A stretch of DNA of 63,479 nucleotides, the filler included, from Rhabdomonas costata (taxonomy: Eukaryota), in NCBI GenBank assembly GCA_019059605.1. It is 27 parts of 27 records of this genome, joined end to end, with 100 filler letters (N's around TTAATTAATTAA, not from the genome) between each part and the next. Parts side by side here need not be neighbours in the genome. Positions count along the whole stretch, not along the records: positions 2,355 to 4,608 come from JAHMHO010004493.1; 26 more parts are not named here. The stretch is one strand, 5' to 3'. Made by a program: the position numbers and the translations under genes. Under the pieces are notes generated by a model that worked only from the letters and a program-made list of their open reading frames with translations, did no database searches and was not told the origin of the DNA. Below, piece after piece: positions 1-63,479 of this stretch. Numbering within the stretch: the first letter of the stretch is position 1; the number at the start of each line of letters is the position of its first letter.

Positions 1-504
1 GGGTGTTTTGTGTTGTGTGTGATTGCTTTCGAGGTTCCACACACGCAAGCACACTGCCTAAAAAGATTATTTAAATTAGCTGGCTAAAAAACTTCAGCCA
101 ACATTAATGGTAAACAATGGTAAGCAGTAAAAAAAATAATAGGATCCTCTAGATTCGTTGAGTAGCCCAAGGATAAAACCCCTGGGATCTTGAGCCGCTG
201 CGCTGCACCCGGCAGAAGTATCTGCTTCAGTCACTGGCACCAAGCCTACTCCTCAGAATCGTGGTATCCACCTTCTCGCACAAGGCAAGCCACACCCAAA
301 CTTTGCGCCTTCTTGAGAAGTATTTGTTCACGGTCGTGAACCAGCTGGGTGGGGGTGGCCAGGCACCACCTACACCAGGGTACTCCCCATAAAATACAAG
401 ATCCGATCAATGCAAGCTGAATTGAGGGTTACCGACTGAAGCCGATTACCAGCGCCTTCCTACGATGAAAGGAAGCCACATCGGGCGAGGAGTGTGGGAT
501 ACAC

Positions 505-859
505 CTTGAGGAAGGGAGGCCTGCTCCTTGGCCAGAAGCTTTACCAGGCGCACCTGGGCCTGCAGCAGGTTCACCACGTTGTCCTCCACGGCCAGGAAAG
601 ACAGCTCTCGAAACTTCCCAGTGACGGTGCTGATCGTGGCCTCAGAGCGGAAGTACACCGGCAGGAAGGCCACCAGCCCCACCGCCACCACGGCGAGCAC
701 CACAAGGAGGCCCATCAATAGCCACAGCGGGAACTGCACCCCACGGTCGTCATCGGAGTGGGCCACGGTGATCACCCCGGAAGGGTTACGGCCGCTCTTG
801 TGATGCCTGTGCCCCCCAGAGGGCGGGGAGCGCGGCATGGCCGGGGACTCGAGCTGCAT
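505..859 (-). CDS. Probable first exon of a membrane-anchored sensor/receptor-type protein
   Basis: ATG at 859 after a long polypyrimidine tract; GC3-rich codons; TM segment FPLWLLMGLLVVLAVVAVGLVAFLPVYF followed by an amphipathic helix; GTGTAT donor at 504. The layout resembles N-termini of protist receptor cyclases/kinases, but the family is not established. Confidence 0.55.
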
Positions 860-1574
860 TCCCGCAGCCCCCAAAGCACGCAAGAACAACGAAAAAGAGT
901 AAGGAAGAAAAGGAAAAAAATGGAAGAAAAGGAAAAAAAGAAACCAAAACGATCTGGTGGTTTAAGAAGCAGGAAACTCAAAGCACCTTATCAGTGGCAG
1001 TGAATCCAAGCCTCTGTTTTATGCTTCAAGCATGCTGTATGTCCGAGGAAACGTTGGTTCACTGAACCGGGGTCTCTTGACCATACATCAAGAATAAGCC
1101 GGGATAAAGCGCATGGCTTTCCCAAAAGTCCCAAAAATGTTCAAACGCAAGCTCAAAGACGAGGCCAAGACGAGCGTCTCTTTTGGTTTTTTCTTGCACT
1201 CGAGCTTTTTTACTTTTACGTCGGCTCATATGAGAATCTGTCACCACCAGGTTTGGTCACAAAAGAGATGGCAGACGCTGAAGGGCAAACCCCTGCGCCC
1301 TGAGGCTGACTCAAGGGAAGGAAGATGGCATCCCGTCGTCCGAAGGTTGCCTCACCTCACACATGACACCAAAGTACACAATTCAATCGCCTTACAAGCA
1401 TCCATGAACAACATGCAACGTCACTGCAGGGCAGTCCACACTAGCACACACAAAAGCACCCAGGGTCTTTCGGGCTCAAATAAGAACGAAGTCAGGCCAA
1501 ACAAGGTCAAAGGATCTCCCGGCGACCGCGGCTAAGAGCGTCGGCGAGCGAGGATGGATGCACGAAGAGCATTT

Positions 1575-1716
1575 CTACAGGATCTTCGTCACGTAGTCCT
1601 CGTAGTTCACTACCAGCGTCACACTGAGTGACTTTGCCCGGTCATCCCACTTCGCTGCACCTTTGTTGGTGTAAACTTTCCTTGGCAGTGGCAGAATCAG
1701 CTTGTACTGCTCCGAC
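1575..1716 (-). CDS. Terminal exon of a PIH1/CS-domain protein, PIH1D3/DNAAF6-like (dynein-arm assembly factor)
   Basis: Acceptor gtag|G, then SEQYKLILPLPRKVYTNKGAAKWDDRAKSLSVTLVVNYEDYVTKIL*, matching the CS-domain pattern Y-x-L-x-L-x-LP...AKW....L-x-V-T-L. Not in the ORF track. Confidence 0.65.
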
Positions 1717-2254
1717 CTACACCAAGGTCAAAAAACGGCTGAACAAGAAAACAACCAGTGCTAAAAAAAAACGAAAATTGCCGTAGTACCAAAACGCAAC
1801 AGGGCATGCCCGCAGAAACGGGGTGCCAATGGTTCGTAATTCATCAGTTTCTTCACAACAAGAACTCAACTATCTACGCTGCGCGGTGTTTACAAGAAGG
1901 ACTGCGAGAGAGATCGGGGGGGGGTCAACAAAACGCGGAAAAGAAACAGAACGGTAAACCAGTGCAACGAAGAAACAAAACAAGGGGCACTATGCACAGT
2001 CCTAAATTGAAACTTGTATTCGTCGGGAAAACCGACCGACAATGAACCACAGGCAGGGATGGAAGAAGGAAGAAAGGAAAAAAATTACCGTACTCCCTGC
2101 ATACAGAACTTCCTTTGAAGAACTACAAAGCCCAAAATTCCAGCCAAAATTACACCATCAAACACACAATTTACACCACTTAGACATCCAGAGCACGTCC
2201 TCACTTATTCTGGTCCTCCTCCACCACACCGCATCACTTTGAACCCAAAACCCC

Positions 2255-2354
2255 NNNNNNNNNNNNNNNNNNNNNNNNNNNNNNNNNNNNNNNNNNNNTT
2301 AATTAATTAANNNNNNNNNNNNNNNNNNNNNNNNNNNNNNNNNNNNNNNNNNNN
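2255..2354. other. Artificial contig-joining spacer (first of 26)
   Basis: 44 N + TTAATTAATTAA (stops in all six frames) + 44 N, recurring about every 2.35 kb (4609, 6963, 9320, 11675 ... 61128). Contigs are nearly all 2250-2257 bp (one is 2287), consistent with length-sorted concatenation. Confidence 0.98.
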
Positions 2355-2483
2355 TTGTGGGTGTTGCTCTCTGGCTCTCGACGTGCCCCTATGGGAACCA
2401 CGTGGGCGGAGCTGTGAGAAGGGACCCTCCCCTCTTCCCCATTCCGACCCCACAGGTACAAGGCAGATGGGAAGTGGCAGGAC

Positions 2484-4581
2484 CTCGTCAAAAGAGGGGA
2501 AGTGCTTCAGGCCGTAGAACGAAGCCCACATCTGCAGCATAGGGTCGGGATGCTCACGGGCCCCCACGGCACCATAGCCGTGCTCAGGGGTGCAATGGGG
2601 GCTGACCACCATGTGGCGGTACTCCATCAGCGGGGGACTCTAAAGCGAGGCACAGCAGAAGAGCCCATAAGTTCCCCCAGCAGCAAACTTGGACCGACCA
2701 GGGTTGGAGACGCATTTCACATGACGGGAAAGCGAAGTGAAGGCTCCAGACCAAAAATCGCGGCATAGCAAATGTCAGGGAAAGGTCCTTCTGCCAACGT
2801 GTTCAAAGTGGGTGGGTTTTACACAAAAAAAAAGGCGCCCAAGCGCGGATGGTTGGTACGGTGTTGCCCTCGAAACGTATCGATTACCGCATGCCGCGAA
2901 GCTAACAAACCTGGGACAAGAAGAGGATGTACAAGCAATGTCGAACGTGGCAGAGATATTTTTCGAAAAGCGATAGGCAGCGTAGAAGGTGAACGACAAC
3001 GAGGGGAAAGCACAACCACATCTTATCCAGATATCCACCCTCACGCAACTCCATAAGCACAAGCCCACAAGCACACGTCTCGCTCAAAGCGCGCCCCCAC
3101 GAGGCCCACGTAGACCCCCTTGGGCTCAAACGTTCCGGGCTCCCCAGGGCGTCCCTGGTTGTTCCTACCCCCGCTGTTGATGAAGAAGGTCGGGGTGCTG
3201 ACCCCAAACAGCGCGGAGAGGGCCCTTTGTTGCAGAAGACGGACAGGTTTATTTTTCCCAGCAACCCGTTTCTATTCTCTTGCTAACAATTATATTCGCT
3301 GTCCTTCCAATGTTGTGGATTATCGCTGACCAGTGCCTTTCAAGAGACAAAAAAAGCAAGCAGTGGGCTGGACATGCGACACACTGCAAACTGGTGCTGA
3401 TCACAAACAGGTCACACAGGTCACACATATGGCACAGCAGTAACTTTCGAAAAAGGCAGGACAAACGTCAGCTCGAAGAGTGTGGCGATCGTTAGCAAAA
3501 CAACGCCCACAAAAAGGGGTGAGAAGGAGTCGCCACGAGGGGCTGCACACAGTTGAGGTTTATGAGTCCCCATCGGTTCGTGAAGATGCCGCAGAAGTTA
3601 TCCTGACCTCCCGTCACTAAACTACGGTTCCGTTCAGTTCCCCCACAACCCTGCTCCAAAGCGCGGCCCAAAACCTTAAGAGAAAGAGGAACAATGATTT
3701 AAAGTACAGCATGTGCGGAATTATGGCTGAGATTGCTTGCAGCTGGATGGACATCCAAATTAGAAGCGCAGTGAGATGCTTGGGTGGGGTTTGGCACCGA
3801 AAAACGCCCACGCAGCCGCGCAAGCAACAATAACAAACCAGCACAATCTTTTTTCGGGGGAAGGTACGAGGGCGAAAAAAAAAGCCGCAGGGTTAAAGCA
3901 GACAAGCGGCACGCATGCATTTCGTCGTAGCTCAGGAGCTCCTTGAGCTGCAGAGCGCCCGCCTCCTGGTCCGTACCGATCTGCTCAAAACCACCTGCGC
4001 CTTCCCTGCGAGGGCCGACCAGGTGGTACTCATCCGTGGAGTCCATGAACACCATCGGCCGCTGGCTTATCAGCCGGTCCAGAAGAACTGCCCAGGTCAT
4101 GCCGGAGTACAGCTCCTTTTTCAATGTGGCCGAATCGACAATGCACCGACAATTCCAGCCCCAAGCGATTGGAGAAGAAAAAGGGAGACAACAAGAAGGA
4201 AAAAACCTCACCAACATGCATGATGCGCCATGCTGACCAAGGTGTGCAGGGTGAGGAGAAGGGGACCTAAAAAGAGCATAACCAGTGAGCCAGTGCAGAA
4301 AAAAAAACGGGAGTTGCAAGGGTTAAATTAGCCTAATTATAAGCACTGGTGCACGCGGGGAAGTTGACCTTACGGGAGGCGCAAAGAAGTGGTCAGTTGA
4401 CTGCGAGTGACCTTTTCTCATCAGAAAAGAAATAAACTCACAACAAGCGTGCCTCCTCTCGGGCAGAGCCCGTCTTCCTTTTGACCTCCAGGAAGGTCTT
4501 CAGAAGGCCCTTGGCGTCCTCGCAGGCGACGATCCGCACGGAGCGGGCCTGCTCGACGATTTCCTGGCGCCTCCTGGGGTC
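2484..4581 (-). CDS. DUF4804 / MavL-like macrodomain-fold protein (putative ADP-ribosylarginine hydrolase), 4 exons, partial
   Basis: Exons 4581-4453, 4115-3919, 3224-3077 and 2639-2484 join in frame: FLEVKRKTGSAREE|ELYSGMTWAVLLDRLISQRPMVFMDSTDEYHL...FEQIGTDQE...LKELLSYDEM|ALSALFGVSTPTFFINSGGRNNQG...VGLVGARFERD|SPPLMEY...PEHGYG. These match the DUF4804 motifs LSYDE-x-x-LSAL, FIN-x-G-x-R-x-N and GARFER. Confidence 0.8.
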
Positions 4582-5227
4582 CTGCCCCGCGAGAGAAGAG
4601 ATGCGGTTNNNNNNNNNNNNNNNNNNNNNNNNNNNNNNNNNNNNNNNNNNNNTTAATTAATTAANNNNNNNNNNNNNNNNNNNNNNNNNNNNNNNNNNNN
4701 NNNNNNNNTGTTTTTGTGGACCCAATGTGTGCTCTGGGTGCTGGTTTCACGTTCTGGGGCTGCGTTGCTCCGGGTTGGAGTGAACTGACGTCGTTCGTTT
4801 GCAAAGATGGACTTAGGCGCTTTCCATCCGCATCTCTAACATCTCTAACTGGAGTTCGCTGGGAACGGAAAGGAAAGGTTAGCATACCTGTGGCGGCAAT
4901 GCTGACGGATAGTTGCAGCTCAAGGAAGCGAAGGGTAGAGCGAATGCATGGTAGGCAGTGTTAAAAAGTGGTTTAGGTTGGGAAAAGCGTCGATAACAAG
5001 CTGCCCACACATAGCAAAGCGAGGGTTTGGTTTTGGTCTGGTTTCATCCACACTGGCATTGACTTTATCAGTGGTTTTAATCTCTTCAGCGGACCGCGGA
5101 AAGCAGCTAGAGGTCTCGCTGATTTTCAGCGGCTTTGTGAATGTCCTACGCTTTTCGGTTTTCAGGATTTGTGTGGTTCTTTTGGGTTTTCTTTTTTGTT
5201 TGTTTTCTTTTGTGGTTTGTTCTCAGG

Positions 5228-5672
5228 GATCGACCCGCTCGCTTTTGTGGGGCAGCAGCTGCGGTACTTTATCAACAAGCTGGCCGGATGTCACCGGGTG
5301 AACGTTTCGTGGCAGCTGGGGTAATTTCTTCTTCGGAATTCTCCATGCTGAATTGACGCTGTAACAAACAAGCAGAGTCAGAGTCCCGCATCAAGAGCCC
5401 TTCACACACAAGTGCGGTGTAGAAGAAAACAAAGGGGAAGGTGTGAGGCAGGAGAAAGGGGTGGACTGAGAATGTGCAGGTTTGGGCATAGGGAGGCTGG
5501 AAGGGGTGTGGGCGTGGGTGCTTTTGCTTGCGTGGGCTTGTGTGTGACTTTTTTTGTTGGCGTATTTTTGGGAATCCTCAGATACCCTTGTCTGCAGCCC
5601 TGGGAAGGACTGACCTGCGGCCGTGGACCCTCTGGAGCACTCGTCCCCACTGAGCTCAGCCTTTCAACGGCC
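5228..5672 (+). CDS. Probable exon pair of an unknown protein
   Basis: cag| acceptors at 5227 and 5581 and a GTGAAC donor near 5298. Two frames splice consistently (IDPLAFVGQQLRYFINKLAGCHR|IPLSAA...* or SWPDVTG|YPCLQPWEGLTC); frame unresolved. Confidence 0.3.
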
Positions 5673-7613
5673 GTGTGTGGGTCCTCTGCCGTGCTGAGCT
5701 CCACCGCCGGTGCCTCCCCGCTGAACTTCAGCGCCCTTTCTCGGGTTCCTGTTCGAGTGGCTGAGCGGGCAGCGCCTGCCCCTGCCTGACCTTCCCGACG
5801 AGCCCCCGCAGCTTCTCTCCCTGGGGCTCCCTCAAAGACTCTGAGGCTAGCCTGCATCTTCCGGTGAGGAGTTTGTGAAATGCTCTATTTGGATGTTTAA
5901 TGTCAATAGGTAGGCGGTATGCGCATGGCGCTTCAAGAGTATAATGGTCCCCAAGTTTCAGATGTTTCGATGGTTGGTTTTAATTGTTCATTTCAGTTCA
6001 GATTTTCAGATACGTCAGGAATGCGCTCGAACTCACCCTTGAGCATTTGACCTCACCATCACTATCGTTGATGTGAGCACCTTGTTTTGCACCTAAGTCT
6101 CAGTATCTATTGGAGACCCCCGTACAAATCGTGTACCGTGCTACAGCATTGTTTTAAGAGTTCAAAGGTCAAACAAGCACTCCATGTGTTGTGCGCATAT
6201 CAAATTCTTTTCCCCTTCAGCACGTAAGTATTGTGTTGGAGTGGAGTGGAGTGGAGTTCCTTTCAGAAGATTAATCCGTTCAAGTGCCTCATGCTAAGAA
6301 AGCTCAGCAGTTAGTCGATGTTCCATGTTGCCCGAAGCACACGACCATAGCTCGGGCGGGTCTCAACTTAGTACAAGTGTTTCCGCATCGCATTATTCTA
6401 CTCGCGCTGCTTAAGCGGTTATCCTCTGAGCCTTGTGGGGTACCCCAATCCTTCGCCTCCACCGGGGTCTTCCTCGGATAATGCTTCTTCCGGAAACGCG
6501 GAGATCCCTGTGAAGTCAACGCCGAGCCCCATCCCGTTTGTGGACATGCTGGACCCCTTGAAGTTCTACACCTCGCCCGCGGTGCCGTCCCTGCGGCACC
6601 GAGTGAGGGATAACTTCTTGGGAAGCAGTGGGTTTAGCCCCTTTGTGCGGCGAACTCCAGCCTTGGTGTGCCCCTGTTTCTCAATGCCAAATCGTGTGCC
6701 CTGACTTGACCTTGCTATGGTCCCGCTTACCCCATTATTACATGTTTCCACTGCCTGGCTTTGTATTGCGAACTCGGGGGAGGAGGACTCTTGTTGGATC
6801 AGATTTTGCACGGGCAATGGGTAAGCACGGAGTGGCTGAGCGCGTACCTATGTTGCACTACAAATAATAATTTCAAGTTGCCTCAGTATATCAATTGCAC
6901 GAAGTTCTCGGTGTCACTTCGGATGCGATGTTAAACTATTTCAAATTGCTGTTTCTTTCCATNNNNNNNNNNNNNNNNNNNNNNNNNNNNNNNNNNNNNN
7001 NNNNNNTTAATTAATTAANNNNNNNNNNNNNNNNNNNNNNNNNNNNNNNNNNNNNNNNNNNNGGTTGGGGGTGTTGTTCGAAGGACTGGTTTTCTTTCGG
7101 GGCCTGTTCATTTTTTCCGCTCTACGGGCGTCCCTCTAAAGCCCGCGGTGTGCGAAAAAGATGTTTTGTAAACTAGAAGTAGTGGGTTTCCGTGAGAGGC
7201 CATCCTTTGTAGTCGAACCATTGTGATATCACGGCAGATGAGTAGTGCAATCCCGCCCGTTTTTTTACAGCAAGACGGGTTCTCATTCGCTTCTCTTTCG
7301 CACTGACCGTAGCATTGGCTTCAACACTGTTCCGTCCCTTGCATTTTGCCGCCTTCCGACATGAGGCTCTGCGGGCGTCCCTCTAAAGCGCGCTTGTTCG
7401 ACAAGATCACTGGTAGTATAAGCAATACAGATATATTGTCATATGAGGTCATGGTTCCATAGTTCTCTTCCCTACATCTCGCACTCGCGAACTCTCTGTT
7501 CTAGCCTGATGCCATCTTCGACAGGGCCAGCTTCTTCGTCTTTGACCATCAGAGGCCTTTTTTCTTTTAGCTTTTTTTTTTGCTGATTCTCACTCTTTTG
7601 CGCTTGTCCATAG

Positions 7614-8189
7614 GTGCCGCGGGTGTGGGCGCAGCCCTGTGCCTTCGCCGAGGGTTCCACGTCCTGCCCCCCGCAGTGCTTTGTGGCCGCCGAGGGCACC
7701 TTCCGACGCGAGCTTCGCCTCACCGACGCCGACGGCCAACGCCACAGTGCCCGCCTGGAGGCCCTGTTGTGCATGGGACAGCCTGGGACCACCACAGTGA
7801 CCTTCGAAATCACCGCCCACCCGGACGGCTTCATCTACTTCGGGTTGGCCCCGGTGAGCTCGTGCGCTGATCTGCAGGGACGGACGGGTAAGTGTCCCGG
7901 ACAGGACAACTGGGATGGGTTGTGGTTCGTCACCCACGGTTGGCTCTACAAGGGCTCCCAAAAGCCATTACCTGGCGTCGACCTGAAGGTCGGGGACCGC
8001 GTGGAGCTCCGTGTCGACCGCAGTGACTTCGAGGACTCCGCGGGCGGCACCGTCGTGATCGCCGTCAACGGTACCGCTGTGGTGGGCGGAGGACACCCGC
8101 CCGCCCCACTGCCGCTGGGCTTCACCGAAGACGCCTACTTCGTGGTAACGATGAAGAAAGCCGGTAACGCCGTGCGAGTGGTGGAATGA
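7614..8189 (+). CDS. Terminal exon with SPRY/B30.2-like beta-sandwich domain
   Basis: tag| acceptor after a pyrimidine tract; GC3-rich; TVTFEI...IYFGLA...GWLY...LKVGDRVELRVD...VIAVNG...YFVVTM fits the SPRY pattern; TGA at 8187-8189. Confidence 0.65.
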   Translation: MPRVWAQPCAFAEGSTSCPPQCFVAAEGTFRRELRLTDADGQRHSARLEALLCMGQPGTTTVTFEITAHPDGFIYFGLAPVSSCADLQGRTGKCPGQDNWDGLWFVTHGWLYKGSQKPLPGVDLKVGDRVELRVDRSDFEDSAGGTVVIAVNGTAVVGGGHPPAPLPLGFTEDAYFVVTMKKAGNAVRVVE

Positions 8190-8379
8190 GTCCGCTGTGA
8201 GACGGGTGTTTGCCGGGGTGCAGCTTCCTTGGGTTGGCTTTCCCCCGCTCTGTGAGCCCGGAACCGCTTGCTGTCTTAGTTCACATTTATGCGTCCTCTC
8301 CAATATTTGAATTACTTGGGTAGAGGAAGAGGGTGGGTGCGGAGAGTAGTAGGGGGACACTCCGTACTTTTTTTTGTTG

Positions 8380-8537
8380 TGCGTTGTGACATCCATCTGC
8401 GAATCGTGGATTTAATAGAGCGTGTTTTGCATATGTGTCAGCTGTTAGTGCTCCTTTCATTGAGAACGAGAACCAACAGCTGACACAAATGCAAAACACG
8501 CTCAAAACCACGATTCACAGATGGATGTCACAACGCA
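8380..8537. repeat. Imperfect internal hairpin / MITE-like fold-back (about 75-bp arms)
   Basis: Left arm tgcgttgtgacatccatctgcgaatcgtgg..gagcgtgttttgcatatgtgtcagctgtt pairs with right arm aacagctgacacaaatgcaaaacacgctc..ccacgattcacagatggatgtcacaacgca, with scattered mismatches and an indel. Confidence 0.8.
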
Positions 8538-9512
8538 TGCAGTGAATAGCAGCACGAGGTCGATGACAATCGGTCCGCGATCTGCTACTCCCTGTGAGAT
8601 TGGATGATTGGGCGCCAAAACATTTTGACTGAAATAAAGTCGCAGTGGTTGCCTCTTGACACAATTTGGCTAATGCCTGCCCTGCTGCTTGACACAGGAG
8701 CACCTGTACGCTGCAGAGCTTGTCTACCAGCTGAGCTTCTTGCTCTCCACAGTCACGGCCAACGGTGTATGAGCGTGAGGGGGATGTGCTTTGGCCACTC
8801 TTCGGTCCGCTTATCAACGGTCCATTGTTCGGCTAAATCAATCCTGGTGGTGTTTTTCCCAGTGATGATGAGTTGTCCCCACACCAGACTGCATCATGCG
8901 TTGAGGCAGCAAAATCATATTTGCTATGTTTGAAAATCACATTTGCTATGGTAGAATTCCCTTGTGCAAACTTTCGGAAATTTTGTGGTAAAGTGTGAGA
9001 CATTTTCCAAATGACATGACTTTTGATCCAAATTAAAGTAAAGTTTGCTACGTCCCGAAGCCCAGAATTTAGTAAGTTTCCAAGCCCTGCTGGTGTTTTT
9101 CATGAGGCCTAAAAGCTTGCGGTCTGAACGGTGCAACGCGCTCGCATAGCGGCTTCCCACGAGCCTTTTCATGCCGACCGCGGGTTGGCCGTTGTGGTGG
9201 AGGTGCTGGCGACTTACGTCGACAGCAAGGAGATGTTTGCGCTGTGCTGCCAGATCCTCACGAACACTGTCCTCACCAAAGGTTCTTTCACCAACCCCAC
9301 CACCAAACACACCCACCACNNNNNNNNNNNNNNNNNNNNNNNNNNNNNNNNNNNNNNNNNNNNTTAATTAATTAANNNNNNNNNNNNNNNNNNNNNNNNN
9401 NNNNNNNNNNNNNNNNNNNTGGGGTGTGTCTTTTTGGCACCGGTGCACTTGCCGCACGCGCCGGTGCCAAAAAGACACACTCGCACCCATGGAGAGACCT
9501 GGCAGTTCCCAG

Positions 9513-11555
9513 CAGCGCACCCCCATCCTCACGATGTGCTACGAGTACTGTGTGGACGTGGCGCGGGCCGAAAGTGCGGCACCCGCGGAAAATGCGGAGA
9601 CGCATTTTGTAATAGTCATGCAGGGTCTATGCGGTTTGCGCTGTCATTCCCAGCAACCCAACAGAGACAGAAAATTGGCTTAAAAAGAGAGAGCGATGAG
9701 GCTCCAACACAGAGCTGCTTTGTCTTCGCTGGAACTGATCGAGAAAAACAGACTGCCTTTCCTAGGAGACGAGTGCATCGCCTCCGCCCGTCTGTTGTCT
9801 ACTGCGCTGTGGCTTGGCAGCTCGGCACTTTCCAATTTTATGCGTGCCATGTTGAAAAAGGGCGAGAAGGACCTTGTGGCGTACGTGGAGGCAGTGATGG
9901 AGTTGCATGGGAGATACAAGGGGATGGTCTCCACGCGCTTCGAGCAGTGCCCTGCGTTCTCGACGGCGGTGAAGTTGGTGTGGAGCGTTCTTAGATTTGC
10001 GTCCAGGAGAAGGGCTTGAACATGTGCTCGTGTGTGATGAGGTTCAAATTTTGTTTTCAGACTCTGTGTGGCAATGTCTCTCACCCCTTCCTCCTTCTCC
10101 CCATCCCCCAACGTTTGTCCCTTGTCCCCACACTCCCGATTTTATTCTTATCCCCGTCTTCTCCATCGTTCTTCTTGTCCTCCCCCCCTCCTCTCCCCAC
10201 TGCGCTTACCACACCCAATGTCCTTTAATTGTTTTATTTATTTATTTATTTATTTAAGTGTAATATTACCCCCTTCCCCTCATGTGGACCCCTCTGCTCT
10301 GTTTATTTACATTTCTCTTTTGCCAGCACCTTTCTCTTATGACTATTCTAAAGTTTCTGTGAATTATTAGTGCTTTTTTTCCCTTTGCGCTCGGGTGTTG
10401 TTGCACCTCGCCGAACCCTGCTGTCACATTGCCGTGGTTCAACCATATTTTGCATATTCTTGTTCCCGTGAATTGCCCCCACCCATACATACAAACAAAC
10501 AAACCTACAAACCCATACGTGCGGATCAAATTTAGCATGCCCTTCTTTCACGGAACAAAAAACGGAGTACGCAACCTTTACGTGCGGGGCTGGCGGGCTG
10601 GGAAGGGGGTGGGCACCGTTCCTTTTTGGATCAGTAGGATACTCGACGCTTGTTGACAGAGCCCCGCCCTCCACACACTGTAAAAATGTATTCTTCTCTA
10701 TCCTATGCGGCAGGGGTTTGAGGCTTTTGTCAACGTCACTCTGTTCAGAGAGCTCAAGGAGGACAAGAAGGTGAAGTCTTTTTTTGCAGGTGTGCTTCGC
10801 ACGGTATGAGTGTCGGTGGCAGGAATGTTAGGTAAGGTCCGGGCCTTTTGATGCCTTTGGTGTGCTCCTTGATGTTTTTTGGTGACGGGTGGTGGGCGGG
10901 TTATGGTTACCAGTTGTAACATTCTGCCGACCATTAATTGTCCTCCCATGTTCCCGCGGAAACCGCCTACTTCGGACGCGTTTCCGGCTGTTCTTCGGTC
11001 CTGAACGAATGCTTTTCCCCGCAATGAGTTAGGGAGGCATCAGGTGGTGAGTCTGCATGCTGGGAGGAGGAGGGGCGGGGGAGGGGCGTTTTATTCCCAG
11101 GCGCTGTGTGTGTTATCATCGGTGTTGCTTAAGTTGGCTGAGGGAGCTGCCCGTCGATTCGGTCTGCAGGGGAGCTATTGTTATCTCTGTGGTTGGGTCC
11201 AACGGCAGAAATTCTCCCAACATTTTGCGATGCCATCATGAAGAACGAGAAGATCACCCCAGACCAGTTTGCGGCGAAACTGGACAGCATCATGGGCATC
11301 TACTCCTTCATCAGGTACCCCCGGACTTTGCCAGACCTGCACCTTTCCTTAACCTTTCCTTTTTTCCTCCCCACCGTTTCTATGCCCTCCTTACCCCTGC
11401 CTGCTGACCGAAGGACGCACTTTCCCTTTTAGCTTTGGCTTTGGCGCAGTGACAAGCAGCTGTTCGAGGAGGTGTTTCGTCGGCAGCTGTCCAAGCGGTT
11501 GCTGATTACGAAGACCGATTCGGACCACGAAAAGGAGATTCTGGCGAGGCTGAAG
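9513..11555 (+). CDS. Cullin family protein (partial, multi-exon)
   Basis: Exons about 9861-9977 (YVEAVMELHGRYKGMVSTRFEQCPAFSTAVKL), 10714-10789 (GFEAFVN...KSFFA), 11209-11314 (EILPTFCDAIMK...IYSFIS) and 11450-11555 (DKQLFEEVFRRQLSKRLL...EKEILARLK); classic cullin homology region with GT-AG junctions in phase. Confidence 0.9.
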
Positions 11556-11986
11556 GTGCGGGACGTTTCTAAAAGTCCCCCGACCCTGCAGTGTGGTTCA
11601 GTTTGTGGTTCAGTGTGGCCGAGTTCCTTAGAGAATCTCTTCCACGACTGCCTACCTGCTGCTTTAAAAAAAAANNNNNNNNNNNNNNNNNNNNNNNNNN
11701 NNNNNNNNNNNNNNNNNNTTAATTAATTAANNNNNNNNNNNNNNNNNNNNNNNNNNNNNNNNNNNNNNNNNNNNGGTGGTGGTGGGTGCGACAGACCTAA
11801 GTTTTCGAGGTGGCTCGTGCACCGTGGTTTTGTGTTTCCCTTTGATTTTGCCGTGGTGAAAGGAAATTTCTGAAGGGCTCGCTGACGTGAAGTGGTTCTT
11901 AGAGTTTTTTTTTCGCTCTTTTTTGATTTCTTGGTTTTTGATCGTTTTTTACACTGGTTTCCACCCTTTCGCCATTCCCTCCGCAG

Positions 11987-14005
11987 ATCCTCCGGGCGGA
12001 GTTCTACGAGGCCCAGGCCTCGCACTCTGCTCAGGTGGCCGAGCTGCAGACCTGCCTGGAGGCGGCGCGGGAGAAGCTGCGGATCTATGCCGCGCTGGAG
12101 CTGGAGACGGACGACCTGATCTGCAAGTACGGTGCTACTGCGGCCTCGGCCAGTGGTACGCTCCTGCTGCTTTCTCCACTCCGACACGTGCACCAGCTCT
12201 GGTCTCCTCAGACAAAAGAAACTAACCACACACAAGGTGCACACCCTGCTCAAGAATATGGACCAATTGCGGAGATTGAAGGGTGGTTCGTTTGCAGATC
12301 GTGCACCGTAAATTCTAATCCCTTGCTCCGAGTAGCACCTTTATATCCTCCATCCAGTCACGTCCTCGCCAGTCACCCCTCAAACACACTTGCTATTTGC
12401 GATTTTTGCAATTATGGATGACCTGGGGAGGAAGGGAGCTGGGATTGGGAGGGGGGATGATCAAGACCCCCAACTGCACATCTAACACATGTCCCAGCAA
12501 AAAAGCTTGAACCTTTAGGTCGCCACAACGTCAGCAACGGCAATTGCAGCGCCACTTAAATGGTCCCAAAAGGGAAGTTTTGTTCCAAAATTACCAAACC
12601 GAACCCCTCTCCCGGGACCCGTTTCAGACAGAACACTACGTACTCCTGTCCCTGACTGAATTCCTGTGTGGGGTGGAGGATGCAAGGAAGGACTTTTCCT
12701 TGTGATGTCACCTGACGCAGAGGCGGAACAAGCGCTTTGCACTGCGGAAGCCTCCAGGAGCCTGGTGTGTGTGGGCGAGTGGGTTGCTGCACACGTTGTG
12801 ACTGAGCATTGCTGTGGTACTGGCAAAGGTCCTTATATTCGTTTTTTCACCATAACTGCGCTCTCTCTCTTTCATGGGAGTTTTTCTCATTCTGTATCAG
12901 ACACAATTGTACTTTGACACTGCTTTGGTCTCGTTTCGTCACGCATCCATCCTGTGACCAAGCTGCTCCTCTATTTTTTTTGGGGGGGGGGGAAGCGCCT
13001 TTTGCAAAATACAAAAAGAGACCTTACATGCGGTTTTCTGCCGTGGTTTTGGGAATGCTGCTCATTACGCGGGTCCTTTTATGCGTAGTTGTCCTCATGC
13101 AGGCATATGGGGGTGGTGGGTAGGGCTGCGTGCCCACGGTGGCCTCCCGGCGGGTGCAGCAGGCCATTCAGTTGGCCCGCCAGGCCACCCAGCTGCAAGC
13201 CCAGGTGCTCACCTTGCGGCAGGAGCTGCACGAAAAGAGCGCCTCCGAGCAAGCCGCCAAAGCCGAGGTCCCTGCCCCGCATTCCTGCATGTGCCGATGA
13301 TTTTTCGATATGCTTGCGCTTGTGTTTAACTGAAGTGGGATGAGTTGAAGGCTTCGATTGAAGAAGCTGCGGGTGTCTGCCATCAAATTCCTAGAGAAAC
13401 GCTATGGCGGGACGGTGCTATTGCCATAATCAGCATGCTCCCTTCTCAAGTGTGATTTTTCCGAATTTTTCCTATTGGAAAATCGACCCAAGTGCACAGC
13501 TGACGGCTTCATATTTGCCATGGTTTCTGACTCAAATGCTCGTTTACACAGACGCGCGCGCTTCGCAGCTGACGCGGCTGAAGGGACTTGTGGGCAGCAC
13601 AACACAGCCTTACAGCTTCTTCATCACCACCCTGCAAGACAAGGACAAGGAGCTCGCTGGGCTGACTCTGAGCCTTAGGTGCCCCAGTCCAATGCGCGGT
13701 CACATGCTAATATGCAATAGACGACAGGTCGGAAGATTAGCTGAGGGCTGGGTGCCTGGGCCTTGACTCACCCTCTGAAATATTGCTAAAGGGCATTGAG
13801 CTGAGCGTCACCAGGACCACTCCTTCCTTCCGTTATGTGTGAGCACCTGCGAATTAAGTTCAACAATGATGTCCTGCTTTGAACTTGGTGAGTCGAGAGC
13901 TTCATTTTTGCATCACTACATTTTCGCAAAACGCGCAGTGAGATGCGAGCGAGATACGACTCTCTCCTGGCGACCCATGAGGCCCTGCAGAAGGACATGG
14001 AGAAG
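11987..14005 (+). CDS. PIBF1: PIBF1/CEP90 centriolar coiled-coil protein, C-terminal exons
   Basis: ILRAEFYEAQASHSAQVAELQ...LRIYAALELETDDLI, EAEQAL, GCVPTVASRRVQQAIQLARQ and STTQPYSFFITTLQDKD parallel PIBF1 motifs EFYSLQ, LDIYEKLEKELDEII, VPTTAKRRLKQSVHLAR and QQPYRYLIES in the same order. Confidence 0.85.
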
Positions 14006-14212
14006 GCAGCCCCGCCCATCTCCCGGACNNNNNNNNNNNNNNNNNNNNNNNNNNNNNNNNNNNNNNNNNNNNTTAATTAATTAANNNNNNNNNNNNNNNN
14101 NNNNNNNNNNNNNNNNNNNNNNNNNNNNGGGGGTTGGGCCATTCTCCGCCATTGACCCCCAGTGCAGCTCAGCATTGCAGAATCGCCTAATACAACACAG
14201 CCGTTAAAGGGG

Positions 14213-15828
14213 CTAAGACTCTCGAGAGGGCCCTGCTATCCGGCGGGGTGCAGGGCAGCTCAGTCCCGTGCGGTTCCCTCGATGCTGAGCCAAGGGTCGC
14301 AGCCCTCCTCGGCCTACCCAGTGCGGGACGTGCTTCTGCACGGTGGGCATCTGCGAGGGGTACCCGGAGAGCAGCCGCAGGTGGGCAGTAACCATCGCCA
14401 TCTCGGGCACGGGGTCGTGCCCAAAGACGTACAGCGGCGCGGGGTGACCAGCTGAGGCCCAGGCCTGGCACACAGCAGACATCACCTCGTAGTGCTGAGG
14501 GTGGTCCGTGAGACCCACGGCATCTGTGGGGAGGAAGAGAAATATAACACCAGGGGGGAGGGTGTTCTGCCGAGATATTTGGGTAAAGAGGTAAAAAGGA
14601 GAAGAATCCATCTGCCCTTTGCCCTCTGCGTCTGCGGGCTCCATGCGGTAGAGGTCCAGAGAGTCCAGCATTGGCGTCTCTGGCTCTCGACGCTTTCACC
14701 GGCATTGCCATCTCGTTTGGCGCGGTTGGCCCAGTTGCCCAACCAGTGCCAGGTGCAACGTATAGGGCGACCGGGCAACGGAAACGGTGCCAGTTTTACA
14801 AAAACGAAAACCGTTTCACAAAAAGGGGTTAGTTAAACTGTGCCAGCGCCCCCCCCCCAGATGGCGCAAACAACGACCAGATAGCGGGGGCTCAATTGAA
14901 CGCAATCCATCCCCTCGAGTGGTGATGTAGTGGAACGTTTTTGGGGAGGTTGGAATAAGCAAAATAGAAAGCCAAGAGAATGAAGATGATAAATGGGAAA
15001 TGGCTGTGTCCAGGGGCAAGCCCCGTCAAAAGTCTGCCCACAAAACTCTTCCGCGGTCGCAAAAATCCAAACCAGGGCGGCACACCATGAGTAACTATCT
15101 TTTGCCATCGCTGGGACGTGATGATTGTCTTCAGGGGAGTCTCTAGCCCAGCAAGCAGCCCTGGCCGAATAAGCCCTTAGAAAAGAAGACAACGAAAGGC
15201 TCGAATTCCAGGGGGGCACAAAAAGTTCACTAAGCAAACGAGCCCTTCAAAAAACCTCGCCCTGCTTTTGTATGTGTGGGATACGCATGTGGCTACAGGC
15301 AGAAGCAGTGTACGCACGTAACTCCACAGGCACTGAGATGCGCACGCTGATGCAAATGACTGCAGAAGAAACGTGGAAGTGTCGACAAATGGGAGCAAAA
15401 ATGGCTTTCTAACAGCCCTTTCCCTTGAATGGCACAGATTTGTTGTTAGCAGTGGTGGCTCGTGAGCTCATTGGATCCCACAGAATTCATTTCCGTAGCA
15501 GGGAAACTCAAGTCAATTCAATTTCAGTCGCCGGAAGACTGTTCCGCTCACCCAGAGTGTGATCCCAAAGTGAAGGGGCAGCATGCTCAATTTAACGCTC
15601 ACAGGATACATCTGGCAAGCAATTGAGGAGCGGGTTTACGGACCTTTGGACCACGAGGGGTACCCCAAGAACTTGCACGACGCGTTGAGTAGCAGGCAGA
15701 CGTGGTTCAGCTCGAACCGTCTCCACTCGTTGTCGTGGGTCGCGGAGACTATTACCCAGGGCGCGGTGCGCAGCAGGTCCACCCCGACAAACAGGGTCTC
15801 GTCATCAGGATGGGCCACTACAAGCAGG
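14213..15828 (-). CDS. LmbE/PIG-L-family Zn-dependent N-deacetylase (3 exons, 5'-partial)
   Basis: Exons 15828-15644, 15175-15086 and 14523-14213 join in phase: LLVVAHPDDETLF...RRFEL...|...WQKIVTH|DAVGLTDHPQHYEV...LYVF...LLSGYPSQ. HPDDE and HxxH motifs are intact. Confidence 0.85.
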
Positions 15829-18800
15829 CTGGGCAGGCTCTCCCTAGGGCGAAAAGTGGTAAACGGACAGCTCTCTCTCTCTCCCCCTGGAAAGTCCTAA
15901 ATCGGTTGCTATGCAGAGGTTGCAGCTTCACTGCGACCCGCTGGCGGTTGCACATAAGCTAACCTCCAATAACGGAATTTCTTCCAACACGACTCACCGA
16001 GGCAAACCACGCTGCCTGTCTCATTGTGCCCTCCCCTCTTTGGTCACTGTATCCAGCTCTTCGTAACGGTTGCCTGCACGACAGAAACCGGACATTTGTT
16101 TCTCCTTTCTGAACAGACTGTCGCGACCTGTTGAAGCTGTGCATTTTTTGTTCTTTGCTGTTCAGTGCTCAAAACCAGAAAATCACCACCATCAAAGCAC
16201 CAGGAAGAACTCCAACAAAAAGTTCAAAAATGTGTTGTATGACAGCAGTGACGGAAACCGCCGATAATGCAGACCTGTACAAAAGATAATGCAGACATAT
16301 ACAAAACACATGTGCCATTAAGCGCACATTTTCACCTTCAAACGTTACTCTGACTTTGAAAACACCGCGAAGACCAAACCCCNNNNNNNNNNNNNNNNNN
16401 NNNNNNNNNNNNNNNNNNNNNNNNNNTTAATTAATTAANNNNNNNNNNNNNNNNNNNNNNNNNNNNNNNNNNNNNNNNNNNNTGTGGTGGGTGTGGTTGG
16501 TTTGTGTTTGTGATTCCGTCACCGTTGTGTTGCCGTCTGTGGGACTGCTCGTATTGACCACGGTGGTCATATTTCTGAAGGTCTTGAAGTGTCTTGAAGC
16601 TAGTCTTGCCGTTATAGGCCTCCTTCTTTTGTCAGTTTGCGCCGCTGCTCGGCATGTTCACTAGGTTTTCATCGGCAATCGGAATGGAGCAGCGGGGTTC
16701 GGTGAGGCCATCGACGATAACATCAAAGAAAGTACGTCGATGCGCCTTGTTTTGAAAGCAAAATCTGAAAACATGCTGGCTTGAACCGAGAGTTCAAGCT
16801 CGGTAGAGAAGAGGCGATGCTGTTTTTCAGGTCTGAGGCATTGCAAATTGTGCAGGAGATTGGGCGACTACAAATTTTGGTGGCTCTTGTGTGTTGACAA
16901 ATACTGGCCGCATAATGACGCTGTGCTCCAGTGTTGCCGTGTGAAGGTTTAGTTGATGACGTCTACGTTTTGCGCCCCTTTTCTCTCACCTCGCTTGCAT
17001 GCTTGAGTGAGGCGAAAGGGCAATCACCACGAAAAAGATTGTCAGGTGAGGGGGGTTTTCGGTAGCGTGGGACTCTGCGCCAACTTAATAATACGGTGAA
17101 CGGTGAAAATGAAAATTTCCCGTTTTTTCATGGCTTCGGCAATTCCCTCATGCAGGAACCCCTGCCCTTCGGAGGGCAATCCAGAATGCCTTCGCCAACC
17201 TCGTCGTGATTGACAACACCTACAGTATGTTCCCAGGCTGCTGTTGTGCAGGGGAACAGCCTGTTGTTCAGTTTTTGTTGCTGCCCGTTTTGTTGTTGCG
17301 ATCGCTAGCAACGAAAAAGAACATGACTTTGTGAGTATGCGCCCCATGGGTTTATACCCTCCTCCCACCATGTGCGTGCGGTTTTCAGAGCCCAGTTACG
17401 GTTTGTCCGTGAGGTGTTGTCTAGGGTCCCTGCTCCTCCGCCTTTTCTTTCGCTGGCGAGCTTAGGAAAGGGTGGGCCGACGCGCGCGTTGCAGGGAAGC
17501 TGCCTTACCCCATTGAGGTGCAATGGAGGCACGTCCGCATGTACATGACTCCGTCCGACGACATGTTGGGCCATCCCGCGCTGAGACGGGTCAGATCACC
17601 CGCACATGCGCATACCCTGCTTACTCACCACTACCCACCAAACCACCGCTAATGGCTGCCCAAAATCCATTTCTCCCTGCCTCCTGTTTGCCCCACAACC
17701 CTTCTTCTTTCATTCTGGGGTTGTTTGGAGTGCTACACTCCGCATCTGCGCTCTCTGCGGCTGCACCCTTCCAAGAGCTCTCCCGAATGGTTAGTACTGG
17801 AATGGTCTTGCGTGTGCCCTTCACAGATTTGGTTAGTACCGTACACTTCAAAATTGCCTCTGCCAGGATCGGTGCCAATTCCAAAAACGGAGTCACGTGC
17901 GTCGCACTTCCACATTTTTTTCCGTATCTTTTGTCTGTCCGGGTGTAACCCACTTGTCTCCTCCGCCCCCCCCCCCACACACAAGAACCTGCATCTACGC
18001 TTTGCGGCTTTCTCGTGTCCTGCTTCCTTCTATTTTCTGTGCGTTTATATTTTTTCCGCGTTACCTCAAAAAAGGGAGAATTTATGCTCGCTATAATTTA
18101 AGGTGTACTTCTAGAGCGAAAAAGAGAGAGAAAACACGCTTTTTCAGAAAGGTCTCATTTGTTTCATAAAGTCGCACGCAGTGTGAGAAAAGGATGTCAC
18201 TATGTCGCCTTTTCAGTGCGCGTTTGCAAAGAAAGGCGCTAGTGCACTTATGCCCCCCCCCCTGGTAGGGTGAGCTGTGAAGTTTCGTGTTTTCGGTCCC
18301 CTTTCTGAGTTTGCTGGGGGTTAGGAGGTGATGCATGTGTTCCCTGGGATTCTAAAGCAAGTAATACCGAAGAGAATAGTGCGCAACCAATTCCGATGTG
18401 ACGTTTTTTCACGGTGACTTTCAAACGGTGGCCTTTTTCGGCGTTGGATATTCTGTTTTTACCGTCAAAGCGTAAGTTCTTTCTATACGGTGTAACCTGC
18501 TTTGCGATAGTGCGCAACGAATTTTTCCCTTTGGTGGCAGGGTGGTGGCAGTGACCGGGTGTGCTACGCCCCTCGTCATCGACTCATTTCGAGGTTTTTT
18601 GTAAAGGTTGCAAAACCATTGGATTGAAAATTTTCGGGCTTTGACGGAAAACCTGTATCTCAACTGGAAACCTTGTCAGTGTGGCCTGGTTTCCAGTTGA
18701 GATGCAGGTTTCCCGTCAAAGCCCGAAAACCCAACNNNNNNNNNNNNNNNNNNNNNNNNNNNNNNNNNNNNNNNNNNNNTTAATTAATTAANNNNNNNNN

Positions 18801-19018
18801 NNNNNNNNNNNNNNNNNNNNNNNNNNNNNNNNNNNGTGGTGGGTGTGTTTGGTTGTTTTTTTGATTCAACTGCATTGATGAGGTTGTGAGGTTGTTTTGT
18901 GATGAGGATGAGACCTATTGGCATCCAGTATAGGCAGGCACTCACAATAAAGTATCATTCTTCTTGTTGTGTTTTTTTTTGGTAGAAAGCAATGTACACA
19001 CATCTCTTTTCCTGACTA

Positions 19019-20050
19019 ATGTCTGAGTGGCGCGCCGCCATGTTGGGCACACAGTTTGTACGGGCATGCTTTGAGCTGAAAGCTAAAATATGTCATCATG
19101 AATGGCCAGGGCGTAAATGGTTAGATTCAATTGTGATAATACTGCTCAAACTCTTGGAATCGTACTTGGACGTTCATGGGACCGTTTTCCGGTCCGGAAG
19201 CGTGGTTCTGGAGGTTGGCGGGATGGGGCGCGCTATTGGTCCCAAGCTTGTTGTCTTCGGCCTTTTCCTCCGCACACAAGACCTCTGGTTTGGACCGACG
19301 TCAGGTGGTATTTCGGGCGGAGCGCCAGCACGGAGAAGAACTCTTTCCGAGACCGCCCGCCAAAAAGCAGTTTACCCGTCAAGGGATAACGCGCACGTGA
19401 CGGCCACGGCCACGAGCCCGACACCCAGACAACTCAGACATACAACCGGGATTTCTGAATCGTCTTTGCCCGTGACATGAAATCTTCCTGAGCGCGGTGT
19501 TTGGAAAGATCGGACTCCCAGGTTGCCAGTTCCACACTAATCTTATCGCATTGCACCCCGTCAACCGGAAAATCTCCCTCAGAGCTGTATTGGCACTTCC
19601 TTTCTGATAAAACATTGTCTGTCTTCCTGCCTGCCGGGCTCGTTTCCAAAAAAGGCATTTGGTGATTCCGCCCATGGGTCTATTTTGGGTATTATGGAGG
19701 TGAACATAACGGAGGTGAAACGGGCCTCTCCCGGTTTACAGCCTTGCTATGAACAGCAGGCAAAGGCAACGGTGTACGCTAACCCGCTCCAGGAATGCGC
19801 GGGCTGCAATACGGTCATTTGCGTGCGAAGTGGGGGGCAGGCACTTCGATGCTTCTGCACGGGATTCACTTCTTCCGTCCGTGTTCCTCTAAAATTTCTT
19901 TTTCATTCCTATGATGGAACCGTGGGTGCATCTGCGTTGCTTGGGTTGGGGTGGGGCAGTAGGAGAGCCTATTATTTAACCAATGTGTTTTGTTTTGATT
20001 GGAAGTCGAAGAGGCGATCAATTCAACAGCTTGTCAAAGGCTGCGGCCTT
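19019..20050 (+). mobile_element. Highly degenerate Ty3/Gypsy-like integrase relic
   Basis: Across frameshifts and in the expected order: FVRACFELKAK (FVRxCxxCQxxK), LDV/MGPF, FGP, WKD..RLP..*SYRIAP + STGKSPSELY (YRxTPHxSTGxSPxEL), QQAKATVYAN. Confidence 0.45.
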
Positions 20051-20836
20051 TGAACGCCTATAACTGTCCGAGCGGAGTAGGAACCAGCAGAACTTTTCGA
20101 GCGCAGAATCGAACGACTGAAAAGTATGGCCGCAAGGTGTACGTGCACTATTGAAAGCAAAAGACAGCCTTCACCAACGAGAGAGGGAGGTCGTATCACT
20201 GTAGAGAAAAGCAGTGTGTGTGTGTGCTCAACTAACTTACATGACGAGAAAATAAGACGTGCTCCGGCTGAATTGACCAGTGCACGCGCATCACGAGCCA
20301 CAAAAGGGCAGACGGACAAGTAGTGTGCTGCTTAGGCACTTCGAGGAACTTATAGCCTGTGTATGTAGGCATGTGGGTATGTATACAATTGTGCATGAGG
20401 AGACTTAACAGCCACAGCAGCACCACGAGGAGGATCAACGTGTCAAACCTGAGAGTACACAGAGAAGAGCCAACCGAACAAGAGGCTTCATTTCTCCTCT
20501 TCTCTGACTGGCTGAACATTTCCCCTACTACGTACCTTTCCTTCTACCGCGCACCATTGAAAGAAAAGAGAAGCACCGCCACGCCGCGACCCTGCCAACG
20601 TGAGTGCACACTGTGCCTGAGGCAGATCCATACTATCGCCTCTGGCAAGGCACGCACCCGAGAGAACCGTTCAGTGCCCTTCCAACCAGAAATACAACTA
20701 CTACTACTATACAGAAAATGCATCGCACTGCTAAAACAACGTATCCGAAAGGGAGAGCCGAACTTCTGCCATATGTCACTTCCCAGCGACACAAACTTCT
20801 GCAAACCTCTACCCCGAGAGAGAAGATGCGGCTCCT

Positions 20837-21041
20837 TCACAACTGGGGCCCCGCCGCGCTCCCCCGGATCTGCATCTCCACCTGCTCCGCCCTGGCGATG
20901 TAGCCCTGCAGCTGCAGGGTTCCCATACGCAGCAGGCTGAGCATGGGCCGGGCCACCGCCAGGGAGGTGCTGCTCAGCGCTCGCCCCAGCCCAGCAACCA
21001 TCCCTCGGCGCTGCTGCACCGTAGCCACGGCCATAGTCCTG
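20837..21041 (-). CDS. Terminal exon, possibly an ATG2/VPS13-type C-terminal amphipathic region
   Basis: cag| acceptor; GC3-rich frame RRGMVAGLGRALSSTSLAVARPMLSLLRMGTLQLQG...*, loosely like the ATG2 C-terminus (GVxGAVGxVLRxxPxAVVRP). Confidence 0.35.
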
Positions 21042-21639
21042 GGGCCACAGCAAGACGGGCTCAAAGAGGTTAAGGGAAAACCCCAACACANNNNNNNNNN
21101 NNNNNNNNNNNNNNNNNNNNNNNNNNNNNNNNNNTTAATTAATTAANNNNNNNNNNNNNNNNNNNNNNNNNNNNNNNNNNNNNNNNNNNNGGGGGTTGGG
21201 GGGCAGCGCATGCTTGCTGTCCGAGGGGAGCACTCCTGGCGCATGTGGTGTGTGTGAATTGAGAGACAGGTTTCCTTTTTCTTAGTCGGATTTCACCAAC
21301 AAACCAACAGGGTACGAGCAAGGACAAGCGGAGACACTAAGAAGAGAAGCCGAAAAGAGAAGGAGCTAAATTGGGTGGCTACATAAGAAAAACTAACTAT
21401 TCAAAGCAATATCTTTCAGGCTAGCGGAATAGCGGTGGCAAGCAATTTAATCTGACTGAAGTGTGGTCATGGAGAAGAAAGAAGGCCCCTTGCTCGGTTG
21501 CACTGGCGCAAGACACCATCGGAAGTGTTACTGTTTGAAAAACTGAAGTGTAGAGATGTATGAGGGGCCGTCCAGGTGCGGAGCAAGCAATATCTGGAAG
21601 GAAGCGGATGAGCCAGAAGGAAGAACGCCCTCCACAGAC

Positions 21640-23201
21640 CCATCAGTTGCTCAAAGGGCTTGAAGGGCTCCCCAGGGGTCATCTCGTATTTGTTGTCGAC
21701 GTCCACGCTGGCGGACAAGTCGGAGGCGAACGGGGAGTAGTGGAAAGGGTAGAACCTGTACGCAAACATGATATATATGATGTAGCCCTCCAGTCCATCT
21801 CTTCACACCAGAAGAATCGTCAGCTGCATATATCGTTCATGAATGACAGCCTGCACAGCCATACAAGGTCACAGGAAAGCCGGAGAGAAGCGGCATACCA
21901 CTTCCACGACGGGCAGCCGTTGAAGTAGTACCTGCTCGGGAAGCAGAGGAAAGAAGGGATTAATGCGTGGCGCCTGGCGAAGTCGTAACCACAGCTCCAT
22001 GGAAACATCAAACGCGAGATTGGAACTAGAACCAATTACGCAGCCCTACAATCAGCAGCATAGATGCATCGCCACTGCGACGTGCGAAGGCAAAATAAAA
22101 AAGAAACGCATCTCGCCAGACAACTCAGAGATGGGCGTTAACCTTAGCATACGATGCTCCCTGCAACAGTGTAGTGGACGTGGTGGTATGTTATGTTGTG
22201 TGGGAGTGCTGCCCAAAAATATTAATACAGATTAATAAAGATTAATACGTTTTACACAAACCCTTCGGAACCCTAAAGACCAGGAAAAGGCGATGACATC
22301 GGTAATTGCAGTGAAAAAGCCCCATCTGTTTGTGCGCTGCATGCACTCAATCGGGCTTACATTTAAAATTAGCTGCGCTGCTTCATTACAAAAAAAGAAA
22401 AACCAAAGAACACGAACTCAGAAGCACGCCGAAATCACAGGAATATGTCAACATGCCGGAACACCCAAACCAGGCCCTCGAAGTAGCTCTCCGAGGCGCT
22501 GGAGGCCTTGGCGATGATGTCGGCAGCATCCCCCGCCCCAAGCTTGCTCTGGTAATACCTACGACAGAGACCATGACCTTTCTTCAATTTGCACAGGAAA
22601 AACGCTGCTTCCGCGACCTCACTCTGTGACAAATTTTTTTTTTCGGTTTTAAACCGCTGACTTTTTGGATGCTGGTTATACTGTTTTTCTTGATAAACCA
22701 CAAGTTCGATGTAACCTGCTTTGCAGTTTCCCTTGTTTTTTGAGTTTTTTGAGCTTGGCGGCAGGAGGCGTATTCCATTCCTGATCGAAGGGAGTAAATT
22801 GCATAGGCACAGTAATGATGAGTAGTAGTGATGCAAGGTCTTCTTCTTGGACTCCAGGGGAAAGGAAACTGGCTTTCGCTTTAAGATCGAACCAAGACTG
22901 AACCCTAAAAGTTAAAGGAAATAGTGTGTACTTCACACTGCCACACTGCCCCCCCCCCTCCGGTTTTTTTGGCAGGTTTCCAGTTTTTCTTCAGGCAAGA
23001 ACTGGCCATCTACCGTAAGAAAGATTTGAGATTGGGTATTTAATGCTCCAAGAAGAGGAGAAGGAGGGGGGAGGGCAGTGGAATAACCGCTCTTTCCACC
23101 CAGGCTCCCCGAATCTCACCGAGTCGGGTTGACGCCCCTCAACGTTGTTCATGTCTTCCTTCTTGAACAACATCAGGTCGGCAAGCAAATCCGCGGGCGG
23201 C
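21640..23201 (-). CDS. XRN-family 5'-3' exoribonuclease (partial, 4 exons)
   Basis: DSVRFGEPGWKER|YYQSKL...SYFEGLVWVFR|YYFNGCPSWKW|FYPFHYSPFASDL...GEPFKPFEQLMG, the conserved XRN region 2. XRN1 versus XRN2 not resolved. Confidence 0.95.
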
Positions 23202-23544
23202 CTGAAACCCACCACCACACCGTCCGCGCCCTACTCACAATCTTGATGGTTGAGGATGGGGCTTAAGCCGAAGCACAGGAAACGGCTGCGCGCTGGTCCT
23301 TGCACCCCAGACCAGTCACTTCCATTTTTGGCGGCTCATATATATACTGTACAATCTTGTGCCGCTTCTTGCCCGCTGCAGTCGGAGGGTTTGACGGGGG
23401 CACCCACAACTCAGGGGAAAGCAAAAACAACGAAAAAAAAACAANNNNNNNNNNNNNNNNNNNNNNNNNNNNNNNNNNNNNNNNNNNNTTAATTAATTAA
23501 NNNNNNNNNNNNNNNNNNNNNNNNNNNNNNNNNNNNNNNNNNNN

Positions 23545-23860
23545 TATCGACTGCGTCCCAAAGAGTGTCGAAGGGCACCCTCTGGTCCATGTCTTTGAAC
23601 GCCTCCTGGACGGTCTGCCGGCGCTGGTCAACCAGTTCCAAAGCCGTAGGGTCCGCAAACTCCAGCTGGCCTTGCACGGTGCAGCGCACGCGTTCCAGGA
23701 TCAGCAGAAAGTCCCGGGGCCTGACCTCCTCAGCTTCGCTGGCGCACTGCAGCATGTCCCGCAGGATCCGCTTCCCCAGGTTATAGAACGCTGCGATGAG
23801 GTCGTCCTTGGACATCGACAGGACTCCAAACACCGAGGAGGCAAAGGGCAGATGCTTGTC
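23545..23860 (-). CDS. Exon of unknown helical protein, probably downstream exon of the ART gene
   Basis: gcag| acceptor, GC3-rich open frame DKHLPFASSVFGVLSM...FDTLWDAVD to contig end; same strand, about 370 bp downstream of the ART ORF. Confidence 0.55.
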
Positions 23861-24225
23861 CTGCAATCCTGGCCATTTTGGGCTCTACCGAAGTGTAAAT
23901 TTATGCGGTGCTATTATCGTTTTCTTTTCGGGAGAAGGGCGCAGTTCGATTGGGGACCGGGGTACCCCCAGCTCTCAAAAAGTACTCGAACAGTGAAGAT
24001 GTAACAGAAGTTCAAGAAAACAACTGGTACCAATGTTTAACTATTCACCATACATTATTGACTACACACACATGGTCGAAACTCAGGCTAAATAGGAGTG
24101 AACAGATAAGCAAGTTGACCTACTGCATATCAGAAAAGGGCGAAAAGGGGTTTTTTAAAAACCAAAAATCATTCTTGGACCGGTTCACCCAAAAGGAATG
24201 AACGGCAGGGCATACTGGCCTAATA

Positions 24226-25614
24226 TTAATTATGTAACCCGAGGTGCCAGGAGAGTCCGCAGAAATAGCGACTATCAGTCCATAAGGTCCTGCCAAATTC
24301 AGCGGGGCCGCAAGACAAACAAGCGCTGGCAAGGTCATTCAAGACAAGGGGCTCGTGCTCCTTGAAGTCGCTCTCCACATCGTCCTTGGGCAGCTTATTG
24401 ATCAGGACATGGCGAACGCTATCATCCCTCTCCGCCCTCATGGACACGGCCCACAGCTGCAACACAAGCACACTGGGGAGGATGAAGGGAAGGTTCACCC
24501 TGTCCTCCTTTGGGGTAGGTAGTAGAGTTGTCCCTGAGGGCCAGAGGTACTCCGCTTCCTTGGGGTACTGCGAGACCCAGGAGACAGGGGCGCCGTGGGT
24601 AAGCCAGCAGTACCTCTTGGGGTAATTTGGGCTGTCCGGGGGGTGCTGTTGCCCCTTCGCGTTGAAGAAGTCCGCAACCAGCGGAGGTGGGCTGCGGATC
24701 ACAAACAGGACGTTCCCTTCGAAGGTCCCCTCAGTTGCGATGCTACGTTCCGAGGTGGTAGACATAAATGCAAGGTCACACAGGGAGGGCATCAACAACA
24801 GCGAGGTGATTCTGTTGGCGTTGTAGAGCCCATCGGGGCGTCGGGCAGGGGGAAGGGCCTCGTAGAACTCCCGCTTCAAAGCACGATACTGGTGCACGTA
24901 CACGGGTGAGAGCGCGCCGTTAAGACCGCGATAGAGCTCCTGCGGATGCTCGGGGTCAGAGTCGGAGAGGAGGATCAAGGCGGCATCCAGAGCAGCGCAG
25001 GTGTGAAAGAATTCATCGCCCATACGCCGGCGACACTCATTGAGGGCTCGATAGGCTGGCCCCGTGTACAGCCGCAGAGCAGCCAGGTGAGCTTGGTTCA
25101 GACCCGCCTTCACCGCAAAGGGGTGAGCGCAGAAGTCTGCAAAGGTCTTCCCTTGGTTGCCCTCGTCCCGAACGTCACCATCCCATGTTCGACACTGTGG
25201 GTCCTCGGGGACAGGATTCATGATGTACTCCCAGTGAAGCTTCAAGTCAGTCCGCCCAGACAATTCTCTCTGGACTGCGGTAAACTGGCTCTCTGGAGTG
25301 AGGACAGGAGCATTGCAAGAGTAGCGGTTGTGCCGAACCATGAAAATGCCTAGGTTCAGCTCTAGGTACTTCAGGTCCCTGGCATCCTCAGGGGCCTTCT
25401 TGCGGCCTCCACGCGCTCCTCGCCCAGTCGTGGGAGCGATTGCGGGAGGGTCGGCCGCGACGGCGGCGGTATTGGCGGCGGGAATTGGCAAGGTAGGAGG
25501 AGAGGTTTCCCTTTGCGTTGGCACGTCATTGTGCTGCCCTGCCACCTCGGATGCTGACACCGCCGGGGAAGTGCCAGTGTGAGCGTCTGTTCCGCAAGAC
25601 GCCCCACATCCCAT
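24226..25614 (-). CDS. R-S-E class (ARTC/toxin-like) mono-ADP-ribosyltransferase with N-terminal acylation motif
   Basis: Long uninterrupted ORF with start MGCGASC after tttttatcag; ALRLYTGPAYRALN, LYRGL (R), AFMSTT (S), VSWVSQYPKEAEYL (ExE). Confidence 0.88.
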   Translation of the reverse strand: MGCGASCGTDAHTGTSPAVSASEVAGQHNDVPTQRETSPPTLPIPAANTAAVAADPPAIAPTTGRGARGGRKKAPEDARDLKYLELNLGIFMVRHNRYSCNAPVLTPESQFTAVQRELSGRTDLKLHWEYIMNPVPEDPQCRTWDGDVRDEGNQGKTFADFCAHPFAVKAGLNQAHLAALRLYTGPAYRALNECRRRMGDEFFHTCAALDAALILLSDSDPEHPQELYRGLNGALSPVYVHQYRALKREFYEALPPARRPDGLYNANRITSLLLMPSLCDLAFMSTTSERSIATEGTFEGNVLFVIRSPPPLVADFFNAKGQQHPPDSPNYPKRYCWLTHGAPVSWVSQYPKEAEYLWPSGTTLLPTPKEDRVNLPFILPSVLVLQLWAVSMRAERDDSVRHVLINKLPKDDVESDFKEHEPLVLNDLASACLSCGPAEFGRTLWTDSRYFCGLSWHLGLHN

Positions 25615-26304
25615 TGACTGATAAAAATCGAAAAATAACACAGGAAAAAAGTCGTTGGGACAAGCAGCTGACGAGAAGTTGCACACAAAAGCAAGGAAAA
25701 TGCCCAACAAAACAACAATTCAAACGCTGTGCATGTCTAATAACGCCCACAAATTCTTAGAGAGAAACCAAAAACCAACACCAAACACACCCCAACACNN
25801 NNNNNNNNNNNNNNNNNNNNNNNNNNNNNNNNNNNNNNNNNNTTAATTAATTAANNNNNNNNNNNNNNNNNNNNNNNNNNNNNNNNNNNNNNNNNNNNGG
25901 TGGGTGGGGGCAACTTTACCAGCATACCGTATACATACATACATACCAGCCTGGCGAAATTTTAGCATTTTAGCATTCCCAGAACTTCGATTTGAAACTC
26001 GTAATATGCTAAATTCTGGATGTCACTTCCTTCCTTGTAACTTTGGGGTACAACTTACCTTACACTGATGTGGCATAGCGATGCTTGTTTTTCTCACTGA
26101 TGGTTTTTTCTTGCTGCTGTTCTGGAACGCACTTCCACGGATTTCGGGAGCAGGAAGGACGGGATGGTAATTTGAGGTGAAGAACAAGTCTCCACCACCC
26201 ACCTGAAACAGAGCGGACTTAACCGTGTTCCTCAGCTTTAGTTATGAGTGGGTGGGATACATTTCCAACTGCCTCCCCAAACGCCCATTGTCGCACACAG
26301 AGAC

Positions 26305-27359
26305 CTTGACGCAGTCCTCCGCGATCCCGCACAGGCCCTCCCAGGTCGGCTGAAACCCAATCATTCGGTAGGCCTCCGCCGCAGCGATCAGCATCACATA
26401 CTTTCCGCCAAAGAAGCACAGCACAAAGCCCCCCAGCGCCGACGACAGAAGCTCTACCTCGTAGGGCTCCAATGTCTTGTAGAAGGCATGGCTAGACCTG
26501 TATAGCGGGTGTGTGTGTGGGGGGGGGGACACTAAACGGTGTCGCTTCGTTGTACGATCGTGGGCGTGGGCGGACTAATCGCTTCTGTCTTCTGACGGAG
26601 TCTTCCTGACTCTCGGCTTCATCTTTGTTGAACCTAAATATATTCTTGCTGGACTTTGACGGATCGGGGATTTATCCAGACAAATTTAAGGGAGAGTGAA
26701 ATCGGGATGCAGATTGGGGGTTAATTGGGAGTGATGGGGGGAAGATTGGGGGTCTAAATGAATTCCAAAAGTGCTACATTTCGGAACACGCGTAGGGGGA
26801 TGGAGGAAATTCTTAAATTTTTCCCACCTCAAAGCACATTTCTGTCGTTGAGAAAGCTGACCACCTTGAAAACCCTTGAAAAAGGAGTACAAGCTCCATC
26901 CCGACCCTCCCCTATTCACAACCGATGTTTTTAACCCATACAGAAGTTCGGGGTGACTAGCGGAGAAAACCAAGAATCTGAACCGGATTTCAGGGTTCTC
27001 ACACCGAGGGGGAAGGAAAGGCACAGTGGTCAGATCATACAACAACAGCATTGTCCGTCCCTTCCCCGTGGTCACTGTGACTCCAACTGGTTCCATCAGG
27101 CGCCATCCGCAGTATCTGACAACTCTTTGGTTCACATCGATTTTATTCTGCATCACACCCGCGAAAAATTTGCTTGCGATCCTTCGAGCCCCAACCTGCA
27201 CGCCAGCTCAGCCATCGGGTACAGGGCCTCCGCCACGTTAACGCAGCCCTCCACCACCGCAGAGGCCACCGCGACTACCTTCTCCGGCACGGCAGGGGCA
27301 AGCGGGGGGGCGCCGTAACTGCCCCCCCGTTCGCCGCCGCCACTGGGGACCTCAGACAT
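26305..27359 (-). CDS. Uncharacterised protist/algal-type membrane protein (first two exons)
   Basis: ATG at 27359 after acacag; phase-2 GT-AG intron; second exon GFVLCFFGGKYVMLIAAAEAYRMIGF recalls a CFFGG..L.AA.EA.R family of unknown function. Confidence 0.6.
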
Positions 27360-28251
27360 TACGGCCACCTGTGTTTGCGAACCAAAATCGTAGAGAACAA
27401 AAGGTGAAGACCTGCGCAGCACCAGAAAATCAAGTTCGTAAACAGCAGTCGCCAGTACTGCAGCAGAACAACATTCCCATGGCACAGTGCAGGCAGCTGT
27501 CGTCCGTGTGTGTGTGTGTGTGTCTGTGTGCGGTTGAAGTCACCAAATCGATACGCACATACCAATACATATTCTTCAGGACGTTTTTGCCTTTACTGTG
27601 GCACCACCAATGTCCCCATCCTCGCCCGTGTCTATTTCCGATTTCCAGGACCGCCGTGACGTGGAGGAGAGCTGACATACGTAATTCTCGGGCAAGATTT
27701 TCTCTCCCAGCAGTTAATCGAACGGGAAATAATTTTGCAGGTGCATTTCTTGGCATTTCTTGGACTTTCTTGGCATTTGAAATGCATTAACTTTCATGTA
27801 TGGCGACTGAACAATCCAATGTGAATGGTGCGTGTCGAGACACTTCTTGCTGTCGTTTTTTTTGCTTTCGGTGACACTTGAGTCCCACTGGTTCGCCCCA
27901 AGCGTTCACTCCCGTTGCCCATAACGAGGTTATTTATCCATGAGGAGGGAAGCGCCTGAGCTAAAGTTTAGCTAGGAGCTGCTGCCTTATTTCTCTCAGT
28001 TTGGAGACGGTTGTGAAATTTTTGCAACTGTCCACTACAAGACGTCAAGCCACAAAAAAGTTAGCTTTTCAAAGCTTAAAGCTTACATACCCAGCTTTGC
28101 CCCCCACCGCTACCACTGCCTGGCCGGTGTCTGGACTGGCGGATACACTACNNNNNNNNNNNNNNNNNNNNNNNNNNNNNNNNNNNNNNNNNNNNTTAAT
28201 TAATTAANNNNNNNNNNNNNNNNNNNNNNNNNNNNNNNNNNNNNNNNNNNN

Positions 28252-28454
28252 TTGGTGCTCTTGCGATCGTGCCGGAGATGCCCGCCGTGGCCATCCTTCG
28301 CGGCGACCGCAGCGAGTGGAGGGTGCTGGCGCATGTCGTGGGCAAAGGCGGCGCTGGCAAGGTCTTCCCAGCGTTCAGCACTCGACTGAAGAAGGAGGCC
28401 GCTGTGAAAGTGATGCACCTTTCGGGCGCAGGCGGTGAGTGCTTCACCAGAGAG
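28252..28454 (+). CDS. Protein kinase N-lobe exon
   Basis: VVGKGGAGKVF...AAVKVM...FTRE| (subdomains I-III); GTTTGT donor at 28455. Confidence 0.75.
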
Positions 28455-31400
28455 GTTTGTGCAGAATTTGTGGAGATTTGTTTTGGGTTGTGAGTTTACA
28501 TCTTCGCGATTGTACTTCGGGAAAGAGAAACCAGCAAAGCCAAAAAAGGATCAGAGTGTGCAGGCAAGTTCCGCCGCCACGGGAATTCCTTAACATTGTC
28601 TCTAAATGCTCAGGCATAAACCCTCGCTTGGCACGCACGAGAGGAGCAACGGCGGTCCGAGGAGCCCCTGTCGACGTACCACTTGGAACCCAAAGGTTGC
28701 CCACAGCGACGGCTGTCAACATCGCTCACAACTCCATAACCTCTCAAGAACCCTCTCAGCCTCTCCTCCTCACCGCACAAATCTTGCAAGTCAAAAATCG
28801 AAAACATGACAAATCTGAAGAGAACGTGCATCGCAACTGATGATTTCTAATGGGATCCCAAGGGGCACGTGCATCGCAACCTAACCCCCAACCCTTCTTC
28901 TAATGGAATCCAAATTGGGGCGGGATAATATAGTGCTGCCATACATATGTGTCACGACGGAGGAGGACTTGGGCCGGCGAGCCACCGCAGTTTCGTCTGC
29001 AAGAAGAACGGTATCACACACAGCAACCGCAAGCATGACTATGATGTCTGCAAGGGGTGGCATGGCATGGGTTACCGCATCTTTGCCGTTTCGCCGAGCG
29101 GTGTGGCTGGAGAGGGTCAGTCCGCACGGCGACCTGAGTTGGGAGGTTTTATGGGTCCGTGTTTAACAGTGCTAAACGACCGAAGCGGTTTCTTGTTTGA
29201 AGATGCTATTTTTGGAGTCAACGATTTCCAAAATATCTTGAACAAACAAGGACCCCGTCCCCCGGTGTCAATGTTGGGTAATACTGTTTTCCAATACATT
29301 CAAAAAATGGGGAGGCGGGGGTTGTTCACTTTCAATGTTTATAATCTATGTCAGCCGCCTGGATGAATTTGCAGGGATATAGGTGTGCCTCCCTTGCGCC
29401 CATAAGATGGACATTTCCCCATTTCTGGGGCCCAGAAAAAATATGACACTTTGGCAACGCTAAGCATGTAGGGCTACCCCACCATACCCTACCCCCGAAA
29501 AATTCAATACCCCACTCAGATGCTTCGGCCTGAAGCCTTTTTTTCTGCAAGGTGAAGTTGCCGGCATCGAGAGAAAACCTTGTGTTGCCCTTCTTCTAAT
29601 TGAATCCAAATTGGGGCTGGATAATATAGTGCTACCAATAATATATAATGGGTTATGGGTAGAGCAAAATGGTCAGGCAGTAATACCAAAGGAGTGTTCA
29701 CAAAAGCTTCCAGAACGACGGTAACCAAGTGTGTGGTGGACGATCATCAGCCACTAGCTTAGCCAACGTACTCTCAACAAGCGGGTCATTACTGCGTGCA
29801 AATTATAGACTCCAGCTGATTGGCGATATATAAGAGGTCTCAGCTGACCTGTCATCCTCAGAACCACGCGCAACTGGTTGTGTTGGTACAATGGTAGTGA
29901 ACAGCTCTGAGTGCGCCCACACAGGCGGGACAAGCTCTGGATATACCGAATACAAGTGACTGTGCTAATCTGAAGGGGGTGTTGCTCTGAGCTGATCATC
30001 GCTTTTGCTACAGGAACCTGAGAATGCTTAGTAATCAGCCTGATGTGAACGGTACGTCTCCTCCAAAGGAAACAACATATAGCTTGTCTCACGCACTAAG
30101 TCTGCAAGTGTAGTAAATGTGTACGAGGATCCAGAATCCCAAACATCGGGGGAAATCAATACGGCCACATTTTTGGTTACGCCAAAGTTGCACAGAGCAA
30201 TTTTAGTCTTTGGATAACGCTGCAACTAGGGTTGCGATAGAATGGCATGCTGTTGGTGTGTCCGATGTTGTCGCTGCAACTGGATGTGTTGTCACAGTAG
30301 AGCATAATTCATCAGCAGCGCGGGCTGGTTTATGAAGGCCTGGTATTTGAGATTATTAATTTTGGAATTTCGATAAATATGGCAGTGTAAGTGATACCGT
30401 ATTGTTCGCAACCTCGGAATTTCTCTGCAAGATTCGAAAAATACGGTATCACTTACACTGCCATATTTATCGAAATTCCAAAATTAATAATCTCAAATAC
30501 CAACCNNNNNNNNNNNNNNNNNNNNNNNNNNNNNNNNNNNNNNNNNNNNTTAATTAATTAANNNNNNNNNNNNNNNNNNNNNNNNNNNNNNNNNNNNNNN
30601 NNNNNGAGCCGTCTCATTTTGAGTTAATGTAGTTTTAGTTTTGGTTTTACAAGATTCCCGGGGGGACAAAATGACGTTCAACAGCACCATGGCGGTGAAG
30701 AAAGACCAAAATATCCCGGCGCAAAAAGTCACCTTTTTTCCATGCCGATTAACATCCAAAAACGTTGTCAATCCAATCCAAAGCGGTATCCTTTGAACTT
30801 GTGCGTGTTTTTTTGATTCTCTATGCGGCCGGAGATGGAAAATTAAACCTACGGAGTATTGAGGCAAAGGCGGGAAGATCAGAAAACCGGCCCGCACAGG
30901 TTCCCGCAAACCAATCACAAAGGAGCTCCTTGAAAACAGGGGTGGTGAGCAAACACACCCGTGCAGAACTCCCGTTCTGCCACACCCCCGATGTGTTTTT
31001 TCCAAAAGCCGCAGTTGCCCATGGTACGGAAGGCCTTCTTTAGGACGCCGTGTCCGAAGGAGGTCGACCACACAAAACGCACAACACACAACTCCAGCGC
31101 TAAGCGAAGGCGGCCAAGAATCCGCCTTTGGTCTGCGCGGAAAATTCGAGCGTGCGCGAGTGCGTGCCTCGGTGAGCCGGTCGGCAGGCGGACGGTCACT
31201 CAAAAAGGCAACCCCAAAACGCCAGAACAACAATAATATCTGGTTTCATTTGTTGCACCGTGAACGACAGCAGGGAATTGCTTCTGGATGAATGCTGCGT
31301 TTGTCCCACAATTCTGCCCCCCGAAAAAGCTATAGCCAGAAGTCCACGGCACCGCTGTAGCGCTGTGCTGTTGCTCTCGCCTCAAAATCCAAAGCGGAGG

Positions 31401-31475
31401 GGCAGAAACCTGTCCCGTAGGAATACCCACACTTGAGGGTCTGCTTGGCAAGGCCCAAGCCCTTAGATATGGTGG

Positions 31476-31736
31476 TCACTTTTGATTGGACTGAGCGGCG
31501 GCCGCGGCAGCGAGGCTCACCGCACGCTGTGCGTAGGGGCGGTACGCCTTGGCCAGGGAGAGATCCACTGCAAAGGCGTTGGCAAAGCCCCGCAACATTA
31601 GTGCCAGCCGCCCCGTCATGACGTACTCCCGGGGCACTGAGATCACTGGGTCGGCATGATTCAGCCAGTCCATGTACGCCATGGGATTCAGGCCCTTCTC
31701 CCGGGCTGGCCAGTCGTTGTCGTTGTAGAATGCGGC
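31476..31736 (-). CDS. ABC1/ADCK/UbiB atypical kinase, terminal exon
   Basis: gcag|AAFYND...DPVISVPREYVMTGRLALMLRGFANAFAVDLSLAKAYRPYA, matching the ABC1 C-terminal P-x-x-x-x-x-x-x-R-x-x-x-x-LRG motif. Confidence 0.75.
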   Translation of the reverse strand, partial: AAFYNDNDWPAREKGLNPMAYMDWLNHADPVISVPREYVMTGRLALMLRGFANAFAVDLSLAKAYRPYAQRAVSLAAAAAAQSNQK

Positions 31737-31934
31737 CTGCTCGCAAAGAGTGAGAAGGCAAACAGATGATTTGACCATGGAGATACTGCATCAGTAGTAG
31801 AGTTGCCCCAACCTCCGCACATTTGGAGCCTTCGAGTCTACCACCTGCTGTTGTAGATTCGGCATGGCAGGAATGGGTCCCCTTCCACTCCCGCCGCCAA
31901 TGCACCAACACGAACACCAATAACCGTGGAGATT

Positions 31935-32745
31935 GAAAAAAATTAGGTCGACTTTCTTACCAACTCCAAAATGCAATAACTCGTCACAGTAAAAGAGTGG
32001 AATTGGAATTTGAATATTAAGACGATTTATACTTGTCTTACCAAAGTTATACATATGATTTTTTAGAGCCCATATCATACGTTTACTAAAAAGAGCAGAA
32101 AATGAAGCGTATATATTTGCTGTATTAACGCCTAATTTAGAACCCAATTTAAAATAGTTATCGTATGGAACATTAAGTGTATCGTCTTGATCCTCTTGAC
32201 TCATCACTTTGATTTTTGAAGTGGAAAAGACAGTGTCTTGTTCCAACTTAGACTGAAAAAGCATTCTCTATAACGTCGAAGTAGTACCTGCAAATTGATA
32301 ATTGTTAACATCTGTAGAACTAATCACACATTTTATCGTGTCAAATATTGAACCGAGTGGGTTTTGTGTAAGATAAGGGACAGATATACCAGTAGGATTG
32401 TCACGAGTACCGCTATTAATAATTGGTTCAAGTGTTGTTTGTGTTCCATCCTCTCTCACCTGTGTAATTTGAATTAGAGCTGTAAGATAATAGTTCTTTC
32501 CATCAAGCACCCAACAACGAGAAGCTGAGGACGACAAGAAAATCGTAGCTTGCTGCTTTTCACCGGAACGTCTTTCCATTATAAACTATATCCTCAGGTT
32601 GATCTATTGTGAACTTAATATTGTTCCCCCCAATGTTAGTAGAAGAGCTAACAGAGGGATTACTCGAAATTTCGAGCAAATCGGAGCTATATATTGCCGA
32701 ATAAGGGACTGACATTTTTGATATATCAAAATTTTTGCTTTATCG
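31935..32745 (-). mobile_element. Endogenous viral element: decayed Polinton-like-virus double-jelly-roll major capsid gene (N-terminal half)
   Basis: AT-rich island. Removing the insertion 32504-32570 plus one copy of its 9-bp repeat and reading through TAG at 32268 restores about 240 codons: FDISKMSVPYSAIYSSDLLEISSNPSV..NIGGNNIKFTIDQPEDIVYNGKNYYLTALIQITQ..PYLTQNPLGSIFDTIKCVISSTDV..L*RMLFQSKLEQDTVFS..LNIQIPIPLF. Confidence 0.62.
32495..32579. mobile_element. 67-bp insertion flanked by a perfect 9-bp direct repeat (TCTTTCCAT)
   Basis: Repeat copies at 32495-32503 and 32571-32579. The insert is more GC-rich than its flanks, and its removal joins two frames seamlessly (VYNGK|NYYL). Confidence 0.8.
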
Positions 32746-33387
32746 TCTTTGTTTCTCAAGTGCTTAGTTCACCCCTGCTATCTCTTTCGTTCCTTCCTGT
32801 AAATTGTTTGTTTTTAGTGTTACACTCGTCCCGCACTCTGGTGCCTGTGCCGCAGTGCCNNNNNNNNNNNNNNNNNNNNNNNNNNNNNNNNNNNNNNNNN
32901 NNNTTAATTAATTAANNNNNNNNNNNNNNNNNNNNNNNNNNNNNNNNNNNNNNNNNNNNTTGGTGGTTCAGCATTAAACTGGTGCTGTGATGGAGGGTGG
33001 AGGAGTGGTGGTGGGGAGTGCCATACGGGTCAGGAAGTGGGTGGTGAGTTCCAGGTAAGCTGGTCTTGGGGCGACCCGCAACCAGAAATCATGCCCTGTT
33101 TTGCTTTATATAGCAACCCGCGTTTGTGGGGGCATGCCCCATATTGGTATTATTGTTTTGTAAATTACACACTGGACTTGTGTGGAGGTCTTTTCATCGT
33201 TTATTGTTTTGTAAATTATTGCCTTTTCCTTCCGTTAAATCTAGGTACAATGCTGACGATGTGTTTGGATTTTCCGTTCAATCCAAAATCTTGAAAAACG
33301 CAGAAGAAGCCGAAGTACAATCGGATTCCCGAAAGCACCTTGTGAATGTTTACACCACTTGTCCCTCCTAGAGTACTTCGTGGGCAT

Positions 33388-34185
33388 CTAACCCCAAGCA
33401 GCAGGCAAATCAGAGAAGCAAAGGGAGCCATACCACCACGAGGTAGGGCATAAACGCAGGTAATCAACCGAAGCTTTCTGGTTGTACCTTCCCTTCACCG
33501 AGACCAGACCGGGCTTCACTTCTTCAGCTCCAATGGCCACCTCATTGTAATCCACATCCCGAACGTCCACTGCCGTACCAAACTCAACAAGAATCTCTCT
33601 TTCCTCCGCGTAGCACGACAGCTCAGCAATGTTGTAGCCCTGAATCTCGGACACCGTGTAGAGGGTGCGCTCGCCTGTTTTGCCAGTCATGAAATTGGCA
33701 AGCACTTTGGGATCGGTGGTGAAGGAGGTCAGGCTGTTAAAGTAAATGGTCCGGACTCCAATCTTTATGGCCCCATCCACCCCACCTTCTGCTCGGTAGC
33801 CCTTCACCCCACAGATCCGGAATCGCTCTGGAAGACACCGCAGTCCAATCAGAACCAACTTCGCAAAGAACAGCACATCCCAAAATCGCACATTTCCCTG
33901 GTTGGACATCAGGTGTCTCAGAACATAACACAGCAGCTCTCCGGTGAAGCTTCGGAGGGCGGCCAGACACTCGACGCTGACAGTGCAACGGACGTCTCCA
34001 GGGGCTTTCTCCTGGGCCCAGCGGAAACACTCCTCCAGGCAGTCCTCGCCCGCGCTCCAGGCTGCGTTGAAATCGAAGGTCATCTCTCCTCTGTGTGGGT
34101 GGGTGAAGTGCACCCCATCCAGTTTCTGCACTGCCTCGCGCAATGTGAGGACCGGAATATCGTCAAGAAGCGATGCACGGTTCAT
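33388..34185 (-). CDS. Second R-S-E class mono-ADP-ribosyltransferase
   Basis: Uninterrupted ORF: AALRSFTGE, GLRCLP, GYRAEG (R), FNSLTSFTT (S), RTLYTV, GYNIAELSCYAEEREILV (ExE). Confidence 0.82.
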   Translation of the reverse strand: MNRASLLDDIPVLTLREAVQKLDGVHFTHPHRGEMTFDFNAAWSAGEDCLEECFRWAQEKAPGDVRCTVSVECLAALRSFTGELLCYVLRHLMSNQGNVRFWDVLFFAKLVLIGLRCLPERFRICGVKGYRAEGGVDGAIKIGVRTIYFNSLTSFTTDPKVLANFMTGKTGERTLYTVSEIQGYNIAELSCYAEEREILVEFGTAVDVRDVDYNEVAIGAEEVKPGLVSVKGRYNQKASVDYLRLCPTSWWYGSLCFSDLPAAWG

Positions 34186-35487
34186 TGTAAGGCGAGCAAC
34201 AAAAAAATCAAAGTGTTTGGAGAAACGAAAAAAACCCCAGTGGAAAGAGTAGCGCCAACAAGCCATCTGAAGTGTGTGATTGCTTTCGAGTTTGCATCTT
34301 ACGTGATGGACCTTCAGGCAGACAGTCTGCTGAATTAAACCTAAATGAGGCACAGAAGGGCGAGGGGAGGTGTCTGTACACACAGTTCAGCATCCTTTCA
34401 TTGAGTTTTCTGAGTTTTCGATTGGTTTTTTCAGGTGATTTTCAATTGGGTGGTGTTCTTAGGAAGGGGTGGGGGCGCCCTCCTGTCCTTAAAGTACATG
34501 AGGAAGCAGGCTTTTTGATTGAGTTTGGGTTTAGGTTTATGATAGAGCCCCATAAAAGGCAAAAAGCTACAAGACAATTCTCGACCCGAAATTTATACGT
34601 CTTACCGAGAGGGTATGCGGTGTGGTTGGAGGGGTGGATACCGCCTCATTTTTGACGAGAGGCGGGAAGGCGGGTAGATACATCATCCTAATGCATCGCA
34701 TCATCACTCACATCAGGTTCTCTTTCTTGCCCTCTGACTGCGGTGGCTGCCATCAGATTAGTGGATGCATCCGTAAGGTGGGTCTTGGCGTTGGAATTGG
34801 CATCTCTCACTCACTTCACTCATCAGCCCACCTTGCGGGCCCACTCTCAGCGTCACCATCCCAGCATTGACATCGCCTCAACCACCGGAGGTAGGATTGG
34901 CATGTCGTGGGGTGGCCGCTGCCCTTGGTTACCCATCACGCTAATACATCGAGTGGAGTAGCAAATGACCTCAGGGAGAGTGGAGGGGTTGACTGCAGCG
35001 GCCACCCTGACATAGCGACAGGAGTGACATCTTGGCATGGTTGCCTTGGCACTGCATCATGGCCCCTGGTTAGTACTGTGGTGGTGGGTTACAGCTATGG
35101 GTTATGTATACTCTTGCCACTCCATCAGTGCATCAATAAGGTGGTGGTCTATGTCTGATCTTACCACTACGGTAGAGTGTGTACCCTGAGCTCATCGCGT
35201 AGTGCATACAACANNNNNNNNNNNNNNNNNNNNNNNNNNNNNNNNNNNNNNNNNNNNTTAATTAATTAANNNNNNNNNNNNNNNNNNNNNNNNNNNNNNN
35301 NNNNNNNNNNNNNGTGTTGGGTTCTTCCACAGTAGATAAAGTAATGTGGAATAATAGGCCAATGCGGCCGTTGTTTTGTGCCACACTTATGTTGTGCTGG
35401 TGCTGGTGATGGAGGTATATATCCTCTCACCCCTCCCCTTTGGTAAGGAGGGGGCAAAAGAAAATGGATCTTGTCGCCTCGTCCCAG

Positions 35488-36265
35488 GTGCTGCCGCGAT
35501 GGTTCTGATGGCCGCCGATACCGCTGCTAAGCTGGGTGTGAAGCCCCTGGCTGTGATCTCCAGCATGGGCAAGGGCGGCTGCGCCCCAGAGCTGATGGGG
35601 GAGTCCCCCGTGCCCGCCATGGTGGACATGATGAAGAAGTCCGGCCGCAAGCTTTCTGATTACGGTCGCATTGAGGTGTGTCGAAGAATCTAGACCGCAG
35701 GGTACATTGCAGGGTACCGCAGGGTAAACTGCCCCGATGAAAGAAAAAGAAAACCTGTAGCTACATTTGCCTCCCAGCCTGGTACCCCCCACCCGTTTCG
35801 CGCACACGCGCTGCCACCACAGCTCAACGAGGCCTTCGCCGCACAGTACATTGCCTGCGAGCGGATGATGGACCTCAACCGGGACGTCTGCAACGTCAAC
35901 GGCAGCGGGATTGGTCTCGGCCACCCTGTGGGCTGCACCGGCAGCCGCATCATCATCAGCCTGCTGTACGAAATGATGGCCTCGAAGACCAAATATGGGT
36001 ATTTCCCCCTTGCTTATCCGTTGCTCAAATTTCTTAAAGATGTTCCACTGGTTAATATCGCTGTTTCGTTGTCGCGGTACCGACGAAAGTGGGTGTGTTG
36101 TATTTTTAATTGGATACCCAGTCTTTCGGGTGAGACGTATTCGGATAAGTTTTGAGAATTTTTTGTGTCCTTTTCATTTCTTTGCTCGACCACCCACATC
36201 TCAGGTGTGCCTCCCTCTGTGGCGGCGGCGGGGTCTCTCTTGCCACCGAGCTCACCCTGTGCTAA
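35488..36265 (+). CDS. Thiolase (acetyl-CoA C-acyltransferase), last 3 exons
   Basis: Exons 35488-35675, 35823-35998 and 36205-36265: GAAAMVLM...IE|LNEAFAAQ...NVNGSGIGLGHPVGCTGSRI...YG|CASLCGGGGVS...*; NEAF, GHP and CxGGG motifs present. Confidence 0.96.
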
Positions 36266-38346
36266 GGTCCATGCCAACAACTCCCCACCACCACAGCACC
36301 CTCCTGACTTTGCTGATAATGATGTGTGAGGAGGGCGGTGGCTTTGCAGATGCTAGCGTCCAACTCTCGTGCTTTTACCTTGTGCTCATCTGGGTCCCCA
36401 AAGCTCTTCTCTTGTCAACCTTTTTCTGGTACATAAGCTGTTATCTCCCCGTTGTCCTACCTTATCACCACCACACCTCTGTCTGGTGCGGAAGAAGCAA
36501 CTGTACGGTTGCTGGGGTGGGGATATGATGTCAGCGTGCACACGAACACACAGACTGTCTCTCTCTGTGGATACCTCAGCGAAATGCAGAGCAGAAAGAG
36601 GCCTACTTGACTGGTTTGAGGCGAAGCGCACCAGTTCTCTTGTACCTTTGAAGGGTGTATCTACCATTATTGTTTGGAAAGACATTTTGGGGTGAGAGTG
36701 GGAGCTGGGGTGCACATGAGCAAATGTTCGGAGTGCAAGGCAGTGGAGGACCACTGCCTGTCAACTTATGTTCAAACAAAACCACAGCAGTTGTCGGACC
36801 TGGCTCCCCCACCAGCGGGAGTTCGGCTGCTAGTTAGTGCCCTTGCAGAAACTGTGCCCGCGCACTGTCTTCCATCACCAAGTACCCCGCACTGCAAGCG
36901 CACAGGCAGCAATTTGCAACTCCTGCGGCTGCAAACCGCGATGCCTCTTCCGTGTCTTGGGGATTTAATGCCCACTCGTTGCCGGGAGGGCCCTTTTTTA
37001 CGGGGGATAGAAACACAGGTCTTCAGAAGAGCGTGTGGCGCCCCCAACCAACCAAGTGAACGTGTGTTTGTCCCCCCTTACGGTGGGTTTCCACCAAGTA
37101 AGAGCAAAACTTCTTTCTGATTGATCTCGAAAAAAATAGGAACGGTCCTCCTAATGTCAGAACCGGATCTTCTCCTCCGGCCAAGGATCACATCTTGCCC
37201 GGAAACACGTGCTCCCACAACACATACTTTCATCCACATTTCCCCCCAACGAAATTCCCTTTTGCCCAAATGACCTTTCTGGGCCATTCCCCTTGACCAT
37301 TGCTGCTGTCTTTTCCGTGCGCAACACCCCTTGTCTTTTCGTGCTTTTCTTCCTGCGTTTCCTTTCGTACCGCCTTTCCCCCGCGGACCTTTTGGTCACT
37401 TGACCCTACCGCTTGTTTTTAAATTTGCTCCCACATTAGACCAAAACAAAAGGAATCTAATTGGAAACCCCCTTTTGCTAGACCAAAACTCCCGACCCCA
37501 CAAAACTACCGGATTTGACCCAAACACCCAAACACACCCCAACACCACCAAACACACACAACCCACCNNNNNNNNNNNNNNNNNNNNNNNNNNNNNNNNN
37601 NNNNNNNNNNNTTAATTAATTAANNNNNNNNNNNNNNNNNNNNNNNNNNNNNNNNNNNNNNNNNNNNGGTGGTGGTTAATGTTTCGGAGGAACCACACGG
37701 TTCGAAAAATGGAGAGCTTTGAATGACCTTTGCTGGTTGATTTCGGTGGTTTTGTTCTGAGTTTGCAGGCGTTCCGCTGAGACGGGTTTTTGGCACAGCG
37801 GAAGAAAGGAAGCCTGTTTGCTCCTTGCAGGGAATTACGCCGAGAAGTCGCACTGCCCGGACGTTCGAGTGGCCTACCGTTTTGAGGTGTGTGGAGAGGT
37901 GAGATTCATGATGGGGCTCATTGAGGCATCGTAGAAATGACACTGTTGCTCAATGAGAGGTGACTCGAATTAATTACGTGTATTGACCTTGAGCGCTGTA
38001 ACGCAACAGTCTTCTCAGGAACGGCGAAGGGTCCAGCCTGATCGCTTAACGTCCGATAGGTGTCTTGCCAGCCATCTCGGAGGTGCGCAGCCTCTTTATC
38101 TCAACTACCAAGTATCACTTTAAGTGGCCAACGTCCCAAGAACGCCCGGAGAGGTGAAGGATGAAGGGGAAACAAACACGGATGTAGAGGAAAAGAAAAG
38201 GGCTGTTCGATGAGTACCTGCAGAACTGCTCACCCACTCTGTACACATCCGCACATCCGCAAAACCGCAGAAAGCTGGGACCGTCAGTGAGCGGGGGGCA
38301 TCGGCTCCTCATCAGCTGGCGTGGATACACACACATCCACTCACAG

Positions 38347-38881
38347 GTATACCACTCGGAGATTGACTACCTGGAGAGCGTGGCCGGCAACAAGTCCTTC
38401 CGGCGGTACATGCTGACTACGGCCCAAGAGAACGACATTGTTCGGGAGGTCCGAATGCGCTCCGACCATGAGAGGTTGCTCACCCCCCGTCGCACGCACC
38501 CCCACTTTTTGTTCCTAGTCTCCCAACAATGCGGTCACCCCGGCTTCCAGCAAATTCAAAGACGACGTCGATATGGAAACCGAATGACCCACACGCACCC
38601 GCATACATGGCATGGCGGAGAACCTCGAGAATTCTCATTTCTCAATTCTCAGGCAGTTTCGTGCGCTGGTCACCACGCGGTCCACGCGGGCCTTCTCGAA
38701 GTACACCGCGCTGACGGAGGGGGACCTCAACGAGGTCCTGCAAGTGCCCTCGCCGCGCAGCCAGGCCATGGTCGCCGTCACTCGCCGCAGCCCCCGCTCC
38801 AACCGAACCGCCGCGGAGCGCACCCTGACCGATGCCCTGTCCGAGTTCATTGAGAAAACCAAAGGTCCCAACATCCTCTGA
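38347..38881 (+). CDS. Last exons of an unknown protein
   Basis: cag|VYHSEIDYLESVAGNKSFRRYMLTTAQENDIVRE|GTCCGA...ggcag|FRALVTTRS...KGPNIL*; in-phase junction, GC3-rich. Confidence 0.5.
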
Positions 38882-39438
38882 TTCATTGAGGGGGGAGTGA
38901 GTGGAGGGGTGTGGATCAATTGCATCAGATGGCCTGCATTGCTTCTTCTATGAATTTTCGACTCATGTAAAACCTGCCTCTACGAAGCGGCCTCCACACA
39001 GATTTCGGAACATGGAAGAGTTTGTCGAAGGGGCGGTGGGTGCTGGTGTGCCCACTGAAATAACTGGACTTTCTGAAACCATCACAATGGCAGTGATGGT
39101 TTCAGATGGTGTAAACATCTCTGGAAAAATCTTGAGAGGATCAACCTTTACCCTTTTTCTTTCGGAAAAACAGCAATGTGTGAAAAAGGCAGAATTCGAC
39201 AGCGGCAGCGCAGCACCTCACTGCCACACACATGGACGCGTACATAGCTTGCTTGTTACTCTTGATCTGCCTGTTCTGCAGCCTCTGGGCAACTCTCGCC
39301 ATCCTCTTCTGGACGACAGCGGCAAGACTCGGGGCAGAGCCCGAGTGGCCTTCTGACTGTCGCGAAATCGCCAGTTGTAGTTCCCCCCGCTCTGGTATTC
39401 TGTCACATCCATTCACCCAACACTCACTCATTCACTCG

Positions 39439-39495
39439 TGGTCGGGTCGTGGTCGTGGTCGTGGTCATGGTCGTGGTCGTGGTCGTGATCGTCGT
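39439..39495. repeat. (GGTCGT)n hexamer microsatellite
   Basis: About 9 slightly degenerate units. Confidence 0.9.
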
Positions 39496-40020
39496 CTGGC
39501 CCCAGGCCTCAGCGCTCTCGTGTCGGAACCGGGGCAGCACAGCCAGAGTCGGATTGTGGTATGTATAGGCCAGTGGGGCCTACTCCCACCCGTGGCGGTG
39601 GAGGCCAGAGGGTTTGTAAATTAGCAGTGTTAAACGTTTAGCACTCCTATTCCGCTGTTGATTACAAACCACCACCACGAGGCGTAGCTCGCCTCTTTCC
39701 CCTCTGAAGATACGAGTGCTATTCAAGCTTCGTTCGCGCGTGCCCATCGCTCCGCAACTGCTGCTGGCCCTGTGTCAGGTTGCCAGCCCGACGGTGCCCC
39801 GGCTGGAGCTCCACGCACCCTCCCCAGGAAGGTCCCCTGCGAAGCCCCAAGGATCCGGGGTCCCTCCCCCGCTGACCGACCTAGGGCTCTCAGTTACGGA
39901 GGCCCCAGCCCAAACCCAACNNNNNNNNNNNNNNNNNNNNNNNNNNNNNNNNNNNNNNNNNNNNTTAATTAATTAANNNNNNNNNNNNNNNNNNNNNNNN
40001 NNNNNNNNNNNNNNNNNNNN

Positions 40021-42205
40021 AGCTGCTGCGGAGGTCAGGGTGCAGGTCCAGCCAGGCCTTCACGGCAGCCTAAAGGAAGGGGTGCACACGCAATAAAAAA
40101 GATACGTAATAGGGTACATCCCGAAACTCAGGATGTTAGAAGTTTTCACAGGAAGTCCTGGGAATGTTATAAAATGCCGCTAGACTCGTACATATGTATA
40201 TGACATGGATCAAACGTTTGCATGTTACTGAGACCAAAAGCATGTGTTTTGAGTTTACGGCATAACGTGATATAACACACAGAAAAGAAAACAGAAACAC
40301 AGGAAGCGCAACTACCGCGCAAAGCGAGCAGTATTCCTGCACATCCACAGCACATAAATAACCACAAAAAGATGCGAGTACGCGAAGATGCCTTCGTGCC
40401 CGTCCGCTGGACGAACTTGTGGTTCAGCAGCTCCGCCGCCGTGGGGCGGTCGCTGACGAGCTGTGAAGTCGTCCACCGTACAAAATCGCGCAGCTCTGGG
40501 CTGGGGTTCAGGTCGCGGCGGTCGGGGTAGAGGGAGCGGATCTGCGGAGGAAAATCAGACCGAGCCCCGGTACCTGTTTGGCTTAGCAACAAAAAGCAGG
40601 CGTGCTCCAATTTCTTTGCAAGGATTAGAGGCTCGCCGACAATATAAAAAGAGGAGGCGCAAACCACCCATATTTTTGTACGCCCATGTGTGTTGTCACT
40701 TACCTTAGGTAGCAGCAGGTCGAAGTCCACCACGCCATTTCCCTCAGCAACAAGCCTGCCGAGGAGCATTCACAAAAGGGGGGGGGGGGGACAACGAAAT
40801 CCGCCGCGCCCGGAGACCAACACAGCAGAGCCGTCGCAATACAAATCACAGCGCATGAGAAAAGGCAAACCTCCCAAGCGGTGAGGTCACAACTAACAAT
40901 AGGACAGAAAAAGAAGACGTGGCACCACGAGGTGCGTGTGTGTTTGGGGAAGGGCACACACGCGATGAGGTCGAAGGGGTTCATCTTTGCGGTGAAGGGG
41001 TTCGCCACAGATGTCTAAGTCACAAGAAAAAAGGCAACTGAGAAAAACCCACCGATATGCCGGGTTCGTCTGTCAGTCATTGCTCGCAAGGACTCTACAA
41101 AGGGAATGTGAATGTACGCATAGGGAGGTACCAGCTGGCGGGTGCTCCCTAATTGCGGCAGGCTGCGCGCTGCCGGCTTCTCGGATCGTGGCGTTGTGAG
41201 TACGATATTTACCCATTATAGCCCATTAAGCCCCATGCCAGACCAATTGGAATTAAATGTAAAGTGCTGGATGACAGATGACCAATGTTTCGGAACATAA
41301 GACAATAAATTGGAACAGGAATCGGATTGTCAGATGAAGCGGACTGTCTTCGGGGAGGAGAAGGGGGGGGGCCCTTCTGCTTTCTGTGGCCCTTCGGGCA
41401 AAGGTAACTGAACCCCAATGGAGACACAGGCCGCAGTTCGCTTCAACGTTGACGGAACTTTCCTCCCGGGAGAAAATAATCCGGGAAACATGTACACAGT
41501 GGAATCCCTACTTATTTATTAACTGCCATCTCGACCTCACCCACCCTGATTACAGTCTACGGTATTTAGATCACCCCTCGGACGAAGCATACTCTTTGAA
41601 GACCGTTTCTTCTCACAAAGATAGTTGGCTTTCTGGACTTCCAAAGCTCCAACTATCTGACGTTTTGCCCGTACCCGCAGCTTTTCGAATGTTTCTAACA
41701 GCTATTTTATATCTTAACAATGCACACACGCCCTCCTCCCGCCCTCACCACGTAATGTCGAATCGAAATCCTGTGAGCACTGTCTCCTTCGGCTGTGCGC
41801 TGCACATTTGCGCCTGTGTTTGATCATTCTTTGTCCTCGGGCACAACGGAAGTTAGCAGAGATAACCTCATTTGCCGGTATAAAATGACCCGCGTTCCGG
41901 GCCACTCCCGTACCAGCTGAAGAAAGAGGATCCGATCATCCAAGCAGAACCCAAAAATAAAAAAAAAAGAGGAAATACAATTGGACTGAAGCCCAGATAC
42001 AGACAATACGGACCTTGGCCGATGAAAGTCGTATATATCGACCCCCCCCAACCACCCCGCACACCGGGTTGGTGCCCGATTTGAGAAGGATGCTGAAGGG
42101 GTGCACCCCCAGTGCGCACTGCACAACCGTGAGGCCGACGCTCCAGATATCCGTCTTGAAGACGTCGTCCATGGAAGCGTAGCGGTCACCTCGGGTAACC
42201 TCTGG
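40021..42205 (-). CDS. STE/MAPKK-like protein kinase, C-lobe exons
   Basis: PEVTRGDRY...KTDIWSVGLTVVQCALGVHPF|MNPFDLI|...|SPELRDFVR...DRPTAAELLNHKFV|AAVKAWL (subdomains VIII-XI; the GLTVxxCAxGxxPF pattern is typical of MAP2Ks). Confidence 0.8.
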
Positions 42206-43125
42206 CTGCGAGGCATCCAGGAAAACAGTATTCCAAATGCGTGCAAAAAGGCGACCTGGGACCACCACAACANNNNNNNNNNNNNNNNNNNNNNNNNNNN
42301 NNNNNNNNNNNNNNNNTTAATTAATTAANNNNNNNNNNNNNNNNNNNNNNNNNNNNNNNNNNNNNNNNNNNNTAAATTAACTAAAAGCGGTGACGTAAAG
42401 TATGCCAGCACTCGAAAAGACTGTATTTTTGTGTAAGGGGGATAGGTAGGCTTTGCCAGTGCCCCCTAGATGATTGTTTTTGCCTAGCAGCTGAAAACTA
42501 CTGCTGGCTAAGGACTCGCCAATGGCTGGGATAGGGAAAATTGCTACCACTGCCAACCGTTACCACTCCCCCCCCCCCCAACTTCGGTTGCACCTTGGGG
42601 CCTGCTATTACCTCTGGCGGGGCGTTAGCAGGCGTTGATGAATTGAGGGGAAAAAAGCCCGCTTAAAAGAGAAAAGTTGCGCAGGGACACGTCTCCCTCA
42701 GCCACCCCAAAAGGGTGAGGGGACGGTGTAAGTGTGAGGTGCCTATCGCTGGTGGGCCGTTGATGTCGGGACGGCAACCGCATTCCATGTGCCATATGGG
42801 CATTAATAATGGATCGGATTAAATAATGGATCAACTGTGGATCTTTTCTTTCGTTAAATTTAAAGGATAGCCAGCTCCGAACCAATGAAAAAGAAAATGA
42901 AAGGAAACTCGGACCCCAAGGACCGGCCACCGGAGGCCTACTATACATGCAAAAGACCCCAGGGGCCTGCTTCGCTTTGCCGTCCTAATTCACGTCAACT
43001 AACATGAAACAAAGTCTATTCATATTTGAGATTTTTGTCCATGTCCATCAGTTATACCTTCACGAGAGCACATTCTCTGTGTTCGACCCCCCCCCCTCCT
43101 TTTTTCGTATCGGCGTTTCTTTCAG

Positions 43126-44620
43126 GTTTGGATTTACGATGGCGGAGCGCGCGGTGGTCGTTGACGCGCTCTCCCTGGAGCTCAGTGTGACCTGGGAGAG
43201 GGACTTGCTGGCCCAGTTTGGGCACGAGATGGAGGAGGGAGCCCGGGCCAGCTGTGCGGGGAGCCCGCAGCCCCGGGCGCAGCGGGAGCTCTTCTGCCGC
43301 GGTGCGTGGTCTCCGGCGATGGTGTTTGCGAGGGAGGACCTGAACCCCGGACACGTCGTCAGTGGTCCGGCAATAATTTCGGATGTATGCCTGCTTCGGG
43401 GAAATGCCTTTGGTGGTGCTCTATGGTGCGGTGCGAGTCTGGAATGCACCGGCAAGTGAGCTTTGTTGCAGTAGTACCTCAATTTGCTCAGTTTGCTCAG
43501 TTTTTGATGACCTGATGGCAGTTTTGATAGCTTTCGGCGCATGGTGTAGTGAATGTCTTCCTTTTTTTTTTTTCGGATTGTAGACACATATCCCAAGTTG
43601 CAAATTGGGTTCCGCTGGCGGTTGCGTGGAAGACGCTGGAAGACCTTTTCACTTGAGTCCACCCCTTATGATGTTCATGCATTCTCTCAACGGGCGAGTT
43701 TATTTCCGACGGCATGTGTGCGAAAGTTTGGAAGAGTGCAGGCTGGATACAAACGTCTCAAGTCCTATGTACAGCTCTGTGAATTGTGTCAGTGATGTGT
43801 ATGGTGAAAGGCAGCGTGAAGTGGTTTTCTGGTGTGGGATGGGGATGGGGGTGACACAGGACACGGCCACCACAGTTTTAGACCCTGGGTGGGAGGCCTC
43901 TGTGACGGCTTGTCTCAGCCTGGTATTGAGGCGGGTCGTTCCGTTGCCTCGGGCTCCTGCCATGGGGACGACGGTGGACCCGGTGTGTATGGTGTTGAGG
44001 GCCTTTGAAGCGGGGCCTGCTCCTTTCTACTGAGTTTCTACCGATTTGCTGAACCTTAGTGTTCTCCGAGAACTTTAAGTCCGCTAAGGTGTCTGTGCGA
44101 GAAAATATGCTCTATCTGTTGAGTGCAGTGCACTCGCTGCCCTTCTGATTTCACAGGGTGCGTGCTGTATGGTACTATGAAGGAATCTGCGCGTAAGACC
44201 TTGTTTTGACGTTTTTCTTCGAGTCCCAGCGGGTGATACGTTAACACGTGGAGCATATGTTCTTTTTCATTACAGGTGCTGTTGGAAGTCTTCGGTAACC
44301 GCTTCATGTCCATCGCAGAGCAGATGGGCTCTGCCCTGCAGAATACCGCGTACTCGGTATGCCAGCACCAAGAATGAGTGACCCGAGATCTTTCGTATGA
44401 CCACATGTCCAACCCCTTGTTGTGACGCGCTTTGCTTGCTCTCGTTTGCATCTGCTGTTATGGGCAGATGCAATCTTCAGTTTGTTCAGTTTGGGGGGTT
44501 AGTTGCGTTTTGGCTCGTTTTTGTTGCACGTGCCCTGTCACCACACCGCGCAGGTCAACATTAAGGAAAGGCTGGACTTCTCATGTGCGCTGTTCACGCC
44601 TGCTGGGGAGCTCGTCACCA
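43126..44620 (+). CDS. 5-oxoprolinase (fused hydantoinase A/B), partial, 4 exons
   Basis: RFGF...VSGPAII|DTATTVLDPGW...GTTVDP|VLLEVFGNRFMSIAEQMGSALQNTAYS|VNIKERLDFSCALF; GT-AG junctions in phase. Confidence 0.93.
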
Positions 44621-45004
44621 ACACCNNNNNNNNNNNNNNNNNNNNNNNNNNNNNNNNNNNNNNNNNNNNTTAATTAATTAANNNNNNNNNNNNNNNNNNN
44701 NNNNNNNNNNNNNNNNNNNNNNNNNAGGCTCCGGACCGGATGTTGGGGTGCATCAGGAAGCTCCAGGAAACCCACAACATATTCCGACATAAAAACGGCC
44801 AGTAAAACCTGTGAGTGAAGAAAACTAGCAAGCTCAAGGCCTGCTCAATAAAAAGAGGTGCGGGGCCTTTCGAACACGCACACACACATTGCACCTCTGT
44901 ATGTGGGGTTCAGTGCGCGAAAACGGGTCGGGATACGAAAGAGAGGTGAGCGAGAGCTGAGGAAGCACAAGGGAGGCCCTTTCGACAAAGGAAGAAGGAA
45001 GCAC

Positions 45005-45892
45005 CTCCAGCTGGGCGATCTTGTGGTGCTCCTCTCTGCTGGAGAAGCATTGCCGTAGGGCGGAGAGCAGCCTGGAGCCCACGCTGGGCCGCTGCCCCGC
45101 CGCGGGAACCCCATCCCTAACAAAAGGGAAAGTAGAAAAAGGCAGGCATACAATCAAACGCACAGGAAAACGCGCACATTCAGAAAACAGACAAAACAGA
45201 AAAAACACGTGTGCGACCAAACAGGCCAGACGACAGGTCCGGAGGCCGGCAAAGAAAATTAGGAGGGTGGTCCTGGAAAAACCCCGGCACAAACACATTT
45301 ACACGAACATTCTCTCGCAGGCAGGCAGAGGCACGCACCGGCTCCTGCTCCGCAGCTCCCACTGCCCCAGGGCCAGCCGCTTGCGCTTCATGGCGATGCT
45401 CTCCATGACCTGCTGCTGCCGCCACTCCACCGCGGAGGTCTCCGTGCACTGCCCCCGCTGAAGAGACACCCAAAATAAGGAAAGGAGAACAAGGAGCGTC
45501 GGAAACAGAAGGCAGATAGACAACTGATTAGCTGGTGTGACAAGGGAGAGACCACACGTGACTAGAAAACCGCAAGAATGAGTCAGGGGTCAAGATGCGC
45601 AATGCGTAAGAATCCACACGAACACACGCACTGGCATGGCTGCAGGCGCCGCCATCTACAGCCTCCATTCGTCGTACCCCCACACTGACAGTGCATGGTG
45701 CGGGCGCACAAGGGAGCGGCCAGATGTCCTCGACCATCCACTCCCAAACATGACACACCACGCGCGCGCGCACACACACACACGCACGTGCCTTCCAAAA
45801 GTAGCTGAGGTAGGACCGCGGGGAGGAAATCGCACCGAAGCCGCTCAGCAGAGCCATCGCCGTCACCCCGACAATCCCCACCCGGCTAACCC
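45005..45892 (-). CDS. GPR89: GPR89/GPHR/GTG-family Golgi pH regulator (partial, 3 exons)
   Basis: [31 protein letters not shown]|...QVMESIAMKRKRL matches [31 protein letters not shown]...KKKR. Confidence 0.9.
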
Positions 45893-46325
45893 CTTCGTAA
45901 TTTTTTTTGGGAACTCTTTGCTTCAAGAGATGAGCAAGAAAGAGAGAAAGCACATGACACAAATCACACGCACGCAGGCGGGCATACACGGACACACACA
46001 TAAGTGTGGATACGGGACAACCTCCAGCCTCTGTGCCGTTCAGCTCAAACCACCCCCCTCCAATTATTTATTTATGGGACGAAACAGAATACACTCAAAC
46101 AAGAGGGGCAACCCGAGGAAATGACAGAACGCAAAAGAGGGGCACCAGGATAGAACCAACAAGGAGGCTTGCTTGAGCCATACCTCAACACTATCTTTGC
46201 TGAGTTTCTGAACGAGTGGCAGGTGAAATGAAATTTTTTCATGCTCTGGCAGAACATTTTTTCTCATGGGGAAGCTCAGAGACTACTTCGAAAAGAGGGG
46301 TATTGCACCCGTTCAGATTCCGTTG

Positions 46326-46326
<1 letters not shown>

Positions 46327-46364
<38 letters not shown>
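46327..46364. repeat. (TG)n microsatellite
   Basis: About 19 units; shorter CA/GT runs at 27505 and 62422, and a GA run at 52343. Confidence 0.95.
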
Positions 46365-46366
<2 letters not shown>

Positions 46367-46628
46367 GTGCTTGTGTCTTTCTTTGTTGCCGTTTTGTTGT
46401 CTTTTCTTTTTCCCTTCCTTTGTTGTATCTGCTGTGACCAAAAGAAGGTGGAGCAACACGAGAGCTGGGTTGCACTGGAGTGAGGATTTTTTAACTTCTT
46501 TGGGTTTGGCTCCTCCAGGCCCTGGTGTATTTCAAGCTCTTGAACATCGGAGTCTGGTGTTCACTTTGCGCGGTTTGCTACAGGTCTTCTATTGCATATG
46601 CTGCATGCAATGAAACAATGTTCAGCAA

Positions 46629-46733
46629 TGTATTCAACGCAAAACTGTCACTGAAACTCTTAACTATTGTTTTCTTCTCGCTGTATTCAGCGCAAAACTT
46701 TCACTGAAACTCTCAACTATTGTTTTCTTCTCG
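46629..46733. repeat. Tandem duplication, about 53 bp x2
   Basis: tgtattcaRcgcaaaactKtcactgaaactctYaactattgttttcttctcgc twice, with 3 differences. Confidence 0.9.
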
Positions 46734-49700
46734 CAAGTGAACCCGAGGGGCCTGTTTGGGACCGTTTCGTCGTCAGAGCTCTAAAAGACGGTGTAGATAG
46801 ATAATTGGAGTTTGTCTCTGCGGTAAGCCAAGTCGTTTTAAAGCGGAGAGTGTTTGGTGAACCCACACGCAGGCTAAAGGGCTGTGCTGAGGTGAGGTTG
46901 CAATTCCGCCTTTGCTCTTCCGCCTTGTAAAAATGAAAGGTTGTAAACAAAATGGACCCGAGGCGGAATTTGGCTTACAATTTAATTTTTCGCTTTTTTC
47001 ATGCATTATCCCNNNNNNNNNNNNNNNNNNNNNNNNNNNNNNNNNNNNNNNNNNNNTTAATTAATTAANNNNNNNNNNNNNNNNNNNNNNNNNNNNNNNN
47101 NNNNNNNNNNNNTGTGTTTTTTAACTTAGAATAATCACTCTGTACCAGCACACAAAAAATACACAATTTTAATGGAGTAAATAGTAGTGTGATGGCTGGA
47201 TGTACTTGTAATATGAAAGTATGACAATTGGCAAAAATATGCAATATTACTCTACAATGCCTCTTGTTAATTTTTGCCAATTGTCATACTTTCATATTAC
47301 AAGTACATCCAGCCATCACACTACTATTTACTCCATTAAAATTGTGTATTTTTTGTGTGCTGGTACAGAGTGATTATTCTAAGTTAAAAAAAGCGTAACA
47401 AAAATGCCAAGAATTGCGTGTTCTGACCGTGTTTGGCCACACGTCGATACTGTTTGTGTGGAGTTATAAAGGAAGCATAGTGAGAGAGAAAAAAGATGAT
47501 AAGTGCAAAAATCTGCGAAAAACACCGATGGAAGAAAAAGCGTGAGTTTGATAGGTGCGTAATAGTTCTGAGCTATGATGTGTTTAGGTAATGATGGGTT
47601 TTGTGGGTGTGTGGGTGTGCCCCCAAGAACCATCGTCGATTCGGTCCTCTTCTGTTTTTTAGGCTCGTCATTGCGTTTTTAGCTAGATGTCTCAATCCAC
47701 TAGGATCCTCGCTACGCTCCTTGCTCCTCTCTCATCCTCTCTCAGATTCCAAATGCTTCGTGACAAAAAGAAAGGGTGCAAAGAGGAGGGTGCCGAGACC
47801 GACATGCTGATGTTCTCTCTGTGTTTTCACTGTGTCAAATCCTCATTTCAACGCATCAATCAACCATACCAGGAACCATGCTGCATGGTGTCATGGCTAT
47901 GCCAGTGATAATGTTGGTGATGAGTACAAACCAAGGTATTAATTCAATTTGTTTGCTCCCTTTCCACCACAACGGCGAGTTACACGAATATGCGTTTAAC
48001 CTGATATCTGTTTCCGCAGTCCATGGTGGCGTTATTCCTGAGTGGCAGTGAATATCCGGAACCTGACACCATACATCCCGCATTTTAATCACAACTGCGT
48101 GCCTTGCGGCTAAGCAGACGCCAGCCCCGAAGCCGCACGGAGTTGAAGCTACGACTTGATAACACCACTGCAACTTTGTATGCTACCAGGCCAATTCTCC
48201 ATCCTCAGAGAGATGCGGTACTGGATGTCCGAAGCAGCTGCACAGCGCTTCGAGTAACTGGGTGGGTATTTTGTGGTCTTTAATAGGGTCGAACGACTCG
48301 AGGCGCAAAGATGGGATGTTTTTCTCGCCTGGCGGGTTTTACTCACCTTTTATCAACCACTAGTAGCATTTCACTGTAGTGTGTGTTTCATTTTCCGACT
48401 TTGCATTGGCTACATGAGGCCTGACCAACTTCTCCGGAAACCCCTTTGTTTGGTGCAACCGAAAATCCCATAAAATTCCCCGCTAATGGCTACGGTTGAA
48501 AAGGTTGCACGTAGAGCCCGGTGGGTAATTCTGCTGGTATGCGGAGTATCTTTGAAACAGGCCCTCCAACAGTCTTGTGCTTAATCGGACGGCGTATTAT
48601 AAATTTCGAATAGCTTCTCATTTCACTTCTTTTTTCAGCTATAAGAGCATCTTGTAGCCTTTAGTCTGCCACGCTCAGAGCCTGCCAGCACAAAAGGGGT
48701 CCAATAGCATTGCGAATGTCTGTGAAACAGATAAACCACGTTTTAGTCTCAAAAGACCGACTCATCCGGTTCTGAGTCATAGTCTAGTTTGATTGCTTTT
48801 TTGCGACGCAAAAATAAAAGTTTTAACAAGCGCGAGAAAGTGGTTGTGTTAATTGCCAATTTTCTGTATATTTCCATTGGACAAACAACACATAAGTGGG
48901 TACTACTAGGGTATTTCTTAAAGATGGAGAATTTTTAAGCGCTAACAAATGTGCTCATTTTTCAATTTTCTCATCCATTATTTTTGGAACAAACGGACTT
49001 CAAAGTAACAGAAACCACGTTAAAAGTAACAGACAAGGCCATTTAAATTTTTTGCCTTTATTTTTGATCTGGGATTCGTGTTGGTTTTCGTCCTGGTTTG
49101 GCTTGGATTTGACTCGGGCTTTATTTTCAATCTGAGTTTGCCTTTCTGTTTGTGATTTGTCGGAGGTTTAATGCGGCGGATGCGGCGTTTTGCGTATTTT
49201 GGGCCATGGACTACCAAGTTTGCGATGTCGCTCCTGTGAGTATCCGGTTTTTGGTTCAAAGATTTCCGTCACACGCCCGCCACCCGGCCCATTCTGCACT
49301 GTCTCTGTTTTTGCCCCCGGCCGGGTGGCGGGCGTGTGACGGAAATCTTTGAACCAAAACCCACNNNNNNNNNNNNNNNNNNNNNNNNNNNNNNNNNNNN
49401 NNNNNNNNTTAATTAATTAANNNNNNNNNNNNNNNNNNNNNNNNNNNNNNNNNNNNNNNNNNNNGTGTGGGTGTGGGTGTGGGTGTGGGTGTGGATGAGA
49501 ATGTTGGGTTGTGTTGGGCGCGCATCGGGCAAAGAAACGTGGCACAGAGGCATACACAGGAAGGATATGAGTTGAGGTTGAGTCGGAGCGAGAGCCTTCT
49601 GCCTGGCGTAATTACATCCAGACCTGAGCCGATTTTTCTTGCCGGAGCGGGCACAAGAGTGCCCCCTCCCTCCCTCCCTCTCTTCCCCTCGGCTGTGGTG

Positions 49701-52700
49701 CCGAAGGAACCCCCTTGGGCCCCCTTGAGCTTGGTGAAGCCCAGAAGACAGTGAAAGCTACCAAGCACAAAGGTCTGTGTGACGTTTGCTGTAATGGTTG
49801 TGGTCTTGGGACCACTAGCTGCTAAACCGCGATGCGGCGCCTTTGCTATATCATGTTTCTGTTGTTCACTGCTCCCCTCCCCCCTCTCCCCACAGGATAG
49901 GTTTGTGCGTGTGGCTGACTTCGCGTGATGCAACCCCCGTTGGCATTTGCACAAACCAAACTGGCTGCCCTATACATTGCATCTGTGCCGTCCCTTTTCT
50001 CGTCTGCCGTTCAGTGTGCCGTGTTTCTCTTTTACCCTTGCCTGTCCTGCCCGTGCTTCCCGTGCTAACTTCTTCCCCTCTTTCCTGTATTTGGTTATTT
50101 TCTCAGCGCTCCTTCTTAGAAATGGGTTGTATTGTTGTGGCAATAACGCCTGCGCTGAGGGCTATTTCTGTCAGGGAGTATTTTCTCCGCGGGTCTCCAA
50201 CATTGTCCCCCCTCAGACTACACAAGTTCATGAGTCGTGTGTATAACGGCTTGCTTCCAGCTCCTGCGCCCCTGGCTTTCCACTGGGATTCCCTTTTCTG
50301 GCAACCCCACACCACCCACAGAAGCTACTTCGCAAACCCTAATCCCAGGAGCTTTCTTTCCAGGGATCGATGACGAAGCTCCCTTCAGCGCGCCAGCCCA
50401 AGCTTTCTCTCCTACCCTTTTCCCTTCACTTTTTCTTCTTTTCCTTTCCCTTTTCCTTCCCTCCCCTAAAGTTTTCGACTTGCGATGGAAATTGCTGTCC
50501 CGTAGCTGTAACTGACATCCCACCCCCTCGCGCATTGGAGGCGAAGCTACTCCTTCGAATTGTCCTGGCGGTTGGTTTCTTGAACGTGGGCATTGGTTAC
50601 GGAGGTGGATTATTCAGAGTGTGAGACTGTGGACTGGGAGACAGAGAAGGTTTGTTGTGGAGCACTCGGGCTGCGGGTGCCGTGATTGTCGCGTGAGCGA
50701 CAGAGAGACCTGAGATAATTGAGGTGGTGAGAGATAGATGCTGGCAGCTTCTTTTGCTTTAGCAACTGGTCGAGTGCGTTTTTTGTTTCTGATGACGGTG
50801 ATGATGGTGATGAGGATGAGGATGAGGATGAGGATTTCACTGAGCTGGATGCAACACACTCGGGGTGGACAAAGGGGGAAACACCGGATCACCCTGGCGG
50901 CCTCCCTCCCTGTTGCCGCTGCCCCTCCTTTCGTTCACGTGTCTCTTTTTGCTTTATTTTACCGAACCGACTTTCAGTTGTGTCTGTGCATCTTTGTCAG
51001 GGCATTCCGTTCCGTTCGGAAAAAGCCGTGGATGTGAAGCTGCATCATGCATCATGTCTTAGGAAACCCTTCACCACTGGTCCGCGGGCAGTCTGTCCAT
51101 CGTTGGCTTCCACGACAAGAAGCGAGTGGCCCCTGCCACCGGTTTGTTGTGTACACCTTCATATGGATTACGTATTTTGCAGAATGTACGAAAGCTATGC
51201 CATATTTGGGAGGGTTTTTTTTTTGTTTTTTTGGGGGAGGGGTAAAGCTCGCATCCATTTTCGTCTTATTTTTGAATCTTGGTCTGTGAATACTGGCAAA
51301 TGTTGCACCCGTACAAATTGATAAGCATCAGATTTCTGTGTTGCACTAATTGTTGTGTTTTGAAAGTATTTTGTAAAGCAAAAATTGAGGGAGTTTGTAT
51401 TATCTGTATTTATTTGCCTTCCTTGTATTCCAAAAGTTACAACACTTTTGCTTCAAATTTCTAACTATCCAAACAAACGTATCCATGAGATATCTGCTCT
51501 TTGATAACCACATGAGTGTGGCAGTCTGCATTCTTCAGAGAGCCGTTCTTTTCTTTGTTTGCTTTAGAGCTAATGTGATACTCAAGTACTGTTCGAGCTC
51601 CCCCTCTTCCCACCATCTTTTTATTTCACCTCTGTAACAATACTGCTTCGCTTCTCACTTTTTATATGCTGGCGCCTGAATAGTGCCCCCCCCCCCCCAA
51701 CCACACCCACCACANNNNNNNNNNNNNNNNNNNNNNNNNNNNNNNNNNNNNNNNNNNNTTAATTAATTAANNNNNNNNNNNNNNNNNNNNNNNNNNNNNN
51801 NNNNNNNNNNNNNNCCCTGTGGCGCAGGGAAGCTCACCAGACGGCGAGTGCCTGCCCGGATGCGATGGCGCACCCGAGGCACAGAGTTTCGATTTTCTGA
51901 CTTTGCGCTGAGCTATTTACGCTGTGATACCAATGTACTTTTGCTGCATGGATTTGTGTTCGGTCCGCCCTTTCTCCGGTAAAGGGCCTCTCCTATGCAT
52001 CCAATTGATTCCTCTTAAGTACTGGTCAGCCTAGTTTTGGAGACCATGGCAGCAATCAAAAACTTGGGAGAGTTTTATCTAACGTAAGGGTTTGGGTATT
52101 ATTTTTTGCGGTGACTAAACGCTCGGTTTGCAAGTGGTGTGCTGCGGCACAAACTTCTCCAGCCCGGGTTAATTACATCTTCAACCCTACGTATCCTAAT
52201 GCACAACTAGATGCCCTCTTCTCAACGCGTCCCGCCTCCCGCCCTTCCGTTGCAAAGACCATCCTTGCGTTCTTTATCAGCTTCAGATCGGTTCTTTATC
52301 AGTATGGCCCGAGTGGCCGCCAGCGATGCGCAAAACGCGTGCGAGAGAGAGAGAGAGAGAGAGGAGATCAACGCATCTAGTGACATCCTGGCGTTGCTAG
52401 GAATGAAGACCCCACCTTTCACTTTCCATCCTCTCCGTCGGGTTGGCCCGCACCGACCGGGCTATGCCACACGACTTGATGGGCGCCGCGGGACCATCAT
52501 GGCTTAGGAACCCCTCACCATGCGCTTTCTTCGGGGGCAAAAGTCCGGCGAGTGGTCATGGGGATTAAAGCCTCTAGGGATTGAAAAGCGGAGCGGGTCA
52601 CGACCAGCAAAGTCAAAAGGGTCCCATGTGACGGGTGTGGTTTGTAGTAATGGGTTTCGGATTGCTGGGGGCATTCGCATCCCTTCCTTCCGGCATGCTC

Positions 52701-53009
52701 CGTCCTTGGCGCCGCCGGGCAGAGATCCATACCTTGGGGTTTGGTCTCTTTTCAAGGGGTGGGTTTAGGTTACGGTCTAACCCACAGCGTTGGATTCTGA
52801 GGTGTATACGTGGGGTGAGTCTTGCGTGGAAGCGTCGACATCACCTCGGCCCTTCAACACATCAGCATTACATCCTCAATCCCCTAACCTTCCACTCCAT
52901 TCCCATTCAACTCTACCCCTCAACATCGGTACGTGGGTGGTGGTAGGGTTAGCATCTTACCTACTCCTAGTGTTGGTGTGTACCTTAGCCACTAGGTTAG
53001 TGCGTCGCA

Positions 53010-53510
53010 TGACCGTAGCGTTACTGTCACCGACGACTGCCCATTGGTCACATAGCCGTGTCCTTCACCACAAATTATGCGAGCGCCAGACTATGAGGTT
53101 GATACCAGGGTAGACAGTCATCTCAACTCCCACGCCATGATCGAGCTCAGCTGCATGGTTTAAGTGACGTTGCATAACCTTACGCCTTGCCGCATCATGG
53201 GGCTGGTGTACGCTGGCATTCATCACCAGGACTTCCATCAGTGTGACAGCCACTGGAATTGCATGGTACTCGTGGTACAATTAGACTTATGTGCCAGAAT
53301 CGCTGATCGCTCTCTAGGAGATGACGCCAAGGACCCATTTTAGCACATCGGAATATACTCACGTGTGGTACTGGTCATGCGAGTCACTCGTCGTAGTGTT
53401 CGTCCATGCTTACAGGCTGTTGTCTCTAGAGTAGCTTTTGCACTTGGTTCGGTGGGCGATGTTGTCCTTCCAACGTTGGATATCCAAAGGGACATCTTGA
53501 TGAGACCTAA
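53010..53510 (-). mobile_element. Degenerate APE-type endonuclease of a non-LTR retrotransposon
   Basis: Ordered remnants across frames: LWISNVG (SWNVxG), TLET (LQET), RSAILAHKS (GVAILxxK), VLVMNASVHQP (NVYAP), WAVVGDSNA (GDFNA). Confidence 0.45.
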
Positions 53511-54179
53511 TGCAAAGACAGTCACAAGAACCTCATGTCCTAAGATACAAATGAAGCGCGAAACCCCGACCCTTACGCTCACCATCCCACACTCAAACTA
53601 GTCACTCACACCCTCACCACCTCCGCCTCCAGAACCACCACCCTCACCTCCATCACCAAACTCACCTCCTAACCCCCACCTCGCAGACCACCATCCATTC
53701 TCCATCCTCCATCCTCCATCCTCCATCCTCCATATGCCGACTCCCACACCAGATACCTTGACCATCGCCCATCACACCACCATGCCAAAGACCCCACACA
53801 TCGACCAAACGGACACATCCCACGCCAGCACCCCACGCCAGCACTCTCAGAAAGGGCGCAGGAAGGTAGGACTGAATCGGGAAATGGGGATACTAGCTGT
53901 AGCCACCATCAGTAAACTGACAAAAGTTTGCAATTTTAACCAGAAGAGGGTTCAGGAAAATTGTGCCAGTGCACCCCACTTGTGTTTTGGGTTGAAAGGG
54001 TTCTGGTCAAGGCTTGCACCCCCCCCCCCCCCCGGGATGAGTGATGTTTGGCACACTACCTTTTGTGANNNNNNNNNNNNNNNNNNNNNNNNNNNNNNNN
54101 NNNNNNNNNNNNTTAATTAATTAANNNNNNNNNNNNNNNNNNNNNNNNNNNNNNNNNNNNNNNNNNNNGTGGTTGTGGC

Positions 54180-54513
54180 ATTTTCGAGTGACGAACCCAA
54201 CACGAATACCGCTCCCTTTATTGTGCTAACAAGCCCAAGGTTTACGCTTCCCGAAAAAATGATTTTGTTGTGGAATAGAATGGTGGTAAATGGTGAACCA
54301 AGTGGTAAGGCGTCCGGAGCAATGAACGGAACACCAAGGCACCACGGCACCATAAAATGTGACAAAAGGGCAACCAGGTTGATTTAATACAGCGAGGCAT
54401 GAAATGTGTTCGCGAATAAACAGGGGGTGGTGTATTTCCCCTTCCATGCGTGGCATTTTCACTTTCGCCCAGGATGAGGAGAAGCCACTGGAACCACGGA
54501 AAAGCGCAGGCAC
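54180..54513 (-). pseudogene. Possible decayed TKL-type kinase fragment
   Basis: RGSSG, FIREHISCLAVLNQP..VTFYGA, then after a frameshift LPLGSPFTTILFHNKI..LGL, resembling kinase subdomains I-VIa. Confidence 0.35.
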
Positions 54514-56593
54514 GAGAATCTGGCGCGGGAAACCAATCTAAACACAAACATAATAAACGCCAAAAAGTCCCAATGAACACCAAGTAACCCCACCGACTAC
54601 CCCCAATACAAGAGGAACAACACAAGAAGGAACCTTCGGGTCCCAACCGGATGGAAGAAAAATCAACCATTGCAAAGATGCGCACGACAAGCAGACAAAA
54701 CCAAACACAGTACTGTCATCCAGGCTCAGATTAGTGGATGAAAAGATGGAAAACACGTTGGTGTGCGTAGTCGTAGGCTTTTTGGACTTTGGTTTTGAGG
54801 GAATATAGGAATTGTCTATATGAAAAAGACTGATGTTGAGAGCTTTGTGGAAAGCACACAAAAATTTCAAAACACTCGAGATTTGATGGAAAAGAGGACC
54901 ACGCGCAGCTACTTTGTCTGCTAACGCCTCCTCTGGCCCAGTGGTCCCTTGATGTCTTCGCGAACCTCCGTGAATCATGGCACAGTGCGGAATCCCGGTA
55001 GCGCACCACACACAGGTCCATCCCATTGGCCTTTCCCAGGCTTCAAATTATGCACCAACCTATACACATGAGTGATGTAATATTAAAGTTTTGTTCCAAC
55101 ATGGTATACGAAGTTATGCCTATATTTTGCTTAACGAAGGCATCTCTACAGCAAGCTTCTCCTGGTGCCTGGTAACTTGACGCCGCTGAGATTGCGAATC
55201 CTGCTGCTTTTGTTGTTTCACGCGGTGGCCATTTCGCTCCCTCTTCCTTCTTCCGCGTGCCAGAAGGCCTGCTCCAAACCATTGCGCTAGTTCTGATGGA
55301 TAGTGACCGCCAGCGACCAGGCTCACGAGCTCGCCATGGATGCTGCCCATGGTGTGCTATAGGCTATTTGGTAGAGATGTTCTGCCACGGTCCGGGTGCG
55401 GTGCCAGGGACGAGTCGGTGTATCAGATTGTCCGCGTTGTCGCCACTGACTTCGCATCTAACGGTGTGTAGGTAGATTCAGGCGGACTTCGACGGTCCCT
55501 TGGGAGTAAATCATTCTGCATCCCCCACCAGGAAGGCCTTGGTCCACTCAGAGCGCTGCCTTCCTGAAAGTGGCGGCTTAGTGAATGACTTCGTCCCGGT
55601 TTCACAGCCCAGATATGTGTGGCTAGAGAAGGATGGATCAATCCAGAAGAGAAAAAGAGAGGCAATGTGATGAAGAAAGGGAAGCAAATGATGCAAGCAA
55701 GGAATAGTGCAGCGATGGAAGGCGTGGATTCCAGAGCGGATGAGACCAAGACAAGACAGCGGATGAGATCAAGAGGTGAGTGGAGGGCAGCGGAGCATTC
55801 CATCGAGCGAGGTTCGAGAGTAAAGTTTTGTCCGAGTTGTTTTTAGCAGAATTCGAAGGAGAAAGACGGCAGGCCAGCAAAACGAAGAAGCCCATGAAGA
55901 ACAATCCTCCAGCAGCAGCAGCAAAGAGCATCATACCGCAACACAACACCCGGAAGGACACATCGAAAGGCAAGCACACATCAAGCACCAAGTACATCAC
56001 CGCAACACAAGCCCATAGCCACAACGCTTCAACACACACTTCGACCCCTGGCACCACCGCACATCCACAAACCCCAACACCAATACCAGCACCTTCCCAT
56101 CCACTAGCACCGTGGGAAACACTTGCACACTCGGCCACACCCACACCCAGCCCCAAATTCTCCAAACCAACCTATCCAACGATCCTACTCCCCAAAGCAC
56201 ACCCAGCAACCCAACCGCACCTGCCCAACACCACGCCCCACCCAAGTCCAACCAAGCCGTATACACATTTAGAAGAAGAAGATCCCTAGCGATAGAAACC
56301 GAAACCCCAACTCAACTCCAGAACCCAAGACCGAAACGCGAACCCTACATCCCACGACACTGCTTCGATACCGATACACCCAACGCACCCAACGCACCCA
56401 CATCCACGAACCCAAAACCACNNNNNNNNNNNNNNNNNNNNNNNNNNNNNNNNNNNNNNNNNNNNTTAATTAATTAANNNNNNNNNNNNNNNNNNNNNNN
56501 NNNNNNNNNNNNNNNNNNNNNCGAACTATTCGGCACCAATCAAGAAAAAGAGTGTATCGGAGATCTTTTTTCGGGCAAACGAAGCTTTTTTGT

Positions 56594-56662
56594 CCTGATG
56601 ACGTGGGGGTTGTCTCCTGATGACATACTGATGACACACTGATGACAGATGATGACAGCTGA
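56594..56662. repeat. Short tandem array of CTGATGAC-core units (about 10-12 bp period)
   Basis: cctgatgacg..cctgatgacatactgatgacacactgatgacagatgatgacagctg. Confidence 0.8.
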
Positions 56663-57717
56663 TTATCTTATGTTATTGTTTTTGCCTCCGTTTCTTTCAA
56701 GGTTTTTTGCGTGTTCGTCTGGCCTTAGTTTTTATTTCGTCCGGCGCCACCGTGTACCAAAATGGGCAACAGTTCTCCGAAAGTAATAATTTGATTGCCC
56801 ACCACGTAGGTTTGTAAGATCCCGGTCTCTATGATCTACTCTGGGCTGCCTTTTTTTTGCCCCAAACACGTAGGAGAGTCTTCTAGTGGATGAAAAGATA
56901 ATGAACGCTTTGGTGTTCCCAGGTGTCTGTAGTTTGTGATCTGTGATTTTCAAGGGTATAGCGCTTTGATAGGAATGGTTGACCAGCTGAAGATTGGAAC
57001 TTCAGCGCTTGAGTTGGAATGGGGCGTTCCGGACGCAGGATCAGCGCCAAATTCTGTTGCCGAGATGACCCTTCAGAAAAGTTCAAGGGTTGATGATAAG
57101 GGGTGCCTTTGAACAAAAGCAACGGATTGGAGAAAGTCACGGAAGATATATGGGAGCCGCTCGATGGGAAGAAAGTTGAGAACGAAGGCGAAGCAAAAGC
57201 AAGAACATCTGCCTAGGCAAGTCGGGGGAAAGCACAACCCGAGTATATGACACCCGGCCCGGCAGAAAAGCGAAGCGAGACAGGAAAATGGGAGAGAAGG
57301 ATGAACCGGAGAGAGAGAGCCACGACCACCCGCAAGAGGTAGGAGGCACGCAAGAGGCTCGGCGGATAGACGGCGTGTGACATTTCAGTTAACAAAAATC
57401 CGCCGCGATAACATCTTCTAGGTTTGATATCATTTTGGTGTTCCTCATGTTTGTTGCTATTCCTAAGAACTAGATGCACTGTGTGTTGTCTTTGAATTTA
57501 GTGGTTCTTTTTTTGCGGACGTTTTCGAGTGTATCAACTCTTTAACTGCAAGTAAACCAATGGTTCAAAAAACGCTGCATCGTTGTTTTTTCTGCGAAAA
57601 CTTTACCGATTGGTTTTCACTGTGGTGTGGGTGCGCCATTCAAAACACAACCTCTTATGCCAAGTGTTATATTTGGCATACCTTCACTTGTACGGCACAG
57701 AGAAAGGGGTGAGGAAG

Positions 57718-58729
57718 TCACTGAAAACAACCATCCTTGATGCACAACAGTAGAGAAATGAAAGGGTGACAGTCCTTTCTTAAGTTCATTCGCCACTGAA
57801 ACTCCTTCACAAAGCTCTCTAATTGGTCAGCGCAGCAACCACCACGAGCTCTGAGAAAGGTTTTCAAGTTCCCCCGTCAATACCCTGAGTGGAAACAACC
57901 CGGAGTCTGCCTCGAACAGTCTGAAGACGACAAAACGTCCATTATTGTGGTCCGCCTGAGCAATGAAGATACAAAAATCCTTACAGACAGAGGTGTAAGC
58001 TCTGGAACCATCAGTAAATAGGAGCTTTCCAGGGGCTAGTCTCCCCACAAGGGGGCGAACATCATCAGCAGAAGTGGGACCGAAGCGGCGATCATCCTGA
58101 TTTCTGTTCAGCTTCTCGTATGCCTCTACCAAAAGGCGACCAGAGCCCATCTCAAACAACCCACGGAAGTCGCCCTTGACGTCGGAGTCTCTGCCATGCA
58201 TGCCCTTCCTCTTTCTGCCGATCTCACACTAGTCAGACTCTACCTCCAAGTCCTTTCCACCAAACAGTTCATTCTCCGTGTGCAGAGATTCCCAGTTAAT
58301 GACGCAAACACGGAAGCGCTCAGACCAAGTTGCTACAGTAGCAGCACCATAGCCCACCATATGCTCAGCCCTAACACCGGAAGAGTTGTGAGCCCAGAAA
58401 TAAGCTAGGTGCAGCCACTCCTTCAAAGACAGATGAAAACCCTCCAGGATGCCGTAGCTCTTGCCATATTTTTTCCTGTTACAAGAACGGTACGATTGAC
58501 CCCGATCCATATACCACTTAACACCCACAGGCCCCCCGTGCTTGCATCGCCCCCTAACCCTTTGGCTTAAAATTCATTGTGCCGTACAACTGAAGGAGCG
58601 CCTTATATTTATCTCTCCACGATCTACTCTGTGTTTAGCCCTTGATTCCAGTTAACAAAATCCACAGCGATAACATCTTTTGGTTTTGATACCAGTTGGC
58701 TTTCCAGTCATCTAAATGGTGGAAACATT
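57718..58729 (-). mobile_element. Merlin (IS1016/IS1595/ISXO2-like) DDE transposase pseudogene
   Basis: LSLKEWLHLAYFW...TVATW..RFR..FGGKDLEVESD*(E)...K.GMHGR...LLFTDGSRAY...DHNNGRFV, then frameshifted VSTQGIDG..LKTFL..GG...LESFVKEFQWR...PFISLL..I*. One in-frame TAG at the conserved DE and at least two frameshifts. Confidence 0.88.
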
Positions 58730-59479
58730 CACATGTATGAAATCAAAGTTCACACGATAAGTTCGACACAAAAACNNNNNNNNNNNNNNNNNNNNNNNNN
58801 NNNNNNNNNNNNNNNNNNNTTAATTAATTAANNNNNNNNNNNNNNNNNNNNNNNNNNNNNNNNNNNNNNNNNNNNCACAGGATCACTTAACGGGCCCAAA
58901 AGAGGAAATTCTTCTCGCATGGGGTTAGGATGACTTGCGCGTGCTGGGGGTCTGGGGGGTGGGGCGGAGCCCCCCCAGCAACCTTCCTGGGATTAGGGAG
59001 TGATGCCTCTGTCTCTGAATTGGAGAATTTGTGTGGTAATGAAGAGAAACTACGCAGCTTTCTATCAGACTCTCACCTCTTGTGATGATTGGTGTGTACC
59101 TGCTGTTGCTTTTCGGGCCCGTTAAGTGAACCTATACCATTTATATTTCATGAATGTTTTATGAAAGTGAATGACTTGGATTACAGCATCCCTTTCTTAC
59201 GTGAATTGTTGGGATGCTGGAATCTGACCTGCGGTCATATATTTGCTTTTTACCCGCTGTATAGGAGCATGTTTAACGTCGTGTGTGGTGATAGAAATGC
59301 AAAAACAAAAACAAGAAATAACTTCTGGCTTTAGCAAAAATAGAGTTTCAGAAAAGCAAAACTGCGCAACCAAAACTCTTGCTACTCAGATCATTCGTAT
59401 AGGTCCGCCGCTTTTCAGAACAAAATTGAATAAACAAAACCCCACATTGCAAATCATCAGCCTGGCGGGAGGACCCCAG

Positions 59480-60766
59480 CTGCCCGACGCCGTGGTCTTC
59501 GATGCCCTGGAGGCGATCCGCAGCCAGTGCACGGATGGCATCGAGGAGGAAGACGTGGCCTACGAGGAGTTTGTGGAGGTGTTCAAGATGCTGACTGCGG
59601 GCCAGGAGGCTCAGCCGTGCGTCAGTCATAAGGATCCCGAAGAGGCACGTCCCTGTTTTTGTAGTGTTATTTGAGAGGGTGCAACGATTGATCCCTTGGT
59701 CTCCTCCGCGCTGCCGGCTTTATCGACTGCTACCTTCACTACACATTGTGCATCCTCCGGTCTCGTTTTTTTTTTGCACGCGGTTTTGTCAAGGGAATTG
59801 TTTGCGCCGCTGTGGTGCCTTGGGTTGCTGTTTTCCCGCAACCAGTGGGAGTAGGAGCTGCTCAGCACTCCGCTACTCTCTTGACTTCGAAAACTTCGGA
59901 ACGGAACTGATCACTTACAGTGAGAGGTCGACCTGGTATGCTCAGCAATGGAGCGATTGGGGCGGCATAGGAACTCATTGTGTCGGACTGGCGTTTCACC
60001 CCTATGCTAGGGGTGAAACGCCTAGCATACTACTGACTAGCTGAGGGTGCCAAGAACTTTACATGGGGAGGGGAACTGGCACGCTGAACTCCTTTCTGTG
60101 GGCCCGTTGGAAATTTCCTCCAGCTTTGGGGGCGGAATCGATTTGCGGTGGGCTCGTGTGTCCTTGCCCCGCAGGTCGCGAGCAGCCCCAGGTGCTGGGG
60201 CTGGGTGGGCTCTGCCTTCCGGGCAATTCGAGGGGCCGCGGGCCGTCTGCGGCGGGGTCAGCGAGGTCCGGGCGCTGCTGAGGTATGGTGAACACTTGCG
60301 CAACAACTTGATTCCCTTGATTCCAGCATACTCTAAACCCACTCTGTTTTTTTAGCATTTCCTTTCACCTTTTCTCTCCGTACCCACTGCCCCTGCGCGA
60401 AGGTCTTCTCCAAAACCATTCAAGCTTTCCTCTGACGAGTCGATGTAGGAGGATGTGGTCCTTCCTTCGCAACAGTAATCTAGTCTTTACGCGTTCCTAT
60501 TCCCTTGAAACCCTGCCCCATCCCATCCATCGTATTCCCGTTCCGCTATCCTTAAGGTCTACTCCACGAAGATGAAGCCCACTACTCGGCTGATTCTCAT
60601 TGTGGTGGCGATGTCTCTGCTGATGTCCCTGGCCGTGGCGGGGACGGGGATCGGGCTCTCCTTCGGGAGCTCCGTGGCCCTGAGGACATCTGACATGCAG
60701 CGGGAGGTTGCGATGGTGCTGCGCGCCGTGGAGGCGTTCACGGTGACCCAGGCCCGCGCCGACGCG
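59480..60766 (+). CDS. Exons of an EF-hand-like + transmembrane protein
   Basis: DGIEEEDVAYEEFVEVFKML (EF-hand-like exit helix); an in-phase exon at about 60175-60282; exon 60557-60766 with TM LILIVVAMSLLMSLAVAGTGIGLSF and a GTGTGC donor. Confidence 0.5.
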
Positions 60767-63479
60767 GTGTGCGTTGCTTTTGCCTCTCCGTGTGACACTG
60801 TTGCTGCCTGTTGGAAGTGATGGATGTCCACACTGCGTCACCGTGGTTGGAGTAGAGTGCTTAACAGTTCTCGAAACTCTCCCTCCCCTCCCACTCCCCG
60901 CCAACAATGCGCACCTTACACCGCATTTTGAGTTTGTCTTTCGTTTTCCTTCCTCTCCACACGTTAAGACGCAAAGCAAGACCAGGCTTGTCAAAAGCGT
61001 TATCATGAACGTGTGCATCGCCGAGATCGAATGTCTTGTCCTATGGGACACGTGCATCGCTTCCTAACCCCCTCGCCCAAGATCAAAAAACACTGTCCAT
61101 ATATTGTTCTACTGCCTTTTTTGCGCCNNNNNNNNNNNNNNNNNNNNNNNNNNNNNNNNNNNNNNNNNNNNTTAATTAATTAANNNNNNNNNNNNNNNNN
61201 NNNNNNNNNNNNNNNNNNNNNNNNNNNTTTGTTTTTGCTTGCCCACTGGTTTGCAGCCAGCGCCTAGATTGCCATCTGTCAAGATTTGTCCTTTGTTCCT
61301 GCCGTTGAACTTTTCGCAGCAGACCCTCGACTTCCGTCCTTCGATTTCCCGATAAAACCGACATATGTCCTACTGGTCCGGGCTGGAGATCGCGCCGCGA
61401 CGCAGTGACCTTTCCCAAAAGCCCCCGCACCAAACCCAACAAACCCGTCGCACCGGGATCCGCCGGATGACTTCAAAGCCCCCAAGCCAAGCGGCACTTT
61501 CATCAGGGAATTGCCCGCCGGAAGACCCGCCGGCCGAGACAGGAAGGGGGAGCACAGTGGGTCGGGTACCGGGTCGGTTGGATGTTAAGGCGGAGGGTGG
61601 TTTTGAGAGGCCAAATGGGCGCCTTTCCCCGGAGGTGCGGTTGAGCCCCGCGGTGTCCATCAGGGATCGTGTTGATGAGTAGAACTGGGGAGAGCGTTAC
61701 AAGTATTGCATGGGCAAAAGGCCGGTGGAGACGAGAAACGGGCGTAAGTTGGACGGAGTCGTCTTTCCGACACTAATGTCATGCGGCTGGCAACTGAATG
61801 CTGGCGAGGCGGGGTAACACCAAATGGTGGAACTACATATTTTGACCGCCAATGACCGTGGCTGAACGAATCCATACGACTGCCACCCGAAAAGCGCAGA
61901 GGCCAGGAGTGAAAGAACCTGGTTATAATCCCGGCCCACTGATGTAGCAGTTGGGGGCGCGAAAACATGGCATCGGGGAACCGAAAGCACAATTTCAGAA
62001 AAGCATTCGCTTGAAAGCTGAGAAAAATTCCGGAAAACCCAATTACAAACAGACCGTTGGGCGCACAAAAAACACACCGCGCGTCGCAGTGCTGGACAAA
62101 CAGGACTCGGAATGCCTCAGGTGTGGAACCTTTTTGAACCTGAGGTATGAACAGAACGGAAGAACACACATCTCAAGTGAGAAGGAGGCTAAAACGACGG
62201 AGAGGAGCTCATATGCACACACAAGGACATCCCTCCGATGCGAGCGTAAGGGTGCATGTGCGTGAGTGGGGGTGCCTTTCCACCAAAGCGAACCCTTCCT
62301 CGATGCCAAAGCAAGCCGAGGTGTAGACAGGGATACTGGTGGGATTGATGGCGGGATGCCCTACTGCAGAGCAACGCGCTGGCACACACGCTCACACACA
62401 GCGCGAGACACAGCGAACCCAACACACACACACACACACAAAGAGAGACAGAAGCATTTGCCGGCACTGTGGCACTTACCCCATTGCACGCCACAGAAAA
62501 AAAAGTGGCGGGATCCGAAAGGAGGGAGGGAAGAGAGGGGAGGAAATGTGCAGGGGAGGGGTTTTGAAAAGACTATATGGAAAACCCACTGCAAAGTGGA
62601 ACACGGGAAGAGAGGTTCTGGGGAAGGTTGTAGCCAGCAAACACAAAAACAGAGTGTGAGGCTGAAGGAAAGGCTGGGGTGACCATGTCACGTCCCAAGC
62701 CCAAACGAGAGAAGGTGGACAACGGTCCAAGCCCAAAACGGCGCCGAGTTCAGGCTGACCCCCCAGGCAGGCCAAAAGCCCCAAGCACTGGGGGGAACGC
62801 TCAGGGAAGGGGCCAGAAGGGGAAAAGCGAGTGTATGGGTGGCAGAGACTGGAACCCGCGAACGACACACAGCGAGGAAGCGATGTAACAGTGCACACCG
62901 GGAGGGTGAGGGTGACGGAGTCACAGATGCAGGGAAAGCCATGAATGCAGGAAGGCCACGCTGTGGTCCGGTGAGACACCCGACAGGCATAACAAAGAAA
63001 ACACAACACACCTAGAGAGAGAAACAAACAAAAATAAGTATTAACAGCTGCACCGGGCAGGTTGTGGTAGACGTGATAGTGCTTCCACATCCTCTTCTGT
63101 GAGAAAAGTGCCATGAGATTGCCCGTGTGCGATGCCGTAGAGACCCCCTCTCCCTTAGTACAAAAAAGCAAACGTCAAGTCTGAGTCCACACAGAGTTTT
63201 CGATTCGATTTCTGAACGCCTGAGTGATTGGCAGCATTTAAACAGCTGGCAGGATGATTCCGGGCGACATTCCAAAAGTCAGGCTCCGAGCACAGCCAAG
63301 TGCTGAGTTACAGTTCTACTAAGCTTGCGGTGAAAACGGACTCTACTTTGTATCGGTGTTGCTTCCGCAAGAAAGACGGAGCACAGGGCATACCTCGCTT
63401 TCTCTTAGGGCTTAGCAGAACTGTAACTCAGCACTTGGCTGTGCTCGGAGCCTGACTTTTGGAATGTCGCCCAAAACCA

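Follow-up and report, generated by a model that had tools for sequence, protein, structure and literature searches.

On balance, we favour the view that the contig at positions 2355-4608 of the Rhabdomonas costata DNA studied here carries the central part of a nuclear gene with introns that codes for a MavL-like macrodomain protein, that this protein is an arginine-ADP-ribose hydrolase, and that its likeliest writers are the cell's own R-S-ExE ADP-ribosyltransferases (ARTs). The hydrolase fragment lies on the second of the 27 contigs, each of 2250-2287 nt and set apart by N/TTAATTAATTAA spacers, that make up the window, by which we mean the whole stretch of 63,479 nucleotides that was analysed. 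An earlier note on this DNA had placed genes related to ADP-ribosylation on three of the 27 contigs: one with the hydrolase and two with ART reading frames, here ART1 and ART2. We scanned all 186 stop-to-stop ORFs of at least 100 aa against Pfam (182 in a general survey and the four focal ORFs separately) and obtained no match related to ADP-ribosylation on any contig outside these three, so the count was right.

Structure of the hydrolase gene

To the same contig the earlier note had assigned a four-exon gene of the DUF4804 type, with limits at 2484 and 4581. The gene was found, but its true limits in the window are 2481 and 4608. A 463-aa EukProt protein, P0001, aligned in tblastn to four colinear blocks on the minus strand of the contig. 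When the four exons were joined by script they gave 660 nt, or 220 aa, with no stop, and 218 of these 220 residues are identical to residues 45-264 of P0001. As the spliced exons are open and reproduce P0001 this closely, we consider the gene to be real. Its parts, in the order of transcription, are the following:

4456-4608, minus strand: exon 1, partial, cut by the contig end; P0001 residues 45-95 (tblastn, 96% over 52 aa)
4119-4455, minus strand: intron 1, 337 nt, with two readings of its borders
3919-4118, minus strand: exon 2; matches Pfam PF16062 (E 1.8e-15), and one Met aligns with F137, a hydrophobic residue of CG2909
3225-3918, minus strand: intron 2, 694 nt, GC..AG (GCATGC...AAAG)
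3077-3224, minus strand: exon 3; matches Pfam PF16062 (E 5.7e-10) and carries the aligned Arg and Glu
2640-3076, minus strand: intron 3, 437 nt, GT..AG (GTGTGC...TTTAG)
2481-2639, minus strand: exon 4; 53 of 53 residues identical to P0001 212-264

After exon 4 come a GT donor (GTCCTG at 2483) and then intron sequence up to the contig end at 2355. The gene is cut by both ends of the contig, and the window holds 220 of about 463 residues; missing from the contig are the 5′ exon or exons, the stop codon and the 3′ half, which includes the two motifs characteristic of the family. The borders of intron 1 are ambiguous, the 3′ border of exon 1 falling at 4456 if the intron is non-canonical and at 4453 if it is read as GC-AG. 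The GC..AG reading (4452-4116) yields E where P0001 has K96, whereas borders that are not GT/AG reproduce the P0001 sequence exactly, and the two Drosophila enzymes discussed below likewise have the EK found at this junction. A canonical GTGAGT at 4441 was also considered as the exon-1 donor and rejected, as it has no in-frame AG acceptor and P0001 lacks the five residues that it would add. Euglena-style pairing of the intron 1 termini ranged from -0.1 to -5.0 kcal/mol with the choice of borders (-0.7 for the GC-AG reading), which is suggestive at best of a nonconventional intron of the Euglena type; no exact match to the CCAGG/CCTG consensus of such introns was found at intron 1.

Family assignment of the hydrolase

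Judged by its sequence, we have hardly any doubt that the gene encodes a hydrolase of the MavL/DUF4804 type. Taken alone, the ORFs of exon 2 (E 1.8e-15, 57.2 bits) and exon 3 (E 5.7e-10, 39.1 bits) both score above the cut-off of 27 of the Pfam MavL-like family (PF16062); against the same model the exon-1 ORF alone was not significant (E 0.19) and the exon-4 ORF alone gave no match. P0001 matches PF16062 at E 1.1e-103 (347.9 bits, model positions 4-428 of 448), and these matches bear out the earlier assignment of the spliced product to DUF4804. Moreover, P0001 aligns over some 400 residues with two Drosophila proteins of known structure, CG2909 (PDB 8dmt, E 1.4e-66) and CG3568 (PDB 8dmu, E 6.9e-64).

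The published description of the family defines a diphosphate-binding loop, [V/I/L]xGxGxGx[F/W/Y], and a catalytic loop, WDxx[S/A]xPGN[D/E][F/Y][F/W/Y], the latter bearing the two catalytic acidic residues (PMC10951314). Both are intact in P0001, at residues 318-326 and 410-421 respectively, and both lie beyond residue 264, where the contig stops. The conserved positions of the N-terminal half are encoded in exons 2 and 3. Besides the Met at CG2909 F137, exon 3 supplies an Arg aligned with the adenine-stacking R198 of CG2909 and a Glu aligned with E237 of CG3568 and E107 of MavL, so that the hydrophobic residue of the arginine-specific insertion, a Glu at the MavL E107 position (where the family has Glu or Ser) and the adenine-stacking Arg are all present. 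These matches were counted by hand on the alignment of P0001 with the Drosophila proteins and read against the same paper (PMC10951314), the offset between chain and native numbering being deduced from construct limits and chain lengths. CG2909 and CG3568 are reported to remove mono-ADP-ribose specifically from arginine in vitro and to be without activity on thymine- and uracil-linked ADP-ribose, and this inactivity fits specificity for protein arginine.

Like CG2909 and CG3568, P0001 contains both family motifs and consists of a single domain; all three are eukaryotic proteins of about 460-500 aa and apparently reside in the cytosol. Unlike them it belongs to a protist and not to an arthropod, Met replaces F137, and the copy in the window is a fragment known from its sequence. 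Legionella MavL (PF24754) and Larg1 have the macrodomain class and the two motifs in common with P0001 but are far more distant: P0001 reaches the MavL model at E 8.1e-6 and 25.4 bits, under the cut-off of 27. Moreover, these are secreted bacterial metaeffectors that reverse the arginine ADP-ribosylation set by a partner effector, and there is no sign of such a role here. A scan of viral contigs with P0001 returned three pattern matches, none of which was confirmed; among giant viruses, one virion protein of a medusavirus bears a DUF4804 annotation.

The full hydrolase would cleave the arginine-ADP-ribose bond by the mechanism of its family, with ADP-ribose bound deep in a pocket. A water would be positioned by the diphosphate loop (V-x-G-x-G-x-G-x-W) together with the catalytic loop (W-D-x-x-S-x-P-G-N-E-Y-W), while the Glu and the hydrophobic residue of the N-terminal insertion, both encoded in exons 2 and 3, would hold the arginine.

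One firm and one probable ADP-ribosyltransferase

The earlier note had reported two R-S-ExE ART domains at 24226-25614 and 33388-34185. Both reading frames are present there, with R, S-x-T and E-x-E blocks; the identity of ART1 is firm and that of ART2 only probable.

24226-25614, minus strand: ART1, a single-exon ORF of 462 aa plus stop (coding 25614-24229) that starts MGCGASC
33436-34185, minus strand: first exon of ART2, 250 aa, with a divergent ART-like domain (Y-R, S-F-T, E-R-E)

That ART1 is an R-S-ExE mono-ADP-ribosyltransferase, with its domain at about residues 105-400, we hold with high confidence. Its catalytic blocks are L-Y-R-G, F-M-S-T-T and K-E-A-E, and across the 54 rows of alignment A2 the R is kept in 51, the S in 47, the first E in 41 and the second in 42. 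In a representative library 399 relatives reached E<=1e-3, the best of them 4.2e-53 and none closer than 42% identity, and a word-based homologue search produced 0 of 1645 candidates. At E<=1e-3, 24 of the 54 family members match PF03496 and 18 match PF01129; ART1 itself stays below the Pfam cut-off of 22.3 (PF01129, 16.4 bits with the whole ORF and 19.1 with the domain; PF03496, E 0.32), and a phmmer search of the PDB with its ORF gave nothing of note (contactin at E 0.72). The family profile, however, retrieved HopU1 at 2.5e-13, followed by Tre1, VsdC, SpvB, ExoT/S and Vis, with ten ART chains besides HopU1 matching at E<=0.01.

The AlphaFold2 model of ART1 (pLDDT 87.6, pTM 0.86) agrees with this picture. 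Foldseek returned HopU1 at E 1.2e-9 and Tre1 with a target-normalised TM-score of 0.70; there were 123 matches at E<=1e-3, and all 35 of those listed are ADP-ribosyltransferases or ART-fold effectors. HopU1, Tre1, SpvB/VsdC, ExoS/T, Vis and vertebrate ART2.2 have their fold in common with ART1 (Foldseek E 1.2e-9 to 1e-5), as well as the catalytic residues R, S-T-T and E-x-E, and the structural neighbours of ART1 include XopAI (PDB 6K94) and ART-hydrolase toxin/immunity pairs (6dre, 8za7). Unlike the R-S-ExE toxins and ecto-enzymes, ART1 starts with Met-Gly-Cys and its Pfam scores lie under the curated cut-offs. Some of its relatives carry additional domains (EF-hands in 8 of 54, WD40 in 2 and RCC1 in 2), the nearest Atlas clusters are eukaryotic, and neither a signal peptide nor a secretion domain was evident by eye in ART1 or ART2. 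Given the Met-Gly-Cys start, the EF-hand, WD40 and RCC1 relatives and the lack of an evident secretion signal, we take the family to consist of intracellular eukaryotic proteins and not of toxins or ecto-enzymes. ART1 is probably anchored to the membrane through its N-terminal Met-Gly-Cys acylation motif.

We consider it likely, though well short of the confidence held for ART1, that the sequence of ART2 is that of a divergent R-S-ExE ART. Two relatives of ART2, P0002 and P0003, are found at 85% and 68% in the EukProt set that also holds the hydrolase orthologue. The ART2 exon ends at a GT donor, at the point where P0002, the closest relative, runs on into a protein kinase domain. The ORF reads on to a stop at 33388 through what is probably intron sequence, and the complete protein is probably an ART-kinase fusion with ART2 at its N-terminus. 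Of the named models, the best for the three proteins is that of XopAI (NF041404; PDB 6K94), an ART-fold type III effector of Xanthomonas, with E-values of 0.0016 for ART2, 6.4e-5 for P0002 and 1.3e-6 for P0003 over positions 93-238 of 251. The scores of 18-28 bits compare with an equivalog cut-off of 300, and the tie is therefore a distant one of fold or family and not orthology; unlike XopAI, moreover, an ART2 relative is joined to a protein kinase. In the Atlas, ART2 goes to ADPrib_exo_Tox clusters with a score of 0.96 and 181 shared features. Comparing ART2 with the ART1 family in hhalign gave a colinear alignment at E 9e-4 (probability 22.6%) with the motifs in register, while the placement of the catalytic Arg is ambiguous. 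The E-R-E of ART2 falls on the E-A-E of ART1 and on the E-A-E of Vis, and its S-x-T and E-x-E blocks are in register with those of R-S-ExE (cholera-toxin-like, ARTC) enzymes.

Other searches were weaker or null. The HMMER profile of the ART1 family scored ART2 and its two relatives at 0.4, -0.2 and -0.7 bits, effectively a null result (best shuffle, -1.4), and BLASTP of ART1 against ART2 was not significant. Against Pfam the window copy gave no match, and among ART2 and its relatives only P0003 matched an ART family (E 0.0014). The phmmer search of the PDB with the ART2 ORF returned only Vis, at E 1.8, and a further PDB match to Vis stood at E 0.12. A search of PHROGs gave no ART match, and an AlphaFold2 model of ART2 built from a three-row alignment was unusable (pLDDT 38).

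A candidate writer/eraser circuit and its alternatives

In the reading that we favour, the marks removed by the hydrolase would most likely be written by cytosolic R-S-ExE transferases of the cell itself, and the window contains two. The earlier note had suggested that the three genes may belong to one circuit, that this circuit is expanded and that it serves signalling or anti-pathogen defence. Such a circuit is plausible from co-occurrence in one assembly, and we found nothing beyond that co-occurrence in favour of a single circuit, of an expanded one or of a role in defence: the genes lie on three separate, unlinked 2.25-kb contigs, where neither linkage nor fusion of transferase and hydrolase was found and nothing else relates them. 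That ART1 or ART2 and the hydrolase act on the same substrates we regard as doubtful.

An ExE motif is no proof of an arginine target, as guanine in DNA is the substrate of certain ARTs with this motif. The strongest competing explanation, though a rather unlikely one, is that one or both ARTs are not arginine writers on proteins at all, with ART2 serving a kinase as a catalytically altered domain for regulation or NAD sensing and ART1 being a NAD glycohydrolase or an enzyme whose target is not arginine or not a protein, in which case there would be no circuit. The divergence of ART2 described above (no Pfam match, pLDDT 38, 0.4 bits) would fit this, as would the uncertain position of its catalytic Arg and the Phe that its paralogue P0003 has in place of the Ser of the S-x-T block. 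To our knowledge, no transferase activity has been demonstrated for XopAI, the best named model of ART2. Nevertheless, ART1 retains the catalytic R, S-T-T and E-x-E, residues that 41-51 of the 54 family rows also have, and the E-R-E of ART2 remains in register with ART1 and Vis. Moreover, the closest solved relatives of ART1 (HopU1, Tre1, SpvB, ExoS/T and Vis) are arginine-specific enzymes.

The hydrolase might also be unpaired with the cell's own ARTs, and serve detoxification or defence, stripping arginine ADP-ribose set on host proteins by bacterial toxins or by effectors of prey, symbionts or pathogens while the ARTs have separate roles. We think this unlikely, although the genes show no linkage in the window and the toxin/immunity pairs 6dre and 8za7 stand near ART1 in structure. 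According to PMC10951314, those bacterial proteins of the wider class that have been characterised function in encounters between host and pathogen, and the authors suggest a specialised host-pathogen function for this patchy family. On the other hand, a cell with intracellular-looking ExE ARTs of its own would require an eraser, the N-terminus of ART1 is of the acylation type, the ART2 relative is joined to a kinase, and the nearest characterised relatives of the hydrolase are Drosophila proteins of a housekeeping type.

It is very unlikely that the assembly has misled us, with at least the ART1 contig derived from another organism in the culture or sample and the apparent system spanning two genomes: the 'RCo' EukProt set, which holds the nearest relatives of both ART2 and the hydrolase, contains nothing close to ART1, the 1.4 kb of ART1 lack introns although the genome is rich in them, and the ART1 contig has a 4-mer correlation to the others of 0.655 (fifth lowest of 27; mean 0.755, sd 0.094), but values among the 27 contigs go down to 0.507, the GC3 of ART1 (0.69) falls between those of ART2 (0.65) and XRN (0.70), its codon usage resembles that of the DUF4804 exons (RSCU r 0.76), the ART2 domain is likewise encoded without introns, the Atlas clusters nearest ART1 are eukaryotic, and a T-rich tract precedes its ATG as in ART2. 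Sequence does not connect ART1 with the 'RCo' set, because ART1 has no relative above 42% identity in the representative library and the word-based search gave no relative among its 1645 candidates. Taken together, the EukProt relatives of ART2 and the codon usage and unremarkable 4-mer profile of ART1 do not indicate that the ART contigs bin with a different organism.

Implications

Arginine-specific macrodomain erasers were reportedly defined only in 2024, when they were believed to occur solely in bacteria, fungi and arthropods, and we know of no physiological writer for the eukaryotic ones. What the window yields falls short of a demonstrated pathway: it is one further point in the taxonomic record of these erasers, with three candidate genes. 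It would be an ambitious and, at present, improbable step to picture a free-living protist, of a euglenid-type lineage to judge from the style of its introns and the label of its protein set, with intracellular arginine-ADP-ribosylation signalling, in which a lipid-anchored ART and an ART-kinase fusion, linking ADP-ribosylation to phosphorylation, are opposed by a MavL-like eraser and not by the ARH1-type enzyme of animals. A protist that has an eraser and intracellular ExE transferases, one of them apparently joined to a kinase, may nonetheless offer a simple system for endogenous arginine ADP-ribosylation. If the circuit is true, this would be the first cellular setting, neither pathogen nor arthropod, of a DUF4804 eraser, with its writers identified.

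Four exons of a MavL-like gene

The earlier note had read a four-exon DUF4804-type gene on contig 2, which spans 2355-4608 of the window, and our analysis bore this out. When the ORFs were scanned alone against Pfam, the exon-2 ORF matched PF16062 (MavL-like) at model positions 65-137 of 448 with an E-value of 1.8e-15 (57.2 bits), and the exon-3 ORF with 5.7e-10 (39.1 bits, positions 134-182), while exon 1 gave only 0.19 (positions 23-67) and exon 4 had no Pfam match. We used the exon-2 region in a word-based search of longer proteins; of 2819 candidates one came back, the EukProt protein eukprot:RCo006027 (463 aa, hereafter P0001), which matches PF16062 over model positions 4-428 (E 1.1e-103) and scores 25.4 bits, slightly under the cut-off of 27, with the Legionella-type MavL model. 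The PF16062 label of P0001 was already precomputed in a public collection. Using P0001 in tblastn, we obtained four colinear blocks on the window, from which the exon borders were taken:

4608-4456, minus strand, DUF4804 gene exon 1
4118-3919, minus strand, DUF4804 gene exon 2
3224-3077, minus strand, DUF4804 gene exon 3
2639-2481, minus strand, DUF4804 gene exon 4

Joined, these exons give 660 nt that translate without a stop into 220 aa, identical to P0001 residues 45-264 at 218 of 220 positions (the differences are I50L and L117M). Contig 2 therefore carries 48% of the coding sequence, with the gene running off the contig on either side. P0001 represents either this gene, in a different strain or allelic form, or a paralogue of very recent origin.

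Two Drosophila enzymes in the PDB align with some 400 residues of P0001: 8DMT (RE54994p; E 1.4e-66), presumably the crystal structure of CG2909 described in PMC10951314, and 8DMU (CG3568; E 6.9e-64). By a count along this alignment, in which the offset from chain to native numbering was inferred from construct limits and chain lengths, exons 2 and 3 supply Met at the position of F137, Arg at that of R198 and Glu at that of E237 (MavL E107); the residues named for this class are F137, R198 and S226 in CG2909 and F148, R209 and E237 in CG3568 (PMC10951314). Among defined substrates, MavL, Larg1, CG2909 and CG3568 are reported to release ADP-ribose only from arginine, and the class is defined by the motifs [V/I/L]xGxGxGx[F/W/Y] and WDxx[S/A]xPGN[D/E][F/Y][F/W/Y] (PMC10951314). 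Two 2026 papers report no activity of CG2909 and CG3568 on thymine- or uracil-linked ADP-ribose. Both motifs are present in P0001, at 318-326 and 410-421, past residue 264 and therefore off contig 2. The window thus codes for part of an enzyme whose specificity is most likely for mono-ADP-ribosyl-arginine on proteins, and only P0001 vouches for the catalytic loop.

Introns of the DUF4804 gene

The exon borders define three introns:

4119-4455 or 4116-4452, minus strand, intron 1, two border readings
3918-3225, minus strand, intron 2, GC..AG (or slid CA..GG)
3076-2640, minus strand, intron 3, GT..AG with donor GTGTGC

Directly 3' of exon 4 lies GTCCTG. A canonical-looking GTGAGT at 4441 was ruled out as the donor of intron 1, because none of the AG acceptors after it brings back the reading frame, and its use would add residues that are missing from P0001. 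Intron 1 is either a GC..AG intron at 4452-4116, which puts Glu in place of Lys96 of P0001, or has non-GT/AG borders at about 4455-4119 and yields the exact P0001 sequence via an in-frame AAG just 5' of exon 2. The E-K at this junction is kept in both 8DMT and 8DMU in the alignment with P0001, a point in favor of the second, non-GT/AG reading. In Euglena, 16,151 of 28,337 introns are reported to lack GT/GC-AG borders and to have pairing ends (PMC11170887). In the same kind of test (10+U7+10), the ends of intron 1 paired with between -0.1 and -5.0 kcal/mol, according to which border was taken, and with -0.7 in the GC-AG reading; the CCAGG/CCTG consensus of Euglena nonconventional introns had no exact match in it. 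If non-GT/AG, intron 1 is of a kind abundant in euglenids.

Candidate ADP-ribosyltransferases

The earlier note also claimed two R-S-ExE transferase (ART) domains, each on a contig of its own; this stands for ART1 and probably for ART2.

25614-24229, minus strand, ART1, 462 aa in one exon
34185-33436, minus strand, ART2 exon with an ART-like domain

Alone, ART1 gave E 0.006 with PF01129 (16.4 bits, under the cut-off of 22.3), phmmer found no relative in the PDB, and the word-based search returned none of 1645 candidates. An exhaustive HMMER scan, with a query starting 10 residues after the ATG, found 399 relatives at E<=1e-3, of which 68 reach 1e-10 and 4 reach 1e-30; the top one stands at 4.2e-53 and 42% identity. 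We aligned the ART1 domain with 53 of the best 150 of these 399, picked by eye for long matched stretches. PF03496 is matched by 24 of the 54 aligned members and PF01129 by 18, and EF-hands occur in eight, WD40 in two and RCC1 repeats in two; the relatives are a putative eukaryotic multidomain family of signalling-type ARTs, mostly under or near the Pfam ART cut-offs. The catalytic residues are kept in most rows (R 51/54, S 47/54, first E 41/54, second E 42/54). Searched against the PDB, the profile of this alignment matched 11 different sequences at E<=0.01; each is an ART, and they include HopU1 (2.5e-13), Tre1, VsdC, ExoT, SpvB, Vis, Lmo0066 and ExoS. The AlphaFold model of ART1 (pLDDT 87.6, pTM 0.86) had as its top Foldseek matches HopU1 (1.2e-9), Tre1 (target-normalised TM 0.70), C3 exoenzymes, XopAI and rat ART2.2, and the Atlas neighbours of ART1 are eukaryote-dominated. 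The profile matches, the kept catalytic residues and the AlphaFold and Foldseek results are the grounds on which we take ART1 to be a genuine R-S-ExE transferase in a sizeable, mostly eukaryotic family. Its N-terminus (25594-25614, minus strand), Met-Gly-Cys-Gly-Ala-Ser-Cys, resembles a myristoylation/palmitoylation signal, and since 11 of the 53 aligned relatives start with MG (four with MG[CS]), membrane-anchored intracellular ARTs are suggested. Downstream of ART1, also on the minus strand, another ORF (M-S-K-D-D-L..., 23546-23884) runs off the contig and has no Pfam match.

For ART2, the NCBIfam XopAI model spans the whole domain in the window copy (E 0.0016) and in two relatives, P0002 (6.4e-5) and P0003 (1.3e-6), the latter also reaching E 0.0014 with a Pfam ART model. 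The Atlas links ART2 to ADPrib_exo_Tox clusters (score 0.96, 181 shared features), and hhalign places it colinear with the ART1 family (E 9e-4), pairing the L-A-A-L-R...T-G, S-x-T and E-x-E blocks; the S-x-T/E-x-E register recurs against Vis. On the other side, the hhalign probability is 22.6%, the window copy has no Pfam match, and the HMMER profile of the ART1 family scores ART2 no better than shuffles. The AlphaFold model has a pLDDT of 38, and Phe takes the place of the Ser in P0003. We consider the ART fold of ART2 probable and rate its catalytic competence lower.

P0002, the closest relative of ART2, extends beyond ...C-P-T-S-W, and its residues 285-362 match the protein kinase domain PF00069 (E 9.3e-11). 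The ART2 exon has a GT donor exactly at the residue where P0002 runs on, and kinase exons are absent from the ART2 contig; given this shared break point, the ART2 gene is probably an ART-kinase fusion with its kinase exons off the contig. Identity is mosaic: over residues 1-125 the window copy shares 86 of 125 with P0002 (69%), and P0002 and P0003 agree at 127 of 127, while over residues 126-250 the window copy and P0002 agree at 125 of 125, with P0003 at 76 of 118 (64%). P0002 may be a chimeric transcript, assembled from two paralogues, or segments may have been exchanged among at least two to three ART2 paralogues; under either, the kinase tail is joined to the half identical with the window ART2.

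Origin of the contigs

The window (63,479 bases) joins 27 contigs of 2250-2287 nt, with N runs around TTAATTAATTAA as joints and a per-contig GC of 0.43 to 0.56. The window has 186 stop-to-stop ORFs with 100 aa or more. We scanned 182 of them against Pfam, the other four being the focal ORFs scanned separately, and found only pieces of ordinary eukaryotic genes, intron-split over adjacent ORFs, namely:

21470-22911, minus strand, XRN 5'-3' exonuclease, helical domain
35358-36152, plus strand, thiolase C-terminal domain
42989-43456, plus strand, oxoprolinase/hydantoinase
45531-46067, minus strand, GPHR (Golgi pH regulator)

The window is a fragmented, intron-rich eukaryotic assembly, and judging by the style of its introns and the 'RCo' label of P0001 its source may be a euglenid-type protist. 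The closest relatives of the hydrolase and ART2 both lie in the EukProt 'RCo' set; for ART1, neither the word-based search nor the exhaustive HMMER scan found its nearest relative there. The 4-mer correlation to the other contigs is 0.839 for the hydrolase contig, 0.715 for that of ART2 and 0.655 for that of ART1, the fifth lowest of 27 (mean 0.755, sd 0.094). GC3 of the coding segments is 0.82 for the hydrolase, 0.65 for ART2, 0.69 for ART1 and 0.70 for XRN, and the RSCU of ART1 correlates at 0.76 with that of the DUF4804 exons. No measure points to a foreign bin, composition tests being weak at 2 kb.

A possible writer/eraser pairing

ExE transferases usually modify arginine. The chemistry of the pairing fits, as DUF4804 enzymes take off the mark that such transferases usually add. 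No signal peptide was seen by eye in the hydrolase, ART1 or ART2, and all three look intracellular. What speaks for a link is only their co-presence in one assembly, with neither linkage nor fusion, and it is doubtful that the writer/eraser circuit proposed in the earlier note acts on shared substrates. The titles and abstracts of the literature found name no protist member of the MavL-like/DUF4804 family, to which supplements might add taxa; a medusavirus virion protein is reported as annotated DUF4804. The protist gene is a modest widening of the known range of the family, and the probable joining of an ART to a kinase is of interest as a side finding.

Follow-up and report, generated by a model that had tools for sequence, protein, structure and literature searches.

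We identified, in a 63,479-base stretch of DNA from an intron-bearing eukaryote (hereafter, the window), an AT-rich island that is the relic of a double-jelly-roll major capsid gene, the fold being assigned by modelling a full-length relative of the encoded protein. We consider it probable that this is a dead endogenous element, the front half of a capsid gene derived from a small polinton/virophage-like virus rather than from a giant virus. The donor would belong to a family of AT-rich viruses known to date only from unnamed metagenome proteins, and the main interest of the island lies in this unnamed capsid family and its gene neighbours; the protease and the basic, core-like protein encoded there, together with TCTA motifs, hint at virophage-like biology.

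The window consists of 27 separate contigs, each of 2250–2287 nt, joined by linkers of the form N44-TTAATTAATTAA-N44, so that features on different contigs are without linkage. The island lies on the contig at 30606-32859 (2254 nt), which extends only 144 nt beyond the capsid ATG on its upstream side and carries no upstream exon; the host/virus junctions and both lesions of the gene were read from this one 2.25 kb contig. The host is taken to be an intron-bearing eukaryote because short exon-like bits of eukaryotic genes occur on other contigs of the window. Pfam matches were obtained for 6 of the 115 ORFs of at least 110 aa in the whole window, all of them cellular (Thiolase_C, GPHR_N, XRN_M twice, Hydant_A_C, and MavL-like) and none a viral hallmark, and an Rfam search of the window returned no matches. 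On one contig, two ORF pieces on the minus strand (21470-21802 and 22438-22911) align to separate portions of the Xrn1 helical domain, which is consistent with their being exons of a 5′-3′ exoribonuclease gene with an intron between them. The ORF piece at 3702-4322 (minus strand) matches the Pfam MavL-like ADP-ribosylhydrolase family (E 1.8e-15), which takes its name from a bacterial effector and is found here in eukaryote-like DNA, and a 332-codon open frame on the contig following that of the island (33391-34386, minus strand) has no Pfam match at E ≤ 1e-4 and looks by eye like an ADP-ribosyltransferase-type domain in its C-terminal part. Palindromes of 59–276 nt, 79–93% self-complementary, occur in 6 of the 27 contigs, at a contig end in 5 of those 6 (47117-47391, 49246-49362, 63262-63472, 30341-30502, 18631-18729, 9424-9480, and 8380-8537). 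These long palindromes may be hairpin-forming repeats or artefacts of assembly or amplification; none lies on the island's contig.

The island spans about 0.85 kb (31915-32790) and is set apart by its composition, as the sequence-only reading of this DNA had noted: its GC content is 0.33–0.38 against 0.51–0.63 in the flanks, and third-position GC is 0.26–0.38 in both capsid pieces against 0.78 in the neighbouring exon (the metagenome relatives have 0.16–0.22). Inside the island, GC amounts to 0.338 (31915-32503), 0.375 (32580-32715), and 0.333 (32716-32790); outside, it is 0.531 (31740-31914), 0.629 (31476-31739), and 0.507 (32791-32859). The last of these segments (32791..32859) runs to the contig end, is host-like in composition, and has no recognised coding sequence. 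It adjoins the AT-rich leader upstream of the capsid ATG (32716..32790, minus strand), which is without the TCTA motif of the relatives.

Beyond the other end of the capsid sequence, a GC-rich spacer (31737..31914, minus strand, GC 0.53) ends in a polypyrimidine tract and a CAG acceptor whose last position is 31737, on the same strand as the island and 180–200 nt downstream of it, in agreement with the earlier placement of an acceptor about 200 bp away. The intronic position proposed along with that placement is not established, as the contig has no exon on the far side of the island. There follows a terminal exon-like ORF of 86 codons plus stop (31476..31736, minus strand, third-position GC 0.78), for which a UbiB/ABC1 C-terminal label is a lead only: the exon reached a feature score of 0.97 to a cluster auto-named UbiB family in the language-model Atlas, with Pfam on 0 of 30 matches, and it had no match in Pfam, NCBIfam, PDB, a plasmid tblastn, or a longer-protein search. 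The open frame that runs on from the capsid piece through the spacer (31737..31914) has no homology to the capsid family. With BLASTP the alignment reaches some 70 nt further, into GC-rich sequence, and the 47-aa GC-rich tail alone scores no better than 574–643 of 2000 shuffles; the capsid homology hence stops between 31935 and 31913. A PDB sequence match of the read-through piece to a lectin repeat in this tail (E 0.004) was judged spurious because the tail is without family homology. No other copies of the insert or of the flanks were found within the window, the longest chance matches being 12–16 nt.

Within the island, the minus-strand ORF list gives 32560-32739 and 32268-32585 in different frames, the latter continuing after a TAG to about 31791–31794. 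The capsid ATG is at 32715, and its frame is open to 32560. Two pieces of the gene can be delimited: a first comprising the start codon, codons 1–45, and the first base of codon 46 (32580..32715, minus strand; family HMM E 1.9e-09), and a second comprising codons 46 to about 241 (31915..32503, minus strand; HMM E 1.3e-28 and 1.4e-38), equivalent to approximately residues 46–233 of relatives that are 490–541 aa long. Between them lies a frame-breaking insert of 76 nt (32504..32579, one of ten equivalent placements), composed of 67 nt with a GC content of 0.507 and one copy of a 9-nt direct repeat, the two copies of which (32495-32503 and 32571-32579) are 76 nt apart. Repeats of this size are common by chance, with 10 repeat families of at least 9 nt in this 2254-nt contig; we regard this one as meaningful because, once one copy and the 67 nt are dropped, the frame is whole again and aligns to the relatives without gaps. 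The two ORF pieces and the repeat-flanked insert of the sequence-only reading are thus borne out, as is its estimate of about 240 continuous codons after repair (about 241 within the AT-rich part). That reading also called for one TAG to be read through, and here the nature of the lesion stands while its place has shifted: the TAG is at 32268..32270 (minus strand), at a position occupied by Tyr in all 17 of the aligned database rows. By eye, the island copy keeps 11 of 13 invariant or near-invariant columns, the 2 lost being the Tyr position that holds the stop and a Glu position that has Gln. In our interpretation, the 76 nt were inserted, with duplication of a 9-nt target, when the copy already lay in GC-rich DNA.

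A phmmer search of 1.84 billion representative proteins with the 189-aa piece, the TAG entered as X, gave 74 matches at E ≤ 0.001, 44 at ≤ 1e-10, and 11 at ≤ 1e-30, with a best match at E 2.1e-58 and 58% identity. The full-length matches (490–541 aa) align to the 189-aa piece over residues ~41–234, and with the first 45-codon piece included, the island holds only the first ~232–241 residues of its relatives. A word-indexed search retrieved closer fragments (57–76% identity) on ENA or Logan contigs of 617–2138 nt, all unnamed. When an HMM of the family, based on the alignment's 17 database rows, was run on the 2522 six-frame ORF pieces of the window, only three pieces were matched, all from the island (E 1.4e-38, 1.3e-28, and 1.9e-09); three other matches fell below inclusion (E 0.67–4; the best at 27797-27967, on another contig, E 0.67), and the second half of the capsid gene was not recovered anywhere in the six-frame ORF pieces of the window. 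In a tree of 45 rows, none of them discarded, and 237 columns, the island copy is nested within a clade of environmental fragments. Judged by its homologues, the broken frame is the relic of a real gene.

The family is nevertheless without a name in the resources searched. Source annotations were limited to "hypothetical protein," on 3 of 23 matches. Pfam gave only a sub-threshold DUF6242 match for the island pieces and nothing at cut-off for 12 relatives, the single Capsid_N match (E 0.037) scoring 14 bits against a cut-off of 24, so that 0 of 12 family members reached the cut-off of the Nucleocytoviricota capsid models Capsid_NCLDV and Capsid_N. NCBIfam and a PDB sequence search with a 26-sequence profile yielded no match, no relatives were found in IMG/VR, GTDB genomes, or a phage collection, and the best protein-atlas score of the unbroken 109-aa piece, 0.77, is below the useful level. 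Accordingly, Pfam, PDB, IMG/VR, and the phage collection provided no sequence match of the family to a described polinton-like virus (PLV) or virophage group. The family may already be contained in the supplementary capsid-cluster tables of a published survey (PMC10120064).

The assignment to the double-jelly-roll major capsid proteins is made through structure, since the predicted model of a full-length relative (P0008; AlphaFold2, pLDDT 87.1, pTM 0.87) matches solved and known capsids. Foldseek returned 245 PDB matches at E ≤ 0.001, led by the capsids of PBCV-1 (5.6e-17), SGIV, and faustovirus and including those of Sputnik (5.4e-15) and mavirus (6e-13) as well as ASFV p72. Among 106 BFVD matches at the same threshold, the leaders were a Sissi virophage capsid (5.6e-18), an adintovirus capsid-class protein (1e-17), adomavirus LO7, and a Qinghai Lake virophage, followed by asfar-like and other giant-virus capsids, with abalone asfa-like virus, Terrestrivirus, and ASFV at ranks 8–10. 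The island's own 189-aa piece, modelled from 37 sequences (pLDDT 72.7), had 0 BFVD Foldseek matches at E ≤ 0.001, its best being an adintovirus capsid at E 0.5, as is to be expected of an incomplete jelly roll; the fold claim consequently rests on the full-length relatives. The sequence-only reading had proposed a Polinton-like-virus capsid, with the fold of the rebuilt protein as its check. The double-jelly-roll class is upheld by the modelled full-length relative, although not by the fragment's own model, and the PLV lineage is not established, there being little to choose, for the model of P0008, between the capsids of virophages, adintoviruses, adomaviruses, and giant viruses.

To see what kind of virus is involved, we turned to the gene neighbours of the relatives. 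We examined 10 JGI metagenome loci encoding relatives (L001–L010), drawn from 241 pattern matches; they are 1.05–2.6 kb long with a GC content of 0.26–0.42, and all contigs of relatives are 5.7 kb or shorter. Five loci reach past the capsid stop, and in 4 of these a small Arg-rich ORF comes directly after the capsid gene (L001:1891-2127, L003:1638-2018, L004:1407-1796, and L005:1260-1637). These ORFs contain repeated (L/I/V)-x-G-x-G motifs resembling adenain cleavage sites, a lead that suggests an adenovirus-like core protein precursor. The next ORF after the Arg-rich one, in both loci long enough (L004 and L005), matches Peptidase_C5, the adenovirus endoprotease, at 23.5 bits in L005 (E 4.8e-05, cut-off 21.3) and 20.9 bits in L004, where it is cut by the contig end; this protease family was found in 2 of the 10 neighbour ORFs scanned. 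The ORF upstream of the capsid gene (L002:2-637, L008:2-589, L009:206-1492, and L010:2-766) is Lys/Glu-rich and coiled-coil-like, without a Pfam match and with no recognisable penton; those of L002 and L008 are 37% identical over about 92 residues. Two of the relatives' capsid genes are themselves broken, by an in-frame stop (L007:77-200) and a frame shift (L008:644-800), and may be decayed insertions in the environment or products of sequencing errors.

A TCTA motif lies within 50 nt upstream of 8 of the 10 gene starts in these loci, compared with 17.5% of background windows (binomial 2.8e-05); the island copy has no upstream TCTA. The motif is one that virophages also use. In the available text of PMC13196603, TCTA is the late-promoter motif of CroV and ChlorV, and its presence before the relatives' genes may point to viruses that depend on giant viruses of this kind or are akin to them. 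The companion genes that the sequence-only reading had proposed to look for (pPolB, packaging ATPase, and penton) did not come to light: neither the window nor the relatives' 1–2.6 kb contigs contain a penton, packaging ATPase, polymerase, or integrase gene. The adenain-type protease as a neighbour leans toward a polinton/virophage-like virus over a giant virus, without settling the matter, and the protease, the Arg-rich ORF, and TCTA together lean in the direction of a small polinton/virophage-like virus.

A fragment of a giant virus (Nucleocytoviricota), for example a divergent capsid paralogue of a giant endogenous element of the Euglena gracilis type, appears an unlikely source, with arguments on both sides. 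It would fit the PDB fold matches led by PBCV-1, SGIV, and faustovirus capsids, the asfa-like virus, Terrestrivirus, and ASFV capsids at BFVD ranks 8–10, and the TCTA before 8 of 10 relatives' starts, given the use of this late motif by CroV and ChlorV (PMC13196603, available text). Asfuvirales elements, as the accessible part of PMC12455990 describes them, have a GC content of 25–37% and many divergent capsids in a euglenid genome of ~51% GC, a pairing of compositions that resembles the island and the window. The seven best named BFVD matches are, however, virophage, adintovirus, and adomavirus proteins, 0 of 12 family members reach the Pfam giant-virus capsid models, the capsid gene lies near an adenovirus-type protease and an Arg-rich ORF, and the relatives' contigs are all ≤ 5.7 kb. 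It is decidedly unlikely that the island, as real viral DNA, owes part of its present form to assembly, either through a chimeric join to GC-rich DNA or through a TAG that is a false consensus of near-identical copies. In its favour are the strong fragmentation of the assembly, represented here by 27 contigs of ~2.25 kb, the palindromes of 59–276 nt in 6 of 27 contigs, at a contig end in 5 of the 6, and the stop or frame shift also present in two metagenome relatives (L007 and L008); when protist capsid genes lie on short contigs, moreover, their stops and frameshifts often arise from a false consensus, according to the available text of PMC10120064. Against it, one contig carries three composition switches (at either flank and at the internal 67 nt), a duplication of 9 nt is not long enough for an assembler to join sequences on, the island's contig is free of long palindromes, and the gene is halved with its second half nowhere in the window.

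We regard as extremely improbable an expressed or domesticated capsid-like gene in which the 76-nt insert would be spliced out as an intron, be it of the conventional, the introner, or the euglenid nonconventional type. The insert's GC content is host-like, its exact removal restores the frame, and direct repeats border 84.4% of Euglena introns in the available text of PMC12501133. The same text gives the code of Euglena nonconventional introns as 5′-N3-CDG ... CHG-N5-6 followed by a purine-initial exon; none of the 10 equivalent border placements has C-D-G at intron positions 4–6, or C-H-G 5–6 nt before a purine-initial exon, and a hand check found GT-AG in 0 of 10 on either strand. RNA structure across the insert is no more stable than that of shuffles (z 0.36), and the frame would still have the TAG and lack its second half.

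Under the origin we favour, from a small polinton/virophage-like virus, the island would be the 5′ leader and first ~240 codons of a ~500-codon double-jelly-roll capsid gene, covering most of the first jelly roll and lodged in GC-rich, intron-bearing eukaryotic DNA. As assembled, the contig presents GC 0.51–0.63 flanks on both sides, a truncation, a TAG, and a frame-breaking insert, the marks of an endogenous element, and the insert and both flanks, all of host-like GC, lie with the viral sequence in one contig with three switches between host-like and virus-like composition. The donor was most likely a small polinton/virophage-like dsDNA virus, since an Arg-rich ORF and then an adenovirus-type protease gene come after the capsid gene in this family. 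Since its arrival, the copy has lost its 3′ half, its frame has been shifted by a 76-nt insertion with a 9-nt duplication, and a conserved Tyr codon has become TAG; integration at the present locus, the order of these changes, and the lack of present function are what we infer. The island copy cannot make a capsid protein and would now be passive DNA about 180–200 nt upstream of a host terminal exon. On a more speculative reading, which we think doubtful, the island is the first cellular anchor of an undescribed, widespread lineage of small AT-rich double-jelly-roll viruses whose kit would comprise an adenain-type protease, an Arg-rich core-like protein bearing protease sites, and CroV-type TCTA late-promoter motifs; with this adenovirus-like maturation set and the TCTA motifs, they would be parasites, in the manner of virophages, of a giant virus infecting the host lineage, possibly a euglenid one, from which no such small virus is known.

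Capsid fossils of integrating DNA viruses are common in protist genomes, and the phenomenon itself is therefore ordinary; the value of the island is that of a pointer, in that a capsid family without a name in Pfam, PDB, IMG/VR, or the source annotations seen is now tied to a cellular genome. As far as the available text of PMC10120064 goes, the island resembles the endogenous PLV and virophage capsids of protists in being an AT-rich gene that has apparent stops and frame breaks and lies, in a fragmented assembly of protist-like character, on a short contig, and its relatives come from freshwater and peat metagenomes, as do those capsids; the Gossevirus group of the same text offers a further likeness in its link to a cysteine protease and its virophage-like modelled capsid. 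Unlike the elements described there, the island is half a gene only, with no terminal repeats, penton, ATPase, or polymerase seen here. The Sputnik (3j26) and mavirus (6g44/6g45) capsids share the double jelly roll of ~500–600 aa (Foldseek E 5.4e-15 and 6e-13, respectively; TMq 0.48–0.55), the best BFVD match is a virophage capsid, and the relatives' adenain-type protease neighbour and upstream TCTA motifs are shared with virophages. The family differs from the Sputnik and mavirus capsids in sequence, with 10–13% identity and no sequence-level match, and from virophages in gene order, the relatives' protease lying downstream of the capsid gene, past the Arg-rich ORF, and the upstream ORF being coiled-coil-like with no recognisable penton. 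Our searches of the literature on euglenid polinton-like and endogenous viral elements turned up no small double-jelly-roll virus element described from euglenids. The giant endogenous elements of Euglena gracilis (Asfuvirales), in the accessible part of PMC12455990, are likewise low-GC viral islands with capsid markers and signs of erosion in a genome of ~51% GC; those elements measure 86–311 kb and carry giant-virus core genes, whereas the island is 0.85 kb long, has none of these, and belongs to a capsid family below the Pfam giant-virus capsid cut-offs. Should the host be a euglenid, the island would place a small virus beside the giant-virus relics lately described from that group.
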